From assembly GCA_001179505.1 (NCBI GenBank), contig CDMY01001019.1, positions 1 to 64,000 of the forward strand: a stretch of 64,000 nt of DNA, read 5' to 3'. The notes under the pieces are model-generated. The model ran no database searches and was not told the DNA's origin. It worked only from the letters and a program-made list of their open reading frames with translations. Source of the DNA: Vitrella brassicaformis CCMP3155 (lineage: Eukaryota; Protista; Chromerida). This document shows positions 1 through 64,000 of the stretch, in pieces; position 1 is the first letter of the stretch; each line of letters begins with the position of its first letter. Both the position numbers and the translations under genes were made by a program.

Positions 1-35
1 GGAGTTGGTCTGTCATTCAATCTTGACGCACCGAC

Positions 36-1467
36 CTGTTGCAACTCGGTGTTCTTTCGCTTGGCGTTTTCCTCGCCCCGCTTGTGCTCGTTGACTTGCC
101 GCTTCACAGTGGCGAGCTCAGCCTCCTTCTCCTCATACCGCTCTTGCAACTTCTTGTACTCTTCTGTGTCCATTGTGTTGCTCAGCTTCCTCAAGTCCTG
201 ACACCGACCAACCAAAGGGGACAAAACAAAAACAGCGAACAGACTCGTGTCTCTTGTGTGCGCTTGCTGAATGCGTGCGTACCTCGTTGGCGTTTCGCAG
301 CTGCTTCTGCAGCCGATCGACCTCCTCCTGCAGTTCCTCGATGAACTGCTGCTCGCCGACGCTCATTCTCTGCCGAGAGTTGGTGGTCAGCGACCCTCTG
401 CGGGAAGAAGGGCCCTTCTCTCTGGGCTCCTCCTCCTGACAAGCCTGCGATATCGCGATATATAAGCGATATGCGTGCCTCAATGTCCCCTCCGATATCT
501 CGTCGAGGTTTCCCATTGACAGTAGTCCGCTGTCCATTGTCGCGAACGCACTCTTCCGTCGCTGCTGCGAGGACCGACCTGACGCGTCAAGTCTCTGCCC
601 GGGACTGCGGTCCATGGCTGATACGTGAATGGACAGAGGACGCACCTGTTGGCGAAACTGCTCATTCTCACTCAGCAGCTGCGCGGCGATCTTGGCTGCG
701 AGCTCTTTATTGGCAGCACCAGAGGCAGAGGCTGCCGACTCTCGGCGGCTTGCGGCTGACTCTCCTTGAGACGACGTGAATGACTGCGAGAGGCCGCCGT
801 GCGAAGCCCCGCTGCCCTGCCGAGACGGCACACTGGTGATAGCCCTGCCCATGGCATCGAGGTCGCTGTGGCCGCTGGAATCCACGAAAGGAAAGGCCCC
901 GCCGTGCTGACTGCTGGAGGACACGACCTCACTCGTCCCTGCCCCGATGTCGCTGCCACTCCTTCCCAGACTCAGTCGAACACCCTTTCGCGGCGAGGGG
1001 CTGCCTGCTGTCGAGACGGTGAGGGGCTCTCGTTCAGAGGGGCTGAGGGTCGATGGCCTGCCCTTCAATGCTCGCTCAGGGAGGACACCCTCGAGAGTGG
1101 GGGGCACCACCTTGGGTAAACCGACCGTAACTCGCTTGGGCCGAACCGAGTCAGAAGGAGCAGATCCGCTGCTGCTCCGCTCTGCCATTCCTGCCAGGCT
1201 AAGGATGGGCGCTTGGGCGGGCGCCTCGGGCGGGTGCTCGGGCGACTCGAGGCTCAGCATCTGGTCAGTGCTCATGCCTCGCACTGTCCCTTTGGGATTC
1301 TCCTTCTCCTTCGTTGCAAATATGTCGGGGTAATTCCGCCTCAGGGTCCTGTCGATGTCCACCATGCTGTGGCGCAGCTCGTCCGCCGATGGAAGGCTGG
1401 TCATGTTGTGATGGGGAATGGGCATGGCTGAGCACGCTGTGTGACGGTCGGCGTTGCTGGGTATCAT
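36..1467 (-). CDS. Hypothetical Ser/Arg-rich low-complexity protein with C-terminal coiled coil (5' part; gene runs off the left edge)
   Basis: Long open first exon (283-1467) ends at a GT donor. The next exon (36-197) has AG/GT boundaries. Coiled-coil-like stretch EQQFIEELQEEVDRLQKQLRNAN. Confidence 0.7.
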
Positions 1468-2704
1468 TGGAAACGTTATTGTTGGCGCTGTTTACTTAAG
1501 TGCTGGGCTTTGCAAATGCTTTGCGGAATCCTCGTCTGCCCCCACTCAGCCCCCTGCGAGCTTGCATGCATTGCCTGGCAGCTTCTCCCCCCCCGCGTGC
1601 TCTCTTCACGACTGCCTTCCTGGCCTGGCAAGACGTAAGTATTATAGAATACACGACCACAGCTCTCTTTTGCAGTGACAAACATGAAGAGGGGAGCCAT
1701 CCAGCGCCGCGTGCATGCCAGTGCACGGTGCCACACCGGCAAGCTGCCAGATGGCGTCAACAGATCTCGCTCTTTCATCTCATTACATGTTCTCATTACG
1801 TGTTCTCATTGCGCAGGTGCTCTCAGCATCTGCGTGTCTCTTATGTTTCTTGTGTGCTAGTTACAAAAAGGACCCACAGCTCTTGATGTATTGATGGTGG
1901 CGGACAGACCCACTGGCTGTGTCTGTGTGTTTGTGTGTGTCGCTTTGTCCATCAGTAAGACTGAGATGGCATGGAAGTCCGCTACTCAGTTCGGTGGATC
2001 CGTGTAAACATTTAATTGGCAGGTCAACGTGAAGACGAAGAGTGTCAGCCACACACAGACAGACACCATGACCCATCAGCGGCCATGCAGCGATGCAGCC
2101 AGCCACAGAAAGGCAGCCGGCCTCCCTACTACCCCACCACCACACCACACCACACCACACCACACCGCACCACCACCACTTTCCGCCGCTGAATAAAAGC
2201 CACCACATATACACACACATCTTACACTGCTGGATGGATGGAACCCATCCATCCACCCACACACCCACCCACCCGTGGGAATGGATAGAATAAAAGTCAC
2301 GTCACCTTCTCGATAAACGCCCACACCCACACCCACCCACCCACACGCACACGGAAACAAAAACACCTGCATGGCATGAATCGAATCAGTCATGCACACG
2401 GGAGGGAAGAGGTAACTCACGAGCGGAAAAAGGCACCGCGTGAATGAGTGATATACAAAAGCAATCAATGGCCATGGGGCATGGCAACCATGGGCCTGTC
2501 TGTGTCTGTGTCCGAGGCAGTGTACACAAAATGCGTGTACCTGTCTGTACCTGTGTGTGTGTGAGCACATCCACCCACTCCCCCACCCACTCCCCCACAC
2601 CACCGACCCACATCTGTGTGACCTTCCCGTGACGCCCTTACACATGCACGGGAAGCAGCTTGTAGATAGACTTGTGTACAGGAGGACCTCCCCCCCCCCC
2701 CCCC

Positions 2705-3004
2705 NNNNNNNNNNNNNNNNNNNNNNNNNNNNNNNNNNNNNNNNNNNNNNNNNNNNNNNNNNNNNNNNNNNNNNNNNNNNNNNNNNNNNNNNNNNNNNNN
2801 NNNNNNNNNNNNNNNNNNNNNNNNNNNNNNNNNNNNNNNNNNNNNNNNNNNNNNNNNNNNNNNNNNNNNNNNNNNNNNNNNNNNNNNNNNNNNNNNNNNN
2901 NNNNNNNNNNNNNNNNNNNNNNNNNNNNNNNNNNNNNNNNNNNNNNNNNNNNNNNNNNNNNNNNNNNNNNNNNNNNNNNNNNNNNNNNNNNNNNNNNNNN
3001 NNNN
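2705..3004. other. Assembly gap (300 N) flanked by poly-C
   Basis: Run of N seen directly. Confidence 0.99.
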
Positions 3005-3069
3005 CCCCCTCGCACCCTTCAGGGACATACGATGGACGGGTGTGTGTGTGGTGGGTGTCATGTGTCATG

Positions 3070-3577
3070 GACGTATTTCCTCAGGCCTGCGGCCTGCTTC
3101 TGCTCGTAGCTGTGGAACGTGCTGCGCACACACAGACACACACACACACACACAATCCGACTCGTATGCCATCTCTCTCTCTCTCTCTGTGTGCTGTGTG
3201 TCCACAACCAAACCCCCACCTACCAGGGGTTGAGGTCCTCGTTGACGATCACCCGTAGGGAGCCCGTGTTGGACTCCGGCTGAGCGGGCAATGGGTGGTG
3301 CGGCAGCTGCTGGGGGGGCTGGGAGTGGCTGTGAGTGGTGTGGGTGTGGGGGCTCTCCTGCCGCTGACGACGGCTCTGCTCACGCTGCGGTGATGCCTCT
3401 TGCTGACGGGGGGCAGTGTCGTCCTGAATTCCATCCATCCATCCATGTGTGCAGGGGTCATGGGTGCGATTGGGTACCTACCTGTGTGGCCTCAATTCTG
3501 AGAGGTGACTGGTCGGCCTGCCGCTTGAGCCGATACATGTACCAGAACAACGCCCCGGCAAGAGCCAGCATCACCTG

Positions 3578-3609
<32 letters not shown>

Positions 3610-4638
3610 TGTTTGCAGACATATGCCTGTGGGTGTGTTGTGGTGTGGTGTGCTGCAAAGCGTACGAGTGCGATGCCCGCGACGATGGTGGGCATAACCC
3701 ACACGCGCTGATCGCGGTTGAGCGACTCAACCTTCACACGCACCTTACGGACCTCCTCCTCTGTCAACACAAAGAGGACCACACACAGAGGAGCAGACCC
3801 GTGTGCACATGGGCGCGCCTGTGTGTGAGTGTTTGTGTGCGAGTGTGTGTGTGCTTGCCTAAGCGTTCGAATGGCGACGTCGCGCCAAGGGAAGAGACCT
3901 CACCTGCAGACGACCGCACACACACACAAACAGGGAAATGAGGGACCATGCGTGTGTGCATCCCCCTCTCTCTCTCTGTGCGTGTGTGCGTGTGTGCGTG
4001 TCTTCATTTCATTCCTTCATACCGTCCTCACACGAAGGAGGCCCGGCAACGGCACCCTCATCTCTGAGAGGCCCGCCCCGTCTGCAGATGAGATGACACA
4101 CATACGGTGGCTGTGGATGGACACGGACACACGTGTTTGTTGTCCGTCCTTACCTGTCCTTCATGAGGGTGCAGATGCCGTGTGTGTACGAGAACCACGA
4201 GCAATCGTCCGTATGCATACACGCCTCCTGGCAGCTGCAATCTCACACACAATCACACACACGTGTCTGTCCAGACAACAACACACAAAGAGGGTGGGCG
4301 CACCTGACGGCCGTGTCGGCCAGAGTGAGAGTCTGCAGCCTGTCGCCCTCATAGCGCACGTCAGTCTCGAAACAACCTGCTCATACACACACACAGACAG
4401 ACAGCCACAGATACCCTGGTGGCCACCCACACCACACGAGAAGTCTCCCGATCTGCGCACTTGTCTGGTTGCCGCCGTCCTTGCCCACCGCACCAGACAG
4501 GGGATCTGCACACAACACACACCACCCACACCACACAACTCAGTTGCGCGCGCGTCCGTGATCTCTGAGGGCGGCTGACGTACCGGCGCGGCTGCCCAGC
4601 AGCAAAGTGGTGAAAGACACTAACGCGACCCTCCTCAT
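3070..4638 (-). CDS. Single PAN/Apple-domain type I transmembrane protein (3' end unresolved near the gap)
   Basis: Phase-consistent splicing gives leader MRRVALVSFTTLLLG, then PAN module SCFETDVRYEGDRLQTLTLADTAVSCQEACMHTDDCSWFSYTHGICTLMKD...AVAGPPSC, then TM VWVMPTIVAGIALVMLALAGALFWYMY, then RLKR and a Q/H/P-rich cytoplasmic tail. Confidence 0.8.
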
Positions 4639-4845
4639 TGGATGCGCTGCGTCGTGTGGCACTGCCAATGACTGCTTGAACCTTTTTCCCCTCTGCAAGC
4701 TCAGACAGCTCCAGACGCTGAGCTCGCATCTTGAGAAGGAGAGGCCGGACAAGGGCACACAGGGCAGACCAGACCACAGAAGGACAGCACCAGCACCACA
4801 GGCAGGTCATCGGTCGATCTGTGTGTGACACTAAATGTGTCACAC

Positions 4846-11786
<6,941 letters not shown>

Positions 11787-12669
11787 CACTCATTGCCGGC
11801 TGGCCATCCATCCAGCTTTACACACGTACAAACAAACGAGCCAACGAACACACTTGCCACAAAACCCCCCCTCTGTGTCTGCAGGAGCGCACCGAGAGAC
11901 ACACAGACAGACAGACAGACAGACAGCAGCGAGGCGGCGCGTGTGTCCACGCACGCCACGAAGCCGTCTGTCAGTCTGTCTGTCTGCTGCCGGACATTGA
12001 CCGAGTGAGTCAGTTCCTCAAGGGTGTGTGTTGTGCATTTTTATCTACACGTATGTATGTATCCGTATGTACCGATCCATCGATCGATCGGTATCTCCCC
12101 TGTACGTACGTACATGTGCGTATGTACGTATGTATCGATCTGTGTGGGTGGGTGTGAACCCTCCCTCCCGTCCCACCTCTCCCTCCCCCGCTGTCTGGCT
12201 GTCTGGCTGTCTGTCTGTCGTCATCCGTACCATGTGTGTGTACGTCACGTCTGTCTGTCTGTACGCTTAGTGTCTTCGCGTCTCTACGCGTGTCGTGTTC
12301 CCCGTACGTCTGACCCCAAACAAACAGAAAAACAAAGTAAGTGAGTGAGCCTGAGGCGCCCATGCCTCCCTCGTACGGTGTGCCCTGCCCCACTGACATG
12401 GTTGGTGTCATTGACTGACTGCGTGTGCTGGTATTATTATTTGTATGCATGTGCCGTGCCATGGGTGCCTCGGACAGACGGAGAGACAGACAGACAGACG
12501 GATGGCCAGTCAGTCAGTCAGCTGAGATTTAAGGACTCCTCTTCACCTACCTACACACAGTCACACACTCACTCTCTCACAGGTGTGGCCAGCCACGCAG
12601 AGAGACGGCCGGCCAGGACACAAGCACCGCCACATCAAGCCTTCAAATCGATCTTGCTGATGAAATAAC

Positions 12670-12690
12670 TTTAGGGTTTAGGGTTTAGGG
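12670..12690 (+). repeat. Interstitial telomeric repeat (TTTAGGG)3
   Basis: Three perfect TTTAGGG units seen directly. TTTAGGG is the plant/Plasmodium-type telomere repeat. Confidence 0.9.
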
Positions 12691-13218
12691 CACGCCGGCC
12701 GACGTGCAGGCCGCCAAGGACATGCTGGCCAACTGGCAGGGGGGGCTGGGGGGGCAGCTCGCGGGGGTGCATCGGTGCGGCGTGCAAGAGCCCAACACGC
12801 CGCCCCAGCGGCCGCCGAGTGAGTACTTTGTGCTGTGCCTAGCGCCCTTCATTGTAGTGACCGTCACCGACACAACAGCCCACGACGGATTCGACGCTGA
12901 GGTGCGGACAGTACTCACTCAGTGATCTGTCTGATGCTTGATTGGGTGGTTCCCTCCCTCCCTCCCTCCCTCCCTGGTCTGTTTGTCTGTGTTGGCTGTG
13001 CTGGGTCTATCATTTCATTGATTCAGGTTCGCATGGTGGGCGAGGACGTGTCGCGGTGCCGGGTGGGCTCTCTGGCTGACCTCAACCGTGTGCTGGACGG
13101 CCAGCACTCGGACAAGTACGCCGAGTACATCCGCCGCATCCGGCAGGCGGCCGCCCTGCCCGGCCTCACCGTCACCGTCACGACCAACCACAAATACCTC
13201 AACATGAACCTCCACTAG
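12689..13218 (+). CDS. Hypothetical protein, 3' three exons; 5' end unresolved at the telomeric repeat
   Basis: Phase-consistent exons GTPADVQAAKDMLANW...PPQRPP / PFIVVTVTDTTAHDGFDAE / VRMVGEDVSRCRVGSLADLNRVLDGQHSDKYAEYIRRIRQ...NMNLH*. Confidence 0.6.
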
Positions 13219-14092
13219 GTACGTACGTACAGGCAGGGGCCGATAGATTAATTAGACCATTACTGACAGTACATAATGCGGTCTGTGTGGTGTGCGTGTG
13301 TGTGTGGTCTGCCTGCCTGCCTGCAGTCGTGCACCTGACCTGCTGGAGTGACTGAGTGAGTTCATCTGTCTGTCGGTCGGTCGGTCGGAGGGAGGGAGGG
13401 AGGGACCGAGGGGCTGCAGGCAGCGGAGAGGTTGCAAGCTTGGGGCGGGCAATGGATGGTGCCTCTGGCATGCATATATGTGTAGCTAGGGTGGGTGGTG
13501 GTTGCCCTGCCCCTTTTGCAAACAACGTGACTGACTGAGTGAGTGAGTGAGGAAGGTCGATCGATCGACCGCTGTGGATAGCCGAGCCGGCCAGCTGGTT
13601 GGACGGACGGACGGACGGACGGACGGACACATCTATCTCTGTGCATACCTCCATGTAATGTTCACGTGTGTGTGTGCGTGTGGCGTGAGCTGTGCGTGTT
13701 GGTGGGTTGGAACGCTCATACACAAATACGGACGGATCCAGAAAATGACTTCCGTCAGTGCAGTTCTGCATCTCTTTCTCCAACCAGCGATTGATTCCTG
13801 GAACCCGGCCACACATATGGAATGACACCAGGGCGCCTGCCGGGCGAGTGCACTGCACGGCGCAGCTGGGGTTAGGGTATGTGGGGTCAGGGGTTTTGGG
13901 TCAGATCACAAAGGCGTGAGAGGAGAGATCCAACGCTGAAAACACGCATTTCCCTTCATTGCTGTCGTGCATCTGACAAGGCAGGGCGCAGATCTGACGC
14001 CAGCAGTGCTTGTCCGGCTCCGGGCGCTATCATCTCGCCACTGCGCTGGCTGTGTCTATATCATATCTCCCTGTCTGTCTGCCATCGTCACA

Positions 14093-15084
14093 ATGGAGAC
14101 CAGCGAGCGATACGACCGATTCATCAAGCGGAATGAGGTCGGTCGGCGAGGACAGCAGAATGGAATCTTTGTTTCCATCTGTGTGTGTGTGTGTGTGTGC
14201 AGACGGCGTGTTGTGAGCGGATGGCCACGGGCAGCACACAGACGACCCGACGGCGGGCGGCCAGCAGCGCAAACGCCGACAGCGCTAACCACCATCATGA
14301 CAGCGACATGGTCAACACGATGGGCTCGCCAGCCACTATCGTGAGCCTGTTCAACACACCTGTGTGTGGCTGTTGTGTCATGTGCAATGCATCGTGCAGG
14401 TGCGGACGCGCAGCGAGCCTATAGATCTGGACGATCTGGCGGACTTGGACACCAAGAGCAGCGACTCGGACCAGGAACACGTAGGCCGCAGAGACCTTCA
14501 GACGCGCACAGACACAGACACACACAGATGGATGGAGGGATGGGTTGACAGGGCTCGAACGACAAGCGAGTGCGCTCTTTTGGCCGCAAACGGACACGTA
14601 TGACACAGACAGCACACTCCGACACTCATGCACACCCGCCCCTTGTGCATGGCTCTGTGTGTGTGTGTGTGTCAGCCTTCCGTCTGCGCGGACCACCGCC
14701 CTCTGCGTCGCCGGCACACTCACAGAAGAGACGTACGCATTGCTGCACACACGCATATTGAAGTGCATTCATTACACACACGTGTGTGGTGGTATGTGGT
14801 GCTGTCTGAGTAAAGGCCCCACCCCGGTCTCCCTCCCCTCCATCGCGCGATCGCTCAGCGTCCCGGCGAAATCCAGAGCGAACAGACGGTCGGTCGGTCA
14901 GTCTGCTCTCTGCTGCAAACACACACGTGCTTGTATCTCTCATTGGTGTGGGGCTGTTTGGTGCAGTTGGCGTCAGCTGCGATGGGCTGCTGCTGCTGTG
15001 GAGCGGCTCAAGCGCCCCGAGATACACGTCGTCAACGACCTGGTGAGTGAGTGGCGCACCATTTATCTAATCGATCTGCACACG

Positions 15085-15118
<34 letters not shown>

Positions 15119-15898
15119 CGTCTACACAGAATGACTTGGTGGACGAGCACCCATCCGGGGCGACACAGCAGAGCGACTACCTGCAGCAAGCAGAACCGAG
15201 AATGGTACTCACTCATGGGCAGCAACACTGCCCCTCCGTGTGCATAAGAGCTGTGTGAGAATCTCCTTCCATGCATCCAGAGCACCTTCCAAGAGGCCCT
15301 GCACCACCATCGGCTGCAGCAGAGGCTGTTTGACGCCGTAAGCGCATCACATCAGTGACACAAACGTGCCCATCTCGTCTGGGTGCATGGGCGGTGTTTG
15401 GTGTGCATACCCACACGCAGGCCAGCAAGGGCCACGTCGGGGAGTGGCAGCAGATCTACAAAAACGACCCCTCAAGGAAGGTCTTCGACGTAAGTGGGCG
15501 AGGCCTGCACGAGTGCATAATCCATCCGTCAACGCATCCATTCCTCGTTGTCGCAGGGCACTAGTCGGTCGTCGACGATCAACGCCCACAACCAGTTCGG
15601 CTACACACAGCTGCACGTGGCCGCACAGGTGAGCACACACAGCTCTCCCGCCTCTGCTAGTCCATTGCATTGCGTGTGTGTGTGTGCAGAATGGTGATGT
15701 GGCCATGTGCACCTGTCTGCTGGAGCATGGAGCCGACGCGTCCATCCTCTCAAAGAACGTACGCACACACCTGCAGACACGTGTGTGTGGGATTGTGTCT
15801 GCTGCACTGCGTTCCTGCAGTCATCTGAGTATCCTCTGGAGACAGCTGCCAAGGTGAGAGAGAGAGAGAGAGAGAGAGAGAGTCATGTACTCGTACAC

Positions 15899-15933
<35 letters not shown>

Positions 15934-16307
15934 GGGGCCATGCTGATGTGGTGTCTCTGCTGCTGCAGCAAGCACCGGCCAGCACCACCACAAACAGCAA
16001 TAACACGGCCCTCCTTCGGTACAAAACTACGAGCGCAGGTCAACACCTGGGTGTTGCTGTGTGACGTGTGTGTGGTGTGGTGTGCAGGCGGGCTCTCCAC
16101 TTGGCCTCCAACGATAGAGTCCGGTCTGTGCTGCACAATCACGCCGGTACGAAGAGAACGGACCCACAGCAGCCGAAGGTCCTTGAAGGCACATTTGGGT
16201 GTCTGTCTGGCTGTCTGTCTGGCTGTCTGTCTGTGTGTCTGTCAGAGTCGCGGGGCATCAAGAGCAAGGTGCTGGTGAAGAGGCCCCAATGCTGCTGTGT
16301 ACAATAG
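14093..16307 (+). CDS. Ankyrin-repeat protein with C-terminal CaaX-like motif
   Basis: Spliced exons give NQFGYTQLHVAAQNGDVAMCTCLLEHGADASILSKN and YPLETAAKWGHADVVSLLLQ (ankyrin consensus). Ends KSKVLVKRPQCCCVQ*. Confidence 0.85.
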
Positions 16308-16805
16308 ACACACACACACATGGGGAGCAGGGGTGCAGCTGTGGGCGGCATGGCCGGCCGGCTGTCGGCTGTCTGTACAGCTTGGCTGGCGCGCTTTGGT
16401 GTGACATCCATTGGCCGTCGTTGGTATCCACCACGTGTGTGTGTGTGTGTGTGTGTTGAGATGGAGAGATAGACGTATCTGTGTGATTTATCTTGTGTGG
16501 GCATGTGAGGCCCTTCCTATTACTTCGGCGTCTGGCGATGTGTGAACAGACGAATGGGTTATGTGTGTGTGTTGGGTGTTGGTGAATTATGTGTGTGATA
16601 AGAATCCCATTTAGCTCGTCATACACCCTCCAGCCACACACACAGGCAGTCTGTCACCCCACTCAAACACGCCGCCGCTCCGCGCCATGACGCACACACA
16701 CCGTCCACCAACAAAGCAGTCAGTCAGTCTCTCTAACACACCTGCGGCAATGGCCAGACCGACAGGGAGGCTCTCTGTACACTCGAGAGTTGAAAGATGA
16801 ATCAG

Positions 16806-18242
16806 TCAGTCTAGGGCTATGTCCAGCCAGTTGCGGAACACCCTCTCTGCATCGGGCCCCATCACCTCACGCACCGCCTTCACTGTCTGGGGGAACCTGG
16901 CGGCTCCCTTCTTGCCATCCACCGGTCGCTCTGTCGTGTAGAGGCTGGCATCGGCAAAGGTGGGGTTGCTGCCGATGATGATGGTGATGTGGGTCTCGAA
17001 TGTCTGTCCTGGTTGGTCGCCATGGAGCACTATCATGCGGTGGAAGAGTCCTTCTCCCACCCTATGGCCCGTGCTGATGGTGTGGCGGCCCCAGATGGGC
17101 GGCTGCTGGATGGTCAGGTGCCGCTGAAGAGAAAGGCAGATTTGACAATGAGTGAGTGGGGCAGCTGGTGAGGTAATCGTGTTGGGCTGTGTGGCTGACC
17201 AGTCGGTTGTAGCGTGGGGCGTCGTTGTCCGGGTTGACATACTGGACCGCGACCGGCGACCCTCTATGACGCATCCTGGTCAGACACATCATGGCAGAGC
17301 GGTGCAGCCAATGTGGCCGTGTGTGTCACTCTGCTCATTTTTCTCACTCATCCAACACAGCGTCGCGAACTGAAGCATAGACATCACCTGCAAACAAACA
17401 CACGCGCACAACTAAATGATCCATTGCCCATAGCTCTGCCCCCCTCCCTCACCTAGAAACTCACACACGGGGTTGGCCTCGTCGTATCCATTGCGGAAGG
17501 GATGGTCGGCCGGCAGCGTCTGCAGAGGGCGAATGACCAGCAGCGCCCTACCCAGCCGCTCCTCGCCATTGCTGCGGCGCTCGAGCGTCACACCGATGTG
17601 GCGGCCGATGAGGGAGAGCTGCCGCAGCGCCTCACACCGCCCGTCGAAGACCGCCCGGCTGCCCACCCCCTCCACATCAGCACTGCTCAGCTCTATCGGC
17701 AACGTCACGCCTCCCCGCCCCTGATGCTTGGCCACTCTGATGATGGGCTCCCACGCCGCCCACTCGCCGCTGTTGTCGATGATGTACACCAGGTCCAGCA
17801 GCAGGTCGAGGGATGTCAGGTCAGGAAAGAGGGTGATGATGCCTTCGATGCCCTTGGCGGCCAGCTGGGCGTCTATTTTTTCCTTGACGCGCTGCAGGAG
17901 AGTGCTCTCGATGGTCTCCTTGTTATGGTGCAGCAGCAGCTGTTGCTGGGTGAGGGGGCCGCTGGCGATCTGTGCGATGAGTGCGCCTCTGTTGGCCCCC
18001 GAGCGGGCCACTTCGCTGATCAAAAAGGGTAGCAGCTCTTGAGGCCTGGTGGGGCGGCCGTGGCCCGACAGACATTGCCTGACGGGTAAAATGAACCAAC
18101 ATGAAGAGAGCGAAGAGCCACATCGAGGCACCGTGGCGCATTTTGTATCTCTGTGTGTGCGCCCTTCATTCACCTGTGGCTGCGGCAAGTCGGCTACATC
18201 AGCAGCAGCAGCAGCGGATGAAGATGACGCTGCAGCCGCCAT
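16806..18242 (-). CDS. Lineage-specific family A, copy 1 (hypothetical protein)
   Basis: Shares core YIIDNSGEWAAWEPIIRVAKHQGRGG...GSRAVFDGRCEALRQLSLIGRH...LPADHPFRNG and the C-terminal exon (QPPIWG...VLHGDQPG...TTERP) with the copies at 27.2-29.1 kb and 33.0-34.5 kb. Confidence 0.75.
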
Positions 18243-18849
18243 GCTAGGTCGAAAGGACTGCAAACAAGAAGACCAGAGGCACGCAGTGGATCCCATCCAT
18301 CCAGCCATCCTTCTCATCTCAATGCTCACCAACTCAGACGTGATTACGGTCCCTCAGCTTCTCATTGGTCATACGAGCTCCATTCGTTTGTTTGTTTTAG
18401 CTCGCGCGATGGGACCCGAGAGGTCCGCTGCAATGGGGCTGTAATCATGAGTCGACGTCGCACTACATGGAGCAGTCAAGCAGGTGACGCATCCAATACG
18501 CAAAACCATCTGATTCACACACGCATCTCACGCACACACATACTTATACCATGCGGCACCAACGGATCCACCATACAGACCATCGCCCCACACACACACA
18601 TGGATCCCACTGTCCGTCTGTATCCCTCCTGAACGGACACATTAATTGCCGGCCATAAAGCCATCCGCAATTCCTCCGAGCCGCTCACACATGCACCACC
18701 ATTTCAGCGGCACACGGCTCGCTGCCTCACTGACGGAAAAACACCAAACACCCGACTCACAAAATCTGCCGGACTGACCTTCATTACACCTAAACGAATG
18801 AACATACGACGAGAAAACCTGACGGCCTGCCTGACATCAGTCGATCACA

Positions 18850-19844
18850 TCACACGTCTTGTTTGTCGATGCCCTTGACGTCGATGGCCGGCTTGGGCTC
18901 CTTCTTGCCCTCGACCCGCTCGATGATCTGCTTCTCGGCCTCCCTTTCCAGGAATTCGTTGAGCCCTTTCGCCGTGTCGGCAAAGGCATCACCGAGATAC
19001 TGAGCACCGTGGTTCTCGGCCCACTCGGCAGCCGCGCGGTAGATCTGCTTCTTCTTGACCAACACCTCCATCGCTGCACCGATGTGACGAGGACAGAGAG
19101 AGAAAGGGCACATGGATTGACTGCAGCAGAGATGGGGTGGGTGTGTCGGTGCCCACTACTTACAGGGATTGGCCGAGTCGGCGTAGGTGTCGAATATCTT
19201 CTGCCAGGCGTCGCAGCGGCTCTGCCAGGCCCAGTAGCGACGCCTGGCGCGATAAGGGTCGCCACTCTCGGCTACTTGGTACTTGTCAGGATGGGCCGAC
19301 ATATCGGCCCACGCCTTGTTCAGCTCTCTCTCAGCTTGTTCGAACCTCTCAATGGTCTGGGTCCCTGCACCCCACCACACATGCACAGCCATCGATCTCT
19401 GCGTCAGTCGCACATCTGCGGCCGTGTTTGTGTGTCGCTCGATGACCGACCGTTGGGGTCAACTCGGCGCTGACGAATTGCGAGGATGTTGATGAACATT
19501 TCCCGGCGCCTCTCCAGCCTCTCGCCGAGCCCGATGGATGCAAAGTCCGAGTCAGTCCGGTTACGCCAGGCGTCGCCCGCCATTGCCCAGTAGGTGTCCA
19601 CCAGATACCAACACAACGTTGCTGCATGGACACACACACACAGACAGACAGACTCTCAGACAGACTCTCAGACAGACAGCCACTTTGAGTCTTCTAGCCA
19701 TTGGTGTAGAGCTGCTTCATCAGCATGTCCTTCATCGCGTCGTCGCCGTCAGCACCAGCGCGGGCCTTCCAGGGTGGGTAGCCACGGTCGCTGTCACGAT
19801 CACCGAAGACCGACTCGACCACTGCATCACACACAGACACACAG

Positions 19845-19875
<31 letters not shown>

Positions 19876-20215
19876 TGGACAGTCGCCCCTCAGACACGCA
19901 CTGGCTGGTGGTCTCTTACGTGCCTCTGGGGAGCCCTCCTTCCCATAGGGCATCTCCTGCACACAGCCATGACCAACACAAACACACAAACACATCACAC
20001 ACACTCTTTGAACACAGAGGAGATTCAATCTTCATATTCTTTCTCACCCATGCTGAGAGAATCGTCACGTGATCAGGGCGATGCCGCCGCAGATAGCCAT
20101 CACGGCGCAGCGGCCGAGGGGCAGGGGCAAGGAAGGCGCTCTTCGCCAGCTGCGACGAATCAGCGAGATCTGCGAGGAAGGCGAACAAGTGGAGAGCCGC
20201 CACCCACACAAACAT
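18850..20215 (-). CDS. Hypothetical protein with probable bipartite plastid-targeting leader
   Basis: Six phase-consistent exons. Leader MFVWVAALHLFAFLADLADSSQLAKSAFLAPAPRPLRRDGYLRRHRP (hydrophobic signal, AF motif, Arg-rich transit-like segment). Mature part helical and Trp-rich. Confidence 0.7.
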
Positions 20216-20857
20216 CCTTGGAGAATGGGAGATGAGGGACACGCGTTGCGAGCCGAGCTTGCCGATCGTGCCGTTGCAGCATTCCGCTGCAAACAGTCAT
20301 CGACAAGCGTGGTTTCGCGGCTGCATGCGTCCGCCCCATTGCAGGTTGCCGGAGATGTTCGTTTCACGGAGATCAATAATTTGGCGCTGCCGTGAGCTGA
20401 AGATGCCTGCAGCCTTCATCCCATCCTCATCGGTAAGGCCACACGATAGATATCCCAATGAAGAATGCATGAGCCAGTGGCATCGCTGAGGCAGCCAGAG
20501 AGAGATCACACAGGCAGGCAGCCAGGAGGCAATACAGCAGCGACAAACACACATGGCTCACCCCCCTGGATGGATGCGTGTCACTCCTCTGTCAGGTTTG
20601 ACGAGAGGCTTAGGCTGTACAGACGGCTGGCGGCAGCGCTGACGCCATCGGGCCTCTTCTCTTGACGATATGTCATTTGCAGCTGCGTGGAGGCTGCCGA
20701 CAATCACCTGACGAGTGAGAAACGAAGAACACAGACACACACAGGATGGATCGATGGATGGATGGATGGTCGCTTCTTCTGCTCTGCAGGCACGATTAGC
20801 CCGACTGAGGAAGAGTGCAAGAACTTAATTGTACAGGTGGTTGATCGTGTCATCCCG

Positions 20858-21660
20858 ATGGATCTAGAGAGCGCTGGCGGCCCGGCCTCACCCACAGGTG
20901 ACAACACATGCACCTGTAAAGCACCTCTGTCATGGCGGCCGGTGCTGGCGTGTCTGATGATCTGCTGCAGAGGGGCGGGGTGGACGGCAGGATCGCGATG
21001 ATAGCTTGAGTGATGTCATAGATAAGATCCATTCGGTTGGAGAAGGAGAGGGTCACGGAGGGCGACTGACTCGCTGCCCCACATGCTGCAGTATTTGGTT
21101 GCTCTGCTGTGTGCAGGTGGCCTCTCAGATCGCCTCGACCGCGGAGGCGGCCAAGCTCAAGATACCAGATGCCCATAAGACTGTACAGGTCAGTCAGCAC
21201 AACCACACGAATGCAGCCATACGGCGACAGTCAGCTGTGTGTGCTGTTTGCAGGCCTGTGCATCGCTGGCCGGCCGTTTGTCTGGTGTGGTGGAGACCCT
21301 CACCGACGCGCACTCGACGCTCAGCAATGAACTCGCCCAGATCCCCCCCAACACCCAAAACAACGAGGTGCGGACGGACTGACGAATAGAAGGCGCACCA
21401 GAGCCAACATCTCTCCGTGTGTCTGTGCGTGTGTCCATCATCAGCGCACAGACGGTGACGGCAGGTTGGTTCGGTGGCTGTACAACATCCACGATGAGGC
21501 CAGCAAGGCAGCGTACCTCAGCAAAGCGGTATACACACACATGAATGCAATTCAAGTACTGATGGACCGCCTCACGTGGTCATTCAGGTGTCTGCTGGTG
21601 ACGGGAAGGGCTCACAAGTGGGAGCCAGCCCGGCTGCCGCTGCCGCCGCGAGTAGTGGAG
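20858..21660 (+). pseudogene. Family B header-module gene, copy 1, truncated at a rearrangement junction
   Basis: Exons MDLESAGGPASPT / ...DSLSDVIDKIHS / VASQIASTAEAAKL... / ...VETLTDAHSTLSNELA / VSAGDGK match the exon series of the genes at 26.2-27.0 kb and 32.0-32.9 kb. Confidence 0.6.
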
Positions 21661-21835
21661 GTGCCACCTGCAAGCCAAAACCAACACATTCGCCTCATTC
21701 CTGCTGCTGCATGTGTGGAGGATTCTCGGAGGATTCTTCTTTTCTGCCGTCTTACCGAACGCATCGAAAGTATCTGCTGCAGAAGGTCACGAGAGCTCCC
21801 ACGGCCATCATCTGCACTCTGCCCATCCATCTGTC
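21661..21835 (-). pseudogene. Opposite-strand 5' fragment of a family B gene (DGQSADDGRGSSRDLLQQILSMRS exon + intron)
   Basis: Near-identical to 32589-32725 and similar to 26747-26880. Confidence 0.75.
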
Positions 21836-22726
21836 CCACTCTGATGTGAGCGTCTGTGTGGGCGCCGAGCAATCGCACAAGCGCTGGACAGCATTTGATG
21901 CGTTCAATCAGCGATGTGGACAGCTGAGACCCGGTTAGTGGGTGAGTGACAGCAGAACACAAAACGACACTCTTGCCCATCAATTCGCCTCATTTGTTTG
22001 TCTGTGTGTGTGTGTGTGTGTGTTTGTGTTTTTGTGCTGCACACGTGTGTGTCAGTCAGATTGGTTCCGCTCTGCCTGCTGGGCACTGGCCACATCGCGT
22101 GGCGAGGTGGACAGACATTGCCAATTAAGGTAAGGTGCCTGGCTGGCTGGCTGGCTCGCTGATGGATGGATGGACAGATGGATGGATGGCACCGAGCGAC
22201 TGACAACCCACCCGCTGGCAGTACGTCGTATCAAATGCACGCAGGGAGGGAGGGAGGGAGGAAGGGAGGCCTGTTCGCCGCTTCTATCCCTTTCCTTTCA
22301 GGTTGACGCGCCTGTCTGTCTGTCTGTCTGTCTGTCTGTGGCGGCGGCGAGTGAGCGGCGAGGTGACTTATTCATCCAGACAGCGCAGCAAAGCTGAGTG
22401 ACAGCGAGGAGTCTGCGCATACAGTGTCGTGGATCCAATCCAGGCAGGGCTGCCGGTGCGGCGTCAGAGAGAGGCCATCGAGGCACAAACAAAACGACGC
22501 CAGACGAAACGAGGAGGCGGAGGCGCACAGACAGTTGAGGTACGCCCACCACCTGCCACAGAGGGGACAATCGCCTTCGCCTGCATCGATCTGCATCTCT
22601 TGCTTTCATCAGAATTGCCGCACAGTGGCGATCCCACCGCCAGTCCCCCTCGTCCAGCGGCAGTTCGTCGTCCAGAGACACACACGCAGACGGGCACACA
22701 CTCGTTTGGATCAATCGATGCTCAGG

Positions 22727-23130
22727 TGTCTGTTAGTGACGGGAAGCGCGCACGCGTGGCCGCCAGCCCAGCTTCTAGGTACATATGACATCAACCTCCC
22801 TGAAAACGTGACGACGGCTGGTTGGTGTCGTTTTCAGGTGGTTCGACTGGCGCACGTGATGGTGCGGCAGTAGAACAACAGCGGAGGGGCAGCTCAATTG
22901 CGTCCCTGCCGTATTTCTCTGTGTCTATGTGCGTGCCAGGGGTATAGCCGTCTGTGTCTGCCGGCCTTGCCCGAAGGCGTCGCGGGCCACATGGGGCCGT
23001 TTGATTTGACCACCATGACGGCCGTTCGCCTGACGCGCGTCAACGAAGATCAGCAGGGAGCGCCAGCCCACCGACGAGACTTTGGCCTGTTCTGGCGCTT
23101 CGCTGTGACGCAAGACGCGCATGTGATGGA
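22727..23130 (+). pseudogene. Truncated family B/F-box-like fragment
   Basis: VSVSDGKRARV exon, then GYSRLCLPALPEGVAGHMGPFDLTTMTAVRLTRVNED...GLFWRFAV, homologous to GYGDPCLSGLPKEVFNHIGSF...GLFRHFTV at about 31.6-31.8 kb. No downstream LRR exons. Confidence 0.6.
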
Positions 23131-23597
23131 TGGATGGATGGATGGGCGGGCGGGTGTGTGCATGTCAGACAGACGCACCCACATCCATCGATGACCTCTC
23201 TCTCTGCCGCTTGTGTGTGTGTGTGTTTTTTTATGTGAACCGTATCAGTCATCACAGTGTAGTGCAGGACAAGTAGGTCTTCAATAGATAGGCTTTTGTG
23301 CATGCACTCAAAAATGCGTCTATGTGTGTACTCACTCGTCCGTCGCAATGCAGTGACGCTGCTGCCTCCTTTACTGAATCCACCCATCGCTTTGTGTCAT
23401 CGAAAACACACACAAAAGGTCGTCACCGAAAAACACACATCGAAGAAGGCCACATGGGGACAAAAAACTCAATCTAAGGGGAATCCAAGATACTCTGAAC
23501 ACCAGCGGACAAATTCAGTACCGAACCCCTCCACAGGGCACGGGTCTACATAACACAAAACAACCATCGTTTCCTTCGCCTGCCCCCCGCCTCCACA

Positions 23598-24730
23598 TCA
23601 CTGATTGCCTTTACTTACCGGCTTATCAGTGATCTCCTCCACCGCTCGGTCAGCAGGAAGCTCAAAGACGTACTCGTGGAACAGCAGCCGGTCCTCGATG
23701 TCTTCGCCTGTCTTCTTCTTGGGCCATTGCGGCTTGATCGAGCCGCCTTGTGGGATGGCCCACACGATGCGCCAGGTCTTCTCGCCATCCCCGATCGCTG
23801 GGCTTGTCCTCAAATTGTCGATCAACGTTTCGTTGAATCCGCGGGCTGAGTGCTCGCTGTCGACGGTGACTTGAATGAGGTAGATGACGTCTTCAGCGCT
23901 GTCGATGTACAGCGAGTCGATGACCGGCCAGTTCTTGGACTCGGGCACCCAGAAGCCAGGCTTGCGCACGTTGCCATAAGGCTTCTTCGGGAGTTTGCTG
24001 CGACGGAACAGACGGGGCTCACTGTCCTGCTGGGTGGTGTCCAGCGAGACCCGGATCACATCCGTCAGCGTGTCCTGCGGCGTCTGCATCCTTGACGCTC
24101 GAGAGTCCTTGCCCACACGTTCCATATGGTGGTCGAGGGGCTCCAGACTTATCGGGCGCCTGGTCACAGACAGAAACTCATGGACGAGGCCCTCAAGCAG
24201 CTCCACCTTCTGCCCGGCGATCTTTCTGGGGTCCATGATGATGTCGAGCTCATTTCTCAGCTGCTGCTTGCTCAGCTTGCGGACGAATCGGCCGAGGATA
24301 TAAGACGAGCGCCAGACGACCTTCCCAAAGGAGTAGGGGCCGCTGACCTTGGGATCGGGATCCAGGGACATAAGAAAGGTCTCAGGGACATCGTCAGGTT
24401 TGGCCTCTGGGGCTTCTCCGGTCCACAGTCGGACGACATCATACCGCAAGTTGTCAAGGGCGAGGTCCACATCCTTCTTGACCTCAGGCAGAGGTCTCAG
24501 GTAATCGCGGATGATGCCACCCGCATAGGGACGCTTGTCATCCAGCTGGTCGAGCCACTCAGTGCCCTCAAGGGCCTCAGAAACCTCCTCCTCAGTCCAG
24601 GTGGGCATGACCAGATTGAGTGTGAGCCTTTTCTTGAACTCGTTGTAGTTACCCTTGCGCGCCGATGCAGCCAGCACGACGCTGCCCGGCCACAACTTAG
24701 TCAGGGAACCTTCAAAGCCTGCACCACACA

Positions 24731-24766
<36 letters not shown>

Positions 24767-25428
24767 CTCACTCTCACACACGCAGGCGTGCAGTCCCGTT
24801 CCCTCCCGCCCTGAACTAACCGTCGATCAGCAGCCAGTTGCGTCGTAGTGAGTCCACGGGCTGCGTCTATAGCGACTGGAACAACGTCTCTAGCGGGTTG
24901 CGAATTCTCACAAAGCCGTCCTTCGACAGCTCATACACCTTCCGGTCGACATTCGATGACCTGAATGAAAACCAGGAGGAGCGAACAGGTCACATGATCA
25001 CGTCTGGCCGCCAGCAAGTCGTTGCTGACTTACCTATCGGAGTTGTCCACGAACCAGATCTTGAAGTTCTCGCCTCGGTGCATCTCGGCTTTCAGCACGG
25101 CCAAGAAGAAGAAAAGGAACCAAGTCAAGCCGACTCCCGATGAGCCACGCAGCAGAGCGCGAAAGTACCCCCGATTTGAGGACGTCTCCTTGTTCAAGTT
25201 CTTATGCCCGTCCATAATGATCTCGGCGATGTCAACATAGGCCTTGCGCACCAGCAACTTCAGACCCTCCGTGAGAGGTATCTTGATTGGTGTTGCCTTG
25301 AGGTGGATGGGATCCACTGACTCCCAGTATGGTTGCAGCTCGAGTGGCCCTAAGAAGATCGGGATCGGCGGCGGGTTGGCTGTCCGCGCTTTCACGGAGG
25401 CCTGAAAATCAGACAGACAGACAAACAA

Positions 25429-25466
<38 letters not shown>

Positions 25467-25697
25467 CCAATGAATGCACAAAAATGCACTCATCACGCCT
25501 GCCGGTCACGTACGTACCTCCTCCTCTGGCTCCTCTGCGTGAAGGGCAGTCGCCCTCTGCACGGGGCGATGAGTCGGGCGTTGCAGGCGAGCCGCCAGGG
25601 GGGCAAGAAACGTGAGACGAGCCGATTGGCGCACGCCAGCCACCCTATGAGCGAAGGCAAGGCACGCAGTCAGGAGAAGGGAAAGCGCAGATGCCAT
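23598..25697 (-). CDS. Crinkler/RHS (CR)-type protein: degenerate P-loop NTPase + restriction-endonuclease-fold domain, with signal/transit-like leader
   Basis: Walker A-like LLRGSSGVGLTWF, WLLIDG, VLAASARKGNYNEFKK, VMPTWTEEE, YAGGIIRD and C-terminal FWVPESKNWPVIDSL...IYLIQVTVDSEH, the motif series typical of CR NTPase-REase proteins. Leader MASALSLLLTACLAFA...TFLAPLAARLQRP...ATALHAEE. Confidence 0.8.
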
Positions 25698-26172
25698 AGC
25701 GGTGACCTGTGAATGAATGCAGAGAAAGCGCAAAACACGACGCAAGTGAGGTGTCATCCATCGACGCGCAGATCTCCTCACCATCATAGCCCCGGCAGCT
25801 CCGCCTCCGCGAGCTCAAAGCTCGCAGAGCGGAAGGAGAGGATTGAGCCGATGCCATTTGCGATTGGGTGTCAGGATGGTGAGCCGGCCAGCACTGCCGA
25901 TCATGCATTGCATCTCACAGACACGTCGAGCATCACGCACAGAACATCCACCAACGTCACACACATCACACCAGCCGTCCGCGGGTGGATCCATCACTAA
26001 AGGCACCCCTCCCTCCCTCCCTCCCTCCCTCCCTCCCTCCCGTCTGCTTGTCTATCAGCTCTCTGTCTACCCATCCATCCATCCATCTCACTGGATCAGT
26101 CAGTCAGCCCCTCCCTCCCTCCCTCCCTCCCTGACCACAGTGGTCACTTAGTCAGTGTGTGATATCAGGTAT

Positions 26173-27006
26173 TTATTGCTCCCCCATCATGCTGCCGCCA
26201 TCTGCGCCCTTCGCCGTCTGCTCGCGACGCCGCCTCACCGCCCGTCTGTCGTCGGCCGCCATGTCACCCTCTCCGCCATCGTCGCCAGCCGATGCCAATG
26301 ATGCGGCCGCCTTGCGCTTCTCGCCACGATTGCCATCACCACAACCACCATCACCAGCACCAACAGCAGCAGCTGAGGCGGCCGCAGCGGGGGCGGCAGA
26401 AGATGACGACACGCCAGCAGACACCAAAGGGACACTAATAGGCACCTGAACACATAAAATGAATGGTCCACCTGAGTTTGTGTGTCGGCCTGTGTTATTG
26501 ATATGACATTGCAGCCTTTCCTGTGGGTCGTGGTCAGCGATCTCTGCCAGCTGCTTGGTGAGGGTCTCCAGGAGGGTAGACAGGCTGCCGGCCGACGCAC
26601 CATCCTGCAGGCAAAAGACGAACACACGAATGGCAAGAGAGTGCTGCTGCTCGGCTATGTTGTGTTTCGTGCGGACCAGTGTGCTGTCAGCTTGTGAGGC
26701 TATCGTGCGCTCTGCCCCGTCAAGATCAGACACCAACTGCGAGGCGACCTGCAAGCCAAAACCAACACACTCACATCTCTAATGCTGCGTGTGTTGAGCC
26801 CTCTTCTCTCCCGTCTTACCGAACGCATCGAACGTATCTTTTGCAGGAGATCACTAGATGAGCTACCGTCGCCACCCGCCCCGCCGCCCTGCCCACCTAA
26901 GTCACACAGCCAGGACACACAAGGCATGACACACGGGGGCTGTCCATCAGGCGCGGCGTGTTAGACCTGCAGCGGATGCCGGGCCGTCCCCGCTGTCTAT
27001 GTCCAT
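26173..27006 (-). CDS. Family B header-module protein, copy 2 (short, low-complexity C-terminus)
   Basis: Exons MDIDSGDGPASAA / GGQGGGAGGDGSSSSDLLQKIRSMRS / VASQLVSDLDGAERTIASQ / ...SLSTLLETLTKQLAEIAD / Ala-Gly-rich last exon. Confidence 0.65.
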
Positions 27007-27200
27007 CAAATCACCGCCTGTAGTGGTGGATGAGGAGGCGAAGGGCTATTCCGGTGCACTTATGTGCCGCGCGTTGTGTAAATGTGTGTGTGTACCATTG
27101 TGTTGCGAATGGTAGCCCATCGCCGGACCTGCAGCAGATGACGACGAGGCGGCAGCAGCAGGACCTACAGACAGCCACACAGGCCTTCACACCTACCAGT

Positions 27201-29059
27201 TTATTGCTCATCCGTATACCGCCCCTTCTTGTGCTTGCCTGTGGTCTGCTCGCCTCCCTGGCCACCACCACCAGCAGCTGGGGGGAGGGATACGTCCAGC
27301 TTGCTGCCGAATGCCACCACAGCGTCGTCCCCCATCACCTCCTGCACCACCGTCACTGTCTCGGGGAACCTGGCCGCACCCTCCCTGCCATCCACCGGAC
27401 GCTCCGTCGTCCAGAGGGAGGCGGTGGCATGGTCGGGGCTGCTGTAGATGAAGATGTGTGCCTCGAATGTCTGTCCCGGCTGGTCGCCGTGCAGCACTAT
27501 CAAGCAGAAGAAGGATCCTGCTACTGCCCAGTGTCTGGTGCTGATGGTGCGGCAGCCCCAGATGGGCGGCGGCTGAGTGGCGAGCTGCCGCTGAAGAGAA
27601 AGGCAGATATGACACTGGGTGAGTGGGGCAGCGGGTGAAGTGCTTTGTGTGTGTGTGTGTGTGGGAGGGTGTGTGGCTGACCAGTCGGTTGAACCGTGGG
27701 GCATCGTTGAACTGGTAGACGAGCTGGGCCGCGACCTTCGACCCTCCCTCACGCATCCTGACCGATCAGACACATCACGGCAGAGCGGTGCAGCCAATGT
27801 GTTTGTATGTTCGTGTGTATCATTCTGCTCATCCCTCCCTCTCACTCATCCAACACAGCGTCGCGAACTGAAGCAAACTCAGAAGCTGCAAACACACGCA
27901 CATTCACACGCAACCAAATGGTCCCCTTCCACAGCTATCCCCCCCTTTGCTCACCTCCAATCCGACAGACGGGATTCTTCGGGTCGAATCCATTGCGGAA
28001 GGGATGGTTCGCCGGCAGCGTGTGCGGTGGCCGGATGGTCAGCCGAGACCCGCCCAGGCACTCCTCGCCATCATCGTCGCGCTCGAGCGTCGTGTCGAGG
28101 TGGCGGCCGATGAGTGAGAGCTGCCGCAGCGCCTCACACCGCCCGTCGAACACCGCCCGGCTGCCCACCCCCTCCACATCAGCACTGCCCAGCTCTATCG
28201 GCAACTGCCCGCCTCCCCGCCCCTGATGCACAGCCACCCTGATGATGGGCTCCCACGCCGCCCACTCGCCGCTGTGCTGGATGATGCACAGGAGCTGCAG
28301 CAGATGGCCGACGGATGGCAGGTCATAGCTGAGGATGTCCTTGAGGCCCTTGTCGACGAGCTGTGCATCGATCTGCTTCTTGACATAGGCCTCCGACACA
28401 CGCTGACTGCCGAGTGTGCAGGTGCGGCGGAGGCGGGCGAGCCATCGGGGCCGAGCAGGGCGAAGACGACGTCACGCTCGACGTCCGGTGACAGGTCAAA
28501 CAGGCCAATGTGCTGGCCGGCCTGAGGGGAAAGGCGGCAGAATGAGAGATATGCGTGGCTGTCTGTGTGGCTGTTTGTGTGCGTGTGTACCGTGTTGCCG
28601 TCGGACTCATGCCGGGGCCTCCTCTCAACTAATATGAAGCCATCATGCACCTGCACACACACACACACACACACAAAAGGTGGATCCCTCAGCAGTCACC
28701 AGACCAATGGGCACATGAGAATGCCTACCTGTTGTCTGTGCGGCGATGTGTTGGCCTCGCGCGGCACCACGACGACGAAATTCTCTCGCCCTTCTACTTC
28801 CCTCATCGACACTCTCGTGCCTCCGCCGGTCTCCTCAGTGCGATAGACGTCGGCCTTGACCCACTCCTGCTCGCCCTTCTCTCGATTGGCCGTCATCATC
28901 CACACACGAGTGCCGGTCTTGTAGCGCTCGCGGGACGACGGCGGCATCTGATGGATGGATGGATGGATGAACCAAATGATTGAGTGAATGAGCTACACGT
29001 ACCTGTGGCTGCGGGAGGTCTGCAGCAGCTGCAGATGAAGATGAGGCTGCAGCTGCCAT
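27201..29059 (-). pseudogene. Family A copy 2 with SH3-like and F-box-like N-terminal modules; 1-nt frameshift
   Basis: LFDLSPDVERDVVFALLGPDG then shifts frame near 28445 relative to copy 3 (ggc tcg ccc gcc vs ggc ctc gtc ctt ctc cgc cgc acc tgc). Downstream core is intact. Confidence 0.7.
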
Positions 29060-29501
29060 GGCGCCGCACAGTGACTGGCCAAACACAGACGCCTGCAAAC
29101 AAGAGTGCAGAGGCACAGAATGCGAATCCCATCCCTCCAGCTGGCCATTCCTCTCATCTTTCAACGCTCACCGATTCACAGATGTGAGTACGGCCTCTCA
29201 GTGAAGGCTTCTCATCGTCGCAAAGCATTCCGTGAGCGCCCTATTTCTTCCTGCAAGCTCACAGCTCGCCCAGAGAAGAAAAAGACGAACCAATGCTGTT
29301 TGCGGTGGATTTGAGGAGTGGTGAGTAGGTGTGTGCGTGGCGAAACAACCGAGTGATGTGAATCGCTGTCCGTTTTTCTTCGCTCCACTCTGTGCATGCG
29401 ATATGGCTGGGTGCATTGCTGATGGATGCTGTAGCGTTCAAGGCCTAAGCAAGCCAGAATCCATGATGCACATCCAACCGTCCATGCCCACAACATTCTG
29501 C

Positions 29502-32500
29502 TCACTCGTGTCCTTGCCTTCTGCCCGCCCGCCCGGCGCCCTCACCCCACCGACTACTGACACACCAATGAGTGGATGGACGCACTCTCTGGCTGGTCGG
29601 TCGGAAGAGGCAAGGTGGCGAGGAATGAATCGCAAGACAGCAGGCAACAGCAGACAGGCTGGTAGAGTCGTGTGTGTGGTCATGGGCAGAACAGCTGACA
29701 AGAGTGTGGACAGATAGAAAGGGCACGCACCCCAGCCTCACGAGCATCCATCCATCCACCAAGACGGCAATCCCTCCCAGCCCCCCTGTCACCTGTGCAT
29801 GCACCTCAATCGAGCATTGTGAGGAAATATCCCTCCCAATGCTCTGCTTGAGAGTGTACAACGCTGCGAGCTGTCTGTCGCGCTCACCCGCAAACAAGCG
29901 GGGGTCGGCCAGCTTATCGGTCTCGCTCTGTCCCTCCAGCTCACTCTCAGACAGCTGTGTCAGCAGCTCGACACGTGCTGGTCGCAGGGCTGAGGCTAGC
30001 TTCATGAAGTCAGCCACGCCTGCCTTACAGGACAAGTCACGACAAACCAGGCGGTATATGGGAGGGCAGCCGACACCCCGTGTGGCAGAGGTGTCTGTCG
30101 GCCAGTCCAACACGACCTCATCTAGCTCATCTACAGGGCGGCAGCGAAGCCAGACGCATCAACGAGCTCGACGCGCTTGACTGTCGTCAGGCCGCCCAAA
30201 AACGAGCCTAGCTTGCTGCAAGCGGCACGCACGTCAGCCAAGGACAAAGAGAGCGAGCACACCGTCAATTTCTTGACAGCCGGGAAATGTCGGCTGCTCG
30301 CCCCTGCCCCTCTCCCTCCCTCTCGGTCAGCCACTCAGGGATACTGTCGACCACCTCTGATACACTCGCGCCCGCCTTAATGTCGATGGTGAGTGTGCGG
30401 GCGTTGCTGAAGATGAGCTTGTCACGCCACGACTCGTGCAGCGCTGTGCCACCGAGCATCAACTTGATCTGACATAAAAAGCAGACATACACCCACTGAT
30501 GCCTCCACACATTCATGGTGCCCTCTCTGATGATCTCTCTCCCGTTGTCTGTGCCTCCCTCACCTCGGTCGCATTGGCCGCCAGCCGCGTGGCGATCTCT
30601 CCGTAGAGGCCGCCGGGCGCAGGAGGGGCAGTGGCAGCCATCGTGCTGCAGTCGATGAGCAGCGGCCTGCGGGCTGGCCACCAGTCGAGCCGGCACTTGA
30701 CGTCTGCGGCCCACGCGCGGATACCCGAGATGTCAAGTTGCGAGATGTCGAACGTTCCCTGCTGGCCGTAGCCCCGTCGATGGTGGCATTCTCCACCACA
30801 AATCCCAGCTTCTTCGGCACCTCTGCAACGGGTAAAACAGACAGACAGATGCAAGTCATCCGCCCCCTGAATGAATGAAGTGCTCGTGTGCCTGTGTCAG
30901 TCACCTTTCTTCTCCGGTGTGCCCCAGTGTCGGTTGAGGGCGGCTTTGAGCTGATTGAGGCGGCCCGTGACGTTGTTGCGGTGGATGGGGATCACCAGGC
31001 CAGTGATGGTGTTGAGGTTGGGGCAGCGGCCGAGGGCAGCGAGGAAGTCTGCCCAATGGTCGTCGTCGAGTTCGATGCGGTGGTCGCCCTCCAGGTGCTC
31101 GATCCCGGGTGACCCGTTGAGGAGAGACTCGAAGGCCGCCTGGGAGGCTAACCCTCTGTGGAAGCCAACGTCGAAGACGTCCTCGCTCACTCGGAGGGTG
31201 TTAAGGGCCGGGAAGCTCCACCGGTGTCTTCTGCAGATGCATCAACACATGGCATGTCGACCACTGACATGACTGGATGTAGCCATCAACTGTCACACAC
31301 TTGCCTTTGGACATACCTGATGTGCCTGATGGTGGAATCCTTTTGGACATGGAGGCATGTCACTCCGGGGAACACCATATCGTTGACGACATAGATGCAA
31401 AATGAGCAGCGACGTCCAGTGTGAGCTCCTCGAGTGTCGTCCTGAATGACAAGCACTTCGACAACACGACCAGCGAGCCCACGTCCGATGCCCGCACAGA
31501 CGCACTCTTGACTTTCCCCTGCACACACACACACACACACACACATCCCACCATGTATTTCATCCATGTGCCCACGCCCCCCCTCTCTCTCACCATGTGC
31601 TGCATCTCCGTCTTCACGTCCCGTATCTTGCTGTAGCTATCCTGTTCGTCTTCCATCACAGTAAAGTGGCGGAAGAGGCCCCACGTCTCGTCGGTGGCCG
31701 TCGTGAGGATGTCCCTGTTGACCTTGGCCAGGCGGGCTGACGTCTTGGTGGTGACGAAGGAGCCAATGTGGTTGAACACCTCCTTTGGCAGGCCCGACAG
31801 ACACGGATCGCCGTAACCCGGCTGATACACACCAATAACCATCGCAAGCGGCAAGTGTGTGCAGAGATGGCCATATCTCTTGTGTGTGTATGCGTCACCT
31901 CTGAGTCGGCGCCACAGACATCCACCGATCCACCTGGAAAGGCACAACACCACACAACGGAACAGGGTACAGAACGGTCACGACGATGCGCACGATGCAT
32001 TCTCTGCGTGGGTATGCGTGTTTGGTTGGTGTGTACCTCCAGCAGCCGGCGCTTCGATAGCTACACGTCTACGCTTGCCCTCGTCACCGCCAGCAGACAC
32101 CTGCACGGACACAACGCAGGCAGCAAAGATGCCATCGCGATGAGCTGGTCCATCTGAGTGTGCATGTTTGCATGTGCGTACCGCCATGGATCGGTGTGGT
32201 CGGTGGTGGTCTTATTCGACGTCACAGCACCGCCCGCCGCCTCGCTGTCGTAGGCATTGCCATCCCATCGGAACGCCTTGCCGCCAATGCGCTGACACAC
32301 ACACACAGAGGAGAGTGATCGGCAAGTGTGAGCCATTCATTCAGCAGTGATCCCACCCTTACCGCCAGGTTTTTGGTGAGGGCCGAGTGGGCGTCGATGA
32401 GAGTGTTCCGGATGGCTGCCAGACTGTCGGCGATCGACACACCATCCTGCACCGACAGCAACACGAAGAACAACCGAGTGCTGCTGTTCGGCCCGCTGTT

Positions 32501-32864
32501 TCGCATTTCACGGACCTGTGTATCGCTGTCGGTTTGTAAGGATATCATGCGCTCTGCCCCGTCAAGATCAGACACAAACCGAGAGGCGACCTGCAAGCCA
32601 ATACCAACACACTCACACCACTCCTGCTGCTGCATGTGTGGAGGATCCCGTCTGACCGAACGCATCGAAAGTATCTCCTGCAGAAGATTACGAGATCTCC
32701 CACGGCCATCATCTGCACTCTGCCCACCTGCGGCACACAGTCAGCACACACACAGGGCAAGAAACATCGGGGCTGTCCATCAGGTGCGTTTGTGGCGGTG
32801 GTGAGGTGACGTGACCTGCAGATCTAGAGGCAGCCAGGCCGTCCTCTTCGTCCATCTCCATCAT
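29502..32864 (-). pseudogene. Family B header + F-box-like + LRR/RNI-like gene with apparent frameshifts (3' end uncertain)
   Basis: Header exons as above, then CLSGLPKEVFNHIGSFVTTKTSARLAKVNRDI (F-box-like) and LRR-like segments (LEELTLD, FPALNTLRV, CPNLNTITGL, FPAVKKLTV). Protein-like frame switches near 30775, 30300 and 30160. Confidence 0.65.
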
Positions 32865-33035
32865 TTCGCCGTCAGCGCCCCTGGGTCAGGGCTTGCCTGC
32901 CTTAGTCGTCTGTTGCATTCATTCCTCTCTGATGGTCAGCGCCGCTCAGATGGATGAAATGACAGTGCTCAGCACATCGCCCCGCATTCCACTGGCATCC
33001 CTACGAAACCGTCCAACCTCCAACACTCCCTCTTC

Positions 33036-34544
33036 ATGATTGAGCTCGCAGCGCAAGAGACGGATGATGAAGAAGCGAAAGAAGGGCCCATTGTCGCCTT
33101 CAGCAGCTGCCTCCAGCGCTGCTCCCTCGGCCAACCAGCAGCATCGTTTGTTCGACCTGCCCCAGGACGTCCAGCGAGTCGTCTTCTTCCCTCTGCTCGG
33201 CCGCGACGGCCTCGTCCTTCTCCGCCGCACCTGCCCCCTCGGCACCCACCGTGTGTCTGAGGACTACATCAAATCGCAAATCAACCGGCTGCTGGTGGCC
33301 AAGAACATCCGCAACATCATCAGCTATCGGGTGCGGCCACGTGTGCGGATGCGGCCCATGGCCTTCCTCCTGCGCCTGCTGGTACACACGTGATGGACGG
33401 ACTCCGGCTCTCATATTCTGTGTGTCTGTTGTCATGTCTGTGTGTGTCGGCAGTACATCATCGACAACAGCGGCGAGTGGGCCGGGTGGGAGCCAATCAT
33501 CAGGGTGGCCAAGCATCAGGGGCGGAGAGGCGTGAAGTTGCCGATAGAGCTGGGCAGTGCTGATGTGGAGGGGGTGGGCAGCCGGGCGGTGTTTGAGGGG
33601 CGGTGTGAGGCGCTGCGGCTGTGACGTTCGAGCGCGACCCTGTCACGTCACGCGGTGTAAGGCGCTGCGGCAGCTTTCACTCATCGGCCGCCACATCGGC
33701 ATTGAGCTCTCACCTTCTGTGTGTCTGTTGTCATGTCTGTGTGGACAGTTTATCCCCGACCCCAATGGCGAGGAGCGGCTGGGTGGGGCGCGGCTGGTCA
33801 TTCGCCTCCTGCACACACTGCCGGCCGACCACCCCTTCCGCAATGGATTTGACGAGGCCAACCCCGTGTGCCGGTTTTCTGGTGAGGGCGGGAGGGAGGG
33901 AGGACTGTGGGCAATGGACGACCTGGCTGCGTGTGTGTATTGCTGTGTGCAGCTGATGACTATGCTTCAGTCCGCGACGCTGTGTTGCATGTGTGAGAGG
34001 GAGGGATGAGCAGAATGACACACACGAACACATAAAGACATTGGCTGCACCGCTCTGCCATGATGTGTCTGATCAGGGTGCGTCGGGGAGGGCCATTTGT
34101 CGCGTTCCAGCTGGCCATCCAGTCCGACGATGCCACACGCTTGAACCGACTGGTCAGCCACACACTCACACACGACTACCTCACCAGCTGTCCCACTCGC
34201 TCATTGTCATATCTCACTGTTCTCTTCAGCGGCAGCTCGCCACTCAGCCGCCGCCCATCTGGGGCTGCCGCACCATCAGTACGTTCCACCGTCCGGCAGC
34301 AGGAGGAAGCTCCGACCGCACCATCGTGCTGCATGGCGACCAGCCGGACCACCAATTTGAGGCTCACATCTTCATCGACAGCGTGCCCGAGTGTGCCATG
34401 ACCTGGCTCCAGACGACAGAGCTCCCTGAGGATGCCCAGGAGGGTGCGGCGGCGCCCCCCGAGACAGTGAGGGTGGTGCGGGAGGTCATGGGGGACGATG
34501 CACAGGTGGTGTTCGGCAACAAGCTGGCCATAGCCGTAGACTAA
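33036..34544 (+). pseudogene. Family A copy 3 with F-box-like header; disrupted by a local rearrangement with in-frame TGA
   Basis: LFDLPQDVQRVVFFPLLGRDGLVLLRRTC header and shared family A core. TGA at 33622-33624 lies inside a duplicated segment. The 3' flank (gattcatctttcaactctcgagtgt) matches the copy 1 flank. Confidence 0.7.
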
Positions 34545-35138
34545 TTGATTCATCTTTCAACTCTCGAGTGTTACCCGGAGAGCCCTCTTGTCGGTCTGGC
34601 CATTGCAGATGGCAGATGGCAGGCAGGCAGCTGTGTTCGAGACTGACTGACTGACTGATATGTTGACGGGTCGTGTGGCTGCGAGCATGTGGTGTGTTTC
34701 TACGCGTGATGCGGTGGGGTGGGGGCGGGCTAGTCGGTCGACAGACTGCCCATGTGTGTGTGGTGGCCGGGTGGTGGGTGGCGGATGTTTTTCATGGTGT
34801 GGGATGTAGGATCACACCGTTTGGAGACGATGTAATGCCATGGGATCCTCCCTCTCGCCACAAACAGAAACCTTCACCAACACACGACACACACATCAGT
34901 CACATGCCTCCATCCATCATGTAAGTCACCCAGAGTCCCCCCCTCCTCCAGCCATTGAACTGAACAAAGGTTGATTGATAAAACATCGACCTTTGTACAC
35001 ATAAAAGAGCACGCACGCACTACACAGAGACTTCCACCGTCCGCCCCTCCAGCTACTTAAGTCTGCCTGTCGCAGGCCAGAACAGAGGGCGTCAGCGGGT
35101 CGCTCCCGGGCACTATCGCATGAGGGTTCACGCCGCTC

Positions 35139-38100
35139 TCACTTGCCCGCCTCTTCTGGTGCTTCGTCCCCCTGCTGTCCCTCTCCTTGGCAGCAGCGCT
35201 CTCCTGGTGGCGAATCATCAAAGTCGCCAGTATGCTGTCCCTTGTCGTCCTGCGTCTCGAACCGGACGCTCTTGCGGGTCATCGGCAGGGCGCTCGACTT
35301 GGTCCTCCCTCTCCCTTGCAGCGCATCAGAGGCCGTTGTGGTGCGGCGAACCCACAGGAGCGCCCCGGCCGTCACGAGCAGAATCAACAGCATGACGGCA
35401 CCGAAGCCAATCAGCACGTAGATGTGCAGCGGGAGGGAAGTGGCCCAAGGGTCCTCAAGTGGCCTCCCATCCACACCACCACGCGCAGGACCACCACCAC
35501 CAAGGCCGCTCTTGGTGGCTGCCTCTTCTTGGTCCTCCGCCTCCCAATAAGAGAATGACGGTGCACACGTGCGGTGGTGGTCGCAGTCAGACGAGACGGG
35601 CAGGGGGGGCGGGGAGGGCATCAACATGAATGAGAGGGAGGGGTCGACAGAGAAGGCGGTGGTCGAGCGGATGGGTGAGGACGCGTTGGCGAGGATGCTC
35701 TCCCACACAGGCAGTGAGTCCGAGTACTTGACGTTCAGCAACCTACACACACAGAGAGGATGAGGTCGGTCTGTTGTTCTGTGTGTGCATGTGGTGTTAG
35801 TTACCGGAAGAGCGCAATGACGGATCCCCTCATGACGCCGATCATCTGCACGTTGGCGGCCCTCCTGCTGACCGCTCGGCCGGATGCCCGCGCTGCGTCG
35901 AGCGCTTCATCAAACGACTCAGTGAGGGTGTGTTGCAGATCCGTCAGGAAGCCGTCAAGCTGAGTGGCATCCTGACAACAACACAGACACACACATAGAT
36001 ACGGGTGACCCCTGTGTGTGTCCATGTGTGTGTCTGTGGGTGTCTGGTGCTCACGGCCGTGATCTGGTCGTAGTCCTTTCCCAGCACTCTGACCACCAGG
36101 TAGGTGTCGTCATGCTCATGCTCGTCGGGTGTTGCTGCGCCAGCCTGGCTGCCGGCCAGCAGCACAGAGGCGTTGTTCTGCTCGCACACGAAGCGCCGCT
36201 TGGACACACAGGAAAGGGCCTTCAACCGCTCACCGCCAGCAGACCTCTGCAAACATACACACACAACACACAGACACAGGGAGAGCACCCAGGCCACAAT
36301 AAGCACACGGGAAATGGGTGAAGTCGAAATCCCGTACCTCAATGATCCCGCAGCTGCCTTGGTTGAGGCCCTTCTCATCCACATGTGGGTCGCCGTCGTG
36401 CTGCCCGTGTGTATGGCCCCCGACCCACCCCCACCCCTCCCTCTGATGTTTGCGGAGACTCACCCAGTACTCGCCGTCCTGCTCACCGCGCTCGGGCACG
36501 TGATAAGGGGCACCAGAGAAGAGCGCATCGAACGGCGAGAGGCCGTCCTGCGTGTCGAAGGCGGCCAGCTGCCCGCCCTCCCTCTCGCATTGGCTGCTCG
36601 CCTCTTCCCACGACAGGCGGCCGAACTGTAGCTTGTAGCAGGAGCCGCCGATATCCGTGTAGCCCTCTGTGCACTGCTGCTGCTGGGTGCTGCTGTGATG
36701 GGCCGCCAGCACCCGAGAGGACCTGAGCGGACAGCCATCTGGACCGGCATAGGTGCTCTACACAGAGACAGAGAAGAGACGCAGGTCGATCCGTGTGCAT
36801 GTGGTGGTGCTTTGGTATATAGGTTACCTGTATGCTGCGGACATAGGCTGGGTGCAGAGGCACCAGGGGCGGCCGTGGGCCGCCGAACAAAGAGCACGAG
36901 GGCGGCTCGAGCTCGTGGGCGACACACGACGGCTCCTCGTCACACGCCGCCTCACATAGCTCATCGGTCGGCGCCCCTCCCACCTCGGCCAAGAGGCTCC
37001 TTTGGTCGCCGTGAGATGCCATAAGCCGACAGAGGGCCGACCGCCACACAAAAGCCGCACACTTGCCGTCCTTGCCACAGGCATCGCTGCACCCTCTGCG
37101 GGACGACCATGGGCCCTCTTCGCTGCTGCTGGTGTTGCTGCTGTTGCTGGTGGAGAGGACGAGAAAGGGGCGGTGGGAGGTGTCGTCGATCGTGAAGCCC
37201 TCATTGGCGCACGTGTTGTCTGCAGACACACGGAGAGATAATGTAGCCGTCTTTGTGTGGTGACAGTACCTTTGTCTGTGTCAGCCTACCGCAGCTGCGT
37301 GGCGCCCACACGGCCGACAGGTCCTCGCGGAAGCCGCCAGCACCGCCCCACCCCTTCATCAGGCACTCGGTGGCCATGCCCTCCTCGTTAACCACCCGAT
37401 AGACCACCGAGAAACACTCAGGGCTCTGCTGGCACCGATTTTGACAAGCCGCCAGGCTCACGCCGACGAGCGCACTGCCAATGGTGGGTGCCGCGATGTC
37501 CACCGCAATGCGCCTGCACGCCACATCGGATGACAGGACGGCCGCTGGGGAGAGCTCCGGCTGCTCTGGCAACGAGTATGTCGTCGTCTGCTGCTGCTGC
37601 TGCCGCTGCTGGCAGATGAATGGGTGCTTTGTGGCGACGAGACGGCCAATGTGGTGGCCTGGGGTCACACAGGGGGGAAGAGCGGCTGTGGTCGACGCAT
37701 GGTGGCTGTCGGAGGACGGGGTCTCTTCACAGTGGCCATGGCAAGGGTGGAGGCCCCAGTGCTGTGTGGGTGGGGCGGGGCGGCCCGTTGACACTTCTTG
37801 CGGCTGCAATGCAATGCATCGGAGAAAGGAATACGAAACATACCAAAACATCCGAGAGGATTCAACTCAAGAGAGAGTGCGCTTGCCTTGATGTATGCGC
37901 AGAGAGGTCCGTCATTGTCGCCTCCGCCACGCGCTCGGGCCAGCTCGCGCATCATGGCCACCATGTCGCCTGTGAGCGTCGTGTTGTCGATCCAGCGCCA
38001 CGTCCTTGGCTCTGCAGACAGCTGCACAAACCACAGGAGCGCAATGGGCATGTCTGTATCTGTGGGTTGCTGACGTACGTCGATATGCAGGCCTATGTGG

Positions 38101-40981
38101 TAGATGGCGTCATGAGTGCCCTGGGGTGCGGGGATGTGGCAGCTGGCCGCTGAAGAACCGGAACAGAAAAACCCCAACAGAGATGACAAATCGGCCTGTA
38201 GGCACACACACACACACGATACACCCACTCCCCCGTCTCTCCCTCCCTCTCTCTACACCCACCTCGTCTCTGACGGTGGCCAGGTGCCCCCCACTCTGCT
38301 CACACACCGCCTGTGCGCCCTCCCACCCCTGCTGCTCCCACACAACACGATAGCACTCGCCGTTTCTCAACCCAAAGTAGCCATCCCGACATTGACCGCC
38401 ATCGGCATCGTCACTCTGCCCCTTGAACGCGCTCGCCGCGCTACGTGAGGGGCACGCGGCCGGCCCCGAGACGTATTTGCGGTTGAATGTTGGGTGGATG
38501 AGCTGCCTGGTGGGAGGGAGGGGCAAGGGGGGCTGCGCGTCGGTGAGGATGAGTGTGCAGGTGGGCGGCTGGTAGTGGGTGCTGGCTGCAGGTGGGCACG
38601 ACCTCGAATCGGGTGCGGGGAAAGAATGCAGCACCGTGTCGCTCTCCTGCACACAGACAAAGCACATAAGCGCAGGGTGAGACAGAGAGAGAGGGAGAGG
38701 GAGAGAGAGAGAGAGAGGGCGAGGGAGAGAGTCTCACCGCGTCTCTGGTTTGGCATTCTGGTGGGCTCCATGTGTAGCCGGTGCAGCCCTTGTTCTGCTG
38801 GCACACGAGGTGGCACGACGCCGCCCCGCCCGTCGCGTTGACCGTCGCCGTGTGGTAGTGCCGCGCGCCACGCGGCGGATGGTAGATGAACCCCTCCTCC
38901 ACACAGCTCATATCTGTACACCCACCAGACAACAGACAGCAAACACACCCATCCATCCATTCATCCACCCTCTCCCCTCTGTTCTTGCTCAAGTCGGCTC
39001 ACCGCAGCTCCTCGGCGCGGCGACCATGTGCTCGCCCCCCTGCTCAGCCACCTGAGCGTCCCACCCATACATGACGCAGGTGCCCTCCCGCCAGCCGTGC
39101 ACCACGTGGAAGCAGCCGGGCCGCCTCGCACACAGCGACTGGCACTCCTGCAGGCTGCCGACAGGTGCCGATGGGCGTGGGTGGGTGAGGACGGTGCCGT
39201 GCAGAGTGCGGCCGTTGAGACAGCAGCCGGGGGCGGGGCACACTGAAGGGGAAGATGGCGTAGGATGATTGGCCAGAGAGAGAAATATGCCTCCTTCTCT
39301 CTCTGTGTGTTGGTGTACCTGTTGGGCTGACGAGTGGTGGGGGAGGTGGGAGAGATAGCAGCTTTGTAGATGTCTCGTTCCGCCGCTTCTCGCAGATGTA
39401 CCGACGCACAACGCGGGTCGCCTTGCCTGACACACACACACACACACCATCCACAATGTGCACCCACGACTCACACATCTCATCCCGTTCTCGTTCTCGT
39501 TGATCTGGCCTTACCGGCCTTCCCATTTGCGGTGCAGTAGGGCAGATTCTGCCACTTGGGTGCGTCGATGACCTCGTGGACACACTGGTAGTGGCAGGGG
39601 GCCGTCAGCCACCCACCACTGGGCGAGCCGTCTTCGATGCTCATCGGCTGCAGACAACACCCACCACATGCAGGTGTGAATGCATGTGTGTTGGTGTGAG
39701 TGTGGGAGGGGTGGGTGACCACCTGGATAAGGGCGCATGACTCGCCCGGCTCATCTGCTGCTGTGGGCGGCGTCATCGTGACATTGGATTGGTCCATCCA
39801 CTGCCAGTGGTCTTGCTCGTCCTGACACACGAACACACGACGTCGTGTGTGTGTCCGACCACTGCCAAATGGCTCACTCGGTATAGCCCGATCCAGTATG
39901 CATTGTCGTGGAGCCCGCCGGCAGGGACGCGACACGAGCCGTCGGGACAGAACAAAGACATCACCGATGCCTGACGCGCCTGCACCACACACACACACAT
40001 GCATTCCGACATGCAGCCATTGCCATGTGTCGACATACCTCGGTGTCGACGACAGCGAGATGCCCGCCCTCCTGTCGACAGATGCTCTCGGCCTCCCTCC
40101 ACGTGGCCATCTCATAGCTGACCCGATAGCACGACGACCCTCCCACACCCACACCCACCGACACATAACCCTCACCACACACACCCTGACCACCATCAGC
40201 ACCAGGCCGCCCCTCGTCAGCCGACCGCCGGTCGGGGCACGGAGCTGGGCCTGACACGTGCTGCATCATGTGGTCGTTGAAGTAGCCGTCGACGAGGGAA
40301 ATGGGGTGTTTTCTCGACTTGAGGTGGCATGTGGGTGGCTGGTACGTGGCCTCGTCGCAGTCGGGATTGTCGTCACAGAGGTCGGTGCAGGACTGTTTGG
40401 AGGGAGAGGGAGGGGAAGAGGGGGGCGCGGTGATGTGGAGAGGCGATTGAAGGCCCTGTGGTCGACACACACATGTGTGTGGCTATGTATGAAGTCTCTC
40501 CCAGCCCAGCCACCCACCTTTTTGATGAGTTGGCACTGTGGGCCGGTCCATGTGAAGTACCGGCACCCCTCCGCCCGCTTGCACGCCCTGTCGCATCCCT
40601 CAGGCCCGTCACTGCCGTCGGACTCACCCACAGCGGCCGACGGATCGTTGGCGGCGTAGATGAAGCCGCGGTCATAACATGACTCATCTGCAAACACACG
40701 CAACCAACACAAACACACAGAACGCATCAAGATCCTTTGAATCATTGTGTCCATCACTCACCGCAGCTTCTGGGGCCGACGAGGAGGTCGGCATCTTTAT
40801 TCTCCCGAATGGTGCCGTTCCATCCCACCATGTAGCAGCTGCCCCACTCGCCATAGCCCGTATAGTGACACTGGGGCGTCCGTGCGCACGCGGCCTGGCA
40901 CTCTGACGCTTCCTTGACCGGCTCGACCAGACCCACACCGATGCCTGAGAGCTCGCCACGTCGATAACACGAAACCTCTGA

Positions 40982-41016
<35 letters not shown>

Positions 41017-42627
41017 TGAGAGGGGATGCAGAGGACACCTTTCAGGTCTCTCTGTGTCCCCGGGTCTGTACCCTCTGGCAGCTCTCTTGCGAGAGGGTAT
41101 CCACACGCCCGCTTGACAGCGCTGCGGGCAGACGTGTCGGTGCCCCTGACCGGCTTGTTGAACAAAAACCGCTTCAGCTCGCAGTTGAAAGTGACCGGCT
41201 CGCCCGTCTCATCGATGTCGTCAGTGACGCCCTCTGGGTGGTAGACGTAGGCCCCGCACGCCATGGCCTGGCTGCACATGAATTGGCACTGACGCTGGGA
41301 GAGGACGGTGTGGTGGGCCAGGCGGTGGAAAGGATTGGGCTCGTACCCCGTGGGCAGCTCGTCGAAGCACCACTCCACTGTCACGAGAGGGCGAGAGAGG
41401 GAGAGAAGGAGATGATACGCGCCTCTCTCTCTCCCTCTCTGTTTTCTGCGGGCTTAGCTTACCGCAGTGCTGTGGGCCGGAAACGATCGACGGGCCGCCC
41501 ATTTGGCGCGGCTCGCCCCCCTCCCGATGCAGCACACACTCGCCCCGTCTGCCGTCGTAGGTGAAGGCCGCGCACTCCCACCTCGTCTGGCACTCGCGCT
41601 GACACATGGCGGCCGACGCGATGCCCGTCATCGGCTGCGACACGAGATGGGGGCCTGAGTTCTCCGTGGATGGCTGGTGGCACGACGTCGGCACTGAACA
41701 AGGGGAGAGGGAGGGAGAGAGCGGATGCAGGAGAAGGTACCTTTTCGTTGTGTGTGTTGTGAGGTGTGCTTACGGGGAGGGCTCTTTTCGATGTTTTTTG
41801 TGAGGTTGATGCGGTCGAGGGTCATGTGCAGGGTGCCGTTGACGGCTCGCACGTTCTCTGGCCGGAAGAGCGCCCGGTTGACGTCAAAGGTGAAGTCCCC
41901 CCGCACCCAGTGGCCGCCATCATGCGCATCAACCACGCCCTCGAAATCGTCTCTCCAAAGCGACTGACACACACACCACAGACACACACACACACACACA
42001 CACACACGTGTCTGCGCTCGCCCCCATCTGTGTCACGAGCGTACCACAAACGCGTGTTTCTCCTGGTCGAGTCTCCACACCTCCACATAGTCGACCAGCC
42101 CCGTGACGGCCGCCCCGCCCCCGCAGTACATGCGGTTGTCGAAGGTGCCGCCCCAGAAGCGGCTGATGTGCTTGTTCATCGGCCACAGGTTCAGGTGCAG
42201 CGACAAAGGCTCCCTGAAGTGGGCCAGCAGCGCCGGGTCGGTCTCCCTGCGGACTGTCCGGTGGTCGAACAAGAAGGCCACGAAATCTGCCACACGCTCA
42301 CACGGAGAGAGAGAGAGGGGGGGGAGTGGGAGAACCGTGTGCTCGTGTGTGTTGGTGTGGGTGTGAGCGGTGCCATCCACGCACCAGGTGTCCACTCGAT
42401 GGCGATTGTGTGGAACTCCTCGCCCCATTTCTCGACGCCCCAGTCGCTGGCGTCGTGAATGCGCTGCCTGAGCGACCTCTGGGTGCTGTTGGGGTCGCTC
42501 CAGATCATGTTGGTCTGGAAGAGGCGGGCAGCCGAGCTGCTGAAGGAGAGCGTCTGCGACGAGCCGAATATCTCGATGTCCAGCTCAGACCTGACAACAC
42601 AGTCCACACAGGTCACAGATGTGTGGA

Positions 42628-42677
<50 letters not shown>

Positions 42678-43144
42678 GCGCACCATGCGGCCATCGGGTG
42701 GGTGGAGTTGGGTCTGTAGAGGAAGAAGGACATGACGGCCCCCTCGCACACAACCGGACGCACACGCACCTCGAAACGACCTGCACATATCGATAGCGAT
42801 ACACACACACAAGCTGGGCATGCTCTCTGCGTCTATGCGCGTGGTGTCCGTACCGTAATGGAACAGCTCATCGCCATCGGCAGTCACTGGGGACACCGAA
42901 GCTGCACAGACACACACACACACACACACACATAGTGATGATGATCTGAATGCCCTTCCTGCAGCCCCCCCGTGTTTATGTGTGTGTGTGTGTGTGTACC
43001 TCCGCTGAAGAGCTTCTCGCATGTGCCCGTGTTGACGTTGAAAAACATCTCCTCAGTGCCGTCGTGGATGGGGCACTGGCCCCTTACAGACGCCACAACA
43101 ACAGCAGCAGCCGCAACAAACACAAAAGATGCTCGAGGGGACAT
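35139..43144 (-). CDS. Large type I membrane protein: signal peptide - circularly permuted GH16 beta-glucanase - about 10 PAN/Apple modules interspersed with 3 C-type lectin domains - SEA-like domain - TM - cytoplasmic tail
   Basis: Leader MSPRASFVFVAAAAVVVASVRG. GH16 motifs YGRFEVRVR, WSELDIEIFG (ExDxE), EFHTIAIEWTP, HLNLW, VDYVEVW. Repeated CxxxC...C...(F/Y)x(Y/W)...C.L...SGPxxC PAN modules. CTL motifs SCYRV...TWREAESICRQEGGHLAV, ECYRV...WEGAQAVCEQSGGHLAT and SCYKL...SWEEASSQCEREGGQLA. TM HIYVLIGFGAVMLLILLVTAGALLWV followed by RR. Confidence 0.88.
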
Positions 43145-43509
43145 GGCAGGCAGGTAGGCCGGCAGGTAGGCAGGCAGCTCAGTACGATAGATGCGATGCT
43201 TGACAAAGGGGACAGAGAGATGGATGGCGGCACAGATACGAGTGGAATTGACAAAGATGAAAGTTACAGAGGGCAGATCTACCAAATGAGGGAGTCGGGA
43301 ACAGCTGCGGCTGTCAAAAAAGGCGTCACATCAGCAAAACGTCACGCGAGCTTCACGCGAAAACCGTTGGAACAAACCGAAAATGAGTCTATGTCTGCGT
43401 GAGATACGAGTGCTTTTGGCGAGGGGCATTCACCCCGACGTAGGCCATGACATTCCCCGCACACAAAAATGACGGCGTTGTGTGTGTGTGTGCCATCCAT
43501 GCCATGCAG

Positions 43510-46326
43510 GCCCTGTCAGGCGATGAGTTGGTCAGCCTGCTGGCTGACGAGTACGCCACGCGCTACCTCGAGGCCTTTGACATCGAGCCAACACGGTCAG
43601 TAGCGATGCGCAGCAGCTCGATTGCATCTCTCTCCCTTCCCTCCCCTCCCCTGTGACTGTCGTCAGCAAGAACAAAGGCCATGTGCTCAAGGCCATGCCG
43701 CTCTCCAGCTGCACCATGCAGGCATCGTGGGAGACGCAAGGGTAGCCAACCACACACACACACACATACACACAGAATGTCTCTCACACAAAAAGGCCCA
43801 CCGACGCAGCCACTCATTTTGTTGCTCTGCTGTGCGATGCCCTGTCTTGCCTTACCTGCGCACAGCATCACAGCCGCCGATGCCATTACCATCCTTCTCC
43901 CCGTTGCCGGCCAGTCCGGCATGGCGGCTGATGACGCCACACAAGAGGACGAGAAAGCGGCCCCGCCAGCAGCAGCAGCTGCTGCCCGCTCCCTCATCCG
44001 GTCAGCAAGTGCGAGAGGGTCACTGACCAGTGTCGCGGACAAGGGGGCTGGTGGGGCAGCAGTGGCAGCAGCCGGGGCGGGTGTCGCCGGTGTCAAGAAG
44101 CCCTCACGAGCCAAGGTCATGGGGCTTGGCCAGGGGCACTATTTGCCATCGCCCGTCTACCTGGTTGGCGAGATGAAACACACGCAGACTGATGAGATGG
44201 GCGGCATCTGTCTGTCTCTCTGTGTCTCTGTCTGTCTGCACAGGATGTGTCGCCGCCCCCGACTGCCCGTGTGGCGTCTAGTGGTGCGCGAGAGGACCGG
44301 CCGTCATTCTTCGGCGTGGTCAGGGAGGCCGTGACCGACCAGCTGCCGCAGCACACACACATCGACATGCTCGGACACCGCAGCAGAGATAAGGAGAGGA
44401 AGGCCTCGCAGGACGTCAGCCCACGACTGGTGTAAGTGAATTCTGAGCCTTCAACTCATCCTCCATACTGACCATGACTCTCCGACGATCTCTCTCAGGG
44501 CCTTTTTCCAAGCGCTGCGTGACATCCGTGCCGCAGCGGCGGCTCCTCACATTTCCCAGGCCAACGCACAGCTCAAGACTCTCACCACCAAGCCGCCCAA
44601 GCGCGTCATGACCATGTCTCTGCACGACGACGACCGCACCTCCGCCACACAAGATGACGAGAGCCACCAGGGCGCCTTGCTGCTGGGGGGCGAGGGCATT
44701 CGGCGCGGCAAGGAGGCGCGGGAGACGACAGAGAGGGAGGAGGACGCCATTGCGGCGGTGCAGGTGCTGCATTGGAAGTTTCTTTCTCTGAGAGACGACA
44801 CAGGGGGGAGGGAGCCTTCCCTCAGCGATTGGGTGTTGGGGCTGCCCAAAGCCGTCAAGACGGCCCTGCTGACCCAGCCTCTTGACGTATGCTCGCAATG
44901 GAGACACTCACAAACACAGAGGCGAGACATACACCGTGTGTGTGTGTGTATGTGTGTGTGTGTAGGTGCCAGCGGCGCGTGTGCGTCAGGAGCTGGATTA
45001 TCTGGTGTCTGATCCAGGACGGCTGCCAATGGACAAGCTCACGCTGAGGCCCGAGCGGCTCACCGTCGACGTCAAGGAACGAATCGCCAAAATTGTGAGT
45101 GAGCCTGCGCGTGCAGCCGATACACGCACAATCCATTTACGCCAATCCATCCATCCCCCTTTCTTGTGCTGCTCTCTTTCCTGCGGTAGCTGACGAGCGA
45201 TTCGTGTCTGCAGCTGAGCATCTCCTTCGCCCAGTCCCTCAACTGGCACATCGCGGCCCCACTCCTCGCATCAACCCAGCCACTCATCGATGCCATGGAC
45301 GATGCCACGGATATGCCCTCCGTGGCAGCGATCAGCGAGGCCGACCGGCAAGCTCTCACGCTGTCGCTGCACACCACTTTTGCCGTGCTGAGGAAACAAT
45401 GCGCCGTAAGAAACACTACACACACACCTGTGGGTGCTATGGTCAAGGATGTCTGGTTGGCTGGTGACTGCAGGGGCTTCATCCTAAGGGATTGGGTATG
45501 GGGTATGCGATGCCGCTGGTGACCCTGGTGGTGCGGGTGATGGCCGAGTGCATATTCCAAATCGCCTGTCCCATCCTCACAGAGAAACACGCAAACCAAC
45601 GGGTTATCTCCAACTGAGCTGGCCATTAGACAGGTCTGATGTCTTGTGTGTGTCTGTGGATAGCATTTCCTGCGATTTCTCAACCTCGATTTCTATGCCA
45701 CTTTTGACCCCGATCGCAGCTGCTCCAGGTGCCCAGGCACACACACACACATATATATGCGTGTCTCACTCCCTCCACCCACTATGTCTCTGTGGACGTG
45801 TGCAGCTTCCCTGGCCTGGACAGCTGCCTGTCTGAGATGGGTTCCCCGCCACAGCAGCCTCCCTTTGCCCCTACACTCACACGCGCCGTCAGAATGCCAA
45901 AGGAGACTGCACGGACCAGACAGCAGAAGCTGAGAATGAGGAAGCTACGGTGAGCCAAGGAGAGAGGGAGACAGGGAGCGACAACTTTTTCACTTGATGG
46001 CAAGTTGATGCGTGTGTTGGTCGGCCGACAGGACGAGCCCATTGCTGCATCAAGTGTTGGTGAGCGGCGCGTCGGCCACAGATGCACACAATGCATCCAC
46101 CGCTGAGACATCGGCAGAGCAGCCGTCCCACCCGATGTCGTCACCTCTTCCCCCCCTGCCCCTCCCCGCCCACCCGCCATTCACTGTGCCCCACTTGGAG
46201 AGCTGTGCTGTCAATACTACGAGCACCCTTGAGACACACAAGGTGGCGCCCTCCAGCAAGCCCCCGCCGCGAGAAGCGATGCACCCGTCATTGAGCCAGC
46301 GGATCAAGGGGAAGAGGCTAAGATAG
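43510..46326 (+). CDS. Hypothetical multi-exon protein (start may lie at about 43200-43400; internal joins near 45.5 kb uncertain)
   Basis: Series of AG/GT-bounded, largely phase-consistent exons (ALSGDELVSLLADEYATRYL..., VPAARVRQELDYLVSDPGRL..., HFLRFLNLDFYATFDPD...). No family recognised. Confidence 0.55.
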
Positions 46327-47486
46327 ATGGATAGATGAAGACACGCTTTGTGTGAGAGTGTGTGGCAGGGGGAGAGGGAGGGGTCGAGAGGAGTTGAGGC
46401 GTTGCTGGGCGTATTGGTCTTTGTACAGAAATGGCGTGTGTGTGCATAGACGTGCTGCAACGATGTCTGAATGAAAGTGGTGCAATGGTCGATCGTTGAC
46501 CGATCCGTCCCGTTCACCTAGCTGCTCAACTGGTTTCGGGATCAACATCCACAGCCCAGCAAATATAAAAAGTAGGCAACGATGGATGGACGCAATACAC
46601 CTCTGCCTCCCTATCTGCACACGCGTGCCGATCATGCTTGTCTGGTGCCCTCACATTATCAGCCGGCACATTGTCTGGCTCCCTGCCTGCCGCCTTGCCT
46701 CTCGTTCTTTCTGTCTGCTCGCAGCCACGCGCCGCAGAGTGTAGCAGTGTGTGCACCACACCCATCCATCAGCACGCCACGCCCGCCACAGTCCCGCCAC
46801 CAGCATTGTGTGTACATTTCACACAGTATGTATCCATCGATGGAACGAACGCGTCAAAACCTCTCCAATATATATGAATGTCCCGGACACACAGACAGAC
46901 GAGTGAGGCGGCCGCCCTTGATACGGCCGCCCTTGATGACTACGTGTAGGAATTTTGAGCCAGTTAGCTCTTATTATTCATTCAAGCAGTGGGGGCATCC
47001 ACACAACTGACCTCTGACACGCAAAGCCGATCGTGGGGGTCTCGCTGAAGCATGTATTCAATCAGCTCCACGATCGCAGTTCAATCTGTCTGCTCATGAG
47101 GTACTGCGATCTGTAGGAATGGGGCCTTCCGTCGGCACACCCTTCTGACACACAGCACTGAAAAGACTCATACACAGGCATCGGTGGCTGGGTGGAGTGG
47201 ACTGCATCTGTCTGAGAGTGTGTCTGTATGTGTTGTGTTCTTACTCTGTGCATCGCTCTGGCCTGAATGTCAGATGTGTCGGTCGTATGGCTGCGGCGGC
47301 GACAGCAGCACGGTCTTCGTGAGCATATAGAGCAGCAACAAACCTGACTGACGCCCACATCGACGGAGAGGGATACTCTGTGTGTGTGTGTGTGTCTGCT
47401 GAGGGACAATGTGAGAAGCTCCGGGGCAGATCAAAGAGCAAATCCACACGCACAGACACAGAGAGAGTCCGTGTTGCCTACCTCCA

Positions 47487-49889
47487 TCATGTGAGGGGAA
47501 TGATGACGTCTCGCGTGTCCGTATTGATCTCCTGCACATTACCCACAACCAACACAAGAAGTGCGCCAAAGTGTGGCTTTGACAGCGTTCTCTTTTGGTC
47601 GTTCTCTTTTGAGCGGCATTGTTGGTCTCGGGCCACAAAATCGCTCAACAGCCGCTCTACCGCAGTGAAGTGGTTGTTCTGTCGGCCAAAACCCAACACA
47701 AAGCTGCACGCGTGACAGACGAACAGAGACACGTGCAGGATGGAAGCGTCTGTGCATGTGTGATGAGTGGATGTGTCTGTGCCAATCTGTGTGTGTGTAA
47801 GTGTGTGTGTGTGTGTGTGTGTATCATTCGGTCTTGACCCTGACTCACCTCAGTCACGGCGGGGCCGAGGGTGGGTGGGTGGGTGAGCGAAAACCCCAAC
47901 ACAAACCTGGAGACACGTAAAGGATGGAAACGTGTGAGCCTGCGTACGTGCGTGAGAAACATGTGTCACTTGAGCTTGGCGAAGACACCGACAGGCGAAT
48001 ACAAAATGTAAGCAGCGATATCCTCCTTCTCCTGGATCACACAGACACACACAGACACACACAGACACACACAGACACACACACACACACATCCATCCAT
48101 TCCTCAGCCGGTCAGCCGTCATGTATACTACACTATGTAGTGCTGTGCTGTGCTGTGTGTGGTGACAAAGGAGTGTCCCCACGCACCTGTCGGCATCAAG
48201 AGACCGTGTGATGCCGGCGAGAGGGTGATGCTGGTCCATCGGAGTGTGGAACCGCCGAGCCTGCACACAATTAACACATAGGACGGACGTGTCACAGTGA
48301 CCACATTACATTACCCCACCAACCCACTCACACTCGCCCCCGTGTATGTGTGTACTTGCCGTATCGATGGCTCTGGGGAGGTCGCCCATGTGGTAGGCCA
48401 GCTGGCCTCTCGCCTGGCACCCTCCAGCCGCGACTTGACCTTGACCTTGCGCAGCTGCCTGCAGTGCAGTCAGCCAGTTTGGTTGCACACGCACACACAC
48501 GGCAGGCAGGCAATGGATACGCGCAGCGCAGCGCATGTGTGTGTGTGTGTTTCAGTTGCAGACATACATACCCCTCCATGGCCTTGAGGTCAGCTTCCAT
48601 ACTGACGACCTGTCAGACCAGCCAGAGAATACACACACATTGTACGTTCCGTTTGTTGATGCGGCGTCACTGCACACGTGTGTGTGTGCGTGGGTGCGTC
48701 ACGAGCTGAGTGCTCTGTGTCTGTCGGTGTGTACGCACCCATGTCGAGTTGACGTGGTCGTCCCAGTAGGCCTTGACGAAGGCCCATCGTAGCTCGGCGA
48801 GCTGGTCCAGGAGGGCTGCGCGCTCCGACGCCCATGCGGCCTCCTTGGCTTTGAGCTGCGTGTACTGTATCACACACACACAGAGACACAGACAGATACA
48901 CACCCATCCCATCAACCAGTTGTGGTGTGCATGGTGCATGGACGTACGTACCGCTGCCTCGGGTGTCTCCAGACGTCGCTGGTGGTCCCTCTCGGCCGCC
49001 ATGGCCGAACACTGGCGCTCCTTGGCGTCGAGAGAAACGTGCAGCCGATTAAGCTGCAGTGCAGACCAGACACACAGACATTTGCACGCACACAAACGAC
49101 ACGTCCATACCATACACATAATCAGCCCTCTCTCCCTCCCTCCCTCCCTGTCTGTCTGTCTGTCTGAGTACCCACCATGAGCTCAGCCGCCCTGCGTCGG
49201 TGCGACTCGGTGTCCGAACGGCGCCGCTAGAGCTCCAGGAGCGTCTTGTTGGCTGTCTGGCGGTGATGGGCCCGGCGGTCGGCGGCGTCCTTGGCTCTCT
49301 TGGCCGCGCTGAGGTCAGCCCCAATGGTCAGCCCTCAGCCACTCGACAGTCTTCTCCGCCGTCTGCCGGTCCTGTAGGTAAGTAGAGAGAGAGAATGGAT
49401 GACACACACACAACACAACACAACACAGCCAGCGAGAGAAAGAGAGCGAGCCGACAGAATGTTTGCTGTGTGTGTGTGGATACATAATGTTTGATCGACT
49501 GACTGACTGACCGACCCCCTGCAGCTGTCTGACTGCCGTCAGGGCCTCACGGAGCCGGTCGTCCATGGCGAAGGGGTTGGTCTGTACATGCACACACACA
49601 CACACACACATTTCCATCAACCCGAGACCAATCACTGCACCCAACAGATTCTCAGCGAGGATACCTCTGCCAAGAGCACCAGATGTACCAACAACAGGCC
49701 GACTGCGGATCCGTACACACACAGGATGGCGATGTCTGCCTTGGCTGCTGCGTCGTCGGTCAGGCGCGAGAAGCCACACTGGAACCAGCGCCGGCTCTTT
49801 GCTCCATCCCCACGCCCGCCCCCAGTCGCAGGCGCAGCTGCAGCCGCAGCCGCAGCAGTTGATGCACCTGCCGCCCCCTGATCCGACAC
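47487..49889 (-). pseudogene. Degenerate coiled-coil hypothetical gene
   Basis: Coiled-coil exons (DRLREALTAVRQLQ, QLKAKEAAWASERAALLDQLAELR). A 13-nt duplication at 49313-49334 shifts the frame, and there is an in-frame TAG at 49227-49229. Confidence 0.55.
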
Positions 49890-50824
49890 GACAATGGTGG
49901 AATGCCCAGCCGCAGCCGGCAGTCAGAGAGTATCCCCTATAACTGCCAGAGAGTATCCCTTATCACTGCAACACAACACAACACAACACAACACAACAAA
50001 GGCAGCGTCCATCCATGCATCCATCTATCCATCTATCTGTGTGTACCGATATGGCAACGAGTCACGCCGGCGCTCCTCCCGACACTCAACCATCCACCTG
50101 CACACACACATTCTCTCTCTCTCTCTCTCTCTTTTGTCATTCGTCTGTTGTTTGTCTGTTTGTTTGTTTGTTTGTTGTCGTCACTATCAGACTGCCTGAC
50201 TCACCTGTTCCACTGCCTGTGGTGGTGGCTAGACAGGAGCTCCTCTGTCAACGGACCTGACAGACAGACCACAGTGGGTGCATTCATTCTCCATCCATCC
50301 ATATCTCTCTCCCTCAGGCTGAGGCTCTCTCCGTTTCTCACCACTGCCGCTGTCGTGATCCTGGTCAGACTGCTGTCGGTGGCCAATGACGTGGCGCCCT
50401 GCCGGCCAGCCCACTCGTCCATCAATGGCCATGCGGCCAGCTCCGCGTGGCGGGGCCGAGGGTCTCGTCGCAGGGCCGAGGGCGGCCGGATGAGGGTGCT
50501 GCAATGGTCTCATGCAGACCAGACGATGCTGATTGATGATGACGGTGCTCGCTGCCGCTCGAGGGATGGAGATGGAGATGGAGATGGCTGGCCCGAAGCG
50601 CTCCTGGACCACCGCGGGAGAGCCGTCGCGCCTTCGGGCCAGAGGGAACGGACAGACGACCGACCGACAAGAGAGCAATGCTGCAATGCATGCGGTGCCT
50701 AAGCTGAGCTGCTTCTTCCTCCTCCTCGTCCCCCGGATAGAGCCCGAGGGGCGAGCTTTCACGACTCCCGAGCAAGAAGGTGATGCTGTTCGCCTGCACA
50801 CAATTAACGAACGAACAAACCGAC

Positions 50825-50960
50825 AATACAGGCATATCACAGTGACCACATCACATTACCCCACTCGCCCCCGTGTGTGTGTACTTGCCTTATCGATGGC
50901 CGTCCAATACAAGTCGATGGCTCTGGGGAGGTCGCCCCTGTGGTAGGGGAGGGCACTCGG
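50825..50960 (-). repeat. Paralogous exon+intron block, copy of 48291-48400
   Basis: Shared tcacagtgaccaca...ctcgcccccgtgt...tacttgcc.tatcgatggc...ctctggggaggtcgccc.tgtggtagg. Confidence 0.8.
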
Positions 50961-51149
50961 GGGCTTGCCATGAGGCACACGTACGGCACTGTCGACTGGT
51001 CGTCACCAAACAGCTCGGCTTGGGAGACACGTCCATCGAATATAAAATGAAGACAGCGATCTGCGCACGAAAGAGATAAGCTTGGGAGCGTAGACAGAAG
51101 AGGTGTGTGCGGTAGTGTGGCGTCTTACTCTGCTGGCCCTGTGGTGATG

Positions 51150-52660
51150 CTGTCAGCGGGGCGGGCGGAGTGCAGGCCATCAACCACGCACCGCTGGGTC
51201 ACAAATCCCAGCTTCTTGCATGAAACACACAAGAGGGGAAAGCAGCAGGATAAGCCACCCTTGTGCCCCGATGCACTTCTTGTTGAGCGCACCTTTCGTC
51301 TCTGGTGTGTCCCAGTGTGAGTTGAGGGCGCTTTTGAGCTCGCTGATGCGGCCAAACTGGTCTATCTTGATCATGAGGCCCTGAATGAAAGCAAACCAAG
51401 CTGCTGTATGAGACATGAATGATCCATGTCTCTCCGTGCGATGCGCAGCTTACGGCATGTGAAGGCACACCCACCCACGTGGAATATCCCGCCGGCACCA
51501 AACGCATCACACTGGACGCCGGGAGGTGTTGTCCAGCTGGATGTGTGGTGAAGTCCAGCCGGTGAAGTACAGGATGTGCGTGTCTGCCAAGCCCCGAGCC
51601 GCCTCGTCGATACCATACTGTAGATCTGAGGAAAGAAAGGAGTTGCCAAAGATTCCCAGCAGCTCCTGTTGCCTAGGGCGGGTGACGATCTGTGAGCAGA
51701 AAGCTTCTTTTTGAGCGCACCTCTCGGCAGCCGACCTGGTCCATCTTGATCTGCAGGCCGGTGATGGTGGTGAGGCAGGGGCAGCGGCCGAGGACGGCAG
51801 TGAAGCGGGGCCACTGGGCGTCGTCGAAGAAGATGCTGCTGCTCTCCAACCACTTGATCTTGGGGGATGTGGTGAGGAGGCGCACGACGTCAACCGCAGC
51901 GCCCATGCAGAGCTCGTCGACAAGGAGGGTGGTGGGTTCAGGGAAGGTCCAGCGACGGTCACTACAAATACACACACGCGACACCGAGGCATGAATGAGC
52001 GCCGTCCACACTCACTGGCCTCCATGCGTACTTGACGGCGTAGTCTGACTTCATGCTCTTCACTAGCTGCAGACGAGTCAGGTTGGGGAACGTCACGCAG
52101 GCGGGGCGGCGGGTGTCTGCTGGATAGCTGTTGGTCCAGTGTTGGAGTCGAGCGTGAGCTTCACGAGTGTTGTGGCGCAGGCCTCCAGCAGCGGCGACAC
52201 CACATCGGGGACAGCGTGAACCTCCACATGAGCCACCTGGATCTTTCCCTGCACACGCACAGGCGCACGACAGAGAAGGCATTACACGGCCATGTCGACC
52301 GGTATCCCACAGCAGCGCTCTTACCATGTGGTGCAGCTCGCGAAAGTCGTCTATGTCCCAGTAGGCCTCCTGATCGGCGTCCAACATGGTGAAGTGTCGG
52401 AACACGCCATACGTCTCGTCGGTGGCCTTCTCGTGGGTCTCCCTGTTGACGCATGAGAGGCGTGGCCCATGACGGCTGCGGGATGCCCCGACAGACAGGG
52501 ACGACCGTAATCCTCCTGACACACACAATCACACAATGGAGCGACCCATGTCAGAGATGGCCACATCGTTCGTGTGTGTATCACCTCTGAGTCGATGCAG
52601 CCAAGACGGTTGACAAGCAGCAAAGATGCCATCAAGATGAGCTGGTGTAATATGTTTGCA
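51150..52660 (-). pseudogene. F-box/LRR-like pseudogene paralogous to 29.5-32.9 kb
   Basis: DYGRPCLSG..., ATDETYGVFRHFTML, GRCPCLTTITGL, ELKSALNSHWDTPETK and KLGFV match the 30.8-31.8 kb exons, with deletions, frameshifts and a partial internal duplication. Confidence 0.7.
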
Positions 52661-52789
52661 TCCTCCTCACCCTGGAGTGGGTGTCGTCTGGTGTTGACAC
52701 AGAAGCTGACTGCATACCCTTGTCTCCTGGCACAAGGTGTACAACACACAAATGGTCGCCGTGTTGTCCGTGTTTGTCTGCTCTCACTC

Positions 52790-52945
52790 ACCTGGAGACA
52801 CGTAAAAGATGGAAACGTGTGTGCGTGCGACGTGCGTGAGAAAAGTGTGTCTTTCGCACGGTCTTAGCCATCGCGTGAGATTGTCGAAGACACCAACAAG
52901 CGAATATAAAATGTAGCCAGCGATACTCCCCTTCTCCTGGATCTG
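52790..52945 (-). repeat. Paralogous block, copy of 47900-48040 (IQEK..IA.YILYS.VGVF exon + intron)
   Basis: Shared cctggagacacgtaaa.gatggaaacgtgtg...gcgaata.aaaatgta...cagcgata..c.ccttctcctggatc. Confidence 0.8.
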
Positions 52946-54599
52946 GTGCTGCCGTGCTGAGTCGGTGGGCTGGGTGGGCATGGGCAGGGGGCCACTGGGC
53001 TGCAGGGTGGGGGGACGGGTGGGCATCGATGATGGTGATCGGAGTGGATGACGGCAGCGGGGCAGCGCCGCCGCTCTCCAGTCCCAGTCGGCAGGTCTGA
53101 CAGGCAGAGAGCATACAGCAGCCGACAGACAGCAACAGATGAGTGGATGGTACCCTGAGTGGTGCACCAATGTGCCTATGTGTGTGTACGTACCCGCGGT
53201 GCGGGGGCAGTGGTGGTGGTAGCGGTCGGGCGCGCAGTTTCTGTCAGCCAAAGGGCCAAAACACACAGAGAAGGGGCAAAGTATATGTGGGCGAGCGAAT
53301 GAGTGGCGACCGTCTTGGGTGCCTTTCTTACCCTCACACGGGCGACCTCCTGCTCCCATACGGACAGCACAATGTGCCACCTCGCCTCCGTCACTCCCTG
53401 CACACACACACACACACACACACACAGGACACACCAGAAGTGCTTGCTGAACACAATGCCAACCAACACGGCCAGCCAGTGTCTGAGTGACGGCTGGCTG
53501 ACGGCGTCTTCGACAGAGAGCTCGAGAGGCGATGGGGACTTTGGCGGTCGCCTTGTCGTCGACGGCGGCGCTACACACAGAATGTGCTTAGCTGTCCTCG
53601 TTTGTTCCGCTTACCGGCTTTCTGTTTCTTTTCTTGGAATGGAAAAGAGTTGTCTGTGAAGCAGCAAAGGCAAAGTAAGTGCACTCTCACTCTCAACACA
53701 TCATTCATTGGATAGTTGAATACTCCATTCACCTGTTGAGGACTCCGTCGGGAAAAGAGACGGCCATCAGGAGAAAGAACCACAATTCCATCATCTGCAC
53801 ACATGTCGACAGGGCACAGTGACATCACCACAGCAATGAAACGGACCATGCAAAGTCATCCTTGAACATCATCCACATACCATACCGTCACCAGCCAACA
53901 CAAAGACATGAAACGTGTCCTCACCTGCGAGGATGTTTTGAAGACAAAGGAAGGCGTCGTCGCACTCAGTTGACGCCAGACAGGCGTCAGGGAGTCGCCA
54001 GCTGTTCAGCAGACAGCAGGGCGCCACCGCCTGAGGCCTCGCTCGTGGCGCCACGGCGGTAGAGGAAGGAAGTGGCAGACGACATCAGGATGAGTTGGGA
54101 GGGGTAGAAGAGGATGGCGCGGACCACACCAGCCAAAAAGCAGATGGAAAGAAAAAGAAACGGGGGATCTGTGGCCGAAAGAAGGCTGAGAAGCCGAGCG
54201 CGAACGAAAACTGCTAAAAGTGGGACGAAAAATTTAATTTCCCGTCCCGTCTCCAATTCTCGCCGCGTCCCGTCTCCAATTCTCGCCCGAAGACCATTGC
54301 TTGCGTCATCTGTTCGTGGAGCAAAACAGAGGCTGAGACGCGCAGTGGGCGCAGGGGGCGAACAACTGAGCTCGCATCATTCCGGAAAAATAGGCTCGGC
54401 CTTGCACGGGCAGCAGAGTGCTTATTGAGCGTTAGAGGAAGAAACACAACTCTCAGCCAATGGCATTGGAAAGTGACGTTATTTCAGATTGTTGGTCGGT
54501 GGAAAAAGTCAGACATTGGCATACTCTCGAAGCTAACGCGCAGGCCACTCATGCCCGTACGTCTGTCTGCCTGTCGGTCTCTGCGCGTGGTTCCTCTCC

Positions 54600-56626
54600 T
54601 CAGGCGAGCTCCCCCATGTAGATCCTCTTGTCGTTGCTGGCAGACGCAATGACCGGCTCGGTCGGGTGGAAACACACCTGCCCACACGGCCACCCACCCA
54701 CCCACCCACCCACACACATCTTCATGCTTACACTCGCCTCTCTGTCTCATTTATTTCACCTCGTTGACGGATCCTGTGTGCCCCGGCAGCTTGTACAAGA
54801 GCTTCCTCTCCTTCTGCACACACCCACACGCATACACCAATATGTCAAGCAGACACACAAGCGAGCGAATCCATCCGAAGAGTCTCACTCACTCACCGTG
54901 TCGAAGACGTATACGAATCTGTCCGAGGACCCCACCCCACACATGGTGTCAGCGGCGTTCCACCGCACGCGCAGCAGATTCTTCTCGAAATTGTGCTACA
55001 GACAGGACAGCAGACCAGCCACACGCGGGTGTTCAAACATTAGGTGTGTGTATGTGTGTGTGCGCCCATACCAGTGGTCCGGTGAATGCGGTGATTTCCC
55101 TCCGGCTGGTGAAGAACGGCTCGACGTTCCACTGACGTACCGTGTTGTCCATCGAATTGCTCAGCAGATACCGCCTGCATATGCACACACACACACATAC
55201 ACACGACGCATTTGCGCGGCGCGTGCACTGCACGTGTGTGTAGGCTACCCGTCTTTGCTGAGGTCGATGCCTGTGATGCTGTCAGCGTGGCCCTTGAGCG
55301 TCATCTCGGTGTCCTCCTCACCACGACGCATGTCAAACACCTAAACACAGACAGACACGGCATTCACGCCATCACACAAATGGACCCGTGTCCGCGTCGC
55401 TGTCTGCCTGCCTCCCTGCCTCCCTGACTGACCCTGATGGTGTTGTCGAGAGAGCCGGCGAACACACGCTCGGCCGAATCGTCGAACGTCACGGCCAGAA
55501 TCTGGTGGTCCAGGTCAGGTAGGTGGCAAGCAAAGCACACGTCCGCATCTCTATCATTTGGTCAGTCGGAGCGTGTGTGTACCTGATACTGATGCTCGTA
55601 GCTGTTGACGGACCGCCGCGTCCGCAAATCCCACACCTGCACACGTCAACCGACACACCAGTCACACGAAATGGCGTCCATCCAGCCAGCCATCCATCCA
55701 TCCATCCATTCGTCCATTGCACCTTTGTGGTGCCGTCGTCCGCCCCCGAGCACAGCAGCGGTGGCCCCCTCCTGTTGGGACTGCACGAGTTGACCACCGC
55801 CTGGTGACCATCTGCACACACACACACACACAAAACCACACAGACGTGCCTTGAAGGTGGCCGTGAGAGCATTCATCTGTGCGTACTGAATTTCTTGGTT
55901 CGCTGTCCCTCTTCGACGTCCCACACGCACACGCTCTTGTCGGCCGAACACGAGTATATCTGCCTGCAGACACAATGATGACACAGACACAGACACAGTG
56001 TGTGTGTGTGTATGTCTGTGTGTGTGTGGGCGTATGTACGTTCCGTCGTGTTTCCAGTGGATCTCCAGGACGGCGTTGGTGTGGCCTTTGAGCACACACC
56101 AGTTGGGGCACTCCTCGTAGGTCTGCCACAGATCTGCACACACAACCAATGACACACATACCCCTTAGTGTGATCGTTCCATTCATCCGTCCATCCACCC
56201 CATGCGTACATATCTGTTTGTCGAACGAGCCAGAGGCGAGGTTGCGCCCGTCAGGCGAGAACTCACAAGAGAACACCTCACCCTGCAGCCAGACAGACAC
56301 ACCATCGACACCCAGATGGATGCACACACCCAGGTGACGCAAACCGATCAGTGTTCCTCGTCACTGCTCACCTGGTGGCCTGTGAGCAGCATCGTAGGCG
56401 CCAGAATCCCGCTCTTGCGCTGGTTCTGACTCACACACACAACCCAGAACAAACATGGATAGAGTGCGTCCGACAATCCCGCATCCGTCCACACATATAT
56501 CAACACGGATCCCATCCCTTGACATACCGCCGGGACAGCCACCACGCCATCGTACCCCGGGCCGGCAGGCACCACATCCAGCCGCTGCCTCTTCGGCTCT
56601 GGCTCCTCACGCGCTACCAACGCCAT
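54600..56626 (-). CDS. SNRNP40: U5 snRNP 40 kDa WD40-repeat protein
   Basis: Spliced: APTMLLTGHQGEVFSCEFSPDGRNLASGSFDKQI, LKGHTNAVLEIHW, SCSADKSVCVWD, LCSGADDGTTKVWD, LLSNSMDNTVRQW, HNFEKNLLR, LYKLPGHTGSVNEVCFHPTEPVIASASNDKRIYMGEL*, typical of SNRNP40. Confidence 0.93.
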
Positions 56627-56777
56627 GATCTCTGATCACGGCAGATCTGTGTCCACACGTCAACCGCCTGTCCCCCGAATCTCTGTTGTCACGCTCGTCT
56701 TCGCAATCCTCGCCGTTTCCCTCCCCGGCGATCGCTGGAAAGCTCGCAGTAGGGAAAGGCCTGCTAATGCAGTGAAG

Positions 56778-59413
56778 ATGGAGATGCATCAGCTGGACAG
56801 GAGGAAGCCGGTCAGGCGGAGAGCACAGACGGCTCTCACGCTCATCAGCCTCGCAGCGGCGTCACTGTCGTGCGCCCAGGCCTTCCTGGTGCAGCCGCAC
56901 AGACACACGAGGACGCTCAGGTGGGTGCGTCAGGAGATGACAGATGCTTGTGCTTGGTTCAAACACGCTGCTGGTGTGTGTGACTGTGATGTGTGCAGGA
57001 TGGGCGTGGCTGCTCCCCCCCCGGCCGTGAGGCAGAAGCCGGTCAAGAAAGACTGGCTGGGGAGGGTGAAGGAGCCGCCTGAAAGTACGCCTGTGCAGAG
57101 ACGGACACACAGATTGACACGTGTGCAATGCATATGATGCTCTCCTCTGTCTGTGACTGTCTGTCTGTCTGTCCGTGTGTGTGTGTGTGTGTGTCTGTGT
57201 GTCTTGCGCAGGCAAAGTGAGCGAGCCGAAGCCCACGCTGAGAGAGTGGATGGACGCAAGCATCAGGGAATGGATGAACGTAAGCAGCCGAGTTATGATG
57301 CGAGCGCGCTGGTGATGTGCATCATCCTGTCTGTCCTTCACGTGTGCGTGCTGCAGGTGAGGGATGCGCGCATCGGCGTGTTGATTCTCAACCTGGGCGG
57401 CCCGCTGATGGAGAACGACGTCGAGAGCTTCTTGTTCAACCTCTTTATGGACGGTGAGTGGGCAAAACAGACCAGGCAGAACATATCGTCCTTCGTGTGC
57501 ACACACATGGATGGATGGGATGGATGCAGGTGAGATCTTTCGTTTGCCCGCGGCACTGCGGTGGCTCCAAGAGCCGCTCGCGTACCTCATCTCAAAGGCC
57601 AGAAGTGAGTGATCCGAAGCCATCAGCCAACAGGGGTGGGTCGAGATGCGCGCGCGCGCGCGCGTGTTCAGGTCCCAAGACGAGCGAGGCGTATCGGTCG
57701 ATCGGCGGCGGATCGCCCATACTGGGATACACACAAGCACAGGTACGCTATTGTCTGCACGCTGCTTGCTCCATCTCGTCTGCACATACTCGTTCGTGTG
57801 ATGACGTACGTGTCTGTGGCTGGCGTGTTGATGTGTGGTTGGTGGAAGGGTGAGGCGTTGACGCGTCAGCTGCGTCGGATGGGTTACGACGCACAGACGT
57901 ACATCGCCATGCGGTACAGCGCCCCATACACACGGACGGCAGTCACCGAAATGCTCAGCGACAATGTCGATGTAAGTGTCACTGGCTCCACACACTTGTC
58001 CACACGTCGATGTGTGTGTGTGTGTGTGGTGGATGGTTTGGCGCAGGGTGTGGTGATACTGCCGCTTTACCCCCACTTCAGTGTGTCGACCAGCGGCAGC
58101 TCCATCAAGTACGGTGGGGTGGACACACAGATTGACGCCTCTGATATGCAGACGTATGATGCACTCACCTGTCTGTCTGTCTGTGTGTGTGTGTGTGTGG
58201 GTGCAGTATCCTGAAGAAGTACTCCCGGATGTTCATCGACATGCCCCACACGGTCGTGACGGAGTGGTACGACCGACCCGGATACACCAAGGCCGTCGCC
58301 AACCTCATTCAAAGAGTAGGGATAGATAGAGGGATGGAGGGATGGAGGGAGGCACACACGAGCGAAGGCATTGCGTGGCGTGTTGTGTTGTGTTGTGTTG
58401 TTTGGTGTTGTGTGCAGGAGATCGACTCGTTCACCGCGGACGAGAGAAGGGAGGGCATACACGTGCTCTTCAGTGCACATGGGGTGCCAAAGGTCAGTCT
58501 GACGCGCGCGCGCGCGCACACACACACGCGCGCGCGCGCGCGCACAGAGGACTGCATAACCATGTGTGTGTGTGTGTCGTCAGAGTTACATCCAGAACGG
58601 CGATCCCTACCAGGACCACATCGTCAAGACCATCGACACGGTCAAACGGCAGTACTCTGCTGGTCGGTACTCACGCAATGCAATCCACTGACTGCACTCA
58701 CTGGGAGACGCATGACGTGTGGCATGGAAGCCCATGTGTGTGTGTGTGTGTGTGTGTGCAGATGTGTCGACGCATCTGTCGTACCAGAGCAAAGTGGGGC
58801 CGGTCGAGTGGCTGCAGCCGTACACCGATGACATGATCGAGTCCCTTGCTAAGCAAGTACGATGCATCCATCACACAGACACACACAGAGACTCCCATTT
58901 GTGTTGATGTGGTTCCCATGTCATGTGTGCAGGGGGTTAAGAACCTGGTGGTCGTGCCGATCTCGTTTGTCAGCGAGCACATTGAGACACTCGTGAGCAC
59001 AGACACACACACACACACATGGATATTGTGCCGACCTGTGTGTGCGTGTGTCGGCTGACAGGAGGAGATTGACATCGAGTACCGCCATCTTGCCCACGAG
59101 AAGGGCATCAGGTACCAATGCTTTCGAATCCAGCGAGAACACGTGTTTATGTCTGTGTGTCTGTGCGCAGGAATTGGCGGCGCGTGCCGGCGCTCAACGT
59201 GGATCCCCTCTTCATTAAGGACCTTGCAGAGCTCGTTGCCGTAAGTCCACACACTCGGCAAGTGTGTGTGTGACCCACATCAAGTGTCTGCGTGTGGTGT
59301 GGGGTACGATGTATGTGTTGTGTGTGCAGGAGTCTCTCGATCAGCCGGTGCTGTCCCTCAACGAGGTGTGCTTCAAGAAATACAAGACGTCCTTCGAGCA
59401 GTACGACGAGTGA
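56778..59413 (+). CDS. hemH: Ferrochelatase (protoporphyrin IX ferrochelatase), plastid/cyanobacterial-type, with bipartite leader
   Basis: IGVLILNLGGP, YRSIGGGSPI, YIAMRYSAPY, VILPLYPHFSVSTSGSS, LFSAHGVP, NGDPY, SYQSKVGPVEWLQPYT, VPISFVSEHIETLEEID, RRVPALN. Leader TALTLISLAAASLSCAQAFLVQP. Confidence 0.97.
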
Positions 59414-59793
59414 TTATATGTGTGTGTGGCTCGGTCGTATGTGTGTGTGAGTCCGTGTGTACAAATGGACGTCGGTGTACTGTGCGGTTGCCACGTACGG
59501 CGCGCGGAAGCCCCGCTTTTTTGTGAGGCATTCATTGCATTCATAGATTGATTGGTGCGGCGAGAGAGAGATGCGTTTCAATGTGGCCGGCGGTCGGTCG
59601 GTCCCCTGTATATATACAGTATATGTGGCCTGTGTGTAAGGCAGTCAGTGACATCCGCTTTGTGTGCGTGTGTCTGTGACCTATTTAGTAGCCAATCCTG
59701 ATCGCAGATATGGACCAGTCAGACAGCAGAGAGGGCCCCCTCCTGGCCAGAAGTAAATCTCGGAACTGACCGTGGGGAGATACTGTTGTGGCA

Positions 59794-61068
59794 ATGCTTT
59801 CCGTTCTCGTGTTGGTCATTGCGGCGGCACGTGTGGCGCTCGCAATCTCGGCCAGCGGCTGCACCGATAACGAGGACAGCAGCTGCAGTACTGGTGGGGG
59901 TTTCGCATCCACTTTCAGCGACCACAGTGAGGACAAATACGGTAAGGCGATGAGTAGATGAATGGCGCAAGACACAAAAAGAGTGTAGATCTGCGGATTC
60001 CCGTGGCTTTTTATCCATCCATCCATCCGCTCATTCGTCCGTGGCTGCCTGCAGGTGCGTGGGCCACCGATGCATCTTCCGACGACCAGCAGGGTGGTCA
60101 GTGCGGCTCACAAAGGGCCATTCATTGTCTTGGTGGATCTCTGTTTGTGTTGGGTGCAGCTCGTTTCTCGCTGGTGCTCGATTCGATAGCTCATGCGGCG
60201 AATCTGACGGCGGCCGCACACAAGATGAGCATTATGGCCCACAACAGGAGCGCTATGGCGGCTGATGTGAGCGGCGCGGCGCTGGCGGCCATCGACAAGG
60301 GCAGCACTTCCGGCAGCCCAGGCGGTACGCACACACACGCGGAGGAAAGATCGATCCATCGTGCATTGTGTTGTCTCTGTACAGGTAGTATCGGCATCTC
60401 TTCGTTTGCACAGGATGATGAAGAAGAAGTTGAAGACTACATGGCCCACCGCGGTAAGCACCAGCCGCCCTCAACGCATCCACCAACTGAGTGCGCATCT
60501 TTATGACTGTATGTGTGTGTGTGTGTGTGAAGGCCAAACGGAAGTCGACCTGAAATGGTTTAGCACCAAATGGTTTAGAGAGATGGTGGCGCAATCCTTG
60601 GTATCACAGAACGGCTTCTGCGTGTTGCCCGACATAGGCACGGCGGATGACAGGTCTCGCTCGCTGCCGACCCGCCAGTGCGCTTACTCCTGCCCCGAGA
60701 ATGGCAAGGAGAAAATTATCTGGTGGGTGCATCCGCTGCAAGGTGGGCAAAGAAAAATGGACGTGTACAAGGTGCACGACTTCAAGTGCAAGACAAAGGC
60801 AAAAAGGCAGTGGTGCACCGATCCCCGTGACAACAAGTGCCGCCTCTGGTCGTTCAAGATGGACCGCACAGGCGACGAGCCCGGTGACACCAAAGTGGCG
60901 ACCATCTTTGTGGTGGGCAACGTCACTCAGAAGGCCGGCTCTTCACTGGCGTGCAAGGGCATGGAGGTCGCGGTGCTGCCGACCTGGAGTACCGTGGACC
61001 CCGGACGGCACGACAAAGTCACCCTCGAGAGCGCCAGACAATTTTGCAGTGAATTATTCTTCGAGTGA
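59794..61068 (+). CDS. Secreted Cys-rich hypothetical protein
   Basis: Signal peptide MLSVLVLVIAAARVALAISA. Five phase-consistent exons. The last exon encodes a globular Cys/Trp-rich domain ending ESARQFCSELFFE*. Confidence 0.7.
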
Positions 61069-61470
61069 GTGGATAGCCTGCCTGCCTGCCTGCCTGCCTG
61101 CGTGGCTGGCTGCCGGCATCAATCACTTGAGTGAAACATACAAAGACAGCAAAGCAGCTGATACATAGCAGGGACGCGGGCAGTGGGTCGGTGGCCTTAT
61201 GATAGGGGTGTGTGGTGTGGTATGCTTTGGATGCTTGGCTTGGGATACGGCTGTCATGCTTGGAGTGGGGATGGATGGATGGATGGATTGCAATCGGTGA
61301 GACGCGTACTCCATACGATTCACTTGATTGTGTCTGATGTGTCATCAAGAGGTCTCCGCGTGGATCATGTGCACACCACACACTCACTCGTCGTCTCTCT
61401 TTGTACACACAAACGGGCCGGGCGACTGTCTATGCACACCACACCCAGCAAGCGGCCCACATCAGTCAAA

Positions 61471-63945
61471 TCAGAATTCGGCTCGCGAGAAACCCGTCCG
61501 CGTCACCACCTTCCACTTGTAATCAGCACACGTCTTGCCCCGGCTGTCGCGCCCCGTGTGTCTGCTGTTCGTCATCCACACCTTGTCGCGAGGGCTGTAG
61601 GGCAGTGGGGGCAGGGGATATGGGAGGGGGACGCGCACCAGCGGCACACGAGCATGTGGAGCAGTAGGACACCGTGCTGTGGCCGCATACAGACGAGGGA
61701 CTGGGTGGGACCCTGCACACAGACAGACAGACAGACATTCACATACACTGTGTTTTATGGGTGCCGATCAACCTACCTGTCTGCAGCGGCTCGCTCTTGC
61801 GCCACATGAAAGAGCGCATCGGCCTGGGGGCACCACTGCTGCTCCCGGTGGATGACGATGAGCCGGCCGGCTGCGTGTGTGGGGTGGCGCGCGGCGGGGG
61901 CGGGGTGAGGCCTCTGAGGGTGTGTGGCGAGATGAGTATGCCCAGCTCGTAGGACTTGACATACAGGCCGTTGTCCTTGTCCATCTCGTCCTTGCCGCCC
62001 TTCAACTCGCCCCACGCAGCCTGTGTGAGCACACCGCACACACACGTGCACACGTCTGAGAGAATGAAAGACAGCGAATGGGAAGGCTTGCTCACTTTGC
62101 TGAGGTTGTGGCTGCCGACATATACCCACGCAACCTCCGGACGCCGGGCGGAGCCCGTCGAGCGGTAGCCATACCTGAAATACACACACGCCAATTCGGC
62201 TGCTGCTGCCTGCCTGCCTGCCATATGCAGGTGTTTCCGCCGCTCACACACTTGAGGAATGTCTTCAAGTGAGGGCACGATGACGATCTGCCTGGAGGGT
62301 AGGGAATGGCGGCCTCTTCGCACACCTGCCTGCCGTCGACGTCGTGCGTGCCCCATCTGTGGAGGGCGCCGCGCGGCAAGTCCCGCTCGCTCTTGTCCGC
62401 CTTGTCGGCTATCTGCAGACTCTCCCGCGCGACCTTGATCGAACTGAGCAATCAATCATCGACATATGGATAAGAGAGAGGGAGGTTGTGTTGTGTTGCG
62501 CTGTCCTTTGTGTCAAGCTCACCCTCACCTGCCCCCTGGCCATCCCTCGAGTGACGTCCGCACCTGCACACAGAGCGCATGAGAGGCTGTGACTGCATGG
62601 GAGGATGCATGGCATGGAGGCCAGTGTGCTTGCCTCGTGCTCGGTGGGCAGGACCAGCTGCCACGGTATGTCGGCCTTTATCTGAGGGTGGGACCCACTC
62701 GAGCACAGACTGCCTGCACGACCACACACACCACACACATGGCCATCCACAGGAACTGTGTGCATGATAAGCTTTGGGGCTGACTTAGGAACTCTTCGAT
62801 CCAGTCGGCATCGAGGCTGCCGATCGACGACACCTGACACACCACACTAAAGCTGACACACAGACACACATAAACAGGTCCGGTGAGCGACTGGCAGATC
62901 ACGAGCATGAGTCTATCCCTCGCGCACTCGGCCATGTTCTGAGGGTCCGCCTGGTGCCTGAGCAGATGGCGGAGCCGCATGTGGCCCCAGCGGTTGACAC
63001 TCGGCCCCACAACGGTCTTGTTCGAACACACGTGGTTGCCCTGCAACACACGGACGCACATCAGTCTTGTCCCGGCTTGAGCCCTTCTTCTGTTGGTTGC
63101 CTCACCTACCTCGACTGACGGCACGGAAGCGACGATTTGTCCGATGGCTGTCGAGTAGTCGAACGCTTTGATCTTGTCACACCAATCGTCCGCCTTTGTG
63201 GTGGCGCCAATGAAAGCCGACAACTGATCTGAGAGATGACAAGACAGACACCAACACTTACAATAGATAGAAGGAATTTGTCCTGACCTTCCATGTCCTC
63301 GCCAAGTGAGGATCGCAGCTCGGCGCCGTCCTCTTGCTTGCGTGGGAAGTCCTGCACGTAGACGGTCTGGTTCTTCTTCCACCTGAACACACACACAACA
63401 CGCACACACGTGTGACCCCATGCGCCAGCCACGAAGCGCTCCTCTCTCCCTCTCTTTGGTCTCACCACTCGTCGTAGAGGAAGTTTGCAGATGTGATGCA
63501 CACGCGGATGCGGTCAGCGTACGCCAGCAGGATCAGCTTGGGGTGGAAGGTGCTGTGGGTCCCTTTGGGCAGCGGCACCGCCTCGACAGCCACCGTTGCT
63601 CCAGACGAGGCGAGCATATCATCAGCAGACCGGCGGAGCGATTCGAGCCGCAATACTACACACACGCGCACACATAAGGGTTCGCACGGAAGTGGAGTGT
63701 GGGCGAATGTTGCCTGCTGACTTCTTCGCGGCATATTGTGTGTGTCCCCGGTGAGGATGGTGATGTGGCGCATCGTCTGCATCACGGGGCACTCGGACAC
63801 CAACCACGGCTGATGGAACAAAGGACAGCAAGAAAGAACGCGTATGCGTCTGTGTGGATCTATCTCTGACCGGCCTGCCTGCCTGCCTGCATTCTCTCAC
63901 CGTACCTACCAGGTCAAATCTCATGCAGCATATCAACATCTGCAA
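61471..63945 (-). CDS. TDP1: Tyrosyl-DNA phosphodiesterase 1 (5' end beyond the window)
   Basis: Two HxK motifs (STFHPKLILL...VCITSANF and CPHLKTF...VGSHNLSKAAWG), KSYELGIL, VVCQVSSIGSL and PLPYPLPPLPYSPRDKVW. Confidence 0.93.
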
Positions 63946-64000
63946 AGGGGAAACAGAATCTCATAATTCCATTGCAAAGGGGCACAGACAGGCAACGTGC

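Follow-up and report, generated by a model that had tools for sequence, protein, structure and literature searches.

The gene on the minus strand of the window (the whole analysed stretch of 64,000 nucleotides, contig CDMY01001019.1 of Vitrella brassicaformis CCMP3155) is probably a transcribed, decaying paralogue, i.e. a probable pseudogene, and not a domesticated factor. The explanation we favour, and which we hold to be fairly probable, is that it is a decaying member of a Vitrella-only Crinkler/RHS (CR) subfamily of seven paralogues, whose leader exon combines a signal with a plastid-like motif.

Gene structure and annotation

The gene comprises five coding exons between 25697 and 23474 (Table 1) and is annotated in V. 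brassicaformis as CEM38962.1. The phases of exons 1 to 4 agree. Residue numbers of the leader are counted from the ATG of MASALS, the putative start; further in-frame ATGs are located upstream. The reading frame 5' of MASALS is not conserved between the paralogues, and the cDNA of paralogue C308 retains, unspliced, the 5' stretch which is annotated as an intron in the window copy. The position of intron 1 (E/GTACGT) is the same in the distant paralogues C372 and C990. The RNA junction between exons 2 and 3 was counted as family-level evidence only, since sister-copy letters (N-S-C-G) are present at the joint. The 46 residues homologous to exon 3 are coding in the cDNA P0006.

The end of the open reading frame at 23598 is not the end of the gene: intron 4 and a last coding exon to 23474 follow. 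One RNA contig joins 22939-23545 to 23619-23758 with zero mismatches. This joint (23545/23619; 73 nt skipped, CT..AC on the plus strand) was found in run X6, and run X1 shows a loose end matching it. Intron 4 and exon 5 had been missed in the preliminary description made from the sequence alone, as had the stop codon in exon 3 and the fact that the leader is common to the paralogues.

Table 1. Features of the CR gene, in order of transcription (positions refer to the window).
Feature	Position	Strand	Details
5' region with in-frame upstream ATGs	25698..25787	-	MMVRRSARRWMTPH...; annotators' 5' intron there, about 25708-25786
Putative start ATG	25697-25695	-	translation begins MASALSLLLTACLAFAHRVAGVRQSARLTFLAPLAARLQRPTHRPVQRATALHAEEPEEE
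Exon 1 (leader)	25517..25697	-	signal core, acid-free basic stretch with FLAP, end EEPEEE; from translation
Intron 1	25402..25516	-	GTACGT..CAG, phase 0; (CAGA)n microsatellite inside
Exon 2	25034..25401	-	N-terminal NTPase part including Walker A; 72-74% identical to paralogues
P-loop GSSGVGLT	25146-25123	-	Leu codon TTG at 25128-25126 in Lys position
Intron 2	24961..25033	-	GTAAGT..CAG; absent from RNA contig of run X6, maybe partly sister copy
Exon 3	24821..24960	-	NTPase strands, Walker A to Walker B
Annotated 72-nt 'intron'	24867..24938	-	GTGTAT..TATAG; drops TAG and 24 codons; P0001 compared with genome
In-frame TAG	24867-24869	-	exon 3, between Walker A and Walker B
Walker B-like NWLLID(G)	24822-24839	-	within exon 3
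Intron 3	24719..24820	-	GTTAGT..CAG, phase 1; (CA)n/(GA)n repeats inside
Exon 4	23619..24718	-	remaining NTPase, helical linker, REase-fold domain
VMPTWTEEE	24585-24611	-	NTPase motif, exon 4
AGGIIRDY	24501-24524	-	NTPase motif, exon 4
REase-fold C-terminal domain	23631..24233	-	signature E, D, QVT..H
E in LLEGL	24183-24206	-	REase-fold signature
D in VIDS	23901-23927	-	REase-fold signature
QVT..H	23850-23876	-	REase-fold signature
Intron 4	23546..23618	-	GTAAGT..TAG; spliced out in RNA contigs
Exon 5, coding part	23474..23545	-	TRALWRGSVLNLSAGVQSILDSP and stop, then 3' UTR

Where the window copy has the in-frame TAG, the three close paralogues carry sense codons, two for Lys and one for Glu. 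That the TAG is an artefact of assembly or sequencing, and the copy in fact intact, is scarcely credible; the fully open exon 4 would agree with this, but the contigs of the two DNA runs X3 and X4, which are possibly the assembly's own source, show no variant at the TAG. The annotated model (P0001) bypasses the TAG by splicing out the 72-nt intron, which results in the 599-aa protein CEM38962.1 without 24 residues of the NTPase core. The removed stretch begins with GT and ends with AG, is a multiple of three in length and is similar in size to the local introns (73-115 nt), and the contig-level RNA data leave room for its in-frame removal in a fraction of the transcripts. Nevertheless, we consider such a bypass unlikely: the homologous stretch is coding in P0006, its protein sequence is conserved in three paralogues, and the RNA contigs gave no such joint, yet gave joints for two other introns. 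Furthermore, one RNA contig continues from exon 2 beyond the supposed donor, into 24911-24961, and the deletion would cost the NTPase core strands that lie between the two Walker motifs.

Assignment to the CR class

The preliminary description had assigned the body of the protein to the CR class of NTPase-REase proteins. This placement, with a STAND/AAA+-like P-loop NTPase in front of a REase-fold domain, is supported by profile hits, by protein-language-model similarity and by two confident AlphaFold models. Whole-protein analyses were made on the database records P0001, P0002 and P0006, and the exons of the window copy were searched singly. The ESM feature similarity reached 0.96 for clusters including a 'Crinkler (CRN) family' with RHSP/RHS_N; it was 0.92 for trypanosomatid RHS and 0.89 for oomycete proteins with a Crinkler header, and the profile search recovered 79 distant eukaryotic relatives with an identical motif set. 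As curated CR models, Pfam RHSP (PF07999) and RHS_N (PF20445) were considered. When 46 aligned sequences (the Vitrella query P0002, its paralogue P0007 and 44 distant hits) were scanned with Pfam, RHSP touched four of them (1e-5 or weaker) and nSTAND3 nine. Neither Pfam RHSP nor Crinkler matches the Vitrella proteins directly; scans of single exons and of P0001-P0004 gave only sub-cut-off matches (DUF1948, E 0.016; NACHT, E 0.21). Among the papers searched, none mentions Vitrella together with Crinkler.

CR effectors with an NTPase, an HTH and a C-terminal REase are described by Zhang et al. 2016, as excerpted in PMC5289972, and to the extent of this excerpt the Vitrella proteins have the same domain order of P-loop NTPase, helical linker and REase-fold domain. 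Motifs shared with the class are G-x-P-G-[IV]-G-K-[ST], W-x-L-x-D, Y-M-P-x-W..E and G-G-x-P-R in the NTPase and G..FE, P..D and Q-x-T..H in the C-terminal part. Unlike the CR effectors, the window copy belongs to a free-living phototroph, lacks the Walker A Lys and contains a stop codon. The family also differs from the Crinklers in having neither a ubiquitin-like header nor an LxLFLAK domain: the Crinkler header PF20147 (Ubl, LxLFLAK) gave no match to the N-terminus, which is a 60-residue signal-type leader, and in the family the place of this header is taken by an exon of 48-60 residues that encodes a putative signal peptide and an F motif of plastid type.

The trypanosomatid RHS proteins (PF07999; PMC6393297) resemble the Vitrella family in the ESM score given above and in a TM of 0.58 to an RHSP-bearing Euglenozoa cluster. 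RHS genes are multicopy, fast-evolving and include many pseudogenes (PMC6393297), and the Vitrella family is alike. In contrast to the RHS proteins, which are nuclear, associated with chromatin and transcription and equipped with an RHS_N domain, the Vitrella proteins have no match to Pfam RHSP; a retroelement insertion hot spot of the RHS kind was not seen at the Vitrella locus.

NTPase domain

As stated in the preliminary description, the P-loop of the window copy reads GSSGVGLT and has no Lys, the codon at this position being TTG (Leu); the intact Walker A of the CR module, GxxGxGK[ST], is thus absent. According to established P-loop biochemistry, an exchange of the Walker A Lys for Leu abolishes nucleotide hydrolysis. 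The same exchange is found in three of the four close copies (the window copy, C1019b and C307). C308 has AAG at this codon and a canonical P-loop, GSPGVGKS, and the Lys is likewise retained in C372, C534 and C990. Among 39 family members, the Walker A positions G66, G69, G71 and K72 (alignment A4) are invariant. The downstream family motifs tested (WxLxD; S/T-S-P; YMPxW..E; GGxPR) are represented in the window copy by NWLLIDG, AASAR, VMPTWTEEE and AGGIIRDY, in register with the family consensus.

The AlphaFold model of residues 75-384 of the paralogue P0002, not of the window copy, has a pLDDT of 88. Foldseek gave 149 PDB matches to it at E ≤ 0.001, to STAND and AAA+ ATPases with E 1.7e-5 and weaker, led by NLRP9, NSF, RFC, Avs4, RPP1, ORC and CED-4. 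The model predicts an NTPase fold of the STAND/AAA+-like type, with a helical or winged-helix region after it.

REase-fold C-terminal domain

The preliminary description had listed retained REase-type residues, namely E in VELLEGLV, D in VIDS, QVT and H. All of these are present and fall on the near-invariant family columns E14, D106, Q121, T123 and H128 (alignment A3), and the window copy keeps all six near-invariant C-terminal columns of the signature E..D..QxT..H. The catalytic part of the claim was not supported: nuclease activity is not implied, because these residues constitute a family signature and not the canonical PD-(D/E)xK triad. Of the triad D...(D/E)-x-K the Asp is there, while motif III reads Q-V-T in the window copy. 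At least 90% of the relatives have Q-x-T as motif III, and the Glu of helix 1 and the His following strand 3 are conserved. As in canonical PD-(D/E)xK nucleases, where motifs II and III occupy these places, the Asp starts one strand and Q-x-T is located in the next.

The AlphaFold model of the C-terminal domain has the alpha-beta-beta-beta-alpha-beta core and matches almost only PD-(D/E)xK nucleases; compared with Atlas clusters bearing a Crinkler header or RHSP, a TM of 0.57-0.64 was reached. A Foldseek search of the PDB with this model gave nothing better than E 0.38, and the fold call is based on the VIA-align and Atlas comparison. The domain resembles the NTPase-coupled PD-(D/E)xK nucleases of prokaryotic defence (McrC of McrBC, N.BspD6I and the nuclease domains of Avs3/Avs4 and Cap4), with which it has in common the core fold and the coupling of a nuclease-fold unit to an ATPase.

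Leader exon and its conservation

The leader exon is genuine. Minus-strand translation confirmed the composition given in the preliminary description, i.e. a hydrophobic core (residues 4-16), an acid-free segment with FLAP (residues 30-33) and the exon end ATALHA-EEPEEE. The first 54 residues contain zero Asp or Glu, and the 38-residue acid-free stretch from 17 to 54 is basic (7 Arg, 3 His). The Kyte-Doolittle(11) maximum of the core, at residues 5-15, is 2.40, compared with 2.57 for PsbO and 2.07 for ferrochelatase. A-F-A/H is consistent with the -3/-1 rule, which is poorly satisfied directly before the Phe of the window copy (R-L-T/F). F30-L-A-P fits the Phe residue rule in that the next three residues are uncharged.

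Splicing of the leader exon to the NTPase exon, on which the preliminary description had made its reading depend, is documented in the family: the full 616-aa model is matched at 100% identity by the paralogue transcript P0006, which has leader and NTPase in one ORF, and RNA contigs carry the junction of exons 1 and 2 of C307. The leader exon is 85-92% identical in the three close paralogues, and leaders of the same build are found in the three distant ones (C372, C534 and C990). In the survey of CR paralogues which had been proposed, a separate leader exon was found at each of the seven loci, in which a hydrophobic core is followed by F-[LI]-x-P (residues 25-30) and then by a basic stretch. 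A-F-[LI]-x-P persists across leaders which otherwise cannot be aligned. In C307 and C1019b the motif is FQIA (TFQIA), so the LTFLAP of the window copy is not kept in the paralogues. A genome-wide search with the leader exon detected the four close CR copies only and no reuse on other genes. Judged by these features, a signal-type leader is supported as the header of the family, and not a Crinkler Ubl header.

Decay of the window copy

The Vitrella-only subfamily has seven genomic members, four close copies and the distant C372, C534 and C990. C308, with its canonical P-loop and a full-length cDNA, is the working representative of the family. The sister copy C1019b, on the same scaffold as the window copy, has a frameshift, and C307 is intact except for the Leu at the Walker A Lys. 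Among the copies, dN/dS is 0.65-0.95 and the identity of the introns is about equal to that of the exons. Transcription of the window copy is evident from RNA contigs, in which the spliced last intron and the 3' UTR are copy-specific. The 372-codon exon 4 remains open and the six C-terminal residues are kept; hence, either the lesion arose recently or the copy is still functional. Neither terminal inverted repeats nor target duplications were found when transposon ends were sought around the gene, and it is therefore not called a mobile element. The surroundings contain only microsatellites and a dispersed element, about 130-400 bp long and present 14 times in the genome.

The preliminary description had proposed a domesticated, working protein with a dead NTPase. 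In this scenario the full-length protein would be imported into the complex plastid, where DNA or RNA of the plastid would be the target of the REase-fold domain, the NTPase without its Lys serving only as scaffold or regulator. The plastid-like F-[LI]-x-P leader in all paralogues, the retained C-terminal signature residues, the transcription of the gene and the Leu variant in the otherwise intact C307 are in its favour. We regard it as distinctly unlikely given the nonsense codon of the copy itself, ORF-breaking lesions in two of the three Leu copies (including the frameshift of the sister), dN/dS near 1 and introns conserved as much as exons. In addition, the signature with QxT lacks the canonical acid and Lys, the spacing of the leader motif is atypical, and plastid targeting is a prediction.

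Targeting of the family

The F rule for leaders of red-lineage complex plastids (ASAFAP/FVAP type) is set out in PMC6668581 and PMC4217693. Like these bipartite leaders, the Vitrella CR leader has a hydrophobic signal, then a Phe with small residues before it and three uncharged ones after it, and continues basic, acid-poor and rich in Ala, Pro and Thr. PsbO, ferrochelatase and five LHC proteins, seven bona fide plastid proteins encoded by this genome, served as controls; the PF00485 (PRK) locus was left out, having no readable plastid leader. The controls have an A/F-[VL]-x-x-P site (A/F-V-P-x-P), and the F-[LI]-x-P of the CR leader resembles this site, in particular the F-V-P-x-P of the LHC and PsbO leaders. 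Unlike in the controls, where about 6 residues separate the core from the Phe, the distance is 13-15 in seven of seven paralogues, and R-L-T/F of the window copy fits the -3/-1 rule poorly. Of the earlier claim that the leader is similar to plastid leaders, the shared F-[LIV]-x-P is supported. Owing to the spacing, plastid import of family members is no more than a plausible prediction. The long-spacer F-motif leader is also found on the unrelated gene at 18.9-20.2 kb; for this gene and for the repeated 'gene X', Pfam gave no match.

Alternatively, the family could consist of secreted or vesicle-delivered conflict effectors like the oomycete Crinklers, the leader being a signal peptide with a pro-region and the plastid likeness incidental. 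We hold this as a serious, if tentative, alternative. Delivery as toxins by means of N-terminal headers is typical of CR proteins (PMC5289972), and the N-terminal hydrophobic core, the F motif away from its expected distance to the signal core and the fast evolution (dN/dS as above), which suits conflict genes, point in the same direction. On the other hand, A-F-[LI]-x-P is conserved in otherwise unalignable leaders and matches the cleavage-site context of the seven plastid proteins, the acid-free, Arg-rich stretch of 38 residues resembles a transit peptide, and a Ubl/LxLFLAK header is missing.

In the explanation favoured here, that of a decaying member of the subfamily, the ancestral gene would already have had a separate exon 1 encoding an ER signal peptide, A-F-[LI]-x-P and a basic, acid-poor stretch. 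As the leader exon encodes a predicted ER signal peptide, intact members would enter the secretory pathway, from where they may either proceed to the four-membrane plastid or periplastid space or be secreted. We give plastid or periplastid delivery close to an even chance, and secretion or another endomembrane fate a considerable chance, somewhat short of even. The exchange of Lys for Leu in Walker A is common to the window copy and two sister copies, and the nonsense codon is restricted to the window copy. The latter is still transcribed and spliced; due to the nonsense codon in exon 3, translation of its normal mRNA would end after the leader and about 150 residues of the NTPase.

Implications

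For the annotation, this means that the database protein CEM38962.1 is built on an unsupported 72-nt intron which conceals a stop codon, and that the window copy should count as a probable pseudogene. CR modules are known as delivered pathogen toxins and as nuclear chromatin proteins of trypanosomes. It is possible, though in our view rather doubtful, that the intact members C308, C372 and C534 are genuinely imported into the plastid or periplastid space, where they would act on plastid nucleic acids or in a host-organelle conflict. If so, they would be the first CR NTPase-nuclease modules delivered into an organelle, and the long-spacer F-motif leader would mark a distinct chromerid sorting class, including the gene at 18.9-20.2 kb. 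If import were shown, a conflict-type nuclease module would reside inside the complex plastid. An apicomplexan-related phototroph in which the header was swapped for a signal and a plastid-type motif would broaden the known delivery headers of the CR class.

Gene model and transcription of the window copy

The window copy was read on the minus strand as a five-exon gene whose splice phases agree throughout. Its exons were searched singly; whole-protein analyses used the database records P0001 (CEM38962.1, the annotated protein of the window locus, Vitrella brassicaformis CCMP3155), P0002, P0003 and P0087 (paralogues; P0002 from contig C308) and P0006 (the C308 transcript ORF). Translation of the window exons gave every feature of the preliminary description: the leader encoded by E1 (MASALSLLLTACLAFAHRVAGVRQSARLTFLAPLAARLQRPTHRPVQRATALHAEEPEEE), with zero acidic residues at positions 1-54, the Walker A motif GSSGVGLT in E2, with TTG at the Lys position, and VELLEGLV, VIDS, IQVT and H in E4. 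The gene had been taken to end at 23598, which does not hold: RNA contigs show the intron after E4 to be spliced out, with one more, short exon downstream of it. The original observation is real, yet incomplete.

Features on contig CDMY01001019.1 (C1019; window, 1-64000)
Feature	Position	Strand	Remark
E1	25517-25697	-	read model
E2	25034-25401	-	read model
E3	24821-24960	-	read model
E4	23619-24718	-	read model
E5, coding part	23474-23545	-	read model
Intron 4	23546-23618	-	GTAAGT..TAG, removed in RNA contigs
In-frame TAG	24867-24869	-	in E3
Annotated 72-nt intron	24867-24938	-	GTGTAT..TATAG
Annotated 5' intron	25698-25787 region		two models
Downstream RNA signal	22861-23758
Dispersed element	26559-26955; 21663-21825; 66711-66907
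Multicopy gene	16813-17888; 27286-28384; 33453-34535		one copy inverted; 72-77% identical
Paralogue C1019b	67839-69864 (67.8-70 kb)		inverted
Unknown-family gene	18850-20242	-	leader MFVWVAALHLFAFLADLADSSQLAKSAFLAPAPRPLRR
Ferrochelatase gene	about 56700-59100	+

The in-frame TAG falls after Walker A and before the Walker B-like NWLLIDG. At its position, the three close paralogues carry sense codons (Lys, Lys and Glu), and the DNA runs X3 and X4 are without a variant. The CEM38962.1 model excises 72 nt, which avoids the TAG and leaves P0001 short by 24 residues. The counterpart of these residues is coding in the full-length C308 cDNA (P0006, an ORF from an MMETSP transcript, matches all 616 residues of P0002 with 100% identity), so the open frame of CEM38962.1 looks like an annotation fix. 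No joint skipping the 72 nt was reported among the RNA contigs, in contig-level data.

All sequencing runs were examined at contig level only. X6 and X1 behave as RNA runs; X3 and X4 were assigned to DNA because one contig spans intron 4. In an X6 contig, 23545 is joined directly to 23619; the skipped stretch has the plus-strand ends CT..AC, which are GT..AG in the sense of the gene, and X1 has a loose end matching this joint. The same X6 contig spans, with zero mismatches, a 3' UTR specific to the window copy, a region of which the paralogues cover only about 27%, at about 76% identity; the window copy is therefore transcribed. Intron 2 is missing from another X6 contig, which continues to 24911, beyond the 5' splice site of the 72-nt intron in the annotation; this contig is family-level evidence only, since its junction letters (N-S-C-G) are those of the sister copy. 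The proposed splicing of the leader exon to the NTPase exon was found in paralogue cDNA, namely in P0006, which equals full-length P0002, and at a loose end (25523) corresponding to the E1-E2 junction of paralogue C307 (..E/AFAEAIPP).

Downstream, X6 and X1 contigs run from exon 4 across the last intron to 22939, beyond which there is a further splice towards about 22860 and no fewer than 255 further letters. Here, depth in the contigs is about 8x that of the gene body. A long spliced 3' UTR, 3' bias or a downstream transcript that overlaps the gene could each account for the signal.

Upstream in-frame ATGs were present in three copies, and the C308 cDNA retains the stretch upstream of MASALS. 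Since the copies do not conserve the reading frame of this stretch, MASALS is the preferred start. The C308 cDNA ORF begins 21 codons upstream of MASALS (MTSHARCRVVRFLCIHSQVTA), and the 5' intron of the annotators is still present in this cDNA.

Paralogue family and probable decay

The 72.7-Mb assembly (1064 contigs) was searched with exon 4 and a C-terminal-domain profile. Seven loci were obtained (the window copy, C308, C307, C1019b, C990, C372 and C534, named by contig), plus one fragment on C452. The four close copies (window, C308, C307, C1019b) share 70-74% body protein identity. C308 is intact with the Walker A motif GSPGVGKS, and C307 is intact with Leu in Walker A; C1019b combines Leu with a frameshift in exon 4, and the window copy combines Leu with the TAG. 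Among the three copies with Leu, only C307 is unbroken. The distant copies retain the Lys.

Pairwise dN/dS across the body was 0.65-0.95, and identity was 79-94% for introns versus 83-91% for exons. E1 is 92-95% identical at the DNA level, and synonymous sites share in this as much as non-synonymous ones; the pattern resembles homogenisation more than strong constraint on the peptide. These values indicate weak constraint on the close copies. The window copy is most likely a transcribed, decaying paralogue, i.e., a pseudogene.

C1019b is located 44 kb from the window copy on the same scaffold and is also matched by RNA contigs; its model, CEM38985.1, bridges the frameshift by skipping about 28 residues. 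Exon 2 is almost identical between C307 and C308 (dS 0.007) and their Walker A Lys codon differs at two adjacent bases (TTG vs AAG), a difference that points to selection on this codon or to gene conversion over a short tract.

No transposon ends were found flanking the window copy. Copies of a dispersed element (about 130-400 bp, 14 copies in the genome) occur on both sides of it, and about 1 kb upstream of C1019b. On the minus strand, the element reads like an exon end (..DLLQKIRSMRS followed by GTAAGA). The nearby multicopy gene encodes ..GEWAAWEPIIRVA.HQGRGG..LPIEL.SADVEGVGSRAVFDGRCEALRQLSLIGR and had zero Pfam matches. Judged by these repeats, the window copy lies within a patch of local duplications.

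Class of the body

In a profile search against 1.84 billion representatives, matches below 1e-30 were Vitrella proteins only. A further 79 distant eukaryotic relatives, including Voromonas pontica and Physarum, had E-values of 5e-10 to 1e-3. Common to them are the NTPase motifs G-x-P-G-[IV]-G-K-[ST], W-x-L-x-D, Y-M-P-x-W..E and G-G-x-P-R, and G..FE, P..D, Q-x-T and H in the C-terminal domain. Pfam gave zero matches for the Vitrella proteins themselves; among 46 aligned sequences (44 distant matches besides two Vitrella proteins, the query P0002 and its paralogue P0007), RHSP touched 4 and nSTAND3 touched 9. ESM features of P0002 reached 0.96 to clusters including 'Crinkler (CRN) family' with RHSP/RHS_N, 0.92 to trypanosomatid RHS and 0.89 to oomycete Crinkler-header proteins. 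For the NTPase region, the AlphaFold model (pLDDT 88) resembles STAND and AAA+ ATPases. In the C-terminal model (pLDDT 88, pTM 0.87), the conserved Asp begins one strand and Q-x-T ends the next, the canonical places of PD..(D/E)xK; its Atlas neighbours are clusters with a Crinkler header or RHSP (TM 0.57-0.64). Motifs, features and models agree on the Crinkler/RHS-type (CR) class proposed earlier, and the body is in keeping with the 'NTPase + HTH + REase' architecture that PMC5289972 gives for CR proteins. The REase-type residues are likewise present; with Q-x-T they do not form the canonical catalytic triad, so any nuclease activity would be putative. This signature is family-wide and therefore not a loss in Vitrella.

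Leader

E1 is common to the close paralogues; in each of the three distant copies, another first exon takes its place, with the same build and intron position (C372, MSASSLFAVCLISAAFVDGRRLPFPVAFIAPPGA..; C990, MAALLAFLLLVAANAGRPKLPGAAFIEPTAVRLGLRAHRH..; C534, MAKVAFCFFVVVVHGKRHAPPAPAPAAFLMPAEVP..). The suggested survey of CR leaders thus returned an own leader exon of one build in close and distant copies. The Voromonas relative is without such a leader, and a genome-wide search found E1 on no other gene.

By the rule in PMC4217693, a Phe stands at or close to the start of the transit peptide and the next three residues are uncharged; in Vitrella, the requirement for Phe is less strict (PMC6668581). 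Bona fide plastid proteins of the Vitrella genome served for comparison: PsbO (..CLSTHA/FVLPRP), the window ferrochelatase (..SCAQA/FLVQP) and five LHC (..HHAAA/FVPSP, ..AADTA/FVPPA, ..VAHA/FVPSP, ..WCAA/FVPNA, ..VTSA/FIVPL). CR leaders agree with this pattern in their residues and in the basic, acid-poor stretch that follows, but differ from the plastid proteins in the distance from hydrophobic core to Phe (13-15 residues vs about 6). This long-spacer form also occurs in the neighbouring gene at 18.9-20.2 kb (..QLAKSAFLAPAPRP). The ferrochelatase leader is a textbook bipartite one (long basic n-region, hydrophobic core, ..SCAQA/FLVQPHRH); in the unknown-family gene, a signal core and A-F-L-A-P stand in the long-spacer arrangement of the CR family.

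Conserved across the family, the leader is a plastid-like yet atypical signal. On this evidence, proteins with a CR leader are likely to enter the ER, after which delivery to the plastid or periplastid space and secretion would be about equally likely.

What the first reader, a model, noticed from the sequence alone, without database searches (positions are those of the whole stretch)
35139..43144. Enzyme-lectin-adhesin mega-receptor: GH16 + about 10 PAN/Apple + 3 C-type lectins + SEA + TM
One minus-strand gene strings together a glycan-degrading domain, two classes of carbohydrate/adhesion modules and a membrane anchor. The unit PAN-PAN-CTL recurs three times: in each, the second PAN is shortened, ends around SGP(A)xC/AGPDGC and is followed by a linker and CTL, which suggests internal cassette triplication. 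PAN/Apple domains are known from apicomplexan microneme adhesins (TgMIC4, EtMIC5). I know of no described protein with this combination. Inference: a candidate surface system that binds, senses and trims beta-glucans (own cell wall at zoospore release/germination, or host/biofilm/fungal glucans), conceptually like beta-glucan recognition proteins.
Basis: partly seen in the sequence, partly recalled or inferred. Interest (0 to 1): 0.85.

Follow-up and report, generated by a model that had tools for sequence, protein, structure and literature searches.

The report
Glucanase-tipped PAN/lectin surface protein
One expressed 26-exon gene of the alga Vitrella brassicaformis encodes a 2016-residue membrane-anchored surface protein with a probably active beta-glucan-cutting enzyme at its tip and a long stalk of adhesion-type modules; the domain combination has not been described in a paper, but it is built from known parts and has sister genes in the same genome.

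Summary
Window 43144-35139 (minus strand) is one gene of 26 exons with a 6051-nt CDS encoding 2016 aa. Spliced contigs from three studies remove the predicted introns, and two of them (6.2 and 6.5 kb) span GH16 to PAN9. The model is identical to database protein CEM38970.1/A0A0G4H5A7 of Vitrella brassicaformis.

The architecture is: signal peptide; a circularly permuted, Fibrobacter-type GH16 with the E-x-D-x-E motif intact; two PAN domains; three cassettes of [full PAN + 10-Cys double half-PAN + C-type lectin-like domain]; a Cys-free juxtamembrane module; one TM helix; and a 69-aa tail.

The SEA assignment is not confirmed. The three CTLDs lack the canonical EPN/QPD-WND sugar and calcium motifs.

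The same architecture recurs at contig C347, which the scan probably noted already as s1-252835. A shorter form, probably GPI-anchored and lacking the acid/base Glu, lies on C295. The PAN-PAN-CTLD cassette also occurs twice in a protein of the archigregarine Selenidium.

My best reading is a surface-tethered endo-beta-glucanase on a binding and spacer stalk. A receptor or sensing role is unsupported because the tails are not conserved. This is a new variant of known kinds, of moderate interest.

The parts
35139..43144 (-). Whole CDS span: 26 exons, 25 short introns of 57-98 nt that are rich in (CA)n/(GA)n. Encodes 2016 aa, equal to CEM38970.1 / A0A0G4H5A7.
   Evidence: Open joined ORF. Spliced contigs of X1, X6 and X7. 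Identical to P0001. Names.
43079..43144 (-). Signal peptide (aa 1-22, MSPRASFVFVAAAAVVVASVRG). The mature end starts QCP, which is invariant in the three paralogues.
   Evidence: Hydrophobic N-terminus. Q1-C2-P3 invariant in alignment A4. The cleavage site is inferred.
41775..43078 (-). Circularly permuted GH16 beta-glucanase domain (aa 23-309, exons 1-6).
   Evidence: Pfam GH16 54.6 bits against a cut-off of 22. Co-linear over 238 aa with Fibrobacter succinogenes 1,3-1,4-beta-glucanase structures 3axd/1mve/1zm1, E 4e-21. Native Bacillus lichenases align only with query residues 38-88 of the domain (protein aa 60-110).
42572..42586 (-). Catalytic motif E99-L-D101-I-E103 (WSELDIEIFG).
   Evidence: Aligns with WVEVDIEVLG of 3axd/1mve. 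Identical in the C347 paralogue. Reads EIDFAV in the C295 paralogue.
41103..41685 (-). PAN1 (aa 313-386) and PAN2 (aa 389-478). Both are full 6-Cys modules, one exon each.
   Evidence: PAN_1 E 7.8e-8 and 2.5e-4. Cys counts. Co-linear in P0060, C347 and C270.
39389..40972 (-). Cassette 1: PAN3 (40763-40972), half-PAN 4N (40518-40682), half-PAN 5C ending SGPAPC (40237-40392), and CTLD1 (39389-40182, split over 5 exons).
   Evidence: PAN hits. Lectin_C 49.7 bits. AF2 model has pLDDT 68, and its CTLD part matches Mincle, CLEC9A and CLEC5A at TM 0.81-0.85.
37609..39242 (-). Cassette 2: PAN6 (39004-39242), half-PAN 7N (38738-38908), degenerate half-PAN 8C ending SGPAAC (38452-38604), and CTLD2 (37609-38394).
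   Evidence: PAN hits for PAN6 and PAN7, none for PAN8. Lectin_C 27.9 bits. Aligned with the other cassettes in A2.
36181..37524 (-). Cassette 3: PAN9 (37291-37524), half-PAN 10N (37014-37214), half-PAN 11C ending AGPDGC (36731-36959), and CTLD3 (36181-36676). Three of the cassette's introns are absent here.
   Evidence: PAN hits. Lectin_C 41.7 bits. Exon table.
35619..36105 (-). Cys-free juxtamembrane module (aa 1744-1857) with the motif RG-SVIALF (35807-35827). It is SEA-like but unconfirmed.
   Evidence: No Pfam hit even at E<=10. No PDB sequence hit at E<=10. AF2 pLDDT 46.6. ESM-feature top named hit is SEA at 0.89. The module and the SGSIVALF motif are conserved in the C347 paralogue.
35349..35435 (-). 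Single transmembrane helix (aa 1919-1947).
   Evidence: Hydropathy scan. Coordinates.
35142..35348 (-). Cytoplasmic tail (69 aa). Acidic C-terminus, no Tyr or Trp, no known domain.
   Evidence: Pfam found nothing. The tail is unrelated to the basic tail of the C347 paralogue.
37804..37886 (-). GC-AG intron (donor GCAAGC) inside CTLD2.
   Evidence: Joint 37803/37887 with ends 'CT..GC' in X1, X6 and X7.

Best explanation
This is a real, expressed, single gene of Vitrella brassicaformis for a type I plasma-membrane or cell-surface glycoprotein.

The membrane-distal tip is a Fibrobacter-type circularly permuted GH16 domain that keeps the nucleophile, Asp and acid/base motif. It is therefore most likely an active endo-beta-glucanase on 1,3-1,4- or 1,3-linked glucan, or possibly a transglycosylase.

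The enzyme is carried on a disulfide-rich stalk of about 1400 residues: two PAN domains plus three [PAN + double half-PAN + CTLD] cassettes. I infer that the stalk serves as spacer and as binding modules for polysaccharide or glycoprotein. It holds the enzyme at a fixed distance from the membrane, inside or against a wall or matrix.

A Cys-free, possibly SEA-type module, one TM helix and a short unconserved tail anchor the protein.

Shown: the gene structure, its transcription as one spliced mRNA, the domain content, the catalytic motif, the paralogues, and the conservation of the cassette in Selenidium.

Inferred: enzymatic activity and substrate, the binding role of PAN and CTLD, surface localisation, and the biological target (own sporangial or cyst wall, or foreign glucans).
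For: - Single mRNA: spliced 6.2-6.5 kb contigs in X6 and X7, and spliced contigs in X1. The ORF is open through 26 exons and equals P0001.
- GH16: 54.6 bits. Co-linear with 1mve/3axd at E 4e-21, with WSELDIEIFG aligned to WVEVDIEVLG.
- Stalk: PAN_1 121 bits, with Lectin_C in three stretches. The CTLD fold is confirmed for CTLD1.
- Anchoring: signal peptide and one TM helix.
- Conserved design: the same head-to-anchor order recurs in C347, with ELDIEIFG intact, three cassettes, the same juxtamembrane module and a TM helix. It also recurs in P0060 on C295, co-linear at E 4e-94, with a hydrophobic GPI-like C-terminus, and in the short C270 gene, GH16-PAN-PAN-TM. A membrane-anchored GH16 tip is therefore conserved.
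- Unconserved tails argue against a signalling function.
Against: - No enzyme assay exists. GH16 members with intact motifs can be transglycosylases, and sequence identity to the solved lichenase is only about 30%, so the substrate is open.
- The CTLDs lack EPN/QPD and WND, and PAN specificity is unknown, so 'binding modules' is by analogy only.
- Localisation, developmental stage and the composition of the Vitrella wall are unknown to me.
Its inclusion in the same mRNA rests on contig-length arithmetic and on identity to the annotated protein.
Confidence: 0.6

Rival explanations
1. Adhesin or lectin reading. The protein mainly binds host, partner, prey or biofilm glycans, or matrix. The GH16 domain would act as one more carbohydrate-binding module, or as a transglycosylase that couples wall polymers, as in fungal Crh enzymes or plant XTH, rather than as a hydrolase.
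For: - PAN arrays and CTLDs are typical adhesion modules.
- Paralogue P0060 has lost the acid/base Glu (EIDFAV) but is otherwise conserved and probably GPI-anchored. So non-hydrolytic use of this GH16 exists in the family.
- P0060's GH16 also hits Aspergillus Crf1 and plant xyloglucanase-type structures.
- The cassette without GH16 exists in Selenidium and in Vitrella C251.
Against: - This copy and C347 keep E-x-D-x-E exactly, which suggests selection for catalysis.
- The closest solved relatives are hydrolases.
- The CTLDs lack canonical sugar-binding residues.
Confidence: 0.25
2. Signalling 'mega-receptor'. Glucan binding or cutting outside the cell is transduced through the TM helix and tail.
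For: It has type I topology, a large ligand-binding-type ectodomain and a possibly SEA-like mechanosensitive module.
Against: - The 69-aa tail has no domain.
- It has no similarity to the tail of the otherwise co-linear C347 paralogue.
- The C295 paralogue has no tail at all.
Confidence: 0.07
3. Gene-model artefact. Two or more neighbouring genes, a secreted GH16 and a PAN/CTLD membrane protein, have been fused by prediction or by contig assembly.
For: Contigs across two genes do not by themselves prove one transcript (caveat stated).
Against: - Every junction is spliced in frame with no stop over 6051 nt.
- There is no room for a second start or UTR between exons, because all introns are 57-98 nt.
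- Contigs from two studies span GH16 to PAN9.
- Three paralogues at other loci keep the same GH16-PAN order.
Confidence: 0.02

Closest known systems
Fibrobacter succinogenes 1,3-1,4-beta-D-glucanase (PDB 1MVE, 1ZM1, 3AXD), the natural circularly permuted GH16 (Tsai et al. 2003, pmid 12842475, as listed in PMC2395249)
   Same: The GH16 jelly-roll has the same permuted segment order and is co-linear over about 238 aa. The catalytic E-x-D-x-E sits in the same place.
   Different: - Identity is about 30%.
- The host is eukaryotic and the gene is intron-rich.
- An N-terminal Cys-containing extension (QCP...C) is present.
- The domain is fused to PAN/CTLD modules and a membrane anchor, not to bacterial modules.
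- The substrate has not been tested.
Vitrella paralogues: C347:110761-118300 (probably scan note s1-252835), CEM00455.1 (P0060, C295) and the C270 GH16-PAN-PAN-TM gene
   Same: All share the QCP-GH16(permuted)-PAN-PAN head. C347 has the identical overall architecture, including three cassettes, the juxtamembrane module and a TM helix.
   Different: - Identity is 28-41%.
- C347 has few introns and a basic tail.
- P0060 has one cassette, has lost the acid/base Glu, and has a GPI-like end.
- C270 has no cassette.
Selenidium pygospionis transcript proteins EP00923_P020175/6 (P0153, P0086)
   Same: They carry two copies of the same composite cassette. This comprises the half-PAN pair, SGPAPCP, CP.GY..CYRVSF..EA...C..EGGHLA, LFC..C.VP.G, and an insert-bearing CTLD ending RRYICE.
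   Different: No GH16 or TM helix was detected. Identity is 25-27%. The source is a transcriptome of a parasite, so contamination cannot be excluded by me.
Apicomplexan PAN/Apple microneme adhesins (TgMIC4, EtMIC5; recalled from knowledge, not tested here)
   Same: They are tandem PAN/Apple modules on a secreted or surface protein in the apicomplexan-chromerid lineage.
   Different: Those proteins are PAN-only arrays with no enzyme, CTLD or TM helix. I found no orthology. The tail here lacks the Tyr/Trp motifs of microneme adhesin tails (read directly from the sequence).
Mannose-receptor family and invertebrate 'mannose receptor-like' proteins (e.g. Physella acuta XP_059165951.1 with PAN + CTLDs)
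   Same: They are type I proteins with several CTLDs in a row. PAN sits next to a CTLD in the mollusc protein.
   Different: They have no GH16. The mannose-receptor family is defined by CysR and FNII domains, and Pfam finds neither here. The similarity is confined to generic CTLD motifs.
GPI- or membrane-tethered GH16 wall enzymes of fungi (Crh/Crf) and GH16-like beta-glucan recognition proteins of invertebrates
   Same: In both cases a GH16 fold operates at the cell surface. The catalytically dead paralogue P0060 parallels the recognition proteins.
   Different: Those are non-permuted GH16 subfamilies with different accessory modules. This copy keeps its catalytic residues, unlike the recognition proteins.

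Membership tests
GH16 (Pfam PF00722), Fibrobacter-type permuted subgroup | Profile match above the curated threshold | tested here: met
   54.6 bits for aa 23-310 against a cut-off of 22. 50 bits in the whole protein.
GH16 (Pfam PF00722), Fibrobacter-type permuted subgroup | Catalytic E-x-D-x(x)-E motif (nucleophile, Asp, acid/base) | tested here: met
   E99-L-D101-I-E103 aligns with EVDIE of 3axd/1mve.
GH16 (Pfam PF00722), Fibrobacter-type permuted subgroup | Permuted segment order, with the N-terminal strands of classical lichenases placed at the C-terminus | tested here: met
   Co-linear with 1mve over query residues 38-275 of the domain (protein aa 60-297). Native Bacillus enzymes align only with query residues 38-88 (protein aa 60-110), at their residues 66-116. 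The engineered permutants 1cpm/1cpn align at their residues 10-58. P0060 is co-linear with 1cpm over 53-264.
GH16 (Pfam PF00722), Fibrobacter-type permuted subgroup | Glycoside hydrolase activity and substrate | not testable with these tools
   Needs an enzyme assay.
PAN/Apple (PF00024, PF14295) | Profile match and the 6-Cys pattern | tested here: met
   PAN_1 121 bits and PAN_4 96 bits in the whole protein. Five modules have 6 Cys. Six half modules have 5, 5, 5, 3, 5 and 5 Cys, which pair up to 10, 8 and 10. PAN8 has no hit.
C-type lectin-like domain (PF00059) | Profile match for each of the three domains | tested here: met
   49.7, 27.9 and 41.7 bits against a cut-off of 22.6.
C-type lectin-like domain (PF00059) | CTLD fold | tested here: met
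   The AF2 model of cassette 1 matches Mincle 4kzw (TMt 0.81), CLEC9A 3vpp (0.85) and CLEC5A 2yhf (0.84). CTLD2 and CTLD3 were not folded.
C-type lectin-like domain (PF00059) | Ca2+-dependent sugar site (EPN/QPD plus WND) | tested here: not met
   In the DCIR alignment, the residues 'AAD' align with DCIR's own EPS motif, its counterpart of EPN. W-L-T, W-G-L or no Trp stands where WND is expected. The loop alignment is uncertain.
SEA domain (PF01390) | Profile or sequence match | tested here: not met
   No Pfam SEA hit at E<=10. No PDB chain at E<=10.
SEA domain (PF01390) | Alpha/beta sandwich fold | tested here: inconclusive
   The single-sequence AF2 model has pLDDT 46.6. Among language-model features, SEA is the top named hit at 0.89, and 9 of the 10 best family-bearing hits are SEA. 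This is below the tool's 0.9 lead threshold.
SEA domain (PF01390) | G|S-V-V-V-type autoproteolysis motif in a membrane-proximal position | tested here: inconclusive
   RG-SVIALF here and SG-SIVALF in C347, at the same place, Cys-free and next to the TM helix. Cleavage itself cannot be tested here.
Beta-glucan recognition proteins (GH16-like, non-catalytic) | Loss of catalytic residues | tested here: not met
   E-D-E is intact in this gene. It is lost only in paralogue P0060.
Mannose receptor family | CysR (ricin B) and FNII domains before the CTLD array | tested here: not met
   Pfam finds only GH16, PAN and Lectin_C.

The most novel reading that the evidence does not exclude
Chromerids would carry a family of 'enzyme-tipped adhesins': membrane- or GPI-anchored, bacterial-type permuted GH16 glucanases mounted on PAN/CTLD stalks. 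Active members (this gene, C347) and catalytically dead ones (C295 and others) would work together as cutters and binders. Their target would be a beta-glucan wall or matrix at sporangium opening or zoospore release, or a partner's glycans. Their [double-PAN + CTLD] cassette, shared with archigregarines, would be an ancestral adhesion unit of the apicomplexan lineage that was later lost or remodelled in the well-studied parasites.
Probability: 0.25. Interest if true: 0.65.

Novelty: new variant of a known kind. Interest (0 to 1): 0.45.

Why it matters
If the tip is active, this would be a rare eukaryotic example of a glycoside hydrolase permanently tethered to the cell surface on a long stalk of adhesion modules. 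That design is better known from bacterial cell-surface enzymes.

It also gives a handle on two poorly known things. One is what the chromerid wall or matrix is made of and how sporangia open. The other is which extracellular modules the free-living relatives of Apicomplexa already had. The conserved double-PAN + CTLD cassette shared with Selenidium is a concrete, testable candidate for an ancestral adhesion unit.

The family also offers a natural active versus inactive series for studying how enzymes turn into binding proteins.

On the ordinary side, every domain is of a known family, the protein is already in public databases, and chromerids are known to hold many unusual extracellular architectures (PMC4501334, Appendix 5).

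Tried and rejected
- **Raw ORF pieces.** Pfam on stop-to-stop ORF pieces missed CTLD1 and CTLD2 and gave only a weak GH16 hit, because introns split these domains. This was solved by finding the identical database protein.
- **Homologue searches.** All three homologous-protein searches returned only the query itself. They used the GH16 of P0001 within long proteins, the same domain as an isolated 288-aa query, and the GH16 of P0060. Given the word and length limits of that tool, this says little about absence.
- **Related loci.** The search for related loci found nothing with the GH16 alignment in metagenome and genome contigs. It also found nothing with the SGPAPCP-CTLD junction in metagenomes.
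- **Top CTLD hits.** The best hits of the representative search, other than Vitrella and Selenidium, are animal mannose-receptor-like proteins that share only generic CTLD motifs. I reject them as relatives of the architecture.
- **SEA.** Pfam at E<=10, PDB sequence search and single-sequence AF2 all failed to support it. The MAFFT alignments with the C347 exons (A1, A3) were misaligned and were not used for folding.
- **Cassette tree.** The tree of ten cassettes is unresolved. Only one weak split (87/91) separates the GH16-linked Vitrella cassettes from the C251 and Selenidium ones. I therefore cannot say whether the triplication pre-dates the C1019/C347 duplication.
- **Odd joints.** Examples are 37608>38841, 41442>41701 and 38217>39984 with inserted letters. 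They have 21-22-nt sides at the CAG (poly-Q) repeat or at intronic microsatellites. I treat them as repeat artefacts, not alternative splicing.
- **Own-genome search with the C-terminal 297 aa** found only itself. The C347 counterpart was seen only by reading its ORFs.
- **Literature.** Searches found no paper describing GH16 + PAN + CTLD.
Full report
**What is in the sequence**

The window has eukaryotic composition (GC 0.58-0.62). The minus strand between 43144 and 35139 shows a chain of open pieces in changing frames, separated by short (CA)n/(GA)n-rich stretches. I located 25 trusted peptide anchors. I enumerated GT-AG introns between them and scored them with a splice-site matrix trained on the unambiguous junctions. 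Three junctions stayed unresolved.

**Transcript evidence**

One search for runs listed three runs with a 0.65-0.68 share of the words. That is about what the exons alone would give. It also listed one run guessed to be RNA.

I laid X1, X5, X6 and X7 on window:37200-43199, which is 6000 letters. X6 record 14 (6492 nt) and X7 record 15 (6215 nt), from different studies, lie on the exons only. They skip the introns at 37219/37290, 37803/37887, 38021/38079, 38194/38262, 38913/39003, 39242/39319, 39647/39723, 39820/39877, 39978/40038, 40454/40517, 40687/40762, 41377/41463 and 41693/41774. X1, from a third study, shows four of the same joints.

The reads corrected five of my picks:
- the donor after 41072;
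- the donor after 40518, with the exon start at 40455;
- two introns between 39585 and 39216;
- the donors after 39878 and 39723;
- a GC-AG intron at 37804-37886.

Record coordinates add up exactly with my exon lengths between all listed pieces. The contig lengths fit the 6051-nt CDS plus about 180 nt upstream and about 260 nt downstream.

**Gene model**

The gene has 26 exons, a 6051-nt CDS and 2016 codons plus a stop. I built the joined protein only inside scripts, to check the frame. I did not send it to any search tool. Exons were searched by reference.

The exon-11 search of 1.84 billion representatives returned P0001, 2016 aa, matching at residues 618-756. P0001 is identical to my model. 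It is CEM38970.1 / UniRef100_A0A0G4H5A7, 'GH16 domain-containing protein', Vitrella brassicaformis CCMP3155. All whole-protein analyses used P0001 by id. The assembly size (72.7 Mb, 1064 contigs) fits that organism.

**Domains**

Whole-protein Pfam gives PAN_1 at 1.5e-35, Lectin_C at 5.5e-29, PAN_4 at 1.5e-27 and GH16 at 3.1e-13. Domain by domain:

| Residues | Feature |
|---|---|
| 1-22 | signal peptide |
| 23-309 | GH16 |
| 313-386 | PAN1 |
| 389-478 | PAN2 |
| 491-880 | cassette 1 |
| 904-1319 | cassette 2 |
| 1319-1326 | poly-Q |
| 1348-1718 | cassette 3 |
| 1744-1857 | Cys-free module |
| 1919-1947 | TM helix |
| 1948-2016 | cytoplasmic tail |

*GH16.* The domain aligns co-linearly (aa 60-297) with the Fibrobacter succinogenes enzyme (1mve, 1zm1, 3axd; E 4e-21). 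That enzyme is the published natural circular permutant of the family (reference B3 in PMC2395249). Native Bacillus lichenases align over only 50 residues. The catalytic WSELDIEIFG matches WVEVDIEVLG. This agrees with the scan's own note s1-218430.

*CTLDs.* The AF2 model of cassette 1 (pLDDT 68) gives a CTLD that superposes on Mincle, CLEC9A and CLEC5A at TM 0.81-0.85. The EPN/QPD and WND positions are not conserved in any of the three domains. They are therefore C-type lectin-like domains of unknown ligand.

*Juxtamembrane module.* Pfam at E<=10 and PDB sequence search give nothing, and single-sequence AF2 is unreliable. Language-model features put SEA first among named clusters at 0.89, which the tool itself rates as a lead only. 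The motif RG-SVIALF recalls the SEA cleavage site and is conserved as SG-SIVALF in the C347 paralogue. I call the module SEA-like and unconfirmed.

**The repeated cassette**

Alignment A2 shows that the unit is not simply PAN-PAN-CTL. It has these parts, in order:
- a full 6-Cys PAN ending PRSC;
- an N-part half-PAN (Cys1-5);
- a linker;
- a C-part half-PAN (Cys2'-6') ending (V/A)SGPAPCP;
- a linker;
- a CTLD with CP.GY..CYRVSF..W.EAE..C..EGGHLA, an extra LFC...C.VP.G loop, and an insert with two extra Cys before RRYICE.

The half-PAN pairs hold 10, 8 and 10 Cys. In cassette 2 the Cys3'/Cys4' pair is lost together. By parity, Cys1 of the N-part should pair with Cys6' of the C-part, which is an inference.

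Cassettes 1 and 2 share five intron positions: PRSC|D in phase 1, after the N-part, after HLA..x.E, after the WIGL strand, and after CA.I(Q/K). Cassette 3 keeps two of them. The HLA....|intron position also occurs in C347. This fits tandem duplication of a multi-exon unit. A tree of ten cassettes is unresolved (in that script I joined two C347 exon translations locally). The order of triplication and gene duplication therefore stays open.

**Relatives**

In the same genome:
- C347:110761-118300 (+) has the same architecture: GH16 at 39.5% identity with ELDIEIFG intact, PANs, three cassettes, the same juxtamembrane module, a TM helix and a basic tail. The scan's note s1-252835 probably describes it.
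- P0060 (CEM00455.1, C295, 1009 aa) is co-linear from the mature N-terminus through CTLD1 (E 4e-94). It reads EIDFAV in place of ELDIEI and ends in a hydrophobic GPI-like tail.
- C270 encodes SP-QCP-GH16(EIDVE)-PAN-PAN-TM.
- At least 15 further permuted GH16 loci exist.
- The SGPAPCP-CTLD junction occurs three times here, three times in C347, once in C295 and twice in C251, with a few weak extra hits. Only three genes join it to GH16.

Outside Vitrella, only Selenidium pygospionis (P0153, 1433 aa; P0086) shows the composite cassette. It has two copies at 25-27% identity, including the CTLD insert, and no GH16. The other hits are animal CTLD proteins.

No paper in the library describes the combination. 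The chromerid genome paper only states that chromerids have many secreted proteins with sugar-binding domains (PMC4501334, Appendix 5).

**Reading**

The conserved design is an N-terminal, membrane-distal GH16, then PAN-PAN, then optional cassettes, then an anchor (TM or GPI). The catalytic motif is intact in this gene and in C347. I read this as a surface-tethered endo-beta-glucanase, with the PAN/CTLD stalk as spacer and binding part.

The tails of the two full-length paralogues are unrelated, and the third paralogue has none. This argues against a signalling receptor. The catalytically dead paralogues suggest that some family members bind rather than cut. That keeps an adhesin, lectin or transglycosylase role open for this copy as well. 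Substrate, location and stage are not known.

**Verdict**

This is a new architecture built from known domain families, it belongs to a small Vitrella family, and the protein is already deposited but undescribed. Interest is moderate.

Noticed in passing
G000:C295 about 117900-121200 (L008; protein P0060 = CEM00455.1): Shorter paralogue with GH16-PAN1-5-CTLD. The acid/base Glu is replaced (EIDFAV), and the protein ends in a hydrophobic GPI-signal-like C-terminus. It is probably a non-hydrolytic binder.
   Followed up: partly
G000:C347:110761-118300 (L007:762-8300, + strand): Full paralogue with few introns. It has the same GH16 (ELDIEIFG), three cassettes, a juxtamembrane module with SGSIVALF, a TM helix and an unrelated basic tail. 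It is probably the scan's note s1-252835.
   Followed up: partly
G000, many contigs (C270, C491, C299, C418, C736, C466, C275, C857, C365, C788 and others): There are at least 15-20 further loci with Fibrobacter-type GH16 exons. This is a sizeable expansion of a bacterial-type permuted glucanase in a chromerid. Its origin, whether by gene transfer or not, was not examined.
   Followed up: no
P0153 / P0086 (Selenidium pygospionis transcripts GHVN01034982/3): An archigregarine protein carries two copies of the same double-half-PAN + insert-bearing CTLD cassette. The cassette is therefore older than Vitrella, unless the transcriptome is contaminated.
   Followed up: partly
window 37804-37886 (minus strand): A GC-AG intron, confirmed by spliced contigs in three runs. 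All other introns of the gene are GT-AG and 57-98 nt long, and many are filled with (CA)n or (GA)n microsatellites.
   Followed up: yes
window 37588-37611: A CAG-repeat poly-Q stretch lies between CTLD2 and PAN9. Many unrelated contigs end or join here in the read layout (loose ends at 37588-37612), which produces false joints.
   Followed up: partly
G000:C251:99064-99279 and 132012-132431 (P0151 = CEL96995.1): Cassette-bearing genes without GH16. P0151 has a half-PAN pair plus a CTLD with a very long insert. In the weak tree they group with the Selenidium cassettes.
   Followed up: no

What the first reader, a model, noticed from the sequence alone, without database searches (positions are those of the whole stretch)
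41770..43144. Circularly permuted, Fibrobacter-like GH16 beta-glucanase at the tip of a eukaryotic surface protein
Seen in sequence: after the catalytic core (YGRFEVRVR, WSELDIEIFG, EFHTIAIEWTP, HLNLW, VDYVEVW) comes the exon SLWRDDFEG...GHWVRGDFTFDVNRALFRPENVRAVNGTLHMTLDR (about 41770-41965). Established knowledge: in ordinary GH16 lichenases this WxDxF...W...N...L.L.L segment forms the N-terminus. It follows the core in the naturally circularly permuted Fibrobacter succinogenes 1,3-1,4-beta-glucanase, whose motifs (recalled from memory) line up in order with this protein. The ExDxE nucleophile/acid-base motif (42572-42586) is intact. Inference: a bacterial-type permuted glucanase, perhaps horizontally acquired and now carrying several introns, serves as an active ecto-enzyme.
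Basis: partly seen in the sequence, partly recalled or inferred. Interest (0 to 1): 0.9.

Follow-up and report, generated by a model that had tools for sequence, protein, structure and literature searches.

The report
Permuted bacterial-type glucanase on algal surface protein
The alga Vitrella brassicaformis, a close photosynthetic relative of malaria-type parasites, has a spliced, transcribed gene whose giant membrane-anchored lectin protein starts with a beta-glucanase domain. This domain shows the rare "circularly permuted" chain order known from the rumen bacterium Fibrobacter and is most likely an old bacterial gene put to new use.

Summary
The observation and its main interpretation hold.

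- **Gene:** a minus-strand gene at 43144-35142 encodes a 2016-aa type-I membrane protein (CEM38970.1 / A0A0G4H5A7, Vitrella brassicaformis). Its order is signal peptide, GH16 domain, 8-9 PAN/Apple domains, 3 C-type lectin domains, TM helix.
- **Splicing:** the GH16 part lies in six exons with GT-AG introns. An assembled transcript joins exon 6 (41963-41774) directly between exon 5 and the first PAN exon.
- **Permutation:** residues 60-297 align in one colinear stretch with all Fibrobacter succinogenes 1,3-1,4-beta-glucanase structures (E 4e-21). An AlphaFold model matches them at Z 29. It also matches engineered permuted Bacillus glucanases over their full length (Z 25).
- **Contrast with ordinary GH16:** wild-type lichenases align only with the core (Z 15.7). 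They leave the exon-6 segment and their own N-terminal 53 residues unmatched.
- **Active site:** E99-x-D101-x-E103 and the aromatic cleft residues are intact. Four polar sugar-contact positions differ, so activity is likely but the substrate is uncertain.
- **Origin:** all other permuted relatives found are bacterial, from several phyla, at about 30% identity to the Fibrobacterota sequences compared. Old horizontal acquisition is the best reading, but the donor is unresolved.
- **Earlier notes:** the scan had already noted at least 8 other permuted GH16 loci in this genome. This is one intact member of a family.

The parts
35142..43144 (-). Whole gene: 2016-aa type-I membrane protein (P0001 = CEM38970.1 / A0A0G4H5A7). 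Signal peptide, GH16, 8-9 PAN, 3 C-type lectin domains, TM at about residues 1921-1947, about 70-aa cytoplasmic tail.
   Evidence: tblastn of P0001 on the window and hydropathy; Pfam; record and gene call; name and organism
43000..43144 (-). Exon 1: start codon at 43144, signal peptide (residues 1-22), a 21-aa Cys-containing extension, and the first GH16 strand (K-L-F-S-G-A).
   Evidence: S47/G48/A49 conserved with the Fibrobacter-type N-terminus
42854..42901 (-). Exon 2 (48 nt)
   Evidence: (joint 42778/42852, cut +2)
42684..42780 (-). Exon 3: strands with RFEVRVR and SFFLY (F84 and Y86 of the sugar cleft)
42385..42590 (-). Exon 4: catalytic strand and long loop, up to IEWTP
   Evidence: (GH16 E 0.022 for this exon alone)
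42572..42586 (-). Catalytic motif E99-L-D101-I-E103, matching E56/D58/E60 of the Fibrobacter enzyme
   Evidence: read from the sequence; aligned
42045..42286 (-). Exon 5: HLNLW and VDYVEVW strands. It ends in the linker that joins the ancestral C-terminus to the ancestral N-terminus.
41774..41963 (-). Exon 6: the relocated module (residues 247-309). It forms the N-terminal strands in ordinary GH16 and follows the core here.
   Evidence: alone it hits only Fibrobacter chains at residues 182-230, E 8e-5; unaligned to wild-type lichenases but aligned to engineered permutants; spliced between exons 5 and 7 in RNA
41463..41693 (-). Exon 7: first PAN/Apple domain
   Evidence: Pfam PF00024, E 1.1e-8

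Best explanation
This is an expressed, intact Vitrella brassicaformis gene. The N-terminal, membrane-distal domain of its product is a family-16 glycoside hydrolase with the same circular permutation as the Fibrobacter succinogenes 1,3-1,4-beta-glucanase. The chain starts at the strand that follows the N-terminal module in ordinary GH16 enzymes. It runs through the catalytic core, crosses a short linker, and ends with that N-terminal module, which is exon 6. The shown parts are the permuted order, the splicing, the intact E99/D101/E103 triad and the type-I membrane architecture with PAN and C-type lectin domains. Three points are inferred. First, the domain works as a retaining endo-beta-glucanase outside the cell, with E99 as nucleophile and E103 as acid/base. 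It would cut a beta-glucan of mixed-linkage or related type, while the PAN and lectin repeats hold the glycan or a neighbouring surface. Second, the domain descends from a bacterial permuted GH16 taken up long ago, which then gained introns and host-like base composition and was fused to adhesin-type repeats. Third, it is one of several paralogues in this alga.
For: Sequence: one colinear stretch from P0001 60-297 to chain 16-230 of 3AXD/1MVE and relatives, E 4e-21 to 6e-19. Non-permuted lichenases match the core only. The tail alone hits only Fibrobacter chains at their C-terminal part. The core alone also scores higher with Fibrobacter (52-54 bits) than with 3I4I (43), 3WVJ (41) or Bacillus (30). 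Structure: model pLDDT 78.9, pTM 0.80. Foldseek ranks 1-9 are all the Fibrobacter enzyme (TM by target 0.83-0.87), followed by the engineered permutants 1CPM/1CPN. VIA-align gives Z 28-29 over model 19-279 to chain 2-234, and Z 25 to 1CPM/1CPN/1AXK over their full length. It gives Z 15.7 to wild-type lichenases, model 19-216 to chain 54-214 only. Same break point: the alignment with 6 and with 36 permuted sequences starts at the conserved S-G-A strand and ends after the G-x-L-x-x-x-L strand, at 30-34% identity. Catalytic and aromatic residues are invariant. Eukaryotic gene: six GT-AG introns, and GC/GC3 of 0.61/0.81 against 0.65/0.77 for the rest of the gene. A spliced transcript contig exists. 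Architecture: Pfam and hydropathy. Distribution: all 85 metagenome loci and the 120 listed database hits are Fibrobacter-type sequences, and every source-given name among the listed hits is Fibrobacter or Hallerella. Colinear full-length structural matches occur in clusters of six bacterial phyla. In AlphaFold DB the best colinear match is another A0A0G4-series GH16 protein (954 aa, 24% identity), followed by two further proteins (431 and 402 aa) whose organism the tool does not give. UniRef names this protein's cluster 'n=5 Tax=Vitrella brassicaformis'.
Against: No enzyme assay exists. Positions that I recall as hydrogen-bonding to the sugar in the Fibrobacter enzyme differ: E11 to S50, N44 to P88, E47 to T91, R137 to H196. 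W203 is F270. Substrate preference, or hydrolysis versus transglycosylation, may therefore differ. The model was built with an alignment of Fibrobacter-type sequences, so its likeness to 1MVE is partly guided by that alignment; the single-sequence model was useless. My tree could not place the sequence (branch length 10, polytomy), and no donor lineage closer than about 30% identity was found. Exon 5 alone found no relative among 1.84 billion representatives, so any paralogues are very divergent, and I could not retrieve them.
Confidence: 0.8

Rival explanations
1. The fold and permutation are as described, but the domain is not a lichenase-type hydrolase. It could be a transglycosylase that remodels the alga's own wall, like plant XTH or fungal Crh. 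It could instead be mainly a glycan-binding module within a multi-lectin receptor.
For: Four polar cleft positions differ from the Fibrobacter enzyme (alignments). The domain sits on a membrane-anchored stalk of PAN and C-type lectin domains. Other GH16 genes acquired by eukaryotes from bacteria are proposed to have become wall-remodelling enzymes (PMC8711696). The NCBIfam BglS equivalog scores only 53 bits against a cut-off of 300.
Against: The nucleophile, the helper aspartate and the acid/base are all intact, and so is the aromatic platform (W97, W200, W210, F84, Y86, F272). Pure binding modules derived from GH16 usually lose these residues.
Confidence: 0.2
2. The permutation arose independently in the alga's lineage, for example by duplication and truncation or by exon shuffling. 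It only resembles the Fibrobacter arrangement.
For: The intron between exons 5 and 6 falls exactly in the linker, so exon 6 is the relocated module. The tree is uninformative.
Against: The new N- and C-termini sit at the same strands as in the bacterial enzymes. Both halves are more similar to the permuted bacterial enzymes than to any non-permuted one. The same order is widespread in intron-less bacterial genes.
Confidence: 0.05
3. The gene was inherited vertically from an ancient eukaryotic permuted GH16, or the transfer went from eukaryote to bacteria. In either case it was not acquired from bacteria.
For: Composition is fully host-like and there are many introns. Divergence from every bacterial sequence found is very deep.
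Against: No other eukaryotic permuted GH16 appeared apart from one further A0A0G4-series protein. Other eukaryotic GH16 hits are non-permuted. Permuted forms occur in at least six bacterial phyla.
Confidence: 0.1
4. The apparent gene is bacterial contamination or an assembly or annotation artefact.
For: None found.
Against: The gene lies inside a 227-kb nuclear contig. Spliceosomal introns interrupt the domain, and one transcript contig joins it to the PAN and lectin exons. Genomic runs X2-X6 hold 60-97% of the sampled words of the unspliced form.
Confidence: 0.01

Closest known systems
Fibrobacter succinogenes 1,3-1,4-beta-D-glucanase (PDB 1MVE, 1ZM1, 3AXD, 3H0O, 2R49, 3HR9), the 'natural circularly-permutated jellyroll protein'
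   Same: Same chain order and the same break point. The alignment is colinear over about 230 residues (about 30% identity, Z 29, rmsd 2.0). The ExDxE triad, W54/W141/W148/W186/W198, F40, Y42, F205, Q70, N72 and N139 are all conserved.
   Different: It is eukaryotic, with six introns in the domain. It carries a 21-aa Cys-containing N-terminal extension and longer loops after the catalytic strand. Positions E11, N44, E47, R137 and W203 are changed. It is fused to PAN and C-type lectin repeats and a membrane anchor, not to the bacterial C-terminal tail. It lies far outside the tight Fibrobacterota clade, whose members share more than 60% identity.
Engineered circular permutants of the Bacillus hybrid lichenase (PDB 1CPM, 1CPN; GluXyn-1, 1AXK)
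   Same: The model aligns over their whole length (Z 25), which shows that the chain order matches a permutation near residue 54-59 of the Bacillus enzyme.
   Different: These are laboratory constructs at about 22% identity.
Ordinary GH16_21 licheninases and ExoK-type enzymes (Bacillus 1GBG/1MAC/3O5S, 3I4I, 3WVJ; Enterococcus and Indioceanicola plasmid genes)
   Same: Same fold, the same ExDxE strand without a beta-bulge, and a similar core (Z 15-16; 28-48 bits).
   Different: They are not permuted. Their N-terminal roughly 53 residues correspond to the C-terminal exon-6 segment here.
Eukaryotic GH16 genes of bacterial origin (Neocallimastigomycota lichenases; charophyte EG16-2, leading to plant XTH; fungal CRH)
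   Same: They set a precedent for bacterial GH16 genes taken up by eukaryotes and turned into extracellular or wall enzymes (PMC6827312, PMC8711696).
   Different: Those are non-permuted and are not fused to PAN or C-type lectin stalks.
Apicomplexan PAN/Apple adhesins (for example the MIC4 type) and C-type lectin receptors
   Same: Repeated PAN/Apple modules on a secreted or membrane protein in the same wider lineage.
   Different: To my knowledge, no catalytic glycoside hydrolase head is known on those adhesins.

Membership tests
Glycoside hydrolase family 16 (clan GH-B jelly roll) | Significant match to the family profile | tested here: met
   Pfam PF00722 scores 54.2 bits (cut-off 22), E 1.6e-14, residues 59-203 to profile positions 37-160 of 175
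Glycoside hydrolase family 16 (clan GH-B jelly roll) | Catalytic ExDxE (or ExDxxE) strand | tested here: met
   E99-L-D101-I-E103 at window 42586-42572. It aligns with E56/D58/E60 of 1MVE and is invariant in A1-A3
Glycoside hydrolase family 16 (clan GH-B jelly roll) | Beta-jelly-roll fold | tested here: met
   Predicted model only: pLDDT 78.9, Z 29 to solved GH16 structures
Naturally circularly permuted (Fibrobacter-type) GH16 | Colinear alignment with the permuted enzyme across the core and the relocated module | tested here: met
   One stretch, 60-297 to chain 16-230, E 4e-21; 226 residues aligned, model 21-279 to chain 4-234
Naturally circularly permuted (Fibrobacter-type) GH16 | The module that is N-terminal in ordinary GH16 lies after the core | tested here: met
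   Wild-type lichenases align chain 54-214 to model 19-216 only, whereas engineered permutants align over their full length. BLASTP against a non-permuted GH16 gives crossed segments: 47-199 to 133-280, and 248-297 to 62-111. The second segment is weak, E 0.27.
Naturally circularly permuted (Fibrobacter-type) GH16 | Same positions of the new termini | tested here: met
   Both start at the K-x-[FY]-S-G-A strand and end after the G-x-L-x-x-x-L strand
Licheninase, EC 3.2.1.73 (GH16_21 function) | Strict cleavage of beta-1,4 bonds next to beta-1,3 in mixed-linkage glucan | not testable with these tools
   Needs an enzyme assay
Licheninase, EC 3.2.1.73 (GH16_21 function) | Conserved sugar-contact residues of the Fibrobacter enzyme | tested here: inconclusive
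   The aromatic residues are kept, with W203 replaced by F270, the residue of the 3H0O variant's sequence. E11 to S50, N44 to P88, E47 to T91, R137 to H196 and E85 to Q139 are changed. The roles of these residues are recalled from the literature, not checked here.
Licheninase, EC 3.2.1.73 (GH16_21 function) | Reaches the curated equivalog score of NCBIfam BglS or ExoK | tested here: not met
   BglS scores 53 bits against a cut-off of 300; ExoK scores 22 against 350. Those models describe non-permuted bacterial enzymes.
CAZy subfamily GH16_21 | Assignment by the CAZy/dbCAN subfamily model | not tested
   No subfamily models are available here; the roadmap paper does not mention permuted members
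Horizontally acquired bacterial gene | Nested within a bacterial clade in a supported tree | tested here: inconclusive
   In the tree of 24 rows the query sits on a branch of length 10 in an open polytomy. Support comes from distribution only.

The most novel reading that the evidence does not exclude
Vitrella turned an anciently acquired, circularly permuted bacterial glucanase into a family of membrane-anchored 'enzyme plus lectin' receptors. In these, a glycan-cutting head sits on the same PAN/Apple stalk that apicomplexan parasites later used for host-cell adhesion. The family would couple cutting and gripping of a beta-glucan, either the alga's own sporangial wall or a partner's surface. 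It would be a fourth independent case of a bacterial GH16 becoming a eukaryotic wall or surface enzyme, and the first with the permuted fold.
Probability: 0.3. Interest if true: 0.6.

Novelty: new variant of a known kind. Interest (0 to 1): 0.5.

Why it matters
The natural circular permutation of GH16 is a textbook case that is usually tied to one rumen bacterium. Here the same permuted order sits in an intron-rich nuclear gene of a chromerid alga, at the tip of a PAN/C-type-lectin membrane protein. The structural searches also show that this order is spread over several bacterial phyla.

This adds a likely further bacterium-to-eukaryote transfer of a GH16 enzyme, alongside those proposed for anaerobic fungi, plant XTHs and fungal CRHs. 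It also links a carbohydrate-cutting domain to the adhesin-type modules of the lineage that gave rise to apicomplexan parasites.

The finding is directly testable by expression and assay. It is not a new kind of enzyme, and the protein is already in public databases, named only as 'GH16 domain-containing protein'.

Tried and rejected
- **Single exons against Pfam and PDB.** They are too short; only exon 4 gave a weak GH16 hit.
- **Word-indexed homologue search with the domain alone.** No hits, because the query shares no 5-residue words with its 30%-identical relatives.
- **Profile search with a long first sequence, meant to pull out long paralogues.** Unrelated candidates swamped it and it returned one irrelevant hit.
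- **Exon 5 against 1.84 billion representatives.** It found only the protein itself.
- **Genome-collection scan.** It returned one non-permuted Verrucomicrobiia GH16.
- **Plasmid tblastn.** It returned only non-permuted Enterococcus and Indioceanicola genes. I used these as re-ordered outgroups.
- **Maximum-likelihood tree.** It was uninformative: the query sits on a branch of length 10 with odd composition.
- **Single-sequence AlphaFold model.** pLDDT was 32, so it is unusable and the fold evidence cannot be made independent of the alignment.
- **Literature searches for the Fibrobacter active-site residues.** They found no open paper, so the residue roles are stated from memory.
- **Contamination or artefact.** Rejected on the introns, the spliced transcript and the contig context.
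- **Exon shuffling as the origin of the permutation.** Rejected as the main reading, because intron-less bacterial genes have the same order.
Full report
**What is there.** The region lies in a minus-strand, multi-exon gene. I read the sequence and placed the exon borders by their GT..AG ends:

| Exon | Window coordinates |
|---|---|
| 1 | 43144-43000 |
| 2 | 42901-42854 |
| 3 | 42780-42684 |
| 4 | 42590-42385 |
| 5 | 42286-42045 |
| 6 | 41963-41774 |
| 7 | 41693-41463 |

The six introns are 73-98 nt long and rich in CA/GT repeats. The spliced translation is identical to residues 1-309 of a 2016-aa database protein, P0001, which I recovered by searching exon 5 against 1.84 billion representative proteins. 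The sources call P0001 CEM38970.1 / A0A0G4H5A7, 'GH16 domain-containing protein', from Vitrella brassicaformis CCMP3155. It is encoded on contig CDMY01001019.1 of assembly GCA_001179505.1. The whole gene maps to window 43144-35142.

**Transcript evidence.** Run X7 holds a 6215-nt contig at depth 46 in which the introns are missing. The joints 41377/41463, 41693/41774, 42286/42385 and 42778/42852 are listed, all with CT..AC ends on the plus strand, which is GT..AG on the gene's strand. Exon 7 occupies record positions 5107-5337 and exon 5 occupies 5528-5769. The 190 letters between them are exactly the length of exon 6. The 41963/42045 joint was not printed because the tool skips the CA repeat there; it follows from the contiguous record coordinates. 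Runs X2-X6 hold 60-97% of the sampled words of the unspliced genomic form.

**What the domain is.** Pfam places GH16 at residues 59-203, at 54 bits against a cut-off of 22. These residues match profile positions 37-160 only, so the profile's N-terminal part finds nothing before the core.

- **PDB sequences.** Residues 23-310 give as their six best hits all entries of the F. succinogenes 1,3-1,4-beta-glucanase. Each aligns in one colinear stretch from P0001 60-297 to chain 16-230, with E 4e-21 to 6e-19. Ordinary lichenases match only the core, either query residues 38-88 or 38-195.
- **Exon-6 region alone.** It hits only the Fibrobacter chains, at their residues 182-230, with E 8e-5.
- **Core alone.** It scores 52-54 bits with Fibrobacter, against 43 (3I4I), 41 (3WVJ) and 30 (Bacillus).

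**Fold.** A motif taken from the alignment (W-x-x-G-D-[WFY]-T-F-D-x-N-R) retrieved 85 metagenome loci. All of them encode permuted GH16 proteins that are colinear with the query. An alignment of 36 such sequences, at 29-34% identity to the query, gave an AlphaFold model with pLDDT 78.9 and pTM 0.80.

| Comparison | Foldseek | VIA-align |
|---|---|---|
| Fibrobacter enzyme | ranks 1-9, TM by target 0.83-0.87, 262-273 columns | Z 28-29, model 19-279 to chain 2-234, rmsd 2.0 |
| Engineered permutants 1CPM/1CPN/1AXK | 1CPM/1CPN ranks 10-11, TM by target about 0.82; 1AXK lower (0.34-0.36) | Z 25, over their full length |
| Wild-type lichenases | TM by target about 0.55 | Z 15.7, model 19-216 to chain 54-214 only |

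The wild-type alignments leave the model's last 60 residues and the enzymes' first 53 residues unmatched. That is the signature of a circular permutation, at the same break point as in Fibrobacter. There is one caveat: the model was guided by an alignment of Fibrobacter-type sequences, and the single-sequence model was unusable. The sequence evidence does not depend on the model.

**Active site.** In P0001 numbering, W97, E99, D101, E103, F84, Y86, Q122, N124, E162, W163, N198, W200, W210, W249, W265, F272, D273, N275 and R276 are kept in all aligned permuted sequences. Counting along the alignment, these correspond to Fibrobacter W54, E56, D58, E60, F40, Y42, Q70, N72, E104, W105, N139, W141, W148, W186, W198, F205, D206, N208 and R209.

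- **Changed positions:** E11 to S50, V18 to F62, N44 to P88, E47 to T91, E85 to Q139, R137 to H196 and W203 to F270.
- **Engineered variants at the same positions:** PDB titles and sequences show that position 203 was changed in 3H0O (which carries F there) and in 3AXD (V18Y/W203Y), and that F40I (3HR9) and E85I (2R49) were also studied.
- **Basis for the residue roles:** which residues contact the sugar is my recollection of the 1ZM1 work, not a result obtained here.

I conclude that catalysis is likely and that the exact substrate is open.

**Architecture.** After the GH16 head come 8-9 PAN domains and three C-type lectin domains. One strongly hydrophobic segment lies at about residues 1921-1947, followed by a tail of about 70 residues. 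With the N-terminal signal peptide, this makes a type-I membrane protein whose enzyme domain is farthest from the membrane. No second GH16 copy lies in the window.

**Origin.**

- **Host-like gene.** The GH16 exons have the host's composition: GC 0.61 and GC3 0.81, against 0.65 and 0.77 for the rest of the gene.
- **Sequence relatives.** The profile search found 559 relatives. The 120 listed form a tight clade (more than 60% identity among themselves) that is 26-31% identical to the query, and every source-given organism name among them is Fibrobacter or Hallerella.
- **Structural matches in bacteria.** Searches of the ESM Atlas gave colinear, full-length matches in clusters from Pseudomonadota, Fibrobacterota, Fidelibacterota, Bacteroidota, Calditrichota and Ignavibacteriota. 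Bacillota clusters matched the core only.
- **AlphaFold DB.** The best colinear match is another protein of the A0A0G4 accession series, 954 aa long, with its domain at 66-304 and 24% identity. From memory that series holds the two chromerid proteomes, and this window's own protein is A0A0G4H5A7. Two further proteins follow (431 and 402 aa); their accessions look like bacterial metagenome entries to me, but the tool gives no organism. All other eukaryotic hits are non-permuted.
- **Paralogues.** UniRef names the cluster of this protein 'n=5 Tax=Vitrella brassicaformis'. The scan's own notes list at least eight other loci of this genome read as permuted GH16. One follow-up called its locus a decaying copy of a multiplied, bacterially derived family. 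I could not fetch those sequences, so I count them as leads.
- **Tree.** My tree with re-ordered non-permuted outgroups could not place the query.

The distribution therefore favours an old transfer from an unidentified bacterium with a permuted GH16, not from Fibrobacter itself. This remains an inference.

**Function.** The most likely mechanism is a retaining endo-glucanase that acts outside the cell. E99 attacks the anomeric carbon and E103 protonates the leaving group, as in other GH16 enzymes. The PAN and lectin repeats would provide glycan or surface binding. Possible targets are the alga's own thick sporangial wall, or beta-glucans of neighbouring organisms; nothing here decides between them. 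The main functional rival is a transglycosylase or binding role. It is suggested by the changed polar cleft residues and by the fate proposed for other bacterial GH16 genes in eukaryotes (PMC8711696).

**Known or new.** The GH16 roadmap lists GH16_21 as bacterial, with a few members in early-diverging anaerobic fungi, and does not mention permuted members (PMC6827312). The XTH-origin paper confines eukaryotic GH16_21 to Neocallimastigomycota and derives plant and fungal relatives from ExoK-type enzymes (PMC8711696). The chromerid genome paper does not mention glucanases or lectins (PMC4501334). My searches found no paper that describes a permuted GH16 in a eukaryote. The enzyme kind is known. 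What is new is the host, the introns and the fusion to a PAN/C-type-lectin membrane stalk, and within this scan the family had already been seen at other loci.

Noticed in passing
window 41964-42044 (intron between exons 5 and 6): This phase-0 intron falls exactly in the linker that joins the ancestral C-terminus to the ancestral N-terminus, and the next intron sits at the domain's end. Exon 6 is therefore precisely the relocated module. Bacterial genes have the same order without introns, so this is probably intron gain in a loop, but intron positions in the paralogues should be compared.
   Followed up: partly
window 42410-42433 (minus); L001:1054-2037: The eight residues E-K-W-G-E-E-F-H just before the IEWTP strand are identical in a non-permuted GH16 of a Verrucomicrobiia metagenome genome, at the homologous position, although overall identity is only 25%. 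The Fibrobacter-type enzymes have a shorter, different loop here.
   Followed up: partly
window 43015-43078 (minus), residues 23-43: A 21-residue extension with two cysteines (C24, C42) lies between the signal peptide and the first GH16 strand. It is absent from the bacterial enzymes and is modelled with pLDDT under 50. Its F-F-N-V-N stretch faintly recalls the F-T-F-D-V-N of the relocated module, which may be chance.
   Followed up: no
window 39980-40430: Contigs of all four runs pile up here (summed depth 70-165 against about 20-45 elsewhere). They carry many loose ends at 39986, 40004, 40159 and 40399-40425 and show alternative inserted letters. This points to a repeated or variable element inside the C-type-lectin part of the gene.
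   Followed up: no
residues F62 and F270 (window exons 2-3 junction and exon 6): The alga's enzyme naturally carries aromatic residues at the two positions (18 and 203 of the Fibrobacter enzyme) that were changed by engineering in PDB entries 3AXD (V18Y/W203Y) and 3H0O (which carries F at 203).
   Followed up: no
whole gene, 35142-43144: UniRef names this protein's cluster 'n=5 Tax=Vitrella brassicaformis'. Several related long proteins therefore exist in the species, although exon 5 of the GH16 domain found no relative at E 0.001 or better among 1.84 billion representatives.
   Followed up: partly
metagenome loci L002-L086: A single 12-residue motif pattern retrieved 85 metagenome contigs. 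All of them carry Fibrobacter-type permuted GH16 genes of 290-880 aa, so the permuted form is abundant in the sampled metagenomes.
   Followed up: partly
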